The notes below the pieces were generated by a model. It had not been told where the DNA came from. It ran no database searches and was given only the letters and a program-made list of their open reading frames with translations. A stretch of DNA of 62,647 nucleotides, filler included, from Reclinomonas americana ATCC 50394 (taxonomy: Eukaryota): the NCBI GenBank assembly GCA_048213135.1. It is 39 parts of 39 records of this genome, joined end to end, with 100 filler letters (N's around TTAATTAATTAA, not from the genome) between each part and the next. Parts side by side here need not be neighbours in the genome. Positions count along the whole stretch, not along the records: positions 56,372 to 57,868 come from AFZH01025528.1; 38 more parts are not named here. One strand, written 5' to 3'. A program made the position numbers and the translations under genes. Every line of letters starts with the position of its first letter. Within the stretch, counting starts at the first letter, position 1. Shown here piece by piece: positions 1 to 62,647 of the stretch.

Positions 1-1528
1 CTGCGATTCCACAGCTTCAATGCGCCGAGCCCGTGCAAGAGCGGCGCGGATCTCCTCCAGCTGCTTCCGATCCGCTCGCTTCGTCGTATAATCACTGTCG
101 AGCAGCAGCTCCCGCCTGCTAATGACATCGTTCATCAGGCGCTCGGCTTCCTCCAAGTTCTCCATACCGCCGAGTTTCGAGAGGTGGGACGCAAGGTTCT
201 GAGCGCAGCGGACCGCGGTGGCACTAGCATCGCCGTGATCCTCATGTTGACGTACGCGCGTGAAAAGTTCTCGGCTGATTCGAACTGCCTCCTCGTAGTT
301 CTGGCCAGCCTCGTAAGCACGCGCGAGCTCCTCCATGACTTGGAACACCGAATCCTTCTTCGGCGCAGGCAATCGTCGCAGCCCATCCAGCGCATCGCGC
401 AGCAACGCAACGGCTTCATCCGGACGCCCGAGCTTCCGCATGGTGGTACCCATTCTTGCCGTCGTGGAGTGCACGCGAAAATGATCGTCACCCAACTGCC
501 GTGACCACCGCTCACGAACATCCTCCAGCAGAGAAACGGCCTCCGCGAGATTGGCCTTGCCGCCAACATCGCCTAGATACCATCCGAGATTGGAGGCGCA
601 CGCCATGGTCCGTTCGTCGTCGTCGCCGGAGACTTTGCGACGCCGCACTAGCACCTCGCGCGCAATCTCCACTGCCTCTCTGTTCTCTCCGGCGCTGTGG
701 AGAGCTTTGGCGAGATCATGCATCGTTAACAGCGTCGCCTCACTGTCTTTCGGCAAGACTCGTTTCTGACGCCGCAGAATGTCACGTAGCCACAGCGACC
801 TCGTCGTACTGATCGAGCTGGGAGAGAATGCGACACAGCTCCGCAACACGATGCAAGGTGAGAAAATGGTCGGCACCGTAGACTTCGCGCGACGTATCGA
901 CGACATGTTCAAGGACTGTCATAGCCTCGAGCAAGTTCGCCGTGCCGCCGACTCCCGTGAGAGCAGTAGCAAGTATGTCGCCAGCAGCACACCTGAATTT
1001 CTCATCCATTTTCTCTCCTGCCCGCACCATGTCACGGCAAAAGTCAACGGCCTCCTTGAACAACTTTGCGGCACACAGAGCCCCACCGAGATCAAGCAAG
1101 GCCAGTCCAAGATCATCGTCGGTGTCGGGCAGCACACGTTGCATGCTCTCGACAACGGCGCGCAGCACAGGAACGGCCTCGGCGCCTCGCCCCGCTCTCG
1201 TCATTTCAGTGCCCAGGTCGCGCTTCGCGCACATCGCCAACCTGTGGTCGTCGCCATACACACGACTGTATCGTGCCGAGCACTCCTCCAGCACCGTAAC
1301 CGCGTGCACGTGGTCATCCGTCATCGTCAGGCATTTGAGGTGATTGACGGCCGATTGAATCGTCTGCTGGTTGTTGGGGCCGAGAATCTCCGTAAACTCG
1401 CGCACGCACTCGGCAAAGCTGGCAGCCGCTCGCGCGTTGTCGCCGGCCCTGAAGGCCTCCATTGCCTGTGCGTAACGCGCAATCGTGGCATGCAGTCGCC
1501 GATGTTCGCGTTCGCGTTCCGGATCCTG
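1..1528 (-). CDS. TPR-repeat protein (kinesin-light-chain/TPR_10-12-like repeats), partial, one frameshift near 790
   Basis: Repeats such as EILGPNNQQTIQSAVNHL, RVYGDDHRLAMCAKRDLG, EVYGADHFLTLHRVAEL. After the stop at 782 the same repeats continue in a shifted frame (LRDILRRQKRVLPKDSEATLLTMHDLAKAL...RQLGDDHFRVHSTTARMG) to the window edge. Confidence 0.75.
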
Positions 1529-1628
1529 NNNNNNNNNNNNNNNNNNNNNNNNNNNNNNNNNNNNNNNNNNNNTTAATTAATTAANNNNNNNNNNNNNNNN
1601 NNNNNNNNNNNNNNNNNNNNNNNNNNNN
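1529..1628. other. Artificial contig linker (44N-TTAATTAATTAA-44N); first of 38 copies in the window
   Basis: Identical 100-bp block recurs every ~1.6 kb; TTAATTAATTAA gives stops in all six frames; gene content and composition change abruptly across it. Confidence 0.99.
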
Positions 1629-1949
1629 GGTCGGTGGCAGTGATCAGCGGGTTGTTATCAGTCGACTTTTTCTGTTCTGTGTGTCAGCGTGTGAGACAAG
1701 TATGTGTGTGTGTGCGAGAAGAGGGAGATTGTCTCCGCGGACCTGCAAAAAGCAGCAGAGGAGGCGCGGAGGCCGAGAGGAGGAGCAGTGAGCGCAGCAG
1801 CAGCATGCAATGTTATTTTGCCGTAAATTAATGCAATCACCGTACGCGTACACAACAGTTTTTAAACAGACCGGCCGGTTCATTCACCCCCCCCTCTCTC
1901 TCACCAGTATCTAACATAATACACACCCCACACTATTATATGCTGCGGG

Positions 1950-3154
1950 TCAGCAAATGGTTACTCGAGCACGCGGATCGCGCAGTGTTACGCCAAAATG
2001 GAAGCCGTTTGCGATCTCTGTCTCTGGGATCTGCAGCGTGCCAATGAGGCTCGCCGTGACCTGGTGAATGTTGTTCACAAAGAAGGTGATCTCGTTTTGC
2101 ACCAAGTCCAACGTCAGCGTCACCACGTCGCCAGTGCGGTAGCTGCCCGTGTAGCGACCGGCTCGAGAGCTGCCGCGATGCATAATGCCGTAGTCGCTGT
2201 GAAGGGTGAGGTCTGGTGAGCGACGAGAACAACAAGTGGTGAGAGAGAGAGAGAGAGAAACGAAACTTGCCCTCGAGGCCCCATCCTCGCGTGTGCACAC
2301 CCTCCGACACAATGGCCGATGCCGACGTGCAGTTGACCAGTTCCGAGGCCGGCATGATACCGATCCAGTAGTGCGTGGCGGCCGGCTTGTTGTCAATACG
2401 AATGGAAATCTGCACGTCACAAGGGCGTGTCAGCATCGCCAAGCAGTCGCAGAAGGGGAATGAAGTTCAACACTGCTCACCGTGTGCACTTCGCCGGGAT
2501 ACATGCACAGATCGGAGAACACACTGGCGGTCTCGGCCACCGAGTCGGCGGGCCGGCTTGCCGTGCGGTTCTTGTTGCTGAGTTCAATGGCAGCCGACTT
2601 GTACCGTGAGCTGAACGCTGTGCACGGAGACCGAAAGGCGTGAGATGCTGCCGCACACACACAAGAGTCCATGCCGGACGTACCGAGAGAGAAAATGCGC
2701 TCAATCTTGCTCACGAGGAAGCACATGTTCGGCGACTGCATGAGAGCTTCGCACTGTGCCACGGCCCAGATGACGGATTCAATGTTGCGTGCTCGTGAGT
2801 AGGCCTGGTTGGCGGTGTTGCTTGCCAGAGACAGATACAGCGTCGCCAGTGCATGCTCGGTAAGCACCGGATCGTAGCGCTCCGACGACGGATCGATTTG
2901 GAGAGCGTAATCGAGCAGCATCTGCAGGCCACTGCACACACGCAGTGCAATCTGGTTCGTTGTGTGATCTGCACAGCAAAACACGCAAATCATCAGACAC
3001 TGTGTGTTTGAACTCCACACAGCTGTGTGACAAACAAGACGCAACTGCACACGGCGTTCCGAATGGCGCCAACGCATTCCCGCAGCAGCTCCATATCATT
3101 GCAGCGCTTGTCGATCAACGACACCAGCGTCTCCATGCCACCGCACTCGCAGAA
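1950..3154 (-). CDS. Spliced gene: armadillo-like helical region plus C-terminal SPRY/B30.2-like domain, 5' truncated
   Basis: GT-AG introns join YPGEVHT|ISIRIDNKPAATHYWIGI...RGWGL|...SYRTGDVVTLTLDLVQNEITFFVNN (SPRY-type GDxIxxxLD..I.F.xN motif); upstream helical segment EHALATLYLSLASNTANQ. Confidence 0.6.
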
Positions 3155-3254
3155 NNNNNNNNNNNNNNNNNNNNNNNNNNNNNNNNNNNNNNNNNNNNTT
3201 AATTAATTAANNNNNNNNNNNNNNNNNNNNNNNNNNNNNNNNNNNNNNNNNNNN

Positions 3255-4779
3255 GCCCTCGTCGCCAATACGGTTCCGCGACAACTCAATGCGCGGAATC
3301 TTCACGCCGGCGTCCAGCATGGTGGCGTACGCCACGGCACCCTGCACACACACACACACACCCCCCAACATGAGCACGTAATGTACACCATGTCGTCGTT
3401 GTCGCTCCCCTACCTGATTGCCAATCTCATTGTGCGACAGCGTCAGCTGCACAATCGGCTGCAGGCGTGTGCGAATGACCTCACTGAGTTTCGTAATGGC
3501 CACATCGCCGAGACTGTTGTGCGAGAGGTCGAGACGGCGAATGGAGCGATTGTCTCGCACAATGTCGGCCAGCACCTGTGCGCCGTCCTCGTCGGTGAGA
3601 CTGTTGGCCGACAGCACCAGGTCGTGCACCGACATGTTGTGTGCCAGCGCCGCGTGCAGGGCAATCAGCTCCACTGTGCTCACGCCGCAGTGCGAGAGCG
3701 ACAGCTTGCGCAGCGACAGGTGGTACTTGAGCGGATTGCTGAGTGCCACCACGGCTTCGCGCACGGGTGTTTCACTGGGCGCGAGTGTGGTGAGAGGCAG
3801 GGAGGGTGAGAGGGAGGGAGGGAGGGAGGGAGGGAGGGAGACGGAGACCAACCAATTGTCCAGAATCAGTTCCTCGGCCTCGCTGTTGGCGAAAAAGTTC
3901 AACACACGCTGATCCGGCACCTCGCCACAGTGCGCCATCTTGTTGGTGTATGTGAGACTGGCACGCTTGTTGTTCAGCGCAATCACCCACGCCAACTGAT
4001 CCTTGTCGGTGTCGGCGTGGAAATACAACTTGCGACCCTCGACAATCAGCTCCAAGCACCCTTGCTGTGTGTGTGAGGGAGACAGAGGAGGGAGTGTGTG
4101 AGCGGCAAGACGATGATGCTTGCACGCAGGATGAGGCAAGCGCACCTTCTTGTCTTTGCGATCGGCCGGGCGCACTTCACACGTCTCGACATTGATGGTG
4201 CCCTTCAGTTTGTGCTTGGTGGCCGTGTAATACGACAGCGTGTTGCCCTGCAGCTTGAACAAGCGCCGCTTCCAGCTCTTGATGATGCGACCCTCCTTGG
4301 TCAACCAGCCTTGCATGTCAACGTGCTGCCGCGCACACAATCAACAAACACACCAATAATGACCGCACAGCAACACCAACACCAGCAACAACGAAACCTC
4401 TGCAGGGATCTCCTCGTCGGGTCTCAGCTCGTTGAGTCCCAGCGGATCCTCATCGTCGCTCAGCTCGGGATCGTAGCCGACATCAGGCGGCGGCGGGATC
4501 CTGCGAGAACAAAAAACAAACATCAATCACACACACACACACTCTTCTCTCTCTCTCACACACACACACACTCACCACGGCAACGCAGCCGCTGCGGCAG
4601 CCGCGCGCATTGAGCGATCGCGGTAGAGTGTGGACTCCATCTCCGACTCCCAGTCGGTGGGCATGGAGCCATCAAACGAGGGCGAGCGCACTGCGCGTGT
4701 GGCCGATGGAGACGACGGGCCACCCGCCGTCGGTGCCATGACCACCACAGAGCGCGTCACTGCTGCTGTTGCTGCTGCT
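3255..4779 (-). CDS. PH domain plus ribonuclease-inhibitor-type LRR protein, spliced, partial (copy A)
   Basis: QGWLTKEGRIIKSWKRRLFKLQGNTLSYY (PH); LRKLSLSHCGV, IRRLDLSHNSLGD, LTLSHNEIGN (LRR_RI). Confidence 0.85.
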
Positions 4780-4879
4780 NNNNNNNNNNNNNNNNNNNNN
4801 NNNNNNNNNNNNNNNNNNNNNNNTTAATTAATTAANNNNNNNNNNNNNNNNNNNNNNNNNNNNNNNNNNNNNNNNNNNN

Positions 4880-6404
4880 TGCCTACGTGATCGCCAGATT
4901 CCCAAGTCACGGTACGAGGTCGATCACGACTACATTCTGCGACCGACCACTGCCGATCTGCGGGTTTGTTTGGTTCCTTGGCGTCCATCTCTCTCTCTCT
5001 CTCAGACCGCCGCGTCTTCTAAATCGCAATATACCGCCGCAGCTCACCATGCAAGTGTCGGCGACCAAGGACCACACACGACCGGCGATTGACGCCGAGC
5101 TGGTGTTCCGCGAGATTGTTGTCTGCCTGCAGAACCGACAGTACCGCAGCGTGCTAATGCTGTTGAACTATTTTTCGAACTTTGAGCGGCTTGAAAAGGT
5201 TCGTCGGGCGGTGTGCGCCAACGCACCGAAACCGCGAGTCATTTTTCTCATCTGTCGCCTACAGTTCCGCCGCTTCCGTCCCGCCGGTCGTGTCACTGCC
5301 GCCAACGCGCGTGAGTGGTGGGATTACTTGTTTGTGATGCTGCGCGGCATTATTGCCGAGCGTCGCTCCAAGTTCAACATGAGCCACGTGCTGGAAGCGT
5401 GCCACAATCGTCGTCGCTACGTCTTGCTGTACAAGCAGCGCGAACGATGTCCGTGGGTGCGTTTCTTTCTTGACAAAGACGTGGTGGGGTGGAGACGAGA
5501 GACTCACACACGATTGTCGTGTGCATTAGCTGCCGCCCATGGACGCCCGCGATGAGGCCGAGTTTGCCGAGATTGAGAAGCACTTTGACGTGTCGGTGCT
5601 CATCCTTTTCCGCTCCATCGCCAAGCGCGAGATCGAAGTCGAAGGCCGTCGTCACAAGGCATGGGAAGCCGAGCGCAAGCGTCGTGAGGCCGAGGCCAAC
5701 CCTGGCTTCTTCCGTCGCCTGTTTGGCGCGCGCAAGAAGGTTCTACCGTCGCACCTCCGGAAAGGTGTTGTGTGTGTGCGTGGTTGACTGACAAAGAAAT
5801 GTGCTCAGCCGCAGAATGAAGGCACGAGTGCCGAAGAGCCGTCGTGGGATCTGGAGCTCACCAAGGCGGAGCGCGATGCGCTGATGGAGCAAGTGGTGGC
5901 CGAGAGTGCTGTGGCCACGGAGGACTGGCCAGCTACTGTTGCGTTCGCCTCTGAGTGTGCCAGTTGGCATTCTGTTGCGGTTCTCACGTCTGTCTCTCGC
6001 GATGCACAGACGCCAAAGATGCGCTTCAGTGCCTCACTTGTGCGCGGCGAGATCATCCTGGCACACAATCGCAACCGCGAGTTGATGCGAATGCGTTTCG
6101 ATGATCAATCTGCTGAAGTGGTCATGTTCCCCAACCGCATGCGAGTTGCGTTGTGCAACATGGTGTGTGTGCGTGTCATATCCTCCTTCTCTTTACTCAC
6201 CGAGCACAACAGGTGGTCGGACACCTGACATCGTTCCATGTGACCGACTGCACCGGTCGTGGGTCGGCGTTTGAACGCATCGTTGATCGCCCGTTGTTGA
6301 TGTCAACGCCGAGTAGTCTCGATGCTGCGATTCCGCCACTGCTGGCGTTCTCGTTCGACACGTCGCCGCGTGAAGGAGTTGAGCGAGTTGGCCATCTTTG
6401 TTTT
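4880..6404 (+). CDS. VPS13: VPS13-family lipid transport protein, N-terminal region fragment, spliced
   Basis: HDYILRP...IVVCLQNRQYRSVL...FRRFRP...NAREWWDY...RRRYVLLYKQ...EIEKHFDVSVLILFRSIAK...GFFRRLFG follows the VPS13 N-terminal pattern. Confidence 0.85.
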
Positions 6405-6504
6405 NNNNNNNNNNNNNNNNNNNNNNNNNNNNNNNNNNNNNNNNNNNNTTAATTAATTAANNNNNNNNNNNNNNNNNNNNNNNNNNNNNNNNNNNNNNNN
6501 NNNN

Positions 6505-6810
6505 AGCGACACGGAGGAGAGGAGCGAGCAACGACACGGAGGAGAGGAGCGAGCAGCGACACGGAGGAGAGGAGCGAGCAGCGACACGGAGGAGAGGAGT
6601 GAGCGGCGGACACGAAGAGAGAGGAGCGAGCAGCGACACGGAGGAGAGGAGTGAGCGGCGGACACGAAGAGAGAGGAGCGACCAGCGACACGGAGGAGAG
6701 GAGTGAGCAGCGACACGGAGGAGAGGAGCGACCAGCGACACGGAGGAGCGGAGCGACCAGCGACACGGAGGAGAGGAGCAAGCAGCGACATGGGAGAGAG
6801 GAGCGAGCAC
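6505..6810. repeat. Tandem minisatellite, ~25-bp unit AGCGACACGGAGGAGAGGAGCGAGC, about 12 slightly variant copies
   Basis: Direct head-to-tail repeats with no spacers, at a contig end; probably intronic in the SEC3 gene. Confidence 0.9.
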
Positions 6811-6819
6811 TCTTCGATG

Positions 6820-7795
6820 TCAAACGCACCCCCTGGCAGTGTGAAGCCGCGCATTGCTGATGGTCTGCTCCTGTTCCGCGGTCAGCAACAAAGGCGTCTG
6901 CGCAGCAGCGTGTCAGCTCGCCACAGTCGCACTCTTGTCAAAAGGCGCAAGCACCACTGACCAAGATCTCCTCCAATTTGTTGGCCAACAGCTGCTCGTT
7001 CTTCAGTCGGCGTTCGCGCCGAGTGTTGTCGTGGTCCAGCACGTCCATTTCCGATTTCACCTCCTGTGGCACGCAGATAAGCAAGCTTTGCGAGGCACAA
7101 GGCGGTGGCGTGCACGTAACTCCGAGAATCGTCGATTTCTCCTTCATGGTGGATTCGAGTTCCGCGACAGCCACCGTGGCGCCCGACACCTCGTCGATGA
7201 TGAAGCGGACCTTGTCCTCCATTTGCAGCAGCAGAAACACGTTGGTCTTCTCCAGCTGCAACAGCTCCTCCTCCAGGCGCTCGGTAAAGGCCACCGTGTC
7301 ACGCACGTCAAAGGCATACGTGCTGGCCAGGTGCGAGAGATCCTGCTCTTCCTTCTCGCTCAGCAGATCGCGATACGGAACGTGCGCTGCGCAAAGGTAA
7401 GAGGGGGGAAAGAACGGATGGGATGGGGAAAAGCGCACCGGCGGCACGACCGGCTTCTGCCAGGTTGTCGAGCGACGGGTTCAGATTGGCGGTCATGCCT
7501 GCAAGAGGAGTGAACAAAAAGCGGGAGGGGGAGGACGAAGAAGAAGCACAGTACGCACCGGCCAAGCGAAGTTCCATCTCAGAAATGTTGGTGATGGCCG
7601 GCGTGCGGTTAAAATACTCGTCGCACAACTGCAAGTAGGTGTGTGTGTGTGCGTGTGAGCGACGAGAAAAAAACGAACGAGATTTTGGCAGCGTACCCGC
7701 ACAGCCTTCCACAGAAATGCATTCTTCTCTTCCGGGTGCGTGAGGCGGAGGTGAATGGCCTTTTCCTTAAAGTGCAGCTTGCAGCAACTCACCTG
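6820..7795 (-). CDS. SEC3: Exocyst subunit Sec3/EXOC1 fragment, spliced
   Basis: EEKNAFLWKAVR..LCDEYFNRTPAITNI...LSEKEEQDL...AFTERLEEELLQLEKTNV...EMDVLDHDNTRRERRLKNEQLLANKLEEIL resembles the EXOC1 PH end and coiled-coil region. Confidence 0.7.
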
Positions 7796-7893
7796 GAGCG
7801 GCGGAGTTAGCGGGAGAGAGGGCAAGGGGGAAGGGAGAGAAGAGAAAGAGAAGAGTGAGAAGAGTGAGAAGAGAAGAGAGAGAAGTTGTCTGA

Positions 7894-7999
<106 letters not shown>

Positions 8000-8335
8000 G
8001 ACGAGACGAGACGACGACGACGACGACGANNNNNNNNNNNNNNNNNNNNNNNNNNNNNNNNNNNNNNNNNNNNTTAATTAATTAANNNNNNNNNNNNNNN
8101 NNNNNNNNNNNNNNNNNNNNNNNNNNNNNGTGTGTGTGTGTGTGTGCGTGTGCGTGTGTGTGCGAACAGTGTTCCGTGTTCGAAGATTGGGGGACACGAT
8201 GCAAAGGACGTGCTGCACACCGTCGACGATTGACAACTGCACCATCCCTTATGGCGACCCGCCTGAGTTCAACAGAGTAAACTTCACTCGAAAAGGTACA
8301 AAACAAAAGGCAGAGAGGCAATGCAATTCAACGAA

Positions 8336-9442
8336 TTATAAGCACGAGTCGGGATCTTCGCTGCGACGATGCAGCACGACCGCGGCATCCTCGACAATGA
8401 AACAGCGCAGCACCATCTCCGGCAGGCAGCGTGAGTCCGGTTCCCCGTCTTCGCCGACAACAGCAGCTGTTCGCTGCATCTCCTGCACGGCCAGCAGGGC
8501 CGACCGCGCACCGTCGAGCTCCAACCGAGCGAGACCACATGGAGTGGACCACACTCGCACAATGCTGTCGTCGCCTCCACTCACAATGTGCTGCCCATCG
8601 GGAGAGACAACGACAGAAATTACTTCGTGAGCGCGTTCCTCCAGCCGCTGCACTTCCTCTCCACTCGCCAGCGACCACACTCGCACGGTGCCGTCGGCGC
8701 ACCCGCTGACAATAAACTGGCCATTGGGGGTGACAGCGACACTGCGCACCCATCTCTTGTGCCGCTTCAACCGTCGCACTTCCTCACCAGTCGCCAGTGA
8801 CCACACTCGCACAGTCTGGTCCCAACTCCCACTCACAACGAACTGTCCGTCAGGAGTGACGGCGACAGATGACACCAAATCATCATGTCCCTCCAGACAA
8901 TGAACTTCCTCGCCTCTCGCCAGTGACCACACAAGAACTGTAGAGTCATCCCCGCAACTCACAACGAGCTGCCCATCGGGAGTGACGGCGACAGAGCCCA
9001 CCGCGCATCTATGTCCCTGGAACCGTCGCACCTCCTCGCCACTCGCGAATGACCACACGCGCACGGTCTGGTCATAACTCCCACTCACGACATGCTGACC
9101 GTCGGGAGTGACCACAACACTGCGCACCCAGCCAGTGTGCCCCTCCATCCGTCGCACCTCTTGGCCACTCGCCAATAACCACACGCGCACAGTGTTATCA
9201 CCACTCGCGCTGATAATGTGCTGACTGTCGGGAGTGACAACAACGAAGCTCACTGTGTGAGAGTGCCCCTCCAGCCGTCGCACCTCCTTCCCGGTCGCCA
9301 GTGACCACACTCGCATTGTTCTGTCGAGACTCCCACCCACGACGTACCGACCGTCGGGAGAGATGGCGACGCAGTATAACTCGCCAGTGTGCCCAGTGAA
9401 ACGCCTGCAGCGGAAGATGGTGCGTTGCGGGGTGAGTGACAT
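8336..9442 (-). CDS. Intronless 7-blade WD40 protein with ~70-aa C-terminal tail
   Basis: Seven 42-aa repeats of consensus EVRRLEGHxxxVxSVAVTPDGQxVVSGSxDxTVRVWSLASG; likely ATG at 9442 (MSLTPQRT); stop at 8336. Confidence 0.92.
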   Translation of the reverse strand: MSLTPQRTIFRCRRFTGHTGELYCVAISPDGRYVVGGSLDRTMRVWSLATGKEVRRLEGHSHTVSFVVVTPDSQHIISASGDNTVRVWLLASGQEVRRMEGHTGWVRSVVVTPDGQHVVSGSYDQTVRVWSFASGEEVRRFQGHRCAVGSVAVTPDGQLVVSCGDDSTVLVWSLARGEEVHCLEGHDDLVSSVAVTPDGQFVVSGSWDQTVRVWSLATGEEVRRLKRHKRWVRSVAVTPNGQFIVSGCADGTVRVWSLASGEEVQRLEERAHEVISVVVSPDGQHIVSGGDDSIVRVWSTPCGLARLELDGARSALLAVQEMQRTAAVVGEDGEPDSRCLPEMVLRCFIVEDAAVVLHRRSEDPDSCL

Positions 9443-9753
9443 GAGGGAGGTGCGTGGGAGGGGGACGATGATTGAAGTGGGACAATGCAATATGCGCAAT
9501 CGCCGACGATGGAACTGCGAAGCGCCCGAGTACGACAGTAGATTCACTAAAGAACACATACACATACACTCAAGAGCAGACAGGAAACACCCCTCATGGA
9601 TTCAAAACACGAATTGGGGTCGACGCTGCGTCTGTGGACGATGACTGCTGCATNNNNNNNNNNNNNNNNNNNNNNNNNNNNNNNNNNNNNNNNNNNNTTA
9701 ATTAATTAANNNNNNNNNNNNNNNNNNNNNNNNNNNNNNNNNNNNNNNNNNNN

Positions 9754-11278
9754 GCCCTCGTCCCCAATACGGTTTCGCGACAACTCAATGCGCGGAATCT
9801 TCACGCCGGCGTCCAGCATGGTGGCGTACGCCACGGCACCCTGCACACACACACACACTCCGACATGAGCACGTAATGTACACCATCTCATCGTTGTCGC
9901 TCCCCTACCTGATTGCCAATCTCATTGTGCGACAGCGTCAGCTGCACAATCGGCTGCAGGCGTGTGCGAATGACCTCACTGAGTTTCGTAATGGCCACAT
10001 CGCCGAGACTGTTGTGCGAGAGGTCGAGACGGCGAATGGAGCGATTGTCTCGCACAATGTCGGCCAGCACCTGTGCGCCGTCCTCGTCGGTGAGACTGTT
10101 GGCCGACAGCACCAGGTCGTGCACCGACATGTTGTGTGCCAGCGCCGCGTGCAGGGCAATCAGCTCCACCGTGCTGACGCCGCAGTGCGAGAGCGACAGC
10201 TTGCGCAGCGACAGGTGGTACTTGAGTGGATTGCTGAGTGCCACCACTGCCTCGCGCACGGGTGTTTCACTGGGCGCGAGTGTGGTGAGAGGCAGGGGAG
10301 AGGGGGAGGGAGGGAGTGAGGGAGGGAGGGAGATGGGGACCAACCAATTGTCCAGAATCAGTTCCTCGGCCTCGCTGTTGGCGAAAAAGTTCAACACACG
10401 CTGATCCGGCACCTCGCCACAGTGCGCCATCTTGTTGGTGTACGTGAGACTGGCACGCTTGTTGTTCAGCGCAATCACCCACGCCAACTGATCCTTGTCG
10501 GTGTCGGCGTGGAAATACAACTTGCGACCCTCGACAATCAGCTCCAAGCACCCTTGCTGTGTGTGTGAGAGAGAGGGAGAGAGGAGGGAGTGTGTGAGCG
10601 GCAAGACGATGACGCTTGAGCGCAGCATGAGGAGAGCGCACCTTCTTGTCTTTGCGATCGGCCGGGCGCACTTCACACGTCTCGACATTGATTGTGCCCT
10701 TCAGTTTGTGCTTGGTGGCCGTGTAATACGACAGCGTGTTGCCCTGCAGCTTGAACAAGCGCCGCTTCCAGCTCTTGATGATGCGACCCTCCTTGGTCAA
10801 CCAGCCTTGCATGTCAACGTGCTGCGCACACGCACAATCAACAAACACACCAATAATGACCGCACAGCAACACCAACACCAGCAACAACAAAACCTCTGC
10901 AGGGATCTCCTCGTCGGGTCTCAGCTCGTTGAGTCCCAGCGGATCCTCATCGTCGCTCAGCTCGGGATCGTAGCCGACATCAGGCGGCGGCGGGATCCTG
11001 CGAGAACAAAAACAAACATCAATCACACATAAACACACTCTCTTCTCTCTCTCTCTCACACACACACTCACCACGGCAACGCAGCCGCTGCGGCAGCCGC
11101 GCGCATTGAGCGATCGCGGTAGAGTGTGGACTCCATCTCCGACTCCCAGTCGGTAGGCATGGAGCCATCAAACGAGGGCGAGCGCACTGCGCGTGTGGCC
11201 GATGGAGACGACGGGCCACCCGCCGTCGGTGCCATGACCACCACAGAGCGCGTCACTGCTGCTGCTGCTGCTGCTGTT
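9754..11278 (-). CDS. PH plus LRR_RI protein, near-identical second copy of 3255-4779 (copy B)
   Basis: Colinear end to end with copy A; most visible differences are in introns or silent positions. Confidence 0.85.
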
Positions 11279-11378
11279 NNNNNNNNNNNNNNNNNNNNNN
11301 NNNNNNNNNNNNNNNNNNNNNNTTAATTAATTAANNNNNNNNNNNNNNNNNNNNNNNNNNNNNNNNNNNNNNNNNNNN

Positions 11379-12900
11379 CAGCGTTCGTGTCGCCGACGTG
11401 AGCGTCGAAGTGCCGGCTGCGAATGAAGAGAAATAAGAATCATGTCATCGCGCGCTGCGTTGGCGCACCCACACTCACCAAATGTCTGCAGTGTTGGCAC
11501 CGGTGCCATGGCGGTGCCCACAGAGAATTGCGTAGACGCCAGGAAGGAGGTGGTCGGGGCTGTGACCGACAGCGACGATGACCCGCTGATGACGACATTC
11601 GTGGTGCTGGCAGAGGCTCCCAGTGTCAGCGTCGGTGCATCGAACGACACGCTTCCGGCAAATGTGCCGGTGAGCGTGTTGCCAACGACGGCAATGGTTG
11701 ACGTCGAGGCGGTGCCGAGGGAAATAGACGCCGAGGTGATGGTCGAAGTGGTCGACGAGACCAGGAATGCCGCTCCTGAGATGCTTGCCACTGCGACGAA
11801 ACACAACGAGGTCACCACCACGCCTGCAGATATAACACACGGCAACAACGTCAAACGCAACAGGTCGAACTGGCGACGGAAAACTGCGGGGAAGTAATGG
11901 TGGCAGAGCTCGACGCCGCCAGAGAGAAAACTGCCGTGTTCGCAGTAAGCGACGTGACTGCAGTCAAACTCATGGTCCTCCCGGTGGCGGTGAGCGTGAG
12001 GTTTCCGGCGTTGCCAATGACCACCGACGTAGCGGAGCCACCAAGTGAGAGTGATCCACTGGTGTCCACCGTGGCCGAGTTGCCGCCTTGCAACGACACC
12101 TGCAGCACACCGAAAAAATAAAATCCACCATTGAGCAAGTAGACTGAGGAGGACAAGTGACACGAGAGCACACAACGTTCTTGTTCAGCGAAATGTCGCC
12201 GAGGATGAGGTCACCATGGGCGGTAACATCGCCACTGGAACCGGCTCGGATCACCAGACTTGCGCCAGCCGCCATGTCGGAAACCGCTCGATCAGGACGG
12301 CGAATGGTTGACGTATGAACGAGGTCGTCGTCAAAAAGCAAAAGATTTGCCGTCGTCCGTAGGTACGATGTGGACGGAATCCGCAAATTTCCCAGCAAGT
12401 CGGTCAGAGTCGACTGCACTGTTGTGGTGCTGCTGCTCGTGCCAATGGTCACCTGCAAGCGGCACATCAGCAAGTGAGAAGACCTACATCCACGCGACAA
12501 GACACACATACATACACACACACACACGTACTTGGCGTGAGGCGTTGGTGCCGAGCAGAACACGACCGTGTGTTGTGCCACCAGTACCGGCGTCAATCAC
12601 CCTGTGTCGGACACACATTCACATCAGCATCACCTACGCACGGGAGTCCATGGCAAGACTGCGGACACGCAACATGTCACCGCCAGTTGTCGTGGACGCC
12701 TGTCCACTGAACTGTGTGGTTCCACCAGCTGCACCAGCAGTCGTCTGCACTCGACCAATCGCGATACTCGACGCCGTCGAGTCGCCAAGAGTCAACGAGC
12801 CATTGCCTGCAAAGGCGCAAGTCAACATCACCAAACAACAATCAGTGAACCTCCGACCGACTCACCTGGAACAAGCTGGATTGAGTTTGTGGCAGACATG
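11379..12900 (-). CDS. Ser/Thr/Gly-rich, beta-solenoid-like (adhesin/fibre-like) protein fragment, spliced
   Basis: Exons such as GNGSLTLGDSTASSIAIGR, VSLQGGNSATVDTSGSLSLGGSATSVVIGN, STITSASISLGTASTSTIAVVG separated by GT-AG introns. Confidence 0.5.
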
Positions 12901-14618
12901 NNNNNNNNNNNNNNNNNNNNNNNNNNNNNNNNNNNNNNNNNNNNTTAATTAATTAANNNNNNNNNNNNNNNNNNNNNNNNNNNNNNNNNNNNNNNNNNNN
13001 CACATTGTGACGTCGCGGCGACGTCGAGATGTGTCGTGCGCCTGTGAACATGGCGGCACTGGACAGGGCCGATGACGCGGCGGCCTCGCCGCTCTTGGGT
13101 GAGCCCATGTCGTCGGCCGATGGAGGAGCGGGATGAGCAGTGGGAGATGAGGGGGGAAGAGGGGGATCGGTTTCTGTGATTTCCACTGGTGCTGTTGATG
13201 TTTGTGAGAAACAGTGAGTGAGAAAGAGAGAGAGAGAGTGTGTGTGTGTGAGTGTGTGTGTGTGTGTTCTCTTTCTCTCTCACACACACATTTTCGCACT
13301 CTCCCTCTCTCTTTCCCTCTCGCCTATCGCCTATCGCCATTGTACTCTCTGTGCCCTTCGGTGGCGACACACACACACACGCACTCACTCACTCACTCAC
13401 TCACTCACTCTTCGCACACACATTCCTCTCTTTCCCTCTCTCTCTCACACAAACTATCTTTCACACACACACACACACACACGTGTGTTGTGCGCAACGA
13501 TCAGCAGTGGTCGCCATCGCGTCTTCACTCATTTCTTCTCTCCACCAATGCGTCGATTTGTCAGGACACTAACGGGCGTTGGAAGTTGGCGTCCAACACG
13601 CGCTGCTCGATTACCAATGCACGTGAGAACACAAGTGCTTGCACGTTGCGTGGGAGAGTCGTGGCTATTCTTTGCACGCGAGTTGCTTGCGACGTCGAAC
13701 GTCGAGACAATTGCATCGGAACCCACGAGCACAGCTCGGAAGCACGCATAGCAAAAACAGTCGCTGCATACACGCGCCGCGCAGGGTGATACGCAGAAGA
13801 AGAAGAACGCAAACTGCAGCTCATGGACAAGAAAGAGCAAGAAAACACTGCTTTCTAGATCTCCACATTGCACATGTCCAAACCTTGCCGACGATGACCT
13901 TGGCACACCTACAATAGTAGACACACAATTACTCTTCTTCAACAGTCCTCTTCCCGTGCAGAAGACAACGCCAACCAAACGACGCCAAGCAATATTGCAA
14001 TTCGAATTCGAATTCCCACATGCTTTCCCAGAATTCGAATTCCCCAGAGGCTTCCCGTGCATCATGTGCACTCATCCCATCCTTGCAACTACGATAGCCA
14101 TGCTTTCTTTCTCGTGTGGGCTTTACACATGAGAGGAAGAGAAACAGCATGAAAATTCCTTCATTTTTCGTGCACAATGCTGCTGTGGAGAGCGGCAACG
14201 CGGTCTGTCTCACAGGCATCGCCTCTGTTGTGGAGGCGGTTGATGTCGACTGCGGAGGCGGCGAGCAGTGTGAGTGTGTGTGTGAGAGAGAAGGAGTGTG
14301 TGTCTCTGTGCTCATTGTGTGTGTGTGTGTGTGTGTAGGCAAGTGTGACTGGTTCTTCTCCTGCTGCTGCTCCTGCTACGGCTGCTGCTGCTCCGGGTGC
14401 GACTGCACAGGTGTGTGAGTGAGGGAGAGAGAGAGATGCATTGATGATTCTGTGCATCCACTGTGAGGGATGCATGTTGGGGAGAGAGAGAGAGAGAGAG
14501 AGAGAGAGGAGGGGAGGANNNNNNNNNNNNNNNNNNNNNNNNNNNNNNNNNNNNNNNNNNNNTTAATTAATTAANNNNNNNNNNNNNNNNNNNNNNNNNN
14601 NNNNNNNNNNNNNNNNNN

Positions 14619-14889
14619 TAAGTGCAGCACTGCCAGACGCGAGGGCCCAGATCCCTCTTGCCGGGCTTGCCACCTCACCACCGTCGAAGAGGTCCTTACG
14701 CGCCCAGCGGATCGCCTTCTCGAAGAGGGCATCCTTGCCGTCAGGGGTGACCGTGGCCAAGTCGGACGCAGGAACGGCCTCGTTGGCCCGCACCCAAGCG
14801 TACACCTGGCCGGGCGTTGAAGGGCCCAGCGCCTTGAGCGCGTTGATCACCCAGGCCCGATACAGCTCTCGGGAGGCTTCCGTCTCCAT
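14619..14889 (-). CDS. Mrr N-terminal winged-helix domain protein, 3' end not visible (bacterial)
   Basis: GGAGAGG RBS then ATG at 14889; VINALKALG...FEKAIRWARKDLFDGGEVASPARGIWAL matches Mrr_N (f..ri.WAr..L...G.i.s..RGiW.lt). Confidence 0.75.
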
Positions 14890-14906
14890 AGTCTCGCCTC
14901 TCCAGC

Positions 14907-15953
14907 TCAACCCAGCTCGACGCCGAGGCGGTCTCGCAGGACGTCAAGCGTGCGGGGCTCGCGCAGTTTGCAGACGATGTTCTGGTTGGCGAACATGCCC
15001 TCGAACCTGACGGCGTCGGCGATAGGAACCGTCTTCACCCAGTCCACGGCCACCGCGTATTCGGCCACCTCCGGATCGTTCCGATCATGTGCCAGGTTGG
15101 GCTGGGCCAACGGCTGATCCAGCAAAGGGCCAGCCTCGGTGACGAAGTCGCGTGCCATCACCACGGGCGCGCTCACCTTGCCGTAGCCGACATAGCCCGC
15201 GCCCTTCTGATAAACCGCGATGGGGTCGCCAACGCTCAGACGTCGTAGCGGGCCGGACCACTTCTCGCCGCCGCCTGCGGCTACGAACCCGTAACGGCGC
15301 ATATCCTCCCAGGAGCGGGTGTCCCCGTCACCGGCGTTGACATACCAGAGGCCTTGCCAAGGCGCCTGGACCTTGGCTTCAGACCTGACGGCCACCTCTT
15401 GCTGGTCAAGCAGCCAATCCGTCGTCAGCAGTGTCTGCCCGGCTTCCTGGAAGACGGTGAAGAACGCCGTGTTGATGGCGATGCCGTGCGTCTCGGACAG
15501 GTAGCGGACGATCCGCTGCGATGAAGGGTCCAGGGCGCTCGCCACGATGACCATGGAGTGGCTCTGATTGAGGCGCTCCGGCGGGCTCGAACCGAAGCGC
15601 TCTGCGAAGGCCGTTGCGAGATTTCGCCCAAGGTAGGTTTGGGCCCTCTCGTAGATCTGCGGCGTCGTCAGGGACTGGACCCAGCTCGCATAATCCAGCA
15701 CCTGTGCGACGATCTCGCGGGGCGTGCGGTCCCGCTTCAGCTCGACGATGGAGAGGTTGCCGTCAGAATCGATCCCGAGGAGATCGATGCGGCCGCCGAA
15801 ATCTGTGATGATCTGGCGGCCGATGATCAGGACATCGAGGCCTAGGAGGGACGGCTGGTCGGCCACCCACCCCTCGATCATGTCCTCACTGGCGAGCTGG
15901 CCTTGCGGAACGGGGACGAGCGCACCGTTAGTCAATTTGTAGAGGCGGGTCAC
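14907..15953 (-). CDS. NucS/DUF91-like PD-(D/E)XK endonuclease with a C-terminal EVE/PUA-like domain (bacterial)
   Basis: SEDMIEGWV...GRIDLLGIDSDGNLSIVELKR...AQVLDYA (PD-(D/E)XK plus QxxxY); C-terminal WYVN...W...LRRLSVGDPIAVYQKGAGYVGYGKV; GTGA overlap with the upstream hsdS stop. Confidence 0.8.
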   Translation of the reverse strand: MTRLYKLTNGALVPVPQGQLASEDMIEGWVADQPSLLGLDVLIIGRQIITDFGGRIDLLGIDSDGNLSIVELKRDRTPREIVAQVLDYASWVQSLTTPQIYERAQTYLGRNLATAFAERFGSSPPERLNQSHSMVIVASALDPSSQRIVRYLSETHGIAINTAFFTVFQEAGQTLLTTDWLLDQQEVAVRSEAKVQAPWQGLWYVNAGDGDTRSWEDMRRYGFVAAGGGEKWSGPLRRLSVGDPIAVYQKGAGYVGYGKVSAPVVMARDFVTEAGPLLDQPLAQPNLAHDRNDPEVAEYAVAVDWVKTVPIADAVRFEGMFANQNIVCKLREPRTLDVLRDRLGVELG

Positions 15954-16138
15954 GCGTCACCTGAGGCGGCTGACGACCGCCTTCCTCTGCGACGAGGAAT
16001 TCCGCCAGCTGCCTCGCGCTCGGCTCGGATGCGGTCCAGCAGGGCGCTCGCCGGCTCGTCGTTCGGATCCTGGGGAACCAGCTCGCCGCGGAAAGCTTTG
16101 GCCAGGACGGCTTGATCGAGACGATCAAGAAGCACTAG
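15950..16138 (-). CDS. hsdS: Type I restriction-modification specificity subunit, C-terminal end
   Basis: LDRLDQAVLAKAFRGELVPQDPNDEPASALLDRIRAER is the characteristic HsdS C-terminal motif. Confidence 0.88.
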   Translation of the reverse strand, partial: LVLLDRLDQAVLAKAFRGELVPQDPNDEPASALLDRIRAEREAAGGIPRRRGRRSSAASGDA

Positions 16139-16399
16139 NNNNNNNNNNNNNNNNNNNNNNNNNNNNNNNNNNNNNNNNNNNNTTAATTAATTAANNNNNN
16201 NNNNNNNNNNNNNNNNNNNNNNNNNNNNNNNNNNNNNNTCTCTCTCTTTCTCTCTTCCATCTCGGAGTGCTTATCCATCGCGTAACGCATGCATGTGTGT
16301 GTTGGGTGTCTTTTGTGCGAGTCGCAGCCGTGGTGTGAATCACATGCATACGTGCATCGCCCTTTCTCTCTCCCCCTTCTCCTCTCTTTCCCTCGCTCT

Positions 16400-17560
16400 T
16401 CTCCCTCAGACAGCGAGCTCCCTCTGCCACTCCTGCGGACACATCTTCTCACGCTGCGAGGACTCGCTATTCTACTCTATCCTTGCGCCTCACCGCCCTC
16501 CCCCCTTCCCACTCCCATCCACGCAACAATCAATCGCCACAGCCGGGGGTGCCGACGAGTCGTCGACCACAGGTACACGCACGCACAAAGTACCCAGCGA
16601 AGTGGCAACGTTCTCCTCCAGCGTGAGCGTGGGCAGCAGGGAGGCATGCGCGCCATTGGTGCTGGCACCAAGCAGCGTTGCGACGGCATCTGCGAGTAGC
16701 CACCAACTGTGAACACTTCCAGCGGGATCGCGGCAAATCAACCAAATATGTCGACTCACCAGTGTTGAGCAGCGTCGTGGCAAACGCGGGCGACAGAGCC
16801 ACCACGACAGCCAGAGTGCGCGCACGCGTGGCATCGAAAGTAGAGATGGCCAGTCGAGTGGCGGAGACCTGGGCAAAAGTGAGCAAAAGGGAATCACCAA
16901 GAAAAAGCAATGATGATACGCACAAACTCCGCAGTCGACGAGGAGTCCTCCGGAGTCGACGGAATTTGCGATGCAGCGCGCACAGATGACAGCGCCGCAA
17001 GGAGCTCGACCGAGCGGAACGGCTCCAGCTGATCGGCACTCAGCGACAGCTGTCACACAGAGACGAGTGAGCGAAGCGAGCACATTGCTTCATAATCTCT
17101 GCCCGACTAGTTGCTTTCTCACCTCGGGCAGCACCAGCAGCTCCTTTTGTGCATTCACAATCGTCGGCTGGAAGGAGTAACAATCTTGTCAGTAATCTAT
17201 CACGCACGTGACAGTCGCGAGGGGATGACTTATTACCTTGACATCCATGTCGCGAATGACAGTGTTGGTGTTGACAACGGTACCGCACCAGCCGCGCTCG
17301 AGGTGATACACTCGTGTGCCGGTGCCAAACGTGCTCGGCCAGCCACCTGTGCGACACGCAACAAAGAGTGGGCAAGACTTCGTCACCACCTTCAACAAAG
17401 TAACGTGATTGCCGCTCACCAAGAACATTCATCGACGCCAGCGACAGCATGTACTGGGCCCAGAATTCACGCGGCCACTCGCCAATCGGTGGCACCTCGC
17501 CCACAAAGGCGGAGCCGTTGAGCAGAGCGTCGGCCACCACAGCGCGGGCGGGGATCGACT
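16400..17560 (-). CDS. Uncharacterised spliced eukaryotic gene with a Cys-rich (RING/zinc finger-like) segment
   Basis: CRS...APCGAVICARCIANSVDSGGLLVDCGVC; open exons bounded by GT-AG; boundaries approximate. Confidence 0.35.
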
Positions 17561-17628
17561 ACGGGGAAAAGGGGGTGAGAAAGGGAAAGGACAGGGAGAG
17601 AGCCGAGAGACGAGAGAGAGAGAGAGAG

Positions 17629-17677
<49 letters not shown>

Positions 17678-17856
17678 AGAAGAGAGAGAAGAAGAGAGAG
17701 AGAAGAGAGAGAGAAGAGAGAGAGAGAAGAGAGAAGAAGAGAGAGAGAGAGAGAAGNNNNNNNNNNNNNNNNNNNNNNNNNNNNNNNNNNNNNNNNNNNN
17801 TTAATTAATTAANNNNNNNNNNNNNNNNNNNNNNNNNNNNNNNNNNNNNNNNNNNN

Positions 17857-18301
17857 GTGGTCACTGGAAAGTGGCGAGGAGGTGCGACACATTGATTGGG
17901 CGTATTACGTTGCTCTCACTCCCGATGGTCAGCACTTGGTGAGCGGCGGCGGTATCAACGCAGTGCGTGTGTGGTCGCTGGCGAGTGGAGAAGAAGTTCA
18001 ACGGCTCAAGGGGCATTCCGAATTTGTGTTCTCTCTTGCCGTCGCTCACCATGGTCAGCTGATTGCCAGTGGGGGCTTTGAGGTCATCACCATGTGGTCC
18101 ACCCCCCTCGGCTTTGCTCTCCTCGAGCTCGACGAAGCACGAGAGACCTTGCGTATTGTTCGAGAGATGCAGGAACACGAGGTCGGTGACGAACCGCTGT
18201 CACAACGCTGTCTCCCGGAGCTGGTGTTGCGGTGTTTCATCGTCGAGGAAGCTGAGGTTGTGGTGCACCGATGCCGAGTGGATCCGACGCTGCATTTGTA
18301 A
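17857..18301 (+). CDS. WD40 protein 3' end, paralogue of 8336-9442 with the same C-terminal tail
   Basis: VALTPDGQHLVSGG..VRVWSLASGEEVQRLKGH; tail STPLGFALLELDEARETL...RCLPELVLRCFIVEEAEVVVHR. Confidence 0.88.
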
Positions 18302-18541
18302 GCCTGTTTCGTGGATGCAAGAAGCCTCTTGCAGAGAAGCATGGAGCCACTTTCGGTGACGCAGGATGACTGTTCTTATAGACAATGTGGAATGCATGAA
18401 TCCTTCTTCCCTTCATCAGTCAGCGACGCGAACTTCATTCCAGCCACGCTACGCTGTTCATACTCGCACACACACATTTTTTGCACAAACTTCTCACCAC
18501 AGAGACGAAGAAAAACAACACAAAACATTGCAGCCCGAGCA

Positions 18542-19146
18542 TCATCGCTCACACATCTCCTCCAGTCGCTGCGCGCCGAGTGAGAGAATCTCCTTCAGTG
18601 CAATCGCGACCTCGTCCATCGCCGGTCGACTGTTTTGCCGACCACTGCCCGACCAGCAGCGTTGAATAATGGTCAGTACCGGTGGTGGGCATCGTTTTCC
18701 CGAGCACAGCTCCGGGCGCTTATTCAGCATGCCCACTTGCTGCATGATGGCGTACTGGTTCTTGCCCTTGAACGGCACCTCGTTCGACATCATCTCGTTG
18801 AGCATGACCGCGAAGCTAGTGAAAGGCGGGCAATGAGACGGGATGTGTGTGTGTGAATGATCGCGAGATGGAAGAGCAAACCAAACCTGTACGTGTCGAT
18901 CTTCTCGTCGTACGGTTCGTTACGAATGACCTCTGGAGCCATGTAGAGCCTGCGAGAGAAAGAGAGAGAGAAAATAAGCAAAAAAAGGGAAAAGTAGGGC
19001 GCGCTTCGCACAGCAACATGACGACGCACATGGTTCCTGTCATGCTCATCATTGTTTGCACGCTGTCCGAGTTGACGTTGACGCGGGAGATGCCAAAGTC
19101 GGCAATCTTGGCGTGCGAGCAGTCGCGCGTCATCAGGATGTTGCCC
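18542..19146 (-). CDS. TKL-group protein kinase, C-terminal exons
   Basis: GNILM..AKIADFGISR...TGT|LYMAPEV...YDEKIDTY|SFAVMLNEM...IIQRCW...RPAM; two GT-AG introns. Confidence 0.92.
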
Positions 19147-19476
19147 TGTGAAGGGAAAGGATGCGCGAATTAAGGGAAGGATTGATATCACGCGCAACGA
19201 GAAGAGTCGCACTCTCTCTCTCTCTCTCTGAAAGGAGAAGAGATTCTCTTGATGAAAGTAGTCTCAAGATGACAAGAGGGAAGACTGATACACGCGCACT
19301 CTTGGACGAAGGAGACAAATGCGGGAAAGGTAGAGGGAAGATTGATCCTCGCGCACTCTCGGGAGGAGGAGAACAANNNNNNNNNNNNNNNNNNNNNNNN
19401 NNNNNNNNNNNNNNNNNNNNTTAATTAATTAANNNNNNNNNNNNNNNNNNNNNNNNNNNNNNNNNNNNNNNNNNNN

Positions 19477-20212
19477 TGCCGAGGTACTGGTAGATGCCGA
19501 GGGTGACCGGGGTGATGTCGTCGGTGGTCGTGAGAGTCAGCGCGAAGAGGAAGTCGCTCCACGAGAACAGGAACGCGAAGAGCCCCGCGGTGATCAGCGA
19601 GTTCTTCGCGACCGGCAGCACGATCGACCAGAACGCACGAACGTGCCCGGCGCCGTCCACGCGCGCCGCCTCGATGATCGAGGGCGGCACGCTCATCATG
19701 AAGGCCCGGAGGATCATGATCGAGAACGGGATCGCGTGAGTGGCGTCGGCGAGGATGAGCCCGGGCATCGAGTTGAGCATGCCGAGGTCGTTGTAGGCCG
19801 CGTAGAGGGCATTCGCGATGACGACCCCGGGGATCATCTGCGCGATCAGCACCGCGAGCAGCGCGACGTTGATCCAGCGATAGCGGAACTGCGCGAGCGC
19901 GTACGCAGCCGGGGCAGCGATCGCGAGACTGAATACGACCGTACCCACCGAGATGATGAGGCTCGTGACGAGGTTCGGCCCCTGGTCGGCGAACGCCTTC
20001 TCATACCCCGCGAAGCTGGGGTTCAGGGGAAGGAGCGACGCGGTGAGGGTGTTGCCCGACGGCTGCAGCGAGGCGTTGAACATCCAGTAGACGGGGAACA
20101 GCATGATCGCGAGGAACGCGACGCCGAGCGCGGTGAAGAGGATGTCGCGCCCGGAGCGACGCGTCGCCCGCCGGTTCGCGGCGCCGTCGGTGACGATGGC
20201 CATGGTGGTCAT
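19477..20212 (-). CDS. Carbohydrate ABC transporter permease (MalG-like), 3' truncated; actinobacterial-style high GC
   Basis: IMLFPVYWMF...SIIEAARVDGAGHVRAFWSIVLP (EAA loop). Confidence 0.93.
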
Positions 20213-20224
20213 TGCTCTGCCTTC

Positions 20225-20994
20225 CTACTCGTCCACCTGTTTGCGGTTCCCGCGGAGGTAGAAGATCGCGAACACCAGCGAGATGAGGATGAGGATGTTG
20301 CTGAATGCGGCGCCGACGCCGAACTCGAAGTCGACGAACGACGACTGATAGGAGCGGATCGCGATCGTCTGCGTCGCGTTCGCCGGCCCGCCGTTGGTCA
20401 GCCCCAGGATGATGTCGATCACCTTGAGCGTGTAGACCACGCCGAGCACCAGCACCACGTTGATCACGGGGCGGAGGTTGGGCAGCGTGATGTGCCAGAA
20501 CGACTTCCAGCCGGTCGCCCCGTCGAGGGCTGCCGCCTCGTAGAGCTCCTCCGGGATGTCCTGGAGACCGCCGTACAGGATGGTCACGTTGAACGGGATG
20601 CCGATCCAGATGTTCACGAGGATGACGGCGATCAGCGCCACATCCGGACTGTTCAGCCAGGGAACCGCCCCGAGCCCGACCGAGGCGAGGAACTCGTTGA
20701 GGATGCCGCTGTCCTGGTCGAGGATGGATCGCCAGGTCGCGCTCGAGACGATGAGTGGAAGCAGCCACGGCAGCAGGAGCATCGCGCGGAGGAAGCCGCT
20801 GAGCGGGAACCGCCGCCGGAAGAACACGGCGAGCGCGAGCCCGATCACGAACTGTCCGGCGATGGAGCCGACCGTGAAGAGCGCCGTGTTCAGCATCGCG
20901 GGCCAGAACAGCCCGCTGTTCACGACGGTCGCGTAGTTCTCCCATCCCACCCACGGCGCCTCGCCGGTGAAGAAGGTCTTCGTCGTGTACTCCT
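20225..20994 (-). CDS. Carbohydrate ABC transporter permease (MalF/UgpA-like), 5' truncated
   Basis: VGWENY...GLQDIPEELYEAAALDGATGWKSFWHITLP...TNGGPANATQT. Confidence 0.93.
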
Positions 20995-22712
20995 NNNNNN
21001 NNNNNNNNNNNNNNNNNNNNNNNNNNNNNNNNNNNNNNTTAATTAATTAANNNNNNNNNNNNNNNNNNNNNNNNNNNNNNNNNNNNNNNNNNNNAAAGAT
21101 AGCAAGAGGTGTTGGTGTCAGGAAAACCAACAAAGCCAGGCAACGTGCAAGTAAGTCCGGGAAGGAGCTGAGGTGCAGTCGAGTGGTTGTCGCTGATGAT
21201 GGTGATGCTCACGGGAGTTGTCACTGCCGCCTGTTGATTCTGGCAACGGCACCGCAGCGCAATGCGCCGACCAGTTGTCCACAAACACCAATCTTTGGAT
21301 GTCGAAGGCCCGCCACACACCCTCTCCTTGATCGCACGCAGACTGCGAAACACAAAATGGTACTTTACAAGTGAACAGCCTCTCAAAAAACTCTCTCTCT
21401 CTCTCTCTCCCGTTAAAACTCCTTCTCCTTTCCCGTTCCCCCTGACTCATGGCACCAGCTGCGTGCTTGCCCTGCGCGACACCTGCACACTGCTGCCTTG
21501 CGACAACGGAGCCTGCGAAAAAAAAAAGACAGTGAGCAGCCAGCCAGTCACTTTTGCCTCACAGAAAACCTATTACAAAACCGTCGATGGCATCCGATTT
21601 GAACTCGCCGGTCGCACCGCGTACGCTGCACTGCGCGACATCGGTCGCGCGCGTGGCTCTGCTCGCGACTGTTGCTGCTGCTGGTGTGGCTGTGCGCTGC
21701 TCGCGCCGCTGAGGAACGACGGCATGTTCATGGCGCGTTTGCGATCCATCTCACGCGATACTTGCGAAATCGAACATGGACTGCACCGGCGGTATGTCAG
21801 CAATAAGAAGACGCACCACGCTCTCCACTGTGCGAAGAAACGCAACAGACACAACCACGAGGCCAAGCAATCAACCGCGGGTCTCTGCCCAAATATGGTG
21901 ATGTGAGAACGGCACGTGCCAATACCCCGCCAGCACCACGCGACCAACAAATGAAAAACAACGCACCGACGCATACTCGAATCGTCTCCTCAGCGCCCGT
22001 CGATTGCGCCAGTCGGCCACACACGGCAGCACGAGACCCACACAGCACCACTGCACATGCAGTCAATAAACCGATCAAATACCGCACAATTACCAACAAA
22101 TCGCACAGAGTCACGCAACCGCTTGGCTAAAGTCTGCGCTGTCAATGGCACCGGCGCCGGCTCCGATCGCCAAACACGGACATACCACCTGCAAGAAAGT
22201 GGGCGGTGAGAACACACAGAGAGACAGACACACACCCCGCGTTTGGAAAGATTGTCAACGGTCGTCGCGATGACCAAACTGGAGGCAAGTAGTAGCAATT
22301 GAGGAAGAGAAGGAGAAGACGAGGAGAAGAACACATTGCTCCTCACGCTTCGCACACACACGCGCGCGCGTGAGAGCACTGTGGAGAGGAGCAGGCGACA
22401 AGGATGCTCTCCTTCGCGCAGAGTGTGTGCGCTTTCGTGTGCGCGTGGAAAGTGGCAAAGAAGGAAACCAGCGAAAGCGGCCGTTCACAATGGCCACTCA
22501 ATAAACAGTCAACGCAACTGAGCACAAGCAACTGCGCGTGAGGAGCGACAGAGAGAGCGTGGAGGGGAGGGAGAGTGTGTGTGAGAACACAATATAAACT
22601 GTTCAAGGAGGGNNNNNNNNNNNNNNNNNNNNNNNNNNNNNNNNNNNNNNNNNNNNTTAATTAATTAANNNNNNNNNNNNNNNNNNNNNNNNNNNNNNNN
22701 NNNNNNNNNNNN

Positions 22713-23850
22713 CGGCCGCCGAGAGAGAGCAGCACTCGACTGCGAGTAGTTCGCCGACGGGCCTGAACCGGCACGCGGATCGGACGCTGGCTCCCCGGAA
22801 ACGAGACGACGAGACAAAAGCAAGCGCATGGCGAGGTGCTGTCAAGCGGGCGGTTCCACTCGACGTACAAGTCGCGGCCACGAGCCCGTGTCGCGTAGGC
22901 AAAGTCGGATGCCTGCTTGCCGGAACGCAGTGAATTTCTTGTACATGATTGTCAACTCCACAAAACACCGTGCACGCAACTGCGCCACGCCCACCACTGA
23001 CCCACGCATGCGAGAAGGCAATCTGCGACCCATTTGGCACGCGGATGACGGCACAGTGTCGAGTGCCACGGAAGAGCACTCGCACCAACATGAACCTACG
23101 ACAATTGTTGGTGACAAAACTGCAGCAAATGCTCATGAACACACAAAGCAAGTAGTCCACAAACCCGTCCACCGGCACCGACAACTGCCCTTTCCCCGTG
23201 ATGTCGAGCCAGTACATCGGCGGTAGGCTCCGCCGTTCGACTGCACGATTGGCGGCCAAGTCCTCCCGCAGCTTGTTGTGCATCGCCGTCAGTTCCAAGG
23301 CGTAGCTCGCATCCTCGTTGTTGATCGTGTCGGCGTCATCCGAAGTCGAGGTCGTCGTCGTCGAGGTGGTTGTCGCGGCTCGTGCATCGATTGCTCGCTT
23401 CTTCCGCGGCGGCGATTTCGCGACGTCGACCCCGTCGCGACCGATATCGGGCTCCGGTGACTCGGATCGAGGGCGTCGCCTGCACACCATCAGTGCCCAA
23501 CAAGCTTCAGGCGCAATCACGTTCCCCCTCTGCAGCACGTACCTCGATCCCAATCCCGCGTCAAACCGGTCAACGCGCAAACTGAGTGGATCGTCCATCG
23601 ACTGCGCGTCCCACGCCTGCACCGACGTCGAGTCTGCACTTCGTTGCAGTAGCGGGGAGCTGTGGCCAGACAGCAGCATGTCGACCCAGCCATTGGCCGC
23701 AGTTGCAGCTCGATGAACGTCCGGTTGCAGCACAGACCAGCGGGGAGGACGTTCGTCCTCCGCCAGTCGATCCAATGGCGGCAAATCGTCAACCTCAGCG
23801 CTGTCACTAGCTGCCTGTCGTCCCTGCAGTGTGGGCGTCGGTGGATCCAT
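22713..23850 (-). CDS. Uncharacterised eukaryotic protein 5' part with a putative NLS
   Basis: Long open exon from ATG 23850 (MDPPTPT) containing SPPRKKRA, followed by introns. Confidence 0.45.
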
Positions 23851-24326
23851 TGAAGATCTGCAAGCAAAACAAGCAAACAGGCATGCATGACGAACAAACG
23901 AAAATCGACGCAATGGAATTCATTCAACTTCAATTGGGCAGTCGATCGCCCCCTTCCTTTCAGTTTCACACGTTCTCTCTTTGCTCCACCCTCTTCTTGT
24001 GCCACACCACGAGGTATGCGACTCTCATCTCAGATGCATCACCATCAAAGTGCAAAAGTGTCTTGTCACTCACTCTTCTCTCTCTGTGTGTTACCAGCCA
24101 CACACACACCTGTGTCCGCAGCAGACGCTGTCGCTGTCGAGTGGTTGCGAGGAGTGTGCGCTCTGTGCCCACTGGCAACCCCACTGTGACAATGCACACA
24201 CGCACGTGGTGCTGGCGTTCTTGCGTNNNNNNNNNNNNNNNNNNNNNNNNNNNNNNNNNNNNNNNNNNNNTTAATTAATTAANNNNNNNNNNNNNNNNNN
24301 NNNNNNNNNNNNNNNNNNNNNNNNNN

Positions 24327-25057
24327 GTGGCCGACTTTGGTTGCGACGGTGAGGAGAGTGAGGCCATGTACAGACGCATTGAGGAGACGGTGAAGCCGCT
24401 GCGAGTGACGCTGCTCGTCAACAATGTCGGCATCCTCAACAACGACAACGTCTGCAAGGCCTTCACCGACTGCTCCGTGGCAGAGTTGGAGCGTGTGGTG
24501 CGCGTCAACTGCCTCTCGCAGATCCGCATGACGCACATGGTGTTGGGCGACATGGTGCAGCGGCACAATGGCCTCGTGATCAACTTGGCCAGCATGAACG
24601 CCCGACACCCCGCTCCGCTGCTGGCCATTTACTCGGCCACCAAAGGTGACTGTGGCGGAGCGTACGCTGTTTGGTATGCGGCTGTCGATTAACTTGTACC
24701 CTCGCAACAGCCTTCAACGACGCGTTGTCACGCGCCAGTGCTCTGGAGGTGTGCGACAACGGGGTGAGGGTTGTGTCGATTCGGCCCGGCACCACCACAT
24801 CGGCCATGACGCGCATCCGCACTCCCAACTTGGCGGTGCCGTCGGCCACCACGTTGGTGCGCGCCGCACTGTCCATGGCCACTGGGCTGGACAAGTCGGT
24901 CAATCCGTACTGGGCACATGTGGTCGCGCAGACGCTGCAAGACATTGGTCCAGATGTGATTGTCGATCGCGTCATGATCGAGTTGCACAAGCGCGTGCAA
25001 ACGTGGCAACACGCCCTCCTCGAGCACAGCCAATGGCGACAACAGTTCGTTCCATGA
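24327..25057 (+). CDS. SDR, 3-ketoacyl-CoA reductase/17-beta-HSD12-like, 5' truncated, one intron (~24646-24710)
   Basis: ADF...VTLLVNNVGI...VNCLSQIRMTHMVLGDM...GLVINLAS...PLLAIYSATK|AFND (YxxxK catalytic motif). Confidence 0.9.
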
Positions 25058-25940
25058 ATAAGAAAAAAAGATACCGAAACATAGTATGCCACTCGTACAT
25101 TACTACTGAATTACACTCTGTCAACCATACAAACGGAGAAAAGGGGGGGGCCGTCACCGCGCCGAATCCTCGTCAGACTCGATATCATCGGAAGAGTACG
25201 TTGAGGCGTTGCTCAGCGGACTGCCGGCTGGTGGTCTCTTGTGTGAACTGTCCCACACGTCAGTGAGTCAACGCCGAGGTCGTGTCAGCAGGCAGCACAC
25301 GCCACATCACTCTCACCTGTTCTTGCGATTGTCCTTGGATGCACCGCCACCATTCGTCCTGCGGTGTAGCGACTCGGGCGCTCCCGGTGGCATGTCATCG
25401 TCGGTCAGATCGGATGTCGACAGACCGGCATCATCGTCGGATGTGCCAATGCTGTGCTGTGCCGCCATGAAGCGACCGTTGCGCGATGGAGCAGCAGGCG
25501 ATGCCGGCATGGGCGGCGGTTGCGGAGGACGTGAGGACTGCTGCAAGTCACCCTCCTGCTGCAACTGTGTCCTAATCGAATCCAGCCCGAGGTCCATGTC
25601 GCCACTCAACCCGCCGTGACCACCGTTGTCGCGGAAGTGTGGCAAGCCGAGTCGCGGTAGGCCACTTCCGTTGGCAAGTAGCTCCGACATGTCACCGGCG
25701 CCACCAGAGGCCAGGCCAGAGCGACCACCAGTGCTGCGCTTGTGGATCTCCAAGTATCGCCGCAAGTCCTCCACACGGCGCGCGAGCTGCACTGTGCGCG
25801 GATTGTCGGCTCCACACAGTTGCTCCGTAATGGCATGTGCNNNNNNNNNNNNNNNNNNNNNNNNNNNNNNNNNNNNNNNNNNNNTTAATTAATTAANNNN
25901 NNNNNNNNNNNNNNNNNNNNNNNNNNNNNNNNNNNNNNNN

Positions 25941-26862
25941 AACACGAGTTCGTCACGCGACATGCTCACATCGTGCAGTTGGGCGTACAGCTTGGCCAAC
26001 GTGTTGGCCAAGTCGGCACGCTCCGAGTGTGCCACCGACGACAACTGGCGCGTCTTTTCCAGATCGTCTGCAAGGGGGGAGATGAGGTGAGGCACGGCAA
26101 GGGGGAAAATAGACACACGATCGCACGCACCCAATAGCCGATTCCGCTCCGCAGACATTTCGTCGATTTCCTCACGATGGGCACGCACAGTGGCCTCTTG
26201 CACCGCACGCAGGCGCTGCAACAAACACACAAGAAAGTGAGCAACACACACAAACGGTTGCTCAACAAAGAAGTGCATGCAACAGACCTGCAACTCGGAA
26301 GAAATGTCGGTGCGCTCGGCCGACGCACTCTGTCGTTGTACGCGCAAACTGTCCAGCTCCTCATCCAGCAATCGGATGCGACGGGCGTGCGACTCGAGCT
26401 GCGGAAAGCACGTTAGCAGCTGCGAAACACAATGCAGTCGCCTTGCTGCTCGCACGACACAAACCTTGGCCAGTGCACCGGCCTTGTCGGCCGACAAGTG
26501 CACATTCTCCTCCTTGAGGGCGGCCAGCTGGCTCTGACGGGTCTCCAGCTCCGCCGACAGGCGCACGACAGTGGCGTTGCGCTCGCTCAGCTCCGCCTGC
26601 ACCTCCTCCAGCGTCTTCTCGCCACTCATGCGTGCGGCAGAGGCGTCGCTGTGCAGGCGATCGCGCTCGTCGTACATGGTGTGCAGACGATGCTCAAAAT
26701 CGGCAATCTCGCGCGCGTGACGCTCCTGTGCCGCAATGCGCTCGCGCGCCTCGCTAGCGCACTGCTCCTCGGCGTCGCGGTGACGACGACGCAGGTCCTG
26801 GATGGTGTCTTCCAGGGCCGCCAGTGCCGCGCGGTGTTCCAGGCGGGATTTTTGCAGCACCT
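25941..26862 (-). CDS. Long coiled-coil protein fragment, spliced
   Basis: E/L/A/R heptad-rich exons separated by short GT-AG introns. Confidence 0.6.
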
Positions 26863-26874
26863 GGGAAGAGGGAT

Positions 26875-27060
26875 TCAGGGGAAGGGATTTAGGGGAAGGG
26901 GTGAGGGGAAGGGGTGAGGGGAAGGGGTGAGGGGAAGGGGTGAGGGGAAGGGGTGAGGGGAAGGGGTGAGGGGAAGGGGGAAGGGAGGGGAGGGGGGAGG
27001 GAGGGGAAAGGGGGAAGGGAAGGGGAAGGGGGAAGGGAAAGGAAAGGGGGAGAAGGGAGG
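26875..27060. repeat. G-rich tandem repeat (GGGGAAGGGGTGA)n within an intron; G-quadruplex-compatible
   Basis: 13-bp unit repeated about 6 times, followed by degenerate GGGAA runs. Confidence 0.8.
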
Positions 27061-27552
27061 AGAGAGAAGGACGGGGGAGAAGGAAAGAAGAGAGAATATG
27101 AGATCACAGAGTGACAGGGAATGTGAGAGTGCGGAGAGCGAAAACCCGAAATGAAACACGAGAGGAAGAGAAGGAGAGTCAAAGAGAAATGAGGAAGAAG
27201 AATAAGAGAATGGGTGTAAAAAGAGTGAATCGCAAGGGGAACAACTGAGAGAAACGGGACGAGAGAGAGAGAAGGGGGTTGCAGACAATGGAGTCAAGCG
27301 AGAAAAAACGGGAGGAGAGTGCAAGGAGAGTGCAAGAAGAGACCACAGTAAAGCGGGAGAGAGGAAAGATTAGAAGTGTATGCAACAGGGTAAGTGAAGC
27401 GAAATAGAAAGAACTGACAGTGTGTGATGACTGAAAGCTGAGGGTAGAGAGGNNNNNNNNNNNNNNNNNNNNNNNNNNNNNNNNNNNNNNNNNNNNTTAA
27501 TTAATTAANNNNNNNNNNNNNNNNNNNNNNNNNNNNNNNNNNNNNNNNNNNN

Positions 27553-28751
27553 CCTGGACAGCACGTGATTCGAATCGGATGTGGAATGCAGTGGCTTCCA
27601 GTACTGACGGTGTGAAGTTGGTGGCCACGACGAACAACAACAAGATCTATACATCGACTGACTCGGGCGTCAATTGGACGGCTCGGGATGCCAATCGTTC
27701 GTGGATGTCTGTGGCGTCCAGTACCGACGGTACGAAGTTGGTGGCCGTTGTGAGTCCTGGTCAGGTGTACACGTCGACGGACTCGGGCGTGACGTGGACG
27801 GCTCGAGACTCGAGTCGCAGCTGGACGGCAGTGACGTCTAACGGTGACGGGTCGAAGCTGGTGGCTGGTGAGATTGTTGGTCAGATTTACATGTCGACCG
27901 ACTCGGGTGTGACGTGGACTGGTGTGACGTCGGGGTTGCGGGAGCCGAATGGGTGGCAGTCTGTGGCAGCAAGCAGCGACGGCACGCAGCTGGTGGCAGT
28001 GGGAACCGCCCTTCCAGTTTTCGTTTCTGCTGACTCCGGTGCAACGTGGACAGCTCGTGCCACCAGTCGCAACTGGACGTCGGTGGCGTCCAGCAGTGAC
28101 GGCACGAAGCTGGTGGCTGTGGTGACCAATGACAGAATCTACACCTCCACGGACTCGGGTGTGACGTGGACATCTCGTGATGCGAATCGTAGCTGGATTG
28201 CAGTGGCATCCAGCAGCGACGGCACCAAGTTGGTGGCTGCAGACTCGGGCGGCAGAATCTACACGTCGATCAATTCTGGCGCGGCGTGGACGGCTCGTGA
28301 TACCAGTCGCCTTTGGATTGGAGTGGCCTCCAGCAGTGACGGCACCAAGCTGGTGGCGGTGGTGAATGGCGGCCAGATCTACACATCGACCGACTCGGGT
28401 GCGACGTGGACGGCCCGTGAGACGAATCGTGCGTGGAGCGGAGTGGCGTCGAGCGGTGACGGCACGAAGCTGGTGGCGGTGGTGAATGGCGGCCAGGTCT
28501 ACACGTCGACTGATTCGGGCGTGACATGGACGGCTCGTGCTTCAAGTCGTGCGTGGATGGGTGTGACGTCGAGCAGCGACGGCGCCAAGTTGGCAGCTGT
28601 GGCATCGGGTGACCAAATGTTTGTGTCGACCGATTCTGGTGTAACGTGGACGGCGCGTGACAGCAGTCGCGCGTGGATGGCGGTGACGTCGAGCAGTGAC
28701 GGCGGCGAGCTCGTGGCCGCTGCCGATCTGGTGTACGTGTTCCCGTGTTGA
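27553..28751 (+). CDS. BNR/Asp-box repeat beta-propeller protein, intronless, 5' truncated
   Basis: About ten ~40-aa repeats WxxVASSSDGTKLVAxxxxGxIYTSTDSGVTWTAR (SxDxGxTW Asp-box); stop at 28751. Confidence 0.88.
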
Positions 28752-30772
28752 GCTTCGTATACTTTTTTTGCCTATGTAGATGTGTATGTATGTGTCTCGT
28801 GCGGTGACAGTCGTTCAAAACGTGGCTCCCGTGCTTGTATACTTTGTCTCAGCAAATGATGTAAACAACATGAGATTTCTTGGGTCTGAACGTTGTCAGT
28901 CGTGGAGCGAAAAATGTGCAGGTACAGTGCTTCATTGTTACAAAATGCCATCGACAACGTGGTCGCGACCGAGGTCCCGCAGGAGAGTGGCGAGAAATTC
29001 AATAGTGTTCAGCAGCCGACGAAGGTGCACCTCGCCGCCTGACAGTGGACGACGGGAAGTGGAANNNNNNNNNNNNNNNNNNNNNNNNNNNNNNNNNNNN
29101 NNNNNNNNTTAATTAATTAANNNNNNNNNNNNNNNNNNNNNNNNNNNNNNNNNNNNNNNNNNNNGTCTTGGTGACAATGGCAGTCCGCGGGTGTGGGAGC
29201 ACGGCTGGGGCCTTCTCACGATGCGGCGAGCGATCGGGTAACGACAGACTGCGAGCGCGTGTGTGTGAGTGTGTGAGCGTTGTTACTCCCCCCCTGGTTG
29301 GCTCGACTCACTCTCACCTCGAACTTCGAGCCGATCGCGTGGCCGTGGTGGCTGGAGTGCGCTGCAAGACCTCAGAGTCGCTCCCTCCACCGCCGGCGCC
29401 GGGGCGCGAGGGGGACGGCGAGTGTCGCGATCGCCCCACCTTTTGCTGCTGCACCACCTGCCGCCTAAAGGACTCGGCCGACACAACTACTTGCGGATCG
29501 GCGCGGAATGAGGCAGGGGTGAGCACCAGCTCGGCCACCGGAGAGGGTGGATAGGGATGATGATTCTGCGGTGGATGATGGCTCGTGCGATGTGTGTTGG
29601 CAGTCGTCGGCGACAAGGGCACCTGCACATCGGCACCATGCACAGGAGACGGTGCATCGGGCCCGTCGATGGTCGCCGCAGGTGCTGGTGGGGCAAACGT
29701 CACACTGCGGCGATGTGATGCCGACGGTGGTGTGGGTGCGGCGGACAGATCCACATAAACAATCGCCGGTGTCTGCATCGCACAGAGTGGTGAGAAGCAG
29801 CTCACAGATGTGGGGACAGGTGGAGGAGGAGGAGGAGCGCGAGGTGACGCACCGGGTCAGTCTTGCCACCGGTTTCCGACATTTTGCGCGTGTTTTTCGA
29901 GATCTGTAACGGTTCGCATGACAGGAGGACTTCTTCGCGGTGGCGACGGATGTTGCACTCTCTATTTGCTTTGAGAAGCCATACACCACCATCCATCAGC
30001 ACACCATCTACACCACATCTCCTATTAATTTATCGTAAACAATCACAGCTAAACAAACGGCAGGCCGAGGCACTGCCGAGTAAAGGAAGCGGGTACGCAC
30101 CATCACGCAGCGCTAACCAGCGTGCGTGAGGTAGGTCCAACCCTGAATATACACACAATTAGGCTATCGCTGACCTCCGCGGCCGCCACCACCGAATGGC
30201 GCCGGTCCCGTCGGCGGCTTGGAGGCAATGCAGCACCACCATTGCCTCCGCGACCGGAGGCCAGAATGCGCATCAGCGAGGGAGATCCGACCCCGCGACC
30301 ACGACCGCGACCACCAGGTGGCACCGTGGGGCGAGCAGCTGCAGCGGCGGCGGCGGCGGCGGCGGCGGCTGTGACGGTCGATGCGCCACGACCAGGCGCC
30401 GGTCGTTGCGGCGTCAGCAACTCGACAATCTCCATCAGCGTGCCGATACGACTGCCCGGCACAGATGGCGACATGCCAGTCTCGCCAGGCTCATACGGTG
30501 TGCCCGGGGCCACCGAGTATGCAGCCGAGGCTGCCGGCGAGGCTGCCGCCGTGCCAGTGGCGGTTCGACCTTGCGCTTGCCGGGCTCGCATGGCACGCAG
30601 TTGCTGGAGTACGCGCGAGTTCACCAACTGCTGCGGCGTGCTGCTGCCACTGCCGCCTGTTGCGCGGCCCACNNNNNNNNNNNNNNNNNNNNNNNNNNNN
30701 NNNNNNNNNNNNNNNNTTAATTAATTAANNNNNNNNNNNNNNNNNNNNNNNNNNNNNNNNNNNNNNNNNNNN

Positions 30773-32080
30773 GCTGCTGGCTGTCGCCCGCGACCTCGCC
30801 CGGCAGCCGCTGGCGCTGGAGCGGGCATGGGAGCGGCTACTGCGGCAACCACAGCGGGTACCGGAGGTGGCGGGACGGTGCCTGATGGACCCGCCCCGCT
30901 GCCACTCCCGCTGCCCTCGCCGGCAGTCGGCAGCAACTGTGCACACCGGGTGTGAATTCACCATCCTACCACGGCAACAAAGCAGGAAAGGTAGCGAGCG
31001 ACGCAACAGTGACCTCAAAGCCAGCCGGCAGACCCGAGAGAATGTCGTGCACCACCGTGTCGACGAGGGCGTTCATTCTCCGCGTGGTGACCGACATGAG
31101 CTGGATGGTGTCGTCGTGGAACTTCATGTTGATCTCGTGCGAAATGTCCTGCTCCATCTTCTGGCCCAAGCGCTCCGCCTCACGCTCCAGCTCCTCCTGC
31201 TTGTCCTCGAACAAGTTCTTGTACGCCTTGCGCGAGGTCTCCGACAAGTGCGCGGCAACATTCGCCTCGCGGGACGACTCGTTGGCGAACACGTAGTACG
31301 CAAACACGTAGCTCCACTGCAGCACGCGGCGGGACTGTACTCGCCGCAGTCAATCTACAAGACGGTGATGAGGTGATGTGCGACAGCAGCGCGTACCTCG
31401 GCCAACACCTCGCACGCCTCGAGCAGGTAGGAGATGCGATCGATCGAGTTGAGCACCGGGTTGGTGGCAATCAGGCCCTCCATGACGCCCGTCACCTGTG
31501 GCGAGGAAGGCAGTGAGAGACATGGCGGCAGAAACAAGAGAGGATGCGATGCAGATCGTGCCTTCTTGATGATGCGAGGGTGGTGCTCGGTTGATTGCTC
31601 GTGGTTGCCTGCACGCGCGCGTGGATTGAGAAGCGGGGGATATTGCCGGGCAGGGAACGTACATCACAGACGCAACGATAGCGCGTGTAGTAGAACATGT
31701 AGCGCTCGAGGGTCTTGCGGGCAGACTCTTTTTCCGAGTTCTCCACGAATCGATTGCAACTGTACGGGTGAATGAGTGAGCTCATTTGTGAGACAATGCG
31801 CGGAGAGGAACAAGACGACGCACGAGTGCTTGTAGCTGTGCAAACGAGAGCAGGAGAAAGGTCAGACACCAGCTCGTAAAATGAGAGCAAAGGGGGCGAA
31901 GAGACTCACGTGGTGTGGTCAAACTGAGTTGGCGGCAACAGATACAAAGTGAGTCACATGAGATAAACGACAAGCTTGGAGTGGGAGACGACTTACATCC
32001 TGCACAAAAATAAGACGAAGTGAGTCGACGCATAATGAGAAGGGCAGCGAATGGAAGAACGTACCCCGAGGCACATCCAG
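30773..32080 (-). CDS. ARIH: Ariadne-family RBR E3 ubiquitin ligase, RING2 end plus Ariadne domain, spliced
   Basis: WMCLG|...CNRFVENSEKESARKTLERYMFYYTRY...NHEQS...YLLEACEVLAE|..RRVLQWSYVFAYY...LFEDKQEELEREAERL. Confidence 0.88.
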
Positions 32081-33989
32081 CTTCGTGGCACAGCACAGCA
32101 CACGGTCAGCAGCAACGAGAGATCACTCAACACGAACGAGACACGGCGCACCAAAAATGATCTGCATCAAGTAAACGGTGAGCAACGCACGGGGAGAAAG
32201 AGGAAACAGAATACAAGAACGCAACGACCGCAAGGGCATGTAATATCTGTAGCAAACCAAGCAAAAGAAACAGACACAAGCTCNNNNNNNNNNNNNNNNN
32301 NNNNNNNNNNNNNNNNNNNNNNNNNNNTTAATTAATTAANNNNNNNNNNNNNNNNNNNNNNNNNNNNNNNNNNNNNNNNNNNNCTGTGCGCTGCGGACAT
32401 TCTCCTTCCGACTGCGAAGAATGTCTGTCTTTCAGCTCTCTTTTTTCCTGCCTCCTACAGAGTCTATCTCTTTCTCCGCCGTCTCCCTCCTTTGTGTGCT
32501 TATCTGCTTCCCCAGCCATCCACCCCTCCTTGCACACGCTCGAGGCCGAACATGCTGGTCCGCTCACCGTGTTCCGATTGCCATCCTGCCAGTTCATCAT
32601 GGTGAGCTTCCCGATGCCGAAGTGGCATGACTGCATGCTGACTCTGCTCTCTCTCTCTCTCGTAGGATGGTTGTGTGAGCGTCCGCTTGGCTTGCTTCTT
32701 GACAAACGCGTGTTGGTATCCGATGCTGATCGGTGTGTGTCTCAGTGAGACACAGCAGATTTCTCTCTCCTTCCTCCATTCTTCGCTCACAGTGTACCGA
32801 CATGCAGGCACCTTGGAAACACGTGCTTGTCGGTGGTTGCGTCGATGAAAATGATCGGCGTACTGTGCATCGCCTGTTCCCGGCTGACACCTCACTCACT
32901 CAGCTCCCATCCACATCCCACCAATGCACGAAGCAGGTGTGTGGCCTTGTTCGGCGTGATCTATCTCTCCTCCTTCCCTCTCACTCACTTCATCCATGCA
33001 GGCCGTGCACGACACGGAGTGTGTGACGAGGTGGTACAATGGTAGCTTGGTTGGTGAATCGTTTTCGATCCCGGCTGGCAAGTCGGAGCGAATCGATTAT
33101 GCGCGCTCCTTGGTTGCTGCTGTCACTGCCGAGTGACCATGGTGGTGGCCACAGGAGACTGCAGGCACGTGCGAGGCCAGCAACATACGGTGCGTGTGTG
33201 TTCTACACGTGCGTTGAGGAGCAAGTTGGCGAGACTTGGAGATTTGACTGACTCGATTCTGTGCGTGATATGAACACAGGCGTGCTGGCAAGTGACTGGC
33301 ATGCGAAGACACGTGGTTCCGTGCCTTACAGTACATGCATGAGACGATTCACCGACCGAATGTGAGTGTGATTGAAGGCACGAGGCATTGATTGTGACTT
33401 GAGTAAGAGGAGGCGAGTCTCGCGACGCAGCTGCCTCGTCCATCTGTGCTGGTCGCTTCCTCCTGTCTCTCGTGGCTCTCTTTCTTCCTTGTACCATCAT
33501 CAACCTTGCTGTCGGCTGGTTCAAGGAGGTGTGAGGTTTCGATGACTCCGTGCTCATCGGTTTCTCGGGTGTGCTAAGCCTGTGTGGCGTCGGTACAATT
33601 GCAACAGCTGCACATCCAAGCAGCCCGACATGCCAGTCCTCGTTGAGAGAGAATGCAGATCAGTCGAAAGGCAATGTTGCTGAACAGCAGCACGGTGCAG
33701 TGGAGCGCCAACCTCGTGTCACCACCACGTAACCTTGCATGTCCATTCTGTCGATTTCGCATAGACGAGTCCCAAGTCGGTCTTCGAAAGCTCACACGCA
33801 TCATGGGAGTCACATCGTTCACACACTATCGCATGCTGTGTGGGGTGCTGGTTGCAGCCTGGCGAGGGATGGACGACGTCTCAGAGAAANNNNNNNNNNN
33901 NNNNNNNNNNNNNNNNNNNNNNNNNNNNNNNNNTTAATTAATTAANNNNNNNNNNNNNNNNNNNNNNNNNNNNNNNNNNNNNNNNNNNN

Positions 33990-34091
33990 TTGCTGCTGCT
34001 GCTGCTGCGTAGGCACAGGGGGGTGTGAGGGATGTCCACCAGTACCGCGGCCGCGACCACCGCCGCCGCGCCCTCGATTGCGCCCGCTCAT
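33990..34091 (-). CDS. 5' end of a gene with an RGG-rich N-terminus
   Basis: MSGRNRGRGGGGRGRGTGG...QQQQQ; divergent from the gene at 34674. Confidence 0.45.
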
Positions 34092-34673
34092 GATATCGGA
34101 GGGAGATAGAGAGAGAGGGGGGGGAATGTGGGAAGGGGGGGGGGTGAGCGTGTGCGTGTGTGTGCGTGTGGAAGAGGGAGAATGCGTGCGCGCGTGTGTC
34201 GAACAAGCTTGATGTTGCGGACATACCTGTGGGACAGCTGTTGGCAAATTTGTGTTGGAACGAATGCTCACAATCAGCAGCGCATGTTATGCTAACCGCG
34301 TGGCGACACAGAAGAGATGTACCCACACTTCAGAAGCGAGTGGAAGTCGAAGTCAGCTGCAAATGAGTGGTCATGCATGAAGTCGAATTCGAAATCGAAA
34401 TCGAAGACTGGCCGCGGAAGAGTTGGTGAAGCTTGGTTGCAGGTGATGCCAGCTCGTACGTATCAAAGGCCGCAAGGGTGCAGCACTCTCTTCCATGCGC
34501 AATCGCTGCATGTACTTGTATTCGACTTCGAATGCATGCAAGCTTGCGCTGCGAGGTGATGATCTGCACGTGCAACACAAACAAGAAGCAGGCACCTCTC
34601 TCAAACTGCACTCATCGCTTCACCATTGTCATCGTCCTGTCACTCTTCACACACACCGACAAGCACAACATTG

Positions 34674-34920
34674 ATGGAGTCATTGCGCCACGAACTGGAG
34701 GTCTTGCAGCAGCAAGTGCGCGCTCTCACAAGTCGTGAGAGAAGAGTTGATGATGATGATGATGATGAAGAGCGTTCTCGTCGTGTTGTTGGGAGTAAGC
34801 GTGTGCGAAGGCGCAATGAGCGAGTGGCGGTGTGGAGTGCCTCGCTGCTCGCCTTGTGTCTGTTTGTGGGGTTTACGACGTATTATGGGCTGCGGTTGGC
34901 GCAGTCGCTGAGGAATCCAG
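34674..34920 (+). CDS. First exon of a membrane protein (short coiled coil, then one TM helix)
   Basis: MESLRHELEVLQQQVRAL...VAVWSASLLALCLFVGFTTYYGLRL..NP, then a GTGAG donor. Confidence 0.5.
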
Positions 34921-35452
34921 GTGAGGGAGGAAGAGGGGAGATGTGGGGGAAAAGGGATGGAGATGTGGGGGAAAGGGGATGGAGATGGGGGAAAGGGGAT
35001 GGAGAAGGGAGAAGATGGAGGGAGAGAAAGAGATGAAGGGAGAGAGAGAGAGAGGGAAGGGAGAGGGAAGGGAGAAGACGTGGGGGGATGTGGGGAGAGG
35101 GAGGGAGAGAAGGAGATAAGTATGAAGAGAGAGAGAGAGAGAGAGAAGAGACAAGCAGACTGGGAGAAGGCAACCAGAGAGAGAGAGGGAGGTTGAGGGA
35201 GAGAGAGAGGGCAGAGAGAGAGAGAGAGAGGCGACAGAGAGAGGGATGCGACAGAGAGAGATGACAGAGGCGAGAGAAAGATAACTGTGAGTGCAGTGAG
35301 AGCAGAGCGAGAACGGAGAGAATAGGGGTGCATGTGTGTATGTGGGAGAGAATGAGAGAGAGTGAGAGGAAGGGAGAGTGTGTGGGGGAGAGACAGCGAG
35401 GGAAGGTGTGGAAAGGGAGGAGCGATGAGAGAAGTAGTCAAGTGAAAGAGTG

Positions 35453-35492
<40 letters not shown>

Positions 35493-36992
35493 NNNNNNNN
35501 NNNNNNNNNNNNNNNNNNNNNNNNNNNNNNNNNNNNTTAATTAATTAANNNNNNNNNNNNNNNNNNNNNNNNNNNNNNNNNNNNNNNNNNNNGAGAGAGA
35601 GAGAGGGAGAGAGTAGAGAGAGAGAGAGAGAGAGAGGTGCCTGTGTTGCACAGGGGGCGCCCACGCCGAAAAGTGAAAAGTTTTCTTCTCTCCGCCAAAA
35701 CGAGAAAGTCAAATTTTGGGTGAATTCGAACGGAGTTTTGAAAAAAGTGGCTGTGCAGGCTGCATGCTTGCCTTATCCACAGGTGCGTTCGTCGCGATTG
35801 TGTGAGGCGGGTTGCTGCTGGTGGGAGAGGCAAAGCACAGGACGAGGAACGCAATGAAATATACTCTGTATTTCGCTTCGCTGCGCTGCGCGCTGCGCGC
35901 TGCGGTATATATCGTTGAGATTGCCGCCGCTTCATCGGCGAGAGCATTATGTGGCTGCCTGACATTAGTGAGGGGTGTGGTGCTCATGCGCGCACGGGTG
36001 TGTCTCCTTCTCGTCGCGGCGGTAAAAATATCCAGATTGAGCAAACACAGGAAACGGTCAGTGTGCTGCCGTTTGGAGATATACCACAGCGGAATCTTGC
36101 GGACCCGCACAGGAATATCCTTCGACTTGAGTTGGTGCGTGTGCGTGTCTCCTCGCGGTGAGTGGTTTGTGTGGTTTTTCATCGCTCATTCCGTGCAAGC
36201 GCCCCCAATTGTCCGGATCCGCAGCGCGCGCAGATTTAGTGGCATGCGCAGTGTGACCGGCCGGCGCCGGTATCGGTGATGTACACTGAGCAACCTGTGC
36301 GCTCACACGCTTGGTGCGGGCGAGGGACGATAGGGGAACCAAACCCCGTGCGTTGGTCGAACAATGTCAGTCGTTACTATCAAAAATGGTTGGCCTGTGC
36401 TGAGTCGGCGAGTGGATTCCGAAACAGAAGCATTTGCTCGCCAAGCTACGATCGCGCTGTCGCTCTCATCGCACTGATCGCAGCGAGGGACGCATCAGGC
36501 ACTTGTCATATTTGCAATTGTGCATATGCGGCGCGCGAAAATGATCATCGACGTCGACATTGGTTGGCATGCCAGCGACAGGCTGCCGTGGTAGGAGAAG
36601 TCGATGTGACAGCTGGCCATGGGATGCGCGCGAAGGGGCGGACATCGAGTGCAAACTCATTCGATATATATCGATATCGAGCGATATCGGCTTGCACGCA
36701 CTTTTGTGACTGCGTGATTGGCAACCACAGCGGTGCACGCTAACTGGTACCGGAGGTACCGCAGCTGTTGCACGAGCTCGACGATCGCGATCGCGATGGA
36801 GCGCAGCGCTCTGCAATATCGATATCACGATCGAGAATTTTGCAGCCGGCGCAGCGCCGCTTCGCATGCATAGTTGCGGCGTACAGTGCGTCCACGTGTT
36901 GCGCGATGCATAGCTGCAAAGTAGTTCGTTTACATTACAAGTTGTCTCCGTCGATCCACTCGACGGTGAAGAAGCATAGTTTACCTTTTACA

Positions 36993-37096
36993 ATGTACGC
37001 ACTTCGCGACGAGGAAGTGGTGATTCTGTCGACGGGAAGGCCCGAGGAGAAGTACTCCCGCAACGCTGTCATTGAGACGTCGACGGGAAACAGAGT
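36993..37096 (+). CDS. Possible dynactin subunit 5 (p25) N-terminus
   Basis: EKYSRNAVIETSTGNRV resembles DCTN5 YNKSEYIETASGNKV; only ~34 codons visible. Confidence 0.45.
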
Positions 37097-37196
37097 NNNN
37101 NNNNNNNNNNNNNNNNNNNNNNNNNNNNNNNNNNNNNNNNTTAATTAATTAANNNNNNNNNNNNNNNNNNNNNNNNNNNNNNNNNNNNNNNNNNNN

Positions 37197-37774
37197 CTCG
37201 TAGCCGATGGCGCAACATCTGAGGCGAGGCGAAAGGAAAAGCGTACGTCAACATGAGTTCCGCAGAGAACCACACATTTCGCCAACGCAACTCGTCGTGA
37301 ACGACAGCGTCGATCCGGCCACCACAGTCGAATCCGACAGCACAGTCACCGCACGGAAATAGTTGGCCGATCCAGGCGTCAGCTGCGACAGTGCATCACT
37401 GATGCTGCTGGTCGATCCAGACGCACTCGTCGGTGGACCGGCAGTGATGCGGCACTCTCCAGGTTGAAGCCTGATCAATCGAATGATGTTGCCAATTCCA
37501 GGAGAACCGGAAAACTCTAATACAAATGAAACACAGTGAGCGGGACAGCCAGGCGCGAAAAAACAATTCTCCAACCCACCAGTCACATATAGTTGATTGC
37601 CTTGCGCCAAGTACATGCCAAACTGTAAAAGAGCAAGTAAGTACATCAGTGACACACATTGCCACATACTGTACGGCAACTAGCTGTTGCGCGCGAAGCT
37701 CACAATTCATAAAGATGTGCACACGATCGACTAACGAGCAAGCACGGAAATCGCTCAAAGGCGCACGCATACGC

Positions 37775-37812
<38 letters not shown>

Positions 37813-38575
37813 AAGGAAGATAATAATACACACTCCACTACGTTCGCACACACCGGCAATGACACGACGGCATCCGTCAACGGTCCATCGACAGGTTGTG
37901 CGCTTAGCGCAGCCACTGTGAGAGCCGACACCATCATGGTGCTGAGGTCCAGTTGCTTGACGCCGACTGACAAGTCGGCAATGTAAAGAATCCGTCGCAC
38001 TTCATCCAGATACAAAGCGCGTGGATCGGAGAACTTGGCAGTTGCAGCGGCGCCCACAGTGTACCCAATGCTATCTTGGCCAACAAGAGTGCCAAGTTGC
38101 ACTGGACTGGCCGCCAAGTCCAGTTGCCTAACCTTACGACCGCTACGTAATCCCACGTACAGCTTGTTGACAGACAGATCGAGCGCCAGTCCCGCGGGTT
38201 CGTTGAATGTTGGTGTAGTGGTTGAGCAGTCACCGTCGGCAGCGCCAGCAGTACCGTATTGCCCGCAGAGTAGTGTGATGGACGAGCCGTCGGCATTCAC
38301 ACGCCTGTGAAAAAGGGGGGAATACAAAGATACAATCATGAGTGAACGAGTACCATCGCCAACAGTTGTATCAGAGAAGCACACCATGCTCATTTCCCAC
38401 CTGCCACTAACCTTACTGTATGCTTATTGAACTCGGAAAAGTACAACACCTCGTTGCCCGCATCGTACACCACACCGTAGATGAAGTCCGGAGCCGGCGT
38501 GGCACTGCTGCTGGTAACCAACGATGTCGTGTACCCAGCCGACGACACGCGGCGAATGGCGTTATTTGATGACTG
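37197..38575 (-). CDS. NHL-repeat protein with an FN3-like segment, spliced fragment
   Basis: LYFSEFNKHTVRLV, GAADGDCSTTTPTFNEPAGLALD...KLYVG, AKFSDPRALYLD...LYIAD; downstream LTPGSANYFRAV. Confidence 0.78.
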
Positions 38576-40400
38576 TGATAACAGAAGTGAGTTTACAGAG
38601 ACGCACATGGCCAACAGTTTACAGCCAAGCAGAGATGACGGGAAATTGTGTTTCAAATAGGAATGACACAAACATAGCAGCAGCATCACGAGGGGGGGNN
38701 NNNNNNNNNNNNNNNNNNNNNNNNNNNNNNNNNNNNNNNNNNTTAATTAATTAANNNNNNNNNNNNNNNNNNNNNNNNNNNNNNNNNNNNNNNNNNNNCC
38801 AGCACTGGGCGAGAGCTCGGACGACCACTGCGGACCCACGCTGGCCGACGGTGTAACAGCGCCGGCAGAGGGAGCTTGTGCGGTTTCTACAGGGTGTGTG
38901 AGAGTCTTCGCAGACGACGTGGGTGGTGTGCGCGGGCGGAAGAGACAACTCAACGATCGGCCGCGATAACAGGATAATGCACCGTGCCAAACGGCTGCAA
39001 CGTGGTCGGCGACGCAGGCGCCACCGCACACAAGTGCGGCACATACAAGCGCGCCTCCAGCTGGTGCTCCGCATCGTCCTCAATCCGCGCCAACTGCACA
39101 TCGCGCACCGCACGCAACTTGTCCAACAAGCTGTGCAGGCGGAGGGGCGCGTGAGGCACGAGTACAACATACAGAGGATCGTGGATGGACGGACGCACGT
39201 CAGGTGATGCTTTTCGCCAGCCGGCACCGCACGACGAGTCTGCGGCTGCGACAGGGAACAAATTCCATGTGAGCGAGCATGCCCAACGCACGCGCACACA
39301 CACACGCACAACACACACTCTCTTTCCCTCTCTCTCACACACACTCACTCTCACACGCAAGCACGACAAGCACGACAAGCACGCACGACACAAAGGAACG
39401 AGGACAAGATGTGACACCTCCCTTTCTATCTCATTCTCTCGCTCTCTATCTCCAACACTGTTCGCCTATACACATGTGCTGTGTGCGCGCACAATGGGAG
39501 ACACATATACACACACGCATATGTTCATCGCAACTGAGCGCGCGAGCGGTCTCGGTGTCATCATCAATCGCGGAGTAAACATGGACGAGGCCGCAGTGGA
39601 CGCCACCGACGGTGTCGGCGTCATCGGTGTCGGCGTGCTCACCAGCGCCAATGGCGGCGGCCGCACACTCTTACTCAACAGCGCCTGCCCATCTCACACA
39701 CACACACAATGAGAGCACTGATCGCGCATGTGTGAGCGTTTTTCGCGCCAATCGCAACGCACAGGAACAGCTGTTCGCGGAGGCACACTCTGCTGCTGCT
39801 CGTCGTCATCATCGTCATCGTCATCATAGTTGAACCCGTCTTCATCATCATCGTCATCGTCGGCCTCATGCTCATCATCGTTGGTGTGTTTGCTGGTGTG
39901 GCGAGTGGGAGCAAAGGGCGAGATCCGACCGGTGAGAACACTGGCGACGACCTCGCTCGCCACTGAGCTCTCCAGTGAGGGCGCGTCGTGGACACCAGAG
40001 GTGCCACCGCTCATAGTCAACACAGCGTGCGCGGGAACGAAGACGCCGGATCGATCGACTTTCTGTGATCGTTTTGTGCAACATGGAGCCGAGCAGCGCG
40101 GGGCCGACGTACCTGGGCCCGGTGACCATCTTCTCTGTGATCATTCTCCTCGTGTATATGGTGATCTTGTGGCCACTGTGCCTGCTGCTGCGACACTCGG
40201 CACTGCGCAACATGTTTGGTCGCGCTGTCGAGTACTCCAAGCTGCTGCGGCTGCAGTCGCAGTCGTTCTTCAGTCATCACAAGGAGCATCATCATCATCC
40301 NNNNNNNNNNNNNNNNNNNNNNNNNNNNNNNNNNNNNNNNNNNNTTAATTAATTAANNNNNNNNNNNNNNNNNNNNNNNNNNNNNNNNNNNNNNNNNNNN

Positions 40401-41902
40401 CCCGCCCCCCCCCCCCTTCCTTTCCCCCTTCTCCACCCTCCCACGCAACTGGTGTTGTGAATGGTCTGCATCATCGATATCCGGTCAGCAGCCGTGGCAG
40501 AGTTGGTCGACGTGGCAGTGGCGTACACCTGGTACGTGTACGACGTATTGGCCGTCAGCGACGTGTCGGCAGTGTAAGCAGCGGTAGTCGCCCAGCCAGC
40601 CGGCAGCGGCATCGTGGCCACAGACACAGGGGTCGCGCTGGCCACGGAAAATAGTGAACGCAGTCACGGCGTTGGAGCCAAAGTTCTGCGGAATCGTCCA
40701 CTGCAGGAAGATGTTGTTGAGGCCGTACTGCGTCACCACGAGGCTGGTCGGCGGGTTCGGCACGACGCCAGAAGCAGCCGGAGTGGTGAGGTTGATGGCA
40801 GTGCTGAACACGCACGTCACCGGGTTGGCGGCAGTGCCAGCCGGGTTGAAGGGCGACGTCGGGAAGGCAATCGAGAACTGGTTGCTGGCGCAGATCTGCA
40901 GGTTGACCGAGGTGCCAGCCGGCAGGCCAGTCACGTCAATGTAGTAGGTCGACAGGTTGTTGTTCGAATTCCACGACGCCGCAGTACCGCTGCCGTTGGT
41001 GGACGGGAACGAGCTGGTGTCAATGTTGACGGCAGAGCCGGCAGTGGCAGCTGTCACCGACGAGGCGCTGGTGGTCGAGTACAACACACGGTAGGCGCTC
41101 ACGTTCGGGGTCGGGTTCGTCACGTTGCCCTGAGTGGCGCTCGAGGTGGCAGTGTTGGAGCCGCCGACGCTGATTGGGGTCGAGAAGTTCAGGCGCACGC
41201 CAGTCGAGAACAGGCGCGAGTACGCCACGTTGGTGGGCGCAGCCGGCACGGAGCCGTTGTTGTCGGTGGTGGCCTGGATCGAGCCGGCCGCCGAGGCAGC
41301 GGTGTTGTTGTTGACTGTCACCTTGATCTTGGTCGTGTACTGCGTGGCCGCCACAAAGTTGGTGATGGCGTTGTTCATCGTGAAGGCACAAAGACGCCAG
41401 AGGTGTACGAGAACAGGCCGAAGAACGACGTGGCGAGCGTGCCAGAGCCAGTCGCGCCGGTGGTGATGGCAGGCTGGTCAGTGCTGCCATTGGTCACCGT
41501 GTAGGCGGCAGTCGGCGCAGCGGTAGTGTCGCCAGTGCCAAAGGTGGCCGGGTAGTTGAAGGCGACGACAAACGACGTCGAAGTGACCTGATCCACAGAG
41601 CCAGTGTACGGAGACGCAGTGTAGCCAGTCGGCGTGGCCGACGCACCCGACGCCAGAGTCACCGTCACGGCAGTCGAGAACGTCAGGCTGGCACCGTTGG
41701 CACCCGGAGTGCCGCTGCCGTTATTGTAGGCCGCCGTCAGGCAAGTTACCTCGACGAGCACGCGGTTGCGCGACGTGCCAGCGCTGCCGGTCGGGATGCC
41801 AAAGTCGGTCAGGTCGGAAATGGTGGTGACCACCGTCACCGCACCGGTGCCGCAGTCCGACTTGACGTACCACGACGGAGCACCGCCAATCACGCCCACA
41901 TT
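40401..41902 (-). pseudogene. Thr/Ala/Asn-rich FN3-repeat surface-type protein, copy A, frameshifted
   Basis: VPAAPTNV, VTGLPAGTSVNLQICASN, VPNPPTSLVV..LQWTIP..G..VTAFTI, LTANTSYTYQVYAT (FN3 hallmarks); 10-bp deletion near 41386 relative to copy B and a shift near 40650. Confidence 0.6.
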
Positions 41903-42002
41903 NNNNNNNNNNNNNNNNNNNNNNNNNNNNNNNNNNNNNNNNNNNNTTAATTAATTAANNNNNNNNNNNNNNNNNNNNNNNNNNNNNNNNNNNNNNNNNN
42001 NN

Positions 42003-42844
42003 CGGGTGCGGATGTCCAGGGCTTCGCCGCGGGCGACCGGGTGAGCGTCGCGCCGAACGTCGGCTGCGGCGAGTGCGCGATGTGCCGCCGCGGGCTGAAC
42101 CAGCTGTGCCCGACGTACGACGCCTTCGGCATCACGCTGAACGGCGGATTCGAGGAATACATGCTCGTGCCCGCCGTGGCGATCGAGCGCGGGAACCTCT
42201 TCCACGTCCCGGATGCCGTGAGCGACGAGATCGCCGCGATCATGGAGCCGATGTCGTGCTGCCTGCACGGTCAGCGCAAGGTCGAGGTCTCTCCGGACGA
42301 CTCGGTGCTGATCATCGGCGCAGGTCCCATCGGCTGCTTCCACACCGTGCTCGCGAAGCGCGCGGGCGCCCGCCAGGTGATCGTGGCCAACACGCGACAG
42401 CCGCGACTGGACATCGCCGGGCGGCTGGGCGCCGACCACCTCATCAACGTGACCGAGCAGGACCTGCATGACGAGGTCATGGCTCTGACCGGCGGCGTCG
42501 GCGTCGATGTCGTCATCACCTGCGTCTCCAAGCCCGACGTCATCGCCTCGACCACGGACCTCGCCGGACGCCTCGGACGCATCAACGTCTTCTCCGGGCT
42601 CGGCGATCAGGCCAGGCCCGCGATCGACGTGAACGCGCTCCACTACCAGGAGCAGACGCTCACCGGCACGACCGGGTCGAGCGTCACCGACTACGGCGAC
42701 GTCATCGACATCATCGCGGAGAGCGACGTGGACCTCAGCCCCATCATCACCGCGCGGTTCGCGCTCGACGACATCGAGGCGGCGATGGAGCACTCCCGCT
42801 CCGGCGTCGGCATGAAGTCGCTGATCACCTTCCCCGACAGATAA
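42003..42844 (+). CDS. Zinc-binding (MDR) sugar/polyol dehydrogenase, 5' truncated (bacterial)
   Basis: GDRV..PNVGCGECAMCRRGLNQLC, GGFEEY, EPMSCCLHG, VLIIGAGPIG. Confidence 0.92.
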
Positions 42845-42852
42845 GGACAGAC

Positions 42853-43447
42853 ATGAGCACCGCATCCCTCACTCCCACCACCCGTTCCGTCGCGACGCAG
42901 TTCGATCTGTCGACCGGCCTCGCCGCCGGAACAGCGTCGCTGCGTCGCCCTCTCTCGGCGATGGCCGGCATGTACGCGGACGCGACGGCTTTCGCCGAGG
43001 CCGTCGCGGTCGACGACGTGCTGAGCTACGAGTTCTACGACATGGGGGTGCCGTCGCTCGAGACCGAGATCGCCTATGGGACGAGCGTGACCTACCCGGC
43101 CGCGTCGGCGACGAGTACTTCATGACCAAGGGGCACGTCCACACCCGTCTGGAGGCCGCAGAGATCTACCTGTGCCTCTCCGGCGAAGGCCTCATGCTGA
43201 TGGAGAGCCCCCGAGGGGGGATGTGCAGGTCGAGGAGTTCCGCGCCGGACGTTCGGTGTACGTGCCCGGCCGCTACGCGCATCGCAGCATCAACACCTCG
43301 GCCACCGAACCCCTGATCACCTTCTTCGCGTTCCCCGGGGATGCCGGGCACGACTACGGCACGATCGAGACGAAGGGGTTCCGCAAGATCGTCGTCGATC
43401 GCGACGGCGTGCCCACCCTGCAGGACAACCCTCGTTGGAAGAGCTGA
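42853..43447 (+). CDS. Cupin-type (archaeal-like) glucose-6-phosphate isomerase; frameshifts at homopolymers (~43097, ~43210-43220)
   Basis: AAGGA RBS; rejoined frames read YGTSVTYPGRVGDEYFMTKGHVH...EIYLCLSGEGLMLME...VYVPGRYAHRSINT...DAGHDYGTIETKGF. Confidence 0.85.
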
Positions 43448-43602
43448 CGCCCGGAGCCCCGGAGCGCTGCCATGGCAACAGCCGGACGACCGTCTAGACT
43501 CCNNNNNNNNNNNNNNNNNNNNNNNNNNNNNNNNNNNNNNNNNNNNTTAATTAATTAANNNNNNNNNNNNNNNNNNNNNNNNNNNNNNNNNNNNNNNNNN
43601 NN

Positions 43603-44291
43603 GGAACGTCGACGATGAACGGCTGAACGCCCGCCTCGGCGAAGGCGGCGCGGATCCCGTCGAAGCGCGGCCCGATCGTGACCGAGTGCCGTGGAGACGA
43701 GACTGCGCGGGGATTGTTGCCGATCACCCCGACGCGGCGGTGCCCGGCTTCGGTGAGCAGATGCGCCATCGCGTGTCCGGCTGTGCGCTCGTCCGGTAGC
43801 ACGGAGGGGTGCCGGGTGGTCGACGTCCCGTTCACGATCACGACCGGGACGTCGTGCGGCGTCTGCGGAACCTCGATCATGCGGGCGCCGAGGAGTCCGA
43901 TCAGGATGCCGTCGACGCGGCGGTCGATCATCGCCTGGATCTCGTCGGAGATGGTCGCGTCGTCGCCCTCCGTCTCGGCGATGAGCACAGTGTGGCCGTG
44001 CTCCTTCGCCGCAGAGAGCAGGCCGCGGATCATCTCGGACGCGTAGCGGGTCACCGTGATCTGATCGGAGATGAAGCCGAGCGTCTTCGTCTTCCCGAGT
44101 CGAAGGCTCTGCGCCGCCGGGTTCGGCCGGTAGCCCAGTTCCTCTGCGGCGGCCCTGACCCGTCGCGCGGCATCGACGGAGAGGCGCGAGCCCGGTCGGT
44201 CGTTCAGGATCATGCTGACGGCGGCCTTCGACATGCCGGAGAGCGTGGCCACATCGGCGAGCGTCGGCCTGCGATCCACGTTCTTCGGCAT
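43603..44291 (-). CDS. LacI-family transcriptional regulator, 3' truncated
   Basis: PTLADVATLSGMSKAAVSMILN...AAEELGYRPNPAAQSLR. Confidence 0.95.
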
Positions 44292-44357
44292 GGGCTTCCT
44301 CCCGTCACGACAGTCCCAGCTTAGGCAGTGGCGGCTCTACCGCGGAACCACTGGTGA

Positions 44358-44426
44358 TGAATTGATTCAGCAAAATCGTTGCAGGTTCGATTCCACGATG
44401 CTAGCCTCGGCGATGCTGAATCAATT
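44358..44426. promoter_or_regulatory. Two LacI-type operator sites in the divergent promoter
   Basis: TGAATTGATTCA (44358-44369) is pseudo-palindromic; AATTGATTCAGCA (44360-44372) is the exact reverse complement of TGCTGAATCAATT (44414-44426). Confidence 0.7.
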
Positions 44427-44488
44427 TAGCTTTCCGGGTCGGGCATCATTCCTCCGCCCGCGGAGTCAAGAAAACAGGAGAGAACATC

Positions 44489-45101
44489 GTGGTTGATCTC
44501 ACTCGCAGAGCCCTGTTCGGCGCGATCGGACTGGGGATCGTCGGCACCGTGGTCTCGTGGCCGCGGCTCACCGGCGCCGACATCCCCGGGCGCGGACAGG
44601 ATGTCCTGACAGTCGCTCTCTTCGGCACCGCGCAGGATGCCGTGGCTCGTCAGTCGCTGGTCGACGGGTTCCAGCGCAAGCATCCCGGCATCGAAGTGCG
44701 CATCGTCGCCATTCAGGGGCAGGACTGGAGCGAGTACTTCGCGAAGATCCTGACGATGATCGCGGCGGGCACACCACCGGATGTCGTCACGGTGGCGACC
44801 GAGGGCGCACAACTCTTCGCATCACGGCTGGCGCACCCGCTCGACGATCTCGTGCGCCGGGACGCCGCGGAGATGCAGGAGTACTTCGACGACGTCAACC
44901 CGACTCTCATCGAGGCGTTCATGTATCAGGGCAGCCTGTTCCAGCTGCCCGACAACTTCAATGCGGCGAACGTCTTCTACAGCACGCAGGCCATGGAGCG
45001 CGCCGGGCTCGAACGCCCCGCCGACAACTGGACCCCTGGACGATTTCTTCGCGACGGCCCGTGCGATGAAGAGAGCGCTCCCGGTCAGTTCCTGCCGTAC
45101 T
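44489..45101 (+). CDS. Sugar ABC transporter extracellular solute-binding protein with a twin-arginine-like leader, 3' truncated
   Basis: AGGAG RBS; LTRRALFG; FQRKHPGIEV...KILTMIAAGTPPDV...PLDDL...YQGSLFQLP. Confidence 0.88.
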
Positions 45102-45410
45102 NNNNNNNNNNNNNNNNNNNNNNNNNNNNNNNNNNNNNNNNNNNNTTAATTAATTAANNNNNNNNNNNNNNNNNNNNNNNNNNNNNNNNNNNNNNNNNNN
45201 NCTCCTAAGTTTGCTCCTCTGTATACCGCGCCGCTTTCTCTCTCTCCTCTTCTCATCTCCACTCGTCTCTTGCTTTCTCTCTTCCTTTTCTTCGGCTTGG
45301 TCTCTTTGCTTGTTGTTCTCTCCTTATCTGCTCTCTCTCTCACACACTCTCGCATGAGAAAGAAAGGCTCACTTCGCGTTTGTCACCGTACCCACGAATG
45401 TGCAGCTTCT

Positions 45411-46515
45411 GTTATGGCGGCCGATGCACGTATTTCATTCTCCCCTACATCAACAGGGGCGTACAATCAATGGTTGAAAGAGAAACATCGGCCGTGTTGG
45501 CGAGCGGAGAAGTTGTCATTCGCCGTCGCAAGATTCCGAAGAAAACGGCTGTACTCCTTCAGCTGTGCGGATTCGGTGACCTCTGTGCTCGCATGGAACT
45601 GATGGTACGTTTGACGCCTGCTAGCTGGCTCGCCCTGCAGTTGCCTTTGGTCTGATGTTTTAAATTCACCAGAGCGCCAATTTCGACATCCTGCTCGATC
45701 ATCTTGGTGTGCGGCATCAGTTGTATCCCGACGACGCGCCGCAAGGCGTCGTCCAACGGCTGTCAGAAGCGGGATCGACTGCTACCTGTATTTGCGGCAC
45801 CGTGTATGCCACACCACCGGGAGGCAAGAAGACGCTGCAGTGCACAAGGACCCCCGTCGAGTGTATCCTCGGCGGGATGCTCGTAGACCGAGACGAGAAA
45901 AGCTCGGCTTGCATCATGGCCATTTGGCTTGCCTTTGCCTGTCTGCTCTCGCTGTGGAACGCGAACCCTGCAGCGGTTCAGCCACCGCCACCACCGCCGC
46001 CAACAGTGCCAGTGGACGACGTGACGGAATCAGTGGCGGAGGGATCAGCCTCGCTGCAGTCTCCTCCACCGCCCCCACCTGCAGCCGCACCAGCAGCCAC
46101 TGGAGCAGCAGCAGCAGCGGCGGCGGCGGCGGTAGCACGAGCAGAATTTGCAATCGAAGCGGCGCCGGCGAGTGTTACGGTTCGTTTGCAACAAGCTGTC
46201 GACATGGTTGAGCCGTACGGAAAGCGACTGGGAGGCTGGGAGAGGAGCTGGGTTAATGGCGGAAAGGGTCCGGTCTCCGTCTCAGACGAGAAGCAATTCG
46301 CCGACTTCATTAGCGAGCTGAGGAAGCACCTGGAGGTGGTGCGGACAGTGTGGGAATCGTTTGAACGCGACGCTGACGGCAACGTCGTCGACGAGCTCAA
46401 CGAGGCCGGCGATGTCTCTTTGTGCAAGTATGCTGGCAACTCTCTCATCGGCTTGCTGGAGCGAGCCGATGACCTGCTCAAGGCGGCAACGAGTGCACGC
46501 GAGCGCAGCAGTTGA
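45411..46515 (+). CDS. Uncharacterised eukaryotic gene, 3' exons
   Basis: Open exons with a GT-AG intron at ~45606-45672 and a Pro/Ala-rich linker; no family recognised. Confidence 0.4.
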
Positions 46516-47402
46516 CGACGGTAGTCACAGCCGATTCGCGTTGCGTCTCCTCGAAAGTGCTTGAAACGATGTCTTGTACGCCTGCTGTGACATTGCGACA
46601 GGCGATACAGACTTCGCGATGCGCACGCGCCCAGTACTTTGTCGCCCGCAGCGGATACATAATCTACAAGTCACGGGAGGAGTGTGCGGTGNNNNNNNNN
46701 NNNNNNNNNNNNNNNNNNNNNNNNNNNNNNNNNNNTTAATTAATTAANNNNNNNNNNNNNNNNNNNNNNNNNNNNNNNNNNNNNNNNNNNNCACAGACCG
46801 TGCACGATCGGGCACGCTGTGCGACACCTCCAGTCCCTGTCACTGCCCGTCAGCGCAACGCATGGACAGCTGCGGAGCAAGCAGGAGGAGAGCACAACTG
46901 TGATGAGATCCCAGTCGATCTCGTACCGCGCTCGCACAAAGAACGTGGGCCGGTTGCCCAGCACATCGTCGAACCAGGTCTCCTGTCGAAACCGCGTGTC
47001 GCCACCCTCCTCAAAGAACCGAAACTCGAGGATCACATGCCTATGTCAATGTGAGTATAACTGCATGCATTCGAGAGACAGAGAGGATGATCGCACCGGC
47101 GATCAGTGGCCAAGCCAAACCACACATTGCGATAGAACTTGCCACCAGAGGCACCCACCGACATGAGTCTGTGTGAGTGAGTGAGTGAGCGAGTGAGAGC
47201 ATTGAGAGAAGACAAGAAGAGAAGGCAGCACACCGGAAAAACGAGGCCGCATCGAGCTCCCGCTGTGCACACGCATGCTCACTGAGCAGTACGAGGTTGG
47301 CCACATCGCGTGGCAACTCGCCCATGACAAACAACGAGTGAGAGGAACGAGAAGTCGCGCGTCCTCTGTCCTTTCGTTGTGTGTCTGTCTGTGAGCAGTC
47401 AG

Positions 47403-48290
47403 ATGGCGTCGTCCGCGGCCGCTGCAGTCATGTCCAGTGCGTGTGTGGACGCGGGAGTGGTGGAGGTGCCTGTGGCCACTGAGGACACGTGCAGTGGTGA
47501 TGTGAATGGTGTGACAGTGTGCGCACATCGTGTGCTGTCGGGCGACGATGTCGCACAAGTGCATCAGCGACTGAATGAGGCACTGGAGCCACTCGGTTTC
47601 GAGTGTGATCCCTTTCTGGTTTGCCACGAGTGTGTCGTGTGACAGAGAGACTGAGAGACTGATGGATTACTTGCAGGCGGGGTGGTATCATTCGTATGTG
47701 TCGGAGGAGTATGTGCTGCCGGTGGATGACTCGACGCTGTGTTTCATTGTGCTTAGCACGCCTCGTATGTTTGATGCGTCGTTCAAGCCGTTTGTGTGCG
47801 CGCATCGACCGCGGCGAGATGCGATGGATGAGTGCATGAAGCATGTGCTGGGCGGCACGGTGGTGCGCACGCTGGCCTCCAAGTTCAGTCAGATGGAGGT
47901 CGTGTATGAGTTTGAGATGCAGGTGAGCGTGCGTGGACCCTTTACAAGTAGATTTGTGTCATGGCTTGTAGATGTGCCATGCTCGAGGAGAGAACTTTGG
48001 TGACACATTGACATAGAGGGAGAGGGGGAGGGGGAGGGAGGGAGAGAGAGAGAGATATATGCAGAACCTTTCGCAAGGGGCACAAGAGAGACAGGGAAAG
48101 CACAGTGCCGTGTCCGTGTTTGCCGGTATCAATCCAGTTGGTGATGGCGCAGAATCGATTGGTTGTCCTCACGCGCCCTCCTTTGCTTTTTTTTTTTTGC
48201 AACACAGCGGGGCGCCTCTCGCCGTCCACGCATTCTCGTGCAGACTATGGGCCATGTGGCCGGCACGGCGCGATTCTACCGTCGCGAAGA
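47403..48290 (+). CDS. MMACHC: Cobalamin-processing chaperone MMACHC/CblC, spliced, 3' truncated
   Basis: LEPLGFECDPFL|AGWYHSYV...STLCFIVLSTPRMFD..FKPF...DAMDECM...|RRPRILVQTMGHVAGTARFYRR parallels CblC motifs (GFEVYPF..WYN, LSTPAMFD, RRPKILAQTAAHVAG). Confidence 0.88.
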
Positions 48291-48390
48291 NNNNNNNNNN
48301 NNNNNNNNNNNNNNNNNNNNNNNNNNNNNNNNNNTTAATTAATTAANNNNNNNNNNNNNNNNNNNNNNNNNNNNNNNNNNNNNNNNNNNN

Positions 48391-48808
48391 GGCTCCTGCT
48401 CCAAGACCGGCACATGCACAGTGCGTAAGCTGTCCCTCGTTTTCATTCCCTGTCGCCATCTCACTCCCCCTCGCGCAGTGTGTCAACCGTTACTCGGGCG
48501 CCTTTTGCGAGATCCCGCCGCCCACCATCACCGCCACGGCCTCGTGCTACCGCTCTCGCACCGGCATCATCAAGGCCAACTTCACCAACATGCCGCCGAC
48601 CGCCTTCCTCATGGTGGTCACCGCACTGACCGATGTCAATCGCATCGCCGGCACCATCACGGTGCCGGTAAGCGGCAGTGGCTCGGTGGACCTGGGCTCC
48701 GCCAACGCCGCCACCGGCACCTTCTTTATCAAGGCGTTTACCAATGTGACCAGCCGGGCGTCGATTACGGCCACGGCGCCCAAGTTCACCGTGACCCTGA
48801 CGTGCTAG
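48391..48808 (+). CDS. 3' end of an extracellular protein: EGF-like module plus beta-rich terminal domain
   Basis: GSCSKTGTCT|CVNRYSGAFCE EGF spacing across an intron; stop at 48808. Confidence 0.55.
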
Positions 48809-49851
48809 GCGTTGGGGAGAGAGGGAGAGTGAGTGAGTGAGAGAGGTAGGGGTGGAAGGAGAGAGATGAGCCACACATCTCCTGCCGCGTAGCCGCGCGC
48901 AGTGAGTGTATAGTATCTTTGCGAGTGTGGAAACTGGGGGGGGATGTTACAGACTTTGCACGCTCCGCTTACATGCATTCGTGGCCTTGACCCTTGGCTC
49001 TCGATTACTTGACCCTTTGACTTACGCAACAGGTGGCCGCGTATACGGCATACAAGGGGGATGACAAGGGTCAAGGAACCCGGCCACCGCAATCGACTAC
49101 AACTGTATGGCTGGCAAGGCAGATGTTGCGTGTCGCGATCGGTGGCATGTATGGCACGTACACGGAAACAGCCTGCTGCACATGGCCACGACCTGTATGG
49201 TGGTGGTCGCTGCGATGATTTTCGAATTCCAACCGGCAAGCGTGCATATTCGAAGGCAGCTTGTATTCGATAGGTGCACAGCTGCAGCTAGCGCTTCAGA
49301 GCCAACAGAAAACTCAAGCTGAAGCTCGTATGTATACGAAACACGTCCGGCAGATCTTGGCCTAAATTCGAAACAAGCTGAAGCTTCGCGATCGCTGCGG
49401 ATCAATTGTGATCGTGTACCCTCCACTGATGATCGCATGTTCTCGACTTGTGCCACTACCGTCAAGACTGCGCGCGTGGAAGAGAAATTGTGTAAACTCG
49501 CACATGATGCACCGAGGTGACACTTATCATCACAACTTTCCCGCCACAATCACAATCACTTCTTCTTCGCAATGACAACCGCGGAGCTCACCCTCCCGCT
49601 GCACTGTGACAAGGTGCCAGTGGGCAGTGGTGGTGGCGCCTACACACTGCACAGTGTGGGCGGGCGGCGAAGCTCCACTCAGCGTCGCGTCTTGTTGTCG
49701 CCTCCGCTGGCGTCTGCAGGCGGAGAAGAGGAGTCAATGTCGTCGTGGTCGGTGTCACAGCAGCAGCAGCAGCAGCAGAGTAAGAGTGGGGTGAGTGGTG
49801 GAGGGAAGGATGGAGGGAGGGAGAGAGAGGAGGGAGGGAGGGAGAAGAAGA

Positions 49852-49885
<34 letters not shown>

Positions 49886-49985
49886 NNNNNNNNNNNNNNN
49901 NNNNNNNNNNNNNNNNNNNNNNNNNNNNNTTAATTAATTAANNNNNNNNNNNNNNNNNNNNNNNNNNNNNNNNNNNNNNNNNNNN

Positions 49986-51263
49986 TTCGTCGATGCAGTA
50001 CCTGGGGCGAGGGGAAAGAGAGTGAGACACGCTCTCTCCTCTTGATCGATCATGGTTGTAGCTCACTTGTACAACGACGGCTGATCCTGCAGCTCGCGGA
50101 GAGCACTGCGCAGTTGTGGATTGATTTCCGCAATGTCACTCTCCGCCAAGTCGCCGGCCGAGGCCGCCTGCCCGTCGGCGCCATCTTGATTTGCGCCGGC
50201 TGTCTGCGAGGCGGAGAGACGGCGCACCTCCTCGGCTGCCCACCGATACAGCAGCTGGGTGGCGGAGCTCTGCAGCTTGCCGCCGGCCATGATCATCTCG
50301 TACCTGGGACAAAAGGGAAGGGTGAAGGGGAGATGAGGGGAAAGGGGCGAGGAGTAAGAGAGGAAGAAAAGATGACGATGAAATAGCTCCAGTTCACTAC
50401 GTCGAAGGAGGAAAGCGGATGCGGAGTGAGACTAGACGGAGGAGCCAGAGACACTTCTCTAGTGCGACTAGAACTAACAATCTCGAAGGAACAAGAGCAG
50501 TTGTGGAAAGAGAATGACAGCACGTCATCTATATCCAGGGCGAAGGAAGGTGGACGAGAGGATGAGAGAGCAAAGCGCTGCTTTTCGATGGCAAGGTGAG
50601 AGTGAGATCCCACTCTCCAAATCTTTGCGTCGCTCTGCATTTTCTCCGCTCTCTCTGATTCACCCAAATCCATCTCACGTGCTGCCACAACAAACGCACT
50701 GTCACCCAGTCTTGCCTCTCAACGTTTTCTATCCTATGAGAGGAGAGCGAAAGCATGACCCTCCTGTCTCTTTCCTCTCCACCCTGCCCACTCACCCCGC
50801 CGTCTGACTGCCCGCCTGCAGCAACATGCGACTGGCCTCCATGGTGTCTCGCAGGCGCGCGAGTGCCGCAAAGAACGCGTCACTGACCGGCCCGTCGCGC
50901 AGAATCTGCTGCTCGTCGGCCGACAGCTGGAAGCGGTCGAGGAACACGCGCACAATCTCCTGCTTCTGCGTGTCCTCCTCGCACTCGCTCTTCAGCTCCT
51001 TGATGCGCTCGAGCAGTGAGCGTGTATCGGCTGTCTCCGAGGCGATCTGCTGGCCGATGCTGTCGCAGGTGCGCGACATGCTGTTGATTTCGGTTTGGAA
51101 GGATTCGACGAACTGCGGGGTGGGGAAGGGAGGGGTGAGAAAAGGAGGGGAAACGGGAAAGGGAGGAGGAAGGGGAGATTTGAATGCAACATTGTGCACG
51201 TGGCGAAAGGCGTCGACAAAGGCGCGGTGCTTGGCGAGCATGCGGCGTTCGACCTGCGAGGGG
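49986..51263 (-). CDS. COG6: Conserved oligomeric Golgi complex subunit 6 fragment, spliced
   Basis: VERRML..HRAFVDAF...FLDRFQLSADEQQILRDGPVSDAFFAALARL...QTAG|YEM...LLYRWA...ALRELQDQPSLYK|YCIDE. Confidence 0.88.
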
Positions 51264-51913
51264 GTGGGAAGGAGGAGTGGGCATGGATTTGAGAGAGAAG
51301 GGTTCAACAGGGCAGTTGCGACAAGGGCGTCAAGGACACTAAAGAAGGCACCATAGAGATCGAGTAAGCGAAACACTGCTTCGCTGCAGCTCTCTCTCTC
51401 ATCAATGTGCGAGTCGCGAGGAATCAACGGTGCAAAGGTTCGACACAGACACCACAAAGTGACTCTCTTCCCTCGCTCACCCNNNNNNNNNNNNNNNNNN
51501 NNNNNNNNNNNNNNNNNNNNNNNNNNTTAATTAATTAANNNNNNNNNNNNNNNNNNNNNNNNNNNNNNNNNNNNNNNNNNNNTGAGACATGCGGACATGT
51601 GCCGGTATGCCTGACTCTGAGGAGAACGGATGACATCTCGTTTCGGATGCGCTGTCAAGCTCGTGCGTCGGTGCGTTGTTTTGGTTCCCCGCAACTGCGG
51701 CAACTTCGCATCGCACAATACAAATTGAAAAAAATCAGCTTCTTCACCTACGGAGAAAATGAAGATCTGAATTGTCTCATCACTCTCCAGCAAGCGGTAT
51801 ATCACTGTCGACGTCAATGAAGGAGCATGGTCTACTGGCGTCTGCCTGCATGTCTGCGAGTCCACACTCTCTTCCGCGACTCCATCGCCTCGCACAATAC
51901 ATAAAAAAATACC

Positions 51914-52735
51914 TCAACACCTTCGCGGCGCCGGTGGAACCACAAATGTGTGGAATCCATATCCTTCGCCCGCATCCACGCCCTCCACTCGCACGCGACA
52001 AACCGGGCACTCGCCACTCTTGCTTGCCAGTAGCTCCGCGCACTCCCGACACAACACCTGGTGCATGCACGGACGCAGTCGCGTCTCGCGCAGTCCGTCG
52101 CACACCATGCACGCTCGCCGGCATGACAACACCGTGAGATCACTCAACTCACTCGCCAGCTGTTGCGCTGTTGGACGGCGTGCTGGTCGACCATCAAGGC
52201 ATCTGCAGATCGGTCGCTTCAGTCACGCTAGCGTGTCTCCTCGCAACACTCTCTTGAAAACTCAAGGTACCTCAGTGCCAATCGCACAATCCGCTCACAC
52301 ACAGGAGCCGGCCACGGTCGACCGACACCACTATCAGCCAGATCCACTGCAGCTTTGAGCAGTGCTTCGCCATCGACGCCATCAATGTCGTCCATCTCCT
52401 CCAACGCCTCCACTCGTCGATGCACCTCCTCAATCGGAAGACTGCTGAACACTTGCAGCAGGACGAGACCGAGCGAGAACACATCCGAACTCAGTCGTAG
52501 CTGTCCGTGCATGGCTTTGGGATCGGCGTACTTCGGGTCGCCAGCAAAGTGCACCGACAGGTGCGTCTGTGGCACGAGGAAGGAATGAGGGGAAGAAAGG
52601 AGCACTTATATGCAATGGGTAGAGTCACTCACCCCCTCAGTGCGGAACCAGTGCGCCACTCCCAGGTCCGAGATGTACGCCATTCCACTGTGGTTGAACA
52701 GAAGTTGGCTGGCTTCAAGTCACGATGGATCACTG
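51914..52735 (-). CDS. IRAK/Pelle/RLCK-like kinase domain fused to a C-terminal C3HC4 RING, spliced, 1-bp frameshift near 52705
   Basis: IHRDLKPAN/LFNHSGMAYISDLGVA...AGDPKYADP...SSDVFSLGLVLLQV...WP...LALRC...RP; CMVC...LRPCMHQVLCRECAELL...CPVCR. Confidence 0.75.
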
Positions 52736-53199
52736 AGAGAGGAAGAGAGAGAAAGTGAGTGAGTGGAACGAAATGAGCAGAGGACGGAGGACAGACACGC
52801 GTACCATTCTGCGCATCCAAACAAGCGCACAAAATAGACAGGCGTCAGTTAACAACGAGAAGATGAAGCAAACACACATGGCACATCTCGCACTCACATG
52901 CCTGCATCATCAGCAAGAACAATGTGAGTCCAAAAAACATGAAGAAGGAAACAACAAACAACGAGACATGTGACACGCAACTTGTGCAGGGAGGCAACCG
53001 CCTCGGCACATCGCAGCATGCACGTCATTCGTGCCTCAATCGACATGGCTGGCAGTCCACGCTCCGCCCACTGCAGCAGNNNNNNNNNNNNNNNNNNNNN
53101 NNNNNNNNNNNNNNNNNNNNNNNTTAATTAATTAANNNNNNNNNNNNNNNNNNNNNNNNNNNNNNNNNNNNNNNNNNNNGAACGTTAGTACGTAGGAGT

Positions 53200-53254
<55 letters not shown>

Positions 53255-53322
53255 ACGTCTGCTGTTCCCGCACGCTGCTGTTACCTCCTGGGGCTCACTG
53301 TCATGTGAATCCACCGCAGAGC

Positions 53323-54640
53323 TGATGGATACGCCGTCGGATCCGCCCATAATGTTTCCCAATTCGTTCAGCTCGGATGGCGGCGCCGCACACCTGGCCT
53401 CGCAATCGTCTGGCTCGTCGTTCACGGGGCCGAGCTCAATTCGCGCCGACCAGCAGCTGGTCATTGGCGTTGATTCAGCGCCGCGCGACGAGCCGGGCAC
53501 GTGGGGTGTGCCGGCGACGCCAAGCGCCGGCAACTCGTTTGACGACGACGGGTTGTTTGCGCAGCACGCCGTGTTCCACATTGATCCGGAGCTTGATCGA
53601 CAGTCCATGAGCATCCTCAGTGGCACACGGAACAACTCTTCCGATTCGTCCTCGAATGGTGGCGGGAGCGCTCGGTCGCACGACGGCAGCAGCGGTGTCG
53701 GTGCGGAAGACGGAGGCAGCGATCGTTCCAGCCTCGCAGGTGACGAGACCATGTCAGCCTCGATGGCGTCGTCGTCGTTCTTGCCGTCGCCATTGTCGGG
53801 CTGCAGTAGCATTCCTCGCGACCGCTCGGCACCGTGCGCTGTGCCCACCAGCGGCTATGCCGCGCACGCGCACGCTCACAGTCACAATCACAGCCACATG
53901 GCGGCGGCGGCGGCAACGGCGGCCAGCGGCGGTGCAGAGCCGTCGTCCACCACATCGCACTCCCTGCCGCATCAGCCGTCATTCATGCCTGCCGCCACAC
54001 GGTATCGCTCGTCGGAGGCTGTCGCGGCCGCGGCCACGGCAGCCGTGGAGCCGCACGCGGCACAGCATCACGCGCACCCCAGCCACTTGCATGTGCAATT
54101 CCAGTCGGCACCACTCCATCACAGCCACAGTCGACCGGCCTTGCAACACATGATGCACCATCACGCGGTGCCGCATGGCGCGTTGTCGGTGGTGGGTGGT
54201 GCTGGTGGAACGACGAGCGGCGTTGCGGGTGGTGACATTGCGCGGGTGCGTGGTGCCGGCCAGTTGCATTCGGTGGCTTCGGCAGTCACCCTCCGTGAGG
54301 TCGAAGGACCGCCGACGATGCCGACCGAAGACAGTTCGCCAACAAGCGCGCCACCCAGCGCGCCACCCAGCTCGCAACCGGAGGAGCTGGCCATGCCTGT
54401 GCCGGAGAATGGCTACGTGGGTGCCGACGCGAGCGATGCGCCGTCGTCGGCCAGTGGACTCTCTTCGCCACCGGAGGCCATGTTGGCGCGCTCTCGACAG
54501 CCTCCACCGCCGCTGACCTCGGCGCTGCGTTCCTCCGCCATTGTACCAACTCGGCCGAGGTTACCGACGCGGTATGCGGACGAGTTCCGCTGGGTCGAGT
54601 ACGACGTTGACGAGAACACGGTGCTGTACCCGATGGTGCG
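53323..54640 (+). CDS. Low-complexity Ser/His/Pro-rich N-terminal exon of a larger protein
   Basis: More than 400 open codons ending FRWVEYDVDENTVLYPM at a GTGCGT donor. Confidence 0.5.
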
Positions 54641-55044
54641 TGCGACATGATCATTTTTTCGCAGTGTTATTATTNNNNNNNNNNNNNNNNNNNNNNNNNN
54701 NNNNNNNNNNNNNNNNNNTTAATTAATTAANNNNNNNNNNNNNNNNNNNNNNNNNNNNNNNNNNNNNNNNNNNNTCGTCGGCGTCGTCTGCCGCTGGTGG
54801 TGGCAGTCTGATTGATGGCTTTGGCAGCTTTGGCTCCTTCCGTCCGGCAGCTACCGGGGCGCCGCCGCCCTCGTCGGCCCCAGGTGCACCACTCGGTGGT
54901 CGCATGCCATCTCATCAGTCGCCTCGATAGACGACGACGACGACGACGACTCGGGATTGATGTTGTTGTATGCCAGTGAAGAAAAGAAGGAATGACGAGC
55001 ATTTCACTATTCATGTGCCTCTGTGTGTGTGTGTGTGTGCGTGC

Positions 55045-56099
55045 TCACGGAGCAGCAACGGCAGCACGCAGTTCACCGCGCACAATCTCCAGCAGCTGAC
55101 CAATGGTGTTCTTGCCGACGGGAATGCCACTGCCGGCGTTGATACCCGCCCAGAGATTGGTATCGAGGAGCACGAGCTGCTTGTCGCCAGTCTCCAACAG
55201 CTGCGCCGCCAGCTCAGCATGCTGCGTGAACTTGGCGCGCAGACCCGTGAGAGCAATGTCGCGTTTGACGTCGTCCCAGTCCTCCCGCAGACCCTCGTTG
55301 GGCGCGCCGCCGAGTTGGTGAGCGTCGTCCACCGATTTTGCGGTGCGGATGCTTTCTGCAATCGCCGCGTTGCCGGCGGCGTACTTGCTCCATTGCCTGC
55401 ATTCAGAGGGGAGGAGTGATGATGTGTGGCACGATACAAGAGAGTGCAGAGCGAGTGCACACGCACCAAAAGTGCTCGACCGTGGGGAACTCGAGTCCAT
55501 CGATCGTGATTGGCGAGGCGGAAAAGTTCGAAAATGGCTGCAGTTAAAGGGATGTGAGGGGACTGGGATCAACATGAATGCGCTGCTGTGCGACTGACCT
55601 GCGAGTAGGTGTTGTCTGTATCGCGCATACACTCGTGAGCAGCAGATCTACACAGAAGAAGATGAAGAAGAGAGGGACGCAACAGAAAGGAAACACATTC
55701 GGTGACGTCAAGTCGAGTCGATCCTCGGGTGGCGCATCGTCGCCGGCCTCCACAATCTCCACCTCCGAGCACGTGTACATGAAGTCATCGCTGTGCTCCA
55801 CCTCGCCGCAGTGCATCTGGAATGCATCGCCATCTGTGCACAAACACAAAAAAAGCATTCAGCACATCACCACACTCGAGGTGAGCGGTCCGACACTGAC
55901 CGTCGAGCAGCGCGCCACACCCGTCGCATTTGATCATCTTGCGTCGTCGTTCACGCAGCTTGCGCTCGGCTTCCTCACGTGCCTGTCGCGCCAACTCCAC
56001 ACACATGGCCACAATCACCTCGTGGTTCTCATCGTCGAGTGCATGCAATCGCTTCTCCTCGTCCACCGAGGCCTCGGAGCTCGACGCAGTGACCAGGGG
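55045..56099 (-). CDS. OTU1/YOD1-like C-terminus plus C2H2 zinc finger fused to a NADAR (YbiA/RibX) domain; 5 exons visible, 5' truncated
   Basis: Exons 56099-55901, 55833-55684, 55615-55599, 55537-55467, 55396-55045 splice GT-AG in phase to give PLVT...ELARQAR...IKCDGCGALLDDGDAFQMHCGEVEH...VFPFYNTYSQPFSNFSASPITIDGLEFPTVEHFWQWSKY...LREDWDDVKRDI...AKFTQH..L...LLETGD...W...GKNTIGQLLEIVR. Confidence 0.85.
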
Positions 56100-56371
56100 C
56101 TGCGGAGGAATCCCCACAAGGAGAGGTGGGTGAAGGAGGAGGAGGAGGAGAAGGAGATGGGAGAGGAGAAGGAGGAGGGCGAGGAGGAGGAGGAGGAGGA
56201 GGAGGAGGAGGAGGAGGAGGAGGAGGAGGAGGAGAAGTAGAAGACGGAGAGCAGAAGAGGGAAGAAGAAGANNNNNNNNNNNNNNNNNNNNNNNNNNNNN
56301 NNNNNNNNNNNNNNNTTAATTAATTAANNNNNNNNNNNNNNNNNNNNNNNNNNNNNNNNNNNNNNNNNNNN

Positions 56372-57301
56372 AAAAACAATTGGAGGAACAGAACCCGACC
56401 CGCTTGCTGGGCCACGAGGAGAAACAATAGGGGAAACAACAGGAGAAGAAAATGGAGTAGAAGCAGTAGATGCAGTAGAATCCTTATACTTTTTAGAAGA
56501 TATTGCCCGTTTATACCAATTATTTATTTGTTTGGTTGTCGAAGCTGGATCAAGTGCTTTTAATTTTAATCCATCTGTATAATATGTAGATAGAAATAGT
56601 CTTTTATCTTCAATTGTCTTGGCACTAAAACCAGATGCAGGTTCAGGTTCAGCTACAGTTTTAGATTGTTTCATTTCTTTTTTCAAACGTTTGTTTGTTA
56701 TTGTTTCTAACCTTTTTAGAGTTGCAGGACCTTTTTTCTTCAAGTAGTTTTGATAATATTCTTCTGGATTTTCCAAGTATTTATTAATTCTAGGCTCTGT
56801 AGCTTTAATGCCAAATGATTGAATGAGAGTTTTAGCCTGTTGTCTTTTTAATATTTCAGGATCAACAGGTTTAAGAACGACACTAGCAGGTCGTTGCACA
56901 ACCGGAACAGGTGGAGGAACAGTCTTTTGCCCCCTTTTTAATTCATATTTTGTAAGCAAATCTAATTCTTTCTGTGATGTTCTAGGATCTCTCTTTTTAG
57001 ATGCAACATAGTTATTAAAATCACCATTTGACAAAGATAACAACTTATCTTCTTCATCAGCTAATTTCTTTTTAGCTTTATCATATTTTGCTTCATTAAT
57101 TACCTTTTGCATTTGTTCTTGATCAATCTTTTTACGCTTTTGAACTCTATCGTTCAAGTCTTGAATTCTTCTTTGTTGACCCTTTCTTAAATCGTTAGGA
57201 TCATTATTTATTCTCTGTGGAGTCTTTCTTTCTTGTAATACTTTACTAAAGTACTCTCTAATCTCGGCATTGCTTGAGCCTTTCTTAGGGTATCCACTCA
57301 T
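56372..57301 (-). CDS. Lys-rich orphan protein (>310 aa), intronless, AT-rich virus-like contig, 3' truncated
   Basis: ATG at 57301, uninterrupted ORF, A/T-ending codons unlike host contigs. Confidence 0.8.
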
Positions 57302-57318
57302 TATAATATACTTAGAAA

Positions 57319-57741
57319 TTATCTTTTACTAAGTCTTAATTTCAATCTTTCTAACGGTGTCAAATTCTTTTCGTCTAGTTCTATTTCCATTTGTTTTAGT
57401 ATCCTTTCCTCTTCTTTTATAGCTTGTTTTTCTTCCTTTGTTTTATGTTCAACATCAATAGGCTTTTTTAATTCAACAACTGTAGGTTCTTCTTTTTCAA
57501 ATTCCTTATGAGTTTCTTGAAGTTTCTTATATTCAAATGAATTTATTTTATCTTGCATCTTCATTATTGTATCACTCATGTTCCTTATTAATGCGTCATG
57601 CTGATCCTTTTTAGCTTTGTCTTCAGCTAGTTTTTGTTTTCTTTTCTCTTGCCCTTTTTTAAGGTTATCGAGTTGAGCTTGTGACATATTTCTTTTCTTT
57701 TTTATTGCGGTAACTTGAATAGGTGCATTAATTTCTTGCAT
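57319..57741 (-). CDS. 140-aa basic coiled-coil orphan protein, virus-like contig
   Basis: Complete ORF; KKKRNMSQAQLDNLKKGQEKRKQK; only 17 bp to the next ATG. Confidence 0.8.
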   Translation of the reverse strand: MQEINAPIQVTAIKKKRNMSQAQLDNLKKGQEKRKQKLAEDKAKKDQHDALIRNMSDTIMKMQDKINSFEYKKLQETHKEFEKEEPTVVELKKPIDVEHKTKEEKQAIKEEERILKQMEIELDEKNLTPLERLKLRLSKR

Positions 57742-57776
57742 CTTATATAATAGTTTGCGAAAATAATTAACGGAAA

Positions 57777-57868
57777 CTAGAAGGCATCATCACTGAATTC
57801 AAGAACAAATGAATAATGTTTATTGTTTAATTTAATCTTATTGCCCCATACATCAGTTAAACTGAATT
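57777..57868 (-). CDS. Putative minor capsid (penton, single jelly-roll) protein C-terminus, 5' truncated; not in the ORF track
   Basis: Minus-strand translation FSLTDVWGNKIKLNNKHYSFVLEFSDDAF* fits the terminal xxLxDxxGxxxxLNxxxxSFxLEF pattern of PLV/Polinton/virophage/NCLDV pentons; only 29 aa visible. Confidence 0.6.
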
Positions 57869-57983
57869 NNNNNNNNNNNNNNNNNNNNNNNNNNNNNNNN
57901 NNNNNNNNNNNNTTAATTAATTAANNNNNNNNNNNNNNNNNNNNNNNNNNNNNNNNNNNNNNNNNNNNTCGTGCGCGCACACA

Positions 57984-58542
57984 GGCCACCTCCACTGAAG
58001 TCGAAGACAGGTTCGCAGAAAAATCGCGCGGGAGTTGATCACTCTCTCTCTCTCACTCTTTCTTTCTCTCTTTCTCTCACACGCATACACAGCCTCAACA
58101 AGCTGATGCACAACCGCAACATTGCTGGCTACATCGTGGCCAACAATCAAGGCATCAATCTCAAGTCACAATTCACAGACGAGACGTTGCCGTTGCGCTT
58201 TCTCTCTCTCTCTCACTCACACTCTGTCTCTGCATTCTCCACTCACCTTCTCCCCCCTCTCATGTAGTGACGGAGGGCGAACAGCTGGTCTGCTGGTGGG
58301 TGTCATTGAGTCGGCCAAAAAGGCCCTGCGCATCATTCGCGATCTGCCGCCATCAGCACCGGTGCGTGTGGCTGTCCTCTTTGCTACAGGCAGGCAGGTT
58401 AGGTGGGCTCACACATGCGTAGGACACACCCGACACTGAGATTGTCAACATTCGGATCCGAACGCAAAAGTACGAGTACATTGTGGTGCCGACGGGGGAG
58501 GTGGCGTTGACGGTGATCCAGAGCGGTGGCGCCGCTCGCTGA
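57984..58542 (+). CDS. DYNLRB: Dynein light chain Roadblock/LC7, spliced, 5' truncated
   Basis: TEVEDR|LNKLMHNRNIAGYIVANNQGINLKSQF...AKKALRIIRD...IRIRTQKYEYIVVP...LTVIQ*. Confidence 0.82.
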
Positions 58543-58929
58543 GCGGCCTGTACATTCTTTGAGGGGTTGGGAGTTGACTGACGCGCGCACTCAGCAACAC
58601 AATGAAGCCCGTCAGCCCATTTCACGACATGTCTTTCACAATCATTGCAGCAGCAGCAGCTTGTCGACGACGAGTACCTCTGCTGTGCTTCAAGTGGGCG
58701 GCGGCTGCGGTGGATATGATGGATACGGGTTGCTTGGAGGTGTTGGCCTGTGGTGGTGTATGGATGAGAGAGAGACACACAGGACATCGATATGATTGCG
58801 TTGTGTGATACACACCGGGTGCTCGCTTGCTGTGCTGGTGTCGGGATGCCGACGGCTGCCAGGTTGACGCCAGGGGGTGGAGTAGGGCGCGGACCTTGTT
58901 GCATGTTGCTGTGATGGAGAGGGAAGGGG

Positions 58930-59464
58930 CAAGAAGAAGAAGGATGGCACACAGAATGAGAAACAATTCAGCGTATAAGAAGGCCAGTGGTTGAAGAGGG
59001 AGAAGAAGGAGGACGGCACACAGAATGAGAAACAATGCAGCGTATAAGAAGGCCAGAAGTGGAGAAGAAGAAGGAGGACGGCACACAGGATGAGAATAAT
59101 GCAGCGCATTCGAGGCGTGAATGAGGGAGATAAAGAAGGATGACACACAAGATGAGAAACAATGCAGCGAATAAATAGGCCAGAGGTGGACAGGATGAGA
59201 AAAATGCAGTGCATTCGAGGCATGACGAAGCAGGGACGGCACGCGGGATGAGAAATATGCAGCGTATAAGACGGCCAGTGGTGGAGGTGGGAGAAGAAGA
59301 ACGGATGCCACCCAAAATGAGAAACAATGCGCGAAAGAGAACGCCAGTGGTGAGAGAGGGAGATCAAGAAGGGTTGACAAGTAGAGTGAGAACAATACAG
59401 TGTACAACAAAGCAAGAGGTGGAGGTGGGAGAACAAGAAGGACGACGGCAGGAGGAGAAAATGC
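58930..59464. repeat. Degenerate tandem repeat, ~60-70-bp unit
   Basis: Core GCACACAGAATGAGAAACAATGCAGCGTATAAGAAGGCCAG recurs with decay (core starts near 58947, 59016, 59081, 59143 and later). Confidence 0.8.
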
Positions 59465-59564
59465 NNNNNNNNNNNNNNNNNNNNNNNNNNNNNNNNNNNN
59501 NNNNNNNNTTAATTAATTAANNNNNNNNNNNNNNNNNNNNNNNNNNNNNNNNNNNNNNNNNNNN

Positions 59565-61060
59565 CCCCCCTTCCTTTCCCCCTTCTCCACCCTCGCACGC
59601 AACTGGTGTTGTGAATGGTCTGCATCATCGATATCCGGTCAGCAGCCGTGGCCGAGTTGGTCGACGTGGCAGTGGCGTACACCTGGTACGTGTACGACGT
59701 GTTGGCCGTCAGCGTAGTGTCGGCAGTGTAAGCAGCGGTAGTCGCCCAGCCAGCCGGCAGCGGCACCGTGGCCACAGACACGGGGGTCGCGCTAGCGCTG
59801 GCCACGGAAAATAGTGAACGCAGTCACGGCGTTGGAGCCAAAGTTCTGCGGGATGACCCACTGCAGGAAGATGTTGGTCAGGCCGTACTGCGTCACCGCC
59901 AGGTTGGTCGGCGGGCTCGGCACGACACCGGTGGCAGCCGGAGTGGTGAAGTTGATGGCAGTGCTGAACGCGCACGTCACCGGGTTGGCGACAGTGCCAG
60001 CCGGGTTGAAGGGCGACGTCGGGAAGGCAATCGAGAACTGGTTGCTGGCGCAGATCTGCAGGTTGACCGAGGTGCCAGCCGGCAGGCCAGTCACGTCAAT
60101 GTAGTAGGTCGACAGGTTGTTGTTCCACGACGCCGCAGTACCGCTGCCGTTGGTGGACGGGAACGAGCTGGTGTCAATGTTGACGGCAGAGCCGGCAGTG
60201 GCAGCTGTCACCGACGAGGCGCTGGTGGTCGAGTACAACACACGGTAGGCGCTCACGTTCGGGGTCGGGGTCGTCACGTTGCCCTGAGTGGCGCTCGAGG
60301 TGGCAGTGTTGGAGCCGCCGACGCTGATTGGGGTCGAGAAGTTCAGGCGCACGCCAGTCGAGAACAGGCGCGAGTACGCCACGTTGGTGGGCGCAGCCGG
60401 CACGGAGCCGTTGTTGTCGGTGGTGGCCTGGATCGAGCCGGCCGCCGAGGCAGCGGTGTTGTTGTTGACTGTCACCTTGATCTTGGTCGTGTACTGCGTG
60501 GCCGCCACAAAGTTGGTGATGGCGTTGTTCATCGTGAAGCCGGTGATCAGCACAAAGACGCCAGAGGTGTACGAGAACAGGCCGAAGAACGACGTGGCGA
60601 GCGTGCCAGAGCCAGTCGCGCCGGTGGTGATGGCAGGCTGGTCAGTGCTGACATTGGGCACCGTGTAGGCGGCAGTCGGCGCAGCGGTAGTGTCGCCAGT
60701 GCCAAAGGTGGCCGGGTAGTTGAAGGCGACGACAAACGACGTCGAAGTGACCTGATCCACAGAGCCAGTGTACGGAGACGCAGTGTAGCCAGTCGGCGTG
60801 GCCGACGCACCCGACGCCAGAGTCACCGTCACGGCAGTCGAGAACGTCAGGCTGGCACCGTTGGCACCCGGAGTGCCGCTGCCGTTATTGTAGGCCGCCG
60901 TCAGGCAAGTTACCTCGACGAGCACGCGGTTGCGCGACGTGCCAGCGCTGCCGGTCGGGATGCCAAAGTCGGTCAGGTCGGAAATGGTGGTGACCAGTCA
61001 CTGCACCGCCGCCGCAGTCCGACTTGACGTACCACGTGGCAGCGCCAATCATGCCCACAT
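59565..61060 (-). pseudogene. Thr/Ala/Asn-rich FN3-repeat surface-type protein, copy B, frameshifted
   Basis: Colinear with 40401-41902; open from 60925 to 59792; 2-bp deletion near 60997 relative to copy A and the same shift near 59810. Confidence 0.6.
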
Positions 61061-61160
61061 NNNNNNNNNNNNNNNNNNNNNNNNNNNNNNNNNNNNNNNN
61101 NNNNTTAATTAATTAANNNNNNNNNNNNNNNNNNNNNNNNNNNNNNNNNNNNNNNNNNNN

Positions 61161-62647: not shown

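Follow-up and report, generated by a model that had tools for sequence, protein, structure and literature searches.

Locus and gene model

The window, the whole 62,647-nucleotide stretch of Reclinomonas americana ATCC 50394 DNA analysed here, is made of contigs of ~1.5 kb strung together with spacer runs between them. One of these contigs (54775-56271; C10060 of assembly G000) carries on its minus strand the 3′ part of a gene predicted to encode an OTU domain, a zinc finger and a NADAR domain in a single chain. The second haplotype of this contig, C10253 (L002), is 97% identical to it. Both contigs open within one pyrimidine microsatellite just 5′ of the first exon, and the start of the gene therefore lies outside the window.

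For many genes (e.g. L001/L002, L009/L010 and L012/L013) each haplotype has its own contig in the assembly, which doubles gene copy counts, and contig breaks within microsatellite introns often split genes. A different contig of the window (56372-57868) has a GC content of 0.32, against about 0.52-0.68 in other contigs, and holds two intron-free, lysine-rich minus-strand frames with no Pfam match above cut-off; it is possibly a viral element or the DNA of another organism.

In the direction of transcription, the gene enters the window with the 3′ part of a microsatellite-filled intron (56100-56271, minus strand, as are the exons that follow), which separates the contig from two OTU exons lying upstream and outside the window. 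The first exon on the contig (55901-56099) encodes the end of the OTU domain, starting with P-L-V, then a long helix and the first Cys pair of the zinc finger (C190 at 55928 and C193 at 55919). The second (55684-55833) encodes the other half of the finger (H206, C207, H212 and C220), an acidic linker and the first NADAR strand. A predicted microexon of 17 nt (55599-55615) completes the motif F-Y-N, and the exon at 55467-55537 carries the NADAR stretch FSNF...PTVEH, with E275 at 55477. The last exon, which includes the stop codon (55045-55396), encodes the NADAR core, assigned by Pfam and by alignment to the structures 2b3w and 8bau.

The introns between these five exons measure 67, 68, 61 and 70 nt and are all GT-AG, and the predicted splicing leaves one frame open over 262 aa, in agreement with the earlier note on this DNA, which had described five exons and the microexon. 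Many in-frame splice alternatives exist between exons 2 and 4. The microexon was chosen on homologue conservation, because it alone yields F-Y-N, whose residues F, Y and N are present in 51/60, 44/60 and 55/60, respectively, of the full-length homologues described below. Other in-frame splices, a 49-nt exon model among them, lose this motif and were rejected for that reason. The GTTGCG donor of the microexon region recurs in an OTU exon of scaffold C61 (see below) and apparently also in the canonical OTU1 gene. We infer the splice junctions of the five-exon model from the DNA itself.

Scanned alone, the last exon scores 56.3 bits against Pfam NADAR (cut-off 35.1; E 5.9e-15), and three other exons of the contig, scanned against Pfam, gave nothing above cut-off. 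Of the differences between the two haplotypes over 789 coding bases, 14 are synonymous and 3 non-synonymous (Fisher p 3e-7), so the reading frame is under purifying selection; in the last exon their amino acids are identical.

The Pfam OTU model matches the genome in eight places, but not in the upstream exons of the fusion gene: L009/L010 belong to the canonical OTU1 gene, which ends in a finger of its own, and L003-L008 to other OTU genes. Searching with the canonical OTU1 exon revealed that scaffold C61 carries a paralogue (48% over 45 residues), whose two exons (G000:C61:118720-118960 and 119024-119178) lie outside the window. These encode D-H-D-C-L-F, W-G-G and G-Q-H-F-D, and thereby the OTU catalytic Cys and His, as the earlier note had anticipated for the missing upstream exons (G000:C61:118720-119178). 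Scanned singly against Pfam, the two exons matched no family. The gene upstream of them in C61 ends ~80 bases before the ATG.

The second C61 exon ends in HFD at a phase-0 donor, and the intron that follows crosses microsatellites before it meets an assembly gap; the first exon of the window contig begins with P-L-V at a phase-0 acceptor. Joined in phase, HFD and PLV restore a motif of the HYDPL type. A stretch of 22 bases is shared solely by the start of the contig and the C61 sequence before the gap (two matches in the 108-Mb assembly, none for the reversed control). Beyond the gap, the contigs of both haplotypes meet the sequence that follows it, and their first bases differ in the manner of a heterozygous bubble. 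We infer from these matches that the C61 exons and the window contig are one gene, with a joined model of 394 aa. Two separate genes, or a mis-join that would leave a zinc-finger-NADAR protein alone, could be argued from the gap, which is written as 151 N and must hold 1.4-1.5 kb, but this is hard to square with the unique overlap, the matching intron phase, the split of the HFD/PL motif, the open frames in which both haplotype contigs meet the far side of the gap, and the end-to-end alignment of the model with 60 single-chain homologues. We give such an error hardly any credence, and regard the OTU-finger-NADAR architecture at this locus as nearly certain.

Homologue family and OTU half

Searching cluster representatives with the last exon brought up 2201 proteins at E 0.001; the analysis drew on 150 of these. 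When ten long top matches were scanned with Pfam, OTU and NADAR were both listed in eight, with OTU above cut-off in six. A profile search yielded 112 proteins from 8000 scored candidates. The full-length homologues, on which all counts out of 60 are based, are those among 257 proteins that align from model residue 15 at most to residue 380 at least; they are 34-48% identical to the joined model, end to end. Two other searches were less productive: a word-based query for longer proteins, made with the last exon, returned solely a bacterial-type Macro-NADAR, and an Atlas search, in which a missing match carries no weight, gave weak zinc-ribbon leads for exon 1 and, for P0166, ordinary OTU1 clusters alone.

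Most family members are metagenome or transcriptome proteins. Homologues come from the dinoflagellates Polarella, Cladocopium, Durusdinium and Zooxanthella, the diatom Extubocellulus, Phaeomonas, Pleurochrysis (partial) and the EukProt entries GGOE and UC4, which we take to be a euglenid and a choanoflagellate, respectively. UniRef entries from Polarella, Cladocopium, Durusdinium, Zooxanthella and Phaeomonas carry the automatic name ‘Ubiquitin thioesterase OTU’. They are of the same family and architecture, so the fusion is already in databases; the homologues that the earlier note had allowed for exist, and full-length OTU-finger-NADAR proteins are common.

In a FastTree phylogeny built on 193 columns of the OTU and finger region from 80 sequences, with P0163 dropped, 66 family sequences stand apart from 14 canonical OTU1 sequences with support 1.0 and a branch of 0.94. 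The locus groups with Phaeomonas and four other sequences (support only 0.86). With a separate clade and many homologues, the fusion is an old paralogous family and not an oddity of one genome. OTU-NADAR is a genuine, conserved protist family, apparently uncharacterised, assembled from two known domains.

NADAR architectures were reportedly defined by de Souza and Aravind in 2012. Our search of the searchable full-text literature found no description of an OTU-NADAR protein or of sensors built on NADAR domains without the catalytic Glu, although the 2012 work may list the fusion. The available parts of PMC9503650 and of the Ectocarpus DUF1768 paper (PMC7922944) make no mention of OTU.

The OTU triad residues at the locus are D13/C16/H130/D132. 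Among the homologues the catalytic Cys and His are each present in 60/60 and the following Asp in 59/60. In a search with the family profile, human OTUD2/YOD1 matched at E 1.9e-38 and yeast Otu1 aligned through its finger; the first exon on the contig falls at the end of OTUD2/YOD1 and at the yeast finger. An AlphaFold model was made for the homologue P0154 (73 sequences; pLDDT 93.8, pTM 0.75); compared with OTUD2 (4boz) it gave Z 23.3 and an rmsd of 1.5 over 156 residues. On these grounds the OTU domain is predicted to be an active cysteine deubiquitinase.

The family has in common with Otu1/YOD1 (4boq, 4bos, 4boz, 3by4; PF02338, PF21403, PF24560) the OTU fold, the Cys/His/Asp triad, the WGG motif, the C-terminal helix and the C-x2-C-x12-H-x5-H finger. 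It differs in lacking the UBX-like domain, in having two extra Cys, in the appended NADAR and in forming a separate clade. The UBX-like domain is what ties Otu1 to p97/Cdc48. In 61/61 sequences only 11-44 residues precede the catalytic Cys, which leaves no room for such a p97/Cdc48-binding domain, and the paralogue is therefore probably targeted in another way.

The finger and the helix before it, which the earlier note had also recognised, are present at the locus. H206 and C207 are found in 60/60 homologues and H212 and C220 in 59/60. The two extra conserved Cys of this region stand directly after the first His (60/60) and eight residues past the second (59/60), and such a pair was not seen in the 14 canonical OTU1 tails compared. 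The Pfam finger family PF24560 was unmatched in 10/10 homologues scanned, which marks the finger as a variant. The extra pair might bind a second metal or act as a redox switch; both are guesses.

The NADAR half and its pocket

NADAR domains are known as hydrolases. The P0154 model matches YbiA (2b3w; Z 16.7, rmsd 2.2 over 142) and the Phytophthora NADAR (8bau; Z 16.1, rmsd 2.7 over 150) in fold, whereas a fold of the last exon of the locus from its single sequence was uninformative (pLDDT 50).

In the Phytophthora NADAR the distal ribose is held by E43 and E125, and the pyrophosphate by K50, R79, W89, R93, D130 and W133; hydrolysis is lost on mutating the E125-equivalent acid (shown in the E. 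coli C7 NADAR) or K50, and DarT1-associated NADARs use a shifted Asp (PMC11543638). Mutation of the acid abolishes hydrolysis in SCO5665 of S. coelicolor, and a Glu-to-Asp change is also inactive (PMC12945103). The catalytic residue differs among NADAR classes, being Glu, Asp or His (PMC11125620), and in SNA-3 conserved residues are missing from one of three NADAR domains (PMC9303266).

At the locus the position of E125 is occupied by Leu354 (55170). By sequence alignment the position is acidic in 0/60 homologues, which have Cys, Leu, Asn, Met or another non-acidic residue there and no His. Glu occupies it in 64/98 other NADAR domains among the matches listed from the last-exon search of cluster representatives, domains below 55 bits or shorter than 125 residues having been dropped. 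The ‘full NADAR signature’ that the earlier note read here thus lacks the Glu of the catalytic strand. With the catalytic residue gone, the second half of the protein probably recognises a mark and does not cut it.

The locus retains equivalents of E43, K50, W89, K93 and W133. The ribose-binding E43 corresponds to E275, a Glu in 53/60 homologues; K282, W318, K322 and W360 are kept. Across the family the contacts are kept unevenly: K/R50 in 25/60, R79 in 0/60, W89 in 46/60, R/K93 in 58/60, a D130-like Asp in 54/60 and W133 in 57/60. E43, K/R50, W89, R/K93 and W133 all occur together in 17/60 homologues and at the locus, and the lid that includes W89 is deleted in 12/60. In sum, the NADAR hydrolases (YbiA 2b3w, Phytophthora 8bau, DarG1; PF08719) and the fusion family have in common the fold, a Pfam score above cut-off and the E43, W89, R/K93 and W133 contacts; the fusion family differs in having no catalytic Glu, Asp or His, a shorter loop before the Trp, a degenerate or deleted lid and a fused deubiquitinase.

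A family motif D-x-D/N-x-W is encoded at 55164-55150, with D356 in 52/60 homologues and D/N358 in 59/60. D356 is the Asp two residues past the lost Glu position, and could be a relocated catalytic acid. The protein would then be a bifunctional enzyme, its NADAR still an N-glycosidase acting through Asp356 or Asp358 to remove ADP-ribose from a base or a protein, with ubiquitin taken off by the OTU domain. Conservation of the two positions is compatible with this, as are the contacts retained at the locus, the amino-acid identity of the last exon between haplotypes and the variation of the catalytic residue with NADAR class described in PMC11125620; but the E125 position is non-acidic in 60/60 homologues, Glu-to-Asp already inactivates SCO5665 (PMC12945103), and loss of K/R50 in 35/60 and of the lid in 12/60 is unlike a conserved enzyme. 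We consider a rewired hydrolase quite unlikely. The earlier note had proposed a bifunctional deubiquitinase and de-ADP-ribosylase; the active site, with an acid at the Glu position in 0/60 and K/R50 in 25/60, gives the second activity no support, and nothing was found in support of the suggested role against effectors of prey bacteria or viruses.

Erosion of the pocket past the catalytic residue would equally fit a domain without a nucleotide ligand. Such a NADAR would be a structural or protein-binding module that positions substrates or partners for the OTU domain through its family-specific C-terminal hairpin. The best-conserved part of the NADAR is indeed this hairpin with its helix (D-x-D-x-W-x-G-M-x-A-x-x-G; mean conservation 0.60) and not the lid (0.35), the 12 members without a lid still keep the fusion, and the whole-chain pTM of the P0154 model suggests a packed three-domain unit. 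Conservation of the 8bau contacts E43, R/K93, the D130-like Asp and W133, even in many lid-less members, speaks against a purely structural part, which we rate as somewhat unlikely.

The genome also encodes a more canonical NADAR gene (L012, L013). An intron-free canonical NADAR (L011; G000:C1:1343653-1344129) lies on a contig of >1.3 Mb with a GC content of 0.47, which is probably a co-assembled bacterium.

Proposed role and wider context

The reading that we favour, at slightly less than even confidence, couples an active deubiquitinase to a non-catalytic NADAR that binds an ADP-ribose-type group and so selects substrates or gates activity. The OTU domain of this ~394-aa, UBX-less paralogue of Otu1/YOD1 would cleave ubiquitin conjugates. 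The NADAR, its catalytic acid gone along with much of the lid on the adenine side, would keep the pyrophosphate and distal-ribose contacts; binding an ADP-ribose-type group without hydrolysis, it would target or gate the deubiquitinase. In this way it may stand in for the p97-binding domain that targets ordinary Otu1.

NADAR domains without the Glu occur in other settings too. Among 30 multidomain matches to the last exon scanned with Pfam, tandem NADAR was found on six EF-hand/cyclic-nucleotide ion channels, three FYVE-phosphatases and two kinases. The catalytic Glu is present in 0/21 such domains (channels 0/12, FYVE-phosphatases 0/6, kinases 0/3), a count that shows the existence of Glu-less domains and not their frequency, since matches picked for likeness to the last exon over-represent them. 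By analogy, channels, phosphatases and kinases are a context typical of sensor domains, which would suit a reader role.

The channels (P0008, P0010, P0015, P0028, P0030 and P0039) are EF-hand, ion-channel, cNMP-binding proteins with two C-terminal Glu-less NADARs, and are candidate ADP-ribose-gated channels. The NUDT9-H domain of TRPM2 may be an analogue for such gating. P0066, P0095, P0146, P0014 and P0081 are FYVE plus endonuclease/exonuclease/phosphatase proteins, or kinases, with tandem Glu-less NADAR. By eye, P0020 combines a Glu-less NADAR with a RING-like N-terminus and P0150 with a UBA-like tail; Pfam finds NADAR only in each.

The genome has 12 matches to PARP domains. It also encodes a Deltex C-terminal domain (E 1e-49), in front of which lies a RING-like stretch scoring under the Pfam cut-off. 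The Deltex-type gene (L021, L022; G000:C165, C186) has its DTC after RING-like and WWE-like stretches. With PARP and Deltex-type genes present, writers of ubiquitin-ADP-ribose hybrids probably are as well, though such genes are widespread and serve here as context only. Action of the protein on hybrid marks, which the earlier note had suggested, is conceivable on this basis.

For these hybrid marks writers and readers are known, and removal is by general hydrolases and deubiquitinases, according to the available parts of PMC12583694 and PMC13061329. The same portions describe RNF114/RNF166, readers of Deltex-made ubiquitin-ADP-ribose (MARUbe), which may be compared with OTU-NADAR in that an ADP-ribose module and a ubiquitin enzyme share one chain. 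They differ in being RING ligases with a Di19-UIM reader, and the likeness is functional only.

A further step, speculative and in our judgement distinctly improbable, would make the family a dedicated protist reader-eraser of ubiquitin-ADP-ribose hybrids that opposes PARP and Deltex, and the Glu-less NADARs an unrecognised class of ADP-ribose sensors. The dead NADAR would hold ADP-ribose while the OTU domain cuts ubiquitin or its chain, and Glu-less NADARs would also gate ion channels, kinases and lipid phosphatases of protists.

A conserved fusion of a deubiquitinase to a NADAR that has lost its catalytic residue in every member examined points to a reader role for the NADAR and to an interplay of ubiquitin with ADP-ribose beyond animals. 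Whether a dedicated eraser exists can be tested directly on a small, well-modelled single-chain protein from coral symbionts and a diatom. For protists more generally, Pfam NADAR matches are not necessarily enzymes.

Follow-up and report, generated by a model that had tools for sequence, protein, structure and literature searches.

A foreign, AT-rich and gene-dense contig in the assembly of a GC-rich protist, possibly derived from an unclassified virus or virus-like element

INTRODUCTION

AT-rich endogenous elements resembling virophages are known in GC-rich protist genomes, as exemplified by the mavirus-like elements of Cafeteria. Their hallmarks are terminal repeats together with genes for capsid, ATPase, protease, polymerase and integrase. 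The mitochondrial genomes and linear plasmids of protists are also AT-rich and gene-dense, with lineage-specific basic ORFs.

For the capsid genes of such elements, the available text of the 2014 Polinton capsid paper (PMC4028283) indicates that penton genes adjoin the major capsid gene or stand one gene away, and that sequence similarity among pentons is low; the words 'motif' and 'C-terminal' have no occurrence in that text. In the accessible part of a study of Polinton-like viruses (PLVs) (Yutin et al. 2015, PMC4642659), one minor capsid protein contains D-x-x-G-x-x-I-x-L and, later, a hydrophobic alternating strand, and another contains Y-x-x-V-L-E-L.

A first-pass annotation of DNA from Reclinomonas americana had singled out one AT-rich contig as part of a Polinton-like virus, virophage or giant virus, with the end of a penton gene at its edge. 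The description of this DNA as foreign, gene-dense, unlike the host and devoid of bacterial-type ribosome-binding words was upheld by our analysis; for the penton we obtained no positive evidence. Our conclusion, held with slightly more confidence than doubt, is that we are dealing with a piece of a foreign replicon that is AT-rich and dense in genes, most probably a virus or a virus-like mobile element, as yet unclassified, a eukaryotic DNA virus being likelier than a phage.

RESULTS AND DISCUSSION

Composition and codon usage mark the contig as foreign

The window, i.e. the whole stretch of DNA analysed (62,647 nucleotides, filler included), is made of 39 contigs of 1487-1528 bp with N/TTAATTAATTAA spacers between them. 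The features of the contig of interest are listed in Table 1. As previously noticed, it is the sole AT-rich one (the other 38 of the 39 have a GC content of 0.529-0.677), and it is free of microsatellites: Tandem Repeats Finder reported 54 rows for the window, none of them within this contig. The difference extends to codon usage. GC3 is 0.20-0.21 in the contig genes versus 0.65-0.75 in four host ORFs with Pfam domains (WD40, BNR/sortilin, PH+LRR and TPR, respectively), and on that basis we consider the contig DNA foreign to the host nucleus. It thus lacks the nuclear signature of the host in composition, codon usage and microsatellites alike. Similarity to the remainder of the window was nowhere better than E 0.078 (blastn and tblastn). 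Direct and inverted repeats were nothing of note, the inverted repeat found (21 nt, 86% complementary) being internal to the contig.

Table 1. Features of the AT-rich contig (positions along the window)
Feature	Position	Strand	Description
AT-rich contig	56372..57868	.	1497 bp, GC 0.318
Gene 1, 3' end	57777..57868	-	29 codons, then TAG stop at 57779..57777
Spacer gene 1/ORF2	57742..57776	-	35 nt, TTTC right after the stop, no Shine-Dalgarno-like word
ORF2	57319..57741	-	complete, 140 aa, TAA stop
Spacer ORF2/ORF3	57302..57318	-	17 nt, TTTC right after the TAA stop, no Shine-Dalgarno-like word
ORF3	56372..57301	-	310 aa, open to contig end, no stop
ORF3 residues 1-141, conserved N-terminal domain	56879..57301	-	match to P0004
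ORF3 residues 95-133, internal module copy 1	56903..57019	-	aromatic helix, Lys-rich stretch, Pro-rich linker
ORF3 residues 183-221, internal module copy 2	56639..56755	-	local alignment to copy 1
ORF3 residues 263-310, tail	56372..56515	-	Ser/Thr/Pro/Gly-rich composition

Only one public DNA run was found to contain this sequence, as a single identical contig of 154 bp at depth 2; the run may be the source sample, and the match gives no independent support. No RNA run containing the contig sequence was listed. A 1.5-kb contig together with a 154-bp piece of depth 2 suits a low-level contaminant of any kind.

Foreignness to the nucleus would also be displayed by a piece of organelle genome, by an organelle or cytoplasmic plasmid, or by a second, AT-rich and compact eukaryote (a co-cultured organism or a symbiont). 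The AT richness, gene density and basic ORFs common among protist mitochondrial genomes and linear plasmids agree with such a source, which we nevertheless regard as quite unlikely. Neither tRNA genes nor Rfam matches were detected in the 1.5 kb examined, and within that length no rRNA or respiratory-chain gene, no organellar protein of Pfam and no organellar genetic code was found: both Trp codons are TGG and in-frame TGA is absent from the contig genes. From an organelle of high copy number one would expect long contigs, not 1.5 kb at depth 2, and for ordinary nuclear genes the spacers are too short (see below). Among 1.84 billion representative proteins, as reported further on, relatives in named genomes were also lacking.

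Three genes are packed on one strand, without Shine-Dalgarno sites

The tight, co-oriented arrangement of three genes was reproduced, all of them lying on the minus strand with spacers of 35 and 17 nt. On the coding strand, AGGAG, GGAGG, GAGG and AGGA are absent from both spacers, which confirms the lack of Shine-Dalgarno motifs. Phages of hosts that do without Shine-Dalgarno sites would appear alike. For the reported lack of introns the support is indirect: ORF2 is continuous, and ORF3 is colinear with its relative over residues 4-141. GC1 exceeds GC3 in ORF2 as well as in ORF3.

Both spacers contain the word TATTATA. It occupies 57752..57746 in the longer one, the 3' end of which reads ...TATATAAG and is followed by the ATG, and 57308..57302 in the shorter one, where it abuts the ATG of ORF3. 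The sharing is at chance level, 474 of 2000 random pairs of 40-mers from the contig having in common a word at least as long; TATTATA was rejected as a proven promoter, since in AT-rich DNA such sharing is not significant. Scans of the contig for sigma-70-like promoters and for terminators only reached the level of shuffled sequences and their candidates were likewise discarded.

ORF3 is a real gene with a single cluster of relatives

ORF3 is a real gene; its open frame of 318 codons was not reached in any of 1000 shuffles. Like gene 1, it is truncated, since it runs off the contig without a stop. The claim of two very basic orphan proteins needs amending on both counts. Very basic applies to ORF3 (pI 9.95; 63 K+R versus 35 D+E), whereas ORF2, which is rich in Lys and Glu, is rather of mixed charge (pI 9.34; 34 K+R versus 28 D+E). 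Nor is ORF3 a strict orphan: a search covering 1.84 billion representative proteins returned one cluster of relatives (n=1), consisting of P0004 and P0005 (259 and 264 aa). The alignment with P0004 spans residues 4-141 of ORF3, with 47% identity (E 2e-22). The two relatives are encoded on contigs of 5537-5538 bp and were found only in Logan (SRA-wide) assemblies. A profile built from ORF3 and its relatives retrieved nothing beyond them, and a word-index search with ORF3 gave no relative.

ORF3 is predicted to be all-helical. Its residues 41-120 are modelled by AF2 with a pLDDT of about 82-85, and regions of low confidence lie past residue ~125. An internal duplication was detected by local alignment (score 49, z 4.5), with none of 300 shuffles scoring as high. 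The N-terminal 140 residues aligned with P0004 and P0005 include the first copy of the duplicated module. ORF3 and P0004 have in common their richness in Lys and the absence of any Pfam or NCBIfam family (for ORF3, none in NCBIfam at E<=1); they differ in their C-terminal halves, which are unrelated, P0004 having a Lys/Gly tail where ORF3 goes on with the second copy of the module and then a tail rich in Ser, Thr and Pro. Structure-based searches were negative for ORF3: its low-confidence model gave no match in BFVD at E<=0.001 (Foldseek), the ESM Atlas no usable match, and the profile of alignment A1 no better than E 0.58 in the PDB, with an unrelated protein.

ORF2 is a charged, helical protein

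Open frames of at least 140 codons, the length of ORF2, arose in 7 of 1000 shuffles. Residues 21-83, 102-125 and 129-139 are predicted to form long helices. Sequence searches gave no relative of ORF2, and the NCBIfam matches were chance-level hits to coiled coils (best E 0.088). In the ESM Atlas, the three clusters nearest to ORF2 are 100% viral (two of Uroviricota and one of Nucleocytoviricota) with scores of 0.90-0.91; this result is under the recognition threshold (1853 < 2300), and shuffled proteins score 0.9 there in 4-10% of cases. These clusters are a weak lead to a viral source.

Searches of viral, prokaryotic and plasmid sequences

The contig contains no viral hallmark gene, and IMG/VR, BFVD and PHROGs were without significant match. 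IMG/VR was queried with ORF3, ORF2, alignment A1, P0004 and a pattern of the invariant motif, in each case with no relative found; in PHROGs, ORF2 and ORF3 matched nothing better than E 0.2. No relative was detected by tblastn or blastn in 50,697 phage records, by pattern and tblastn in 185,579 genomes of prokaryote species, with alignment A1 in prokaryote genome contigs, or among plasmids. Five prokaryote loci with the invariant motif were examined and rejected, their match being limited to the motif that had been enforced. JGI metagenome contigs, with P0004 and alignment A1 as queries, gave no match, and none of the named genomes among the 1.84 billion representatives holds a relative of ORF3.

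These results bear on the possibility that the contig comes from a bacteriophage whose host does not use Shine-Dalgarno sites, or from an AT-rich bacterium of that kind, as a contaminant of the culture or of the sequencing. Tightly packed, co-oriented orphan genes are typical of phages. Uroviricota account for two of the three ESM Atlas clusters nearest to ORF2, the best BFVD fold matches, although non-significant, are mostly to phage proteins, and the very low depth suits a contaminant. We nonetheless judge this origin unlikely: the collections just listed gave no family or genome match by which phage or bacterial DNA would be identified, the two spacers are devoid of Shine-Dalgarno words, and the one relative of ORF3 is not in the JGI metagenome collection scanned. 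A weak additional argument comes from the Pro-rich linkers and Ser/Thr/Pro tail of ORF3. Such features are commoner in the proteins of eukaryotes and of their viruses.

The end of gene 1 and the penton interpretation

The truncated first gene and its peptide were recovered as reported: reading from 57866 to 57777 yields FSLTDVWGNKIKLNNKHYSFVLEFSDDAF, followed by TAG. For gene 1, an open stretch of 29 codons is within the reach of chance (8-23% of shuffles) and does not on its own prove coding: 417 of 5000 shuffles are open in one given frame and 1167 of 5000 in any of the three frames. On the non-coding strand, 274 of 1411 windows of 29 codons are open. The alternating hydrophobic/polar pattern of the peptide suggests beta strands.

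According to the first-pass annotation, the contig would be a morphogenesis module, from a Polinton-like virus, a virophage or a giant virus, in which gene 1 encodes a single jelly-roll penton and ORF2 and ORF3 core or DNA-condensing proteins. Some properties agree with it. The alternation in the peptide fits two or three beta strands, and the peptide stops 5 residues past the last of them, as would be expected of jelly-roll strand I; ORF3 is basic and its relative has a Lys/Gly tail; AT-rich virophage-like elements are known from GC-rich protist genomes. Moreover, two PLV minor capsid proteins of the Yutin 2015 supplement, SAF1_14 and SAF2_08 (PMC4642659), possess in the accessible text late, strand-like stretches which by eye (n=2) loosely resemble the D-x-x-G-x-x-I-x-L and V-L-E-[FL] of the peptide.

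That resemblance was however judged by eye in 2 of 18 annotated entries, with a motif picked after the peptide had been seen, and it is without statistical match. The stretches in the PLV proteins are not terminal: in the accessible sequences these proteins continue for at least roughly 30-50 residues past them, whereas the peptide has only 5 more residues. The 1.39 million characters of the Yutin 2015 supplement contain none of six 5-residue words taken from the peptide. Back-translated short motifs of two published PLV minor capsid proteins each had 0 matches in IMG/VR.

Profile searches with the peptide and with both ORFs, called for by the penton claim, yielded no Pfam, PHROGs or NCBIfam match in favour of a penton or minor capsid protein. 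For the peptide, whose 29 residues leave these searches little power, there was no family in Pfam at E<=10 or in NCBIfam at E<=1, the best PHROGs match was a family of unknown function (E 0.33) and the best PDB match the unrelated human MLL1 (E=1). A tblastn match in a phage genome (E=1) was dismissed as internal to an unrelated 134-aa ORF. A degenerate W-G-N...S-F-x-L-E-F pattern scanned over IMG/VR picked up 27 loci, with the motif in frame at 8. A single ORF, the same at two loci (L003 and L023), terminates near the motif; it has no Pfam family and a best PHROGs match of E 0.014 to a function-unknown family, and was rejected as chance.

In the gene neighbourhood, nothing identifies a capsid module. 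ORF2 and ORF3, both with predicted all-helical folds, are accordingly not jelly-roll capsid proteins, and the downstream side of gene 1 is thus devoid of the double jelly-roll capsid gene which, in the available text of PMC4028283, lies beside the penton gene or one gene from it; the upstream side is off the contig. Within the 1497 bp there is also no A32-type ATPase, protease, polymerase or primase-helicase, integrase or terminal repeat, i.e. none of the PLV, virophage or Nucleocytoviricota hallmarks. All in all, we hold the penton interpretation to be very unlikely. We give equally little credence to its extended form, in which the contig would be the edge of a block of virion genes from a DNA virus or Polinton-like element not yet described and associated with the GC-rich protist. 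Gene 1 would then code for a jelly-roll vertex protein, and ORF2 and ORF3 for virion proteins of a new kind, charged and helical (serving as scaffold, as tape measure or in genome condensation), from a family seen only twice so far.

A virus-like replicon as the likeliest source

An unclassified virus or virus-like element, preferably of a eukaryote, is the source that we favour. Its replicon would have been co-assembled with the GC-rich protist, or would be present within it at low copy. Gene 1 would provide the C-terminal 29 residues of a protein that is probably rich in beta strands, ORF2 a complete mixed-charge coiled-coil protein of 140 aa, and ORF3 a basic helical protein of at least 310 aa. 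In the latter, a conserved 140-aa N-terminal domain is combined with a duplicated internal module, linkers rich in proline and a Ser/Thr/Pro tail at the end of the known sequence. The short AT-rich TATTATA right before the ATGs of ORF2 and ORF3 could replace the Shine-Dalgarno site, and the two proteins may be structural or associated with nucleic acids.

With the mavirus-like elements of Cafeteria, the contig shares a low GC content and a gene density that set it apart from a GC-rich host assembly; it differs from them in that none of their hallmarks is present in its 1.5 kb and that no join to host DNA was seen. If it does belong to a DNA virus, or to an integrated virus-like element, of the protist, it would represent a new pairing of host and virus as well as a new family of proteins. 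At present it counts among the short orphan pieces commonly met in fragmented protist assemblies, and its annotation as nuclear DNA of the host should be avoided.

One local feature could have been mistaken for a junction with host DNA: the GC content rises at the left end of the contig (0.52 over the first 60 nt). This possibility was rejected, the segment having no similarity to the other contigs; the rise is due to the Pro/Gly/Ser-rich coding of the ORF3 tail.

Composition of the AT-rich contig

The window is made up of 39 contigs of 1487-1528 bp each, separated by N runs around TTAATTAATTAA as spacers. From position 1 to 62647 they follow one another in roughly falling length (1528 to 1487 bp) and are unrelated; since the concatenation is artificial, neighbours in window coordinates have no genomic meaning. 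The first-pass annotation had singled out one contig (56372-57868, 1497 bp) as AT-rich and devoid of microsatellites. Both points were borne out: its GC content is 0.318 versus 0.529-0.677 for the 38 others, and none of the 54 Tandem Repeats Finder rows of the window falls in it, GA/AG, GAG and CT arrays being abundant in the contigs next to it. Eukaryote-type Pfam domains (E<=1e-5; WD40, sortilin/BNR, PH+LRR and TPR) were present in 4 of 16 long open frames from other contigs. Third-position GC was 0.65-0.75 in these four host ORFs versus 0.20-0.21 in ORF2 and ORF3, the two long ORFs of the AT-rich contig. From these contrasts in GC and third-position GC, we concluded that the contig is compositionally foreign to the host nucleus. 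No similarity was found between it and any other window contig. Only one public run had words in common with it, in the form of a single identical contig of 154 bp (depth 2); this run may be the source sample.

Gene organization

Features of the AT-rich contig (window coordinates)
Feature	Position	Strand	Description
Gene 1, 3' end	TAG stop 57779..57777	-	last 29 codons, FSLTDVWGNKIKLNNKHYSFVLEFSDDAF (translation)
Spacer gene 1/ORF2	35 nt	-	no Shine-Dalgarno word
ORF2	57741..57319	-	140 aa, TAA stop
Spacer ORF2/ORF3	17 nt	-	no Shine-Dalgarno word
ORF3	from 57301, open to contig end	-	310 aa visible, truncated

As annotated initially, three closely packed genes lie on the same strand, the first of them truncated; that ORF3 is also truncated, being still open at the contig end, had not been mentioned. 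The reported lack of Shine-Dalgarno motifs was confirmed, AGGAG, GGAGG, GAGG and AGGA being all absent from the coding strand of both spacers. A phage, or a bacterium without Shine-Dalgarno sites, is an unlikely source of the contig; searches of phage records (tblastn or blastn) and of prokaryote species genomes gave no relative. Both spacers start with TTTC immediately after the stop codon and contain TATTATA at most 12 nt from the ATG, a word found 3 times on the coding strand of the contig and 0 times on the opposite one. Because 7-mers are often common to 40-nt stretches of this contig (474 of 2000 random pairs), TATTATA as a signal is a lead only. Each gene would be expressed separately, its ATG directly preceded by a short AT-rich signal.

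The longest open frame (318 codons, ORF3) was equalled in 0 of 1000 mononucleotide shuffles (maximum 165), and frames of at least 140 codons, the size of ORF2, were seen in 7 of 1000. In both ORFs GC1 is well above GC3. An exhaustive phmmer search of 1.84 billion representative proteins revealed one relative of ORF3, the 259-aa protein P0004 (E 2e-22), with 47% identity over ORF3 residues 4-141; the N-terminal domain is conserved and the C-terminal halves are unrelated. The P0004 cluster has two members, both solely from Logan assemblies, where they sit on contigs roughly 5.5 kb long. Of the two proteins first described as orphans, ORF2 had no relative in the collections searched, and ORF3 is not strictly an orphan. 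The best-supported reading is that ORF2 and ORF3 are real genes, essentially orphan. Gene 1 is weaker as a gene: with one given frame considered, 417 of 5000 shuffles had 29 open codons at its position, a count that rose to 1167 of 5000 when any of three frames was allowed, and 274 of 1411 windows of 29 codons are open on the non-coding strand. Its case rests on context, i.e. the orientation and stop-TTTC spacer layout that it shares with the other genes.

Properties of the ORF2 and ORF3 proteins

The description of both proteins as very basic holds for ORF3 (pI 9.95, 63 K+R, 35 D+E) and not for ORF2, which is of mixed charge (pI 9.34, 34 K+R versus 28 D+E). The AlphaFold2 model of ORF2 (mean pLDDT 79) displays long helices at 21-83, 102-125 and 129-139. 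That of ORF3, built from a three-sequence alignment, is all-helical, with a pLDDT of about 82-85 at 41-120 and low afterwards (mean 57). Neither model contains beta strands and, on these predictions, neither protein is a jelly-roll protein. ORF3 is internally duplicated (residues 95-133 versus 183-221; score 49, z 4.5, equalled in 0 of 300 shuffles), each copy running from an aromatic helix through a stretch rich in Lys to a Pro-rich linker. Its visible end is a Ser/Thr/Pro/Gly tail, which accounts for the higher GC at the contig's left end. Such charged helical products may have a structural or nucleic-acid-binding role.

Searches for relatives and origin of the contig

Profile searches with both ORFs and the 29-aa peptide of gene 1, to which the first-pass annotation had looked for support, gave no significant match, their power being low for so short a peptide: the best E-value was 0.03 in Pfam, short of every cut-off, and 0.2-0.4 in PHROGs, and NCBIfam returned chance coiled-coil matches only. 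The PDB sequence search gave E 1 for the peptide (human MLL1) and 0.58 for the ORF3 profile, and Foldseek with the ORF3 model had 0 matches in BFVD at E<=0.001. No relative emerged from the JGI metagenome contigs or from five scans of IMG/VR with these proteins or their motifs. Five motif matches in prokaryote species genomes agreed only at the enforced motif. Plasmids contained no relative. An organelle, a plasmid or a second eukaryote is quite unlikely as source; the contig has no tRNA gene or Rfam family. In the ESM Atlas, ORF3 had no usable match; the three clusters nearest to ORF2 were 100% viral (two Uroviricota, one Nucleocytoviricota), with scores of 0.90-0.91 at a recognition value of 1853, under the 2300 mark, shuffled proteins attaining 0.9 in 4-10% of cases. 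This weak lead points towards 'virus-like', nothing more. The contig is best read as a piece of some foreign replicon that is AT-rich and densely packed with genes, and we lean somewhat towards a virus or virus-like element. Orphan contigs of this type are frequent in fragmented protist assemblies.

Gene 1 had been taken for a single jelly-roll minor capsid protein (penton) in a viral morphogenesis module, on the strength of a C-terminal LxDxxG...SFxLEF hairpin regarded as an established signature. In the part available of Krupovic et al. 2014 (PMC4028283), 'motif' and 'C-terminal' occur 0 times; there, the low sequence similarity of pentons is stressed, and their gene adjoins the major capsid gene or sits one gene off. 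The motif was, moreover, defined only after the peptide had been seen. For Polinton-like viruses (PLVs), the comparison covered 2 of 18 annotated minor capsid entries in the available part of the supplement of Yutin et al. 2015 (PMC4642659). By eye, both resemble the peptide, one with D-x-x-G-x-x-I-x-L and a later alternating hydrophobic strand, the other with ...Y-x-x-V-L-E-L, but in the part displayed about 30-50 more residues follow these stretches, which are not the protein end. Six 5-residue words taken from the peptide are all absent from that supplement. The only phage-genome match of the peptide (E 1) is internal to a 134-aa ORF that is unrelated. When IMG/VR was scanned with the degenerate pattern W-G-N...S-F-x-L-E-F, 27 loci emerged, 8 in frame; only a single ORF, found in identical form on two contigs, stops close to the motif, and it has no informative family. 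Even within a viral origin, the penton and morphogenesis-module reading is very unlikely. The ORF just mentioned (227 aa; 1459-2139, minus strand, in L003, same coordinates in L023; contigs of 74.8 and 102.7 kb) has no Pfam family and a weak PHROG match, and surfaced by chance.

Repeats in the host contigs

The host ORF at 27555-28748 (plus strand) carries 120-nt (40-aa) tandem repeats at 28032-28593 matching BNR/Asp-box and sortilin-Vps10 profiles, and is accordingly predicted to encode a beta-propeller repeat protein. That at 8339-9601 (minus strand) has seven WD40 repeats (Pfam E 1.9e-78), detected by Tandem Repeats Finder as a 126-nt periodicity (8638-9360). A 25-nt tandem repeat (12 copies, 87% matches) occupies 6505-6809, from the very start of its contig. 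Very long GA/AG dinucleotide arrays of some 80 copies, together with one AGG array of 34 copies, are found at 7835-7998, 17596-17754, 35126-35281 and 56134-56234; in several host contigs such arrays are frequently at contig ends, and they probably caused assembly breaks.
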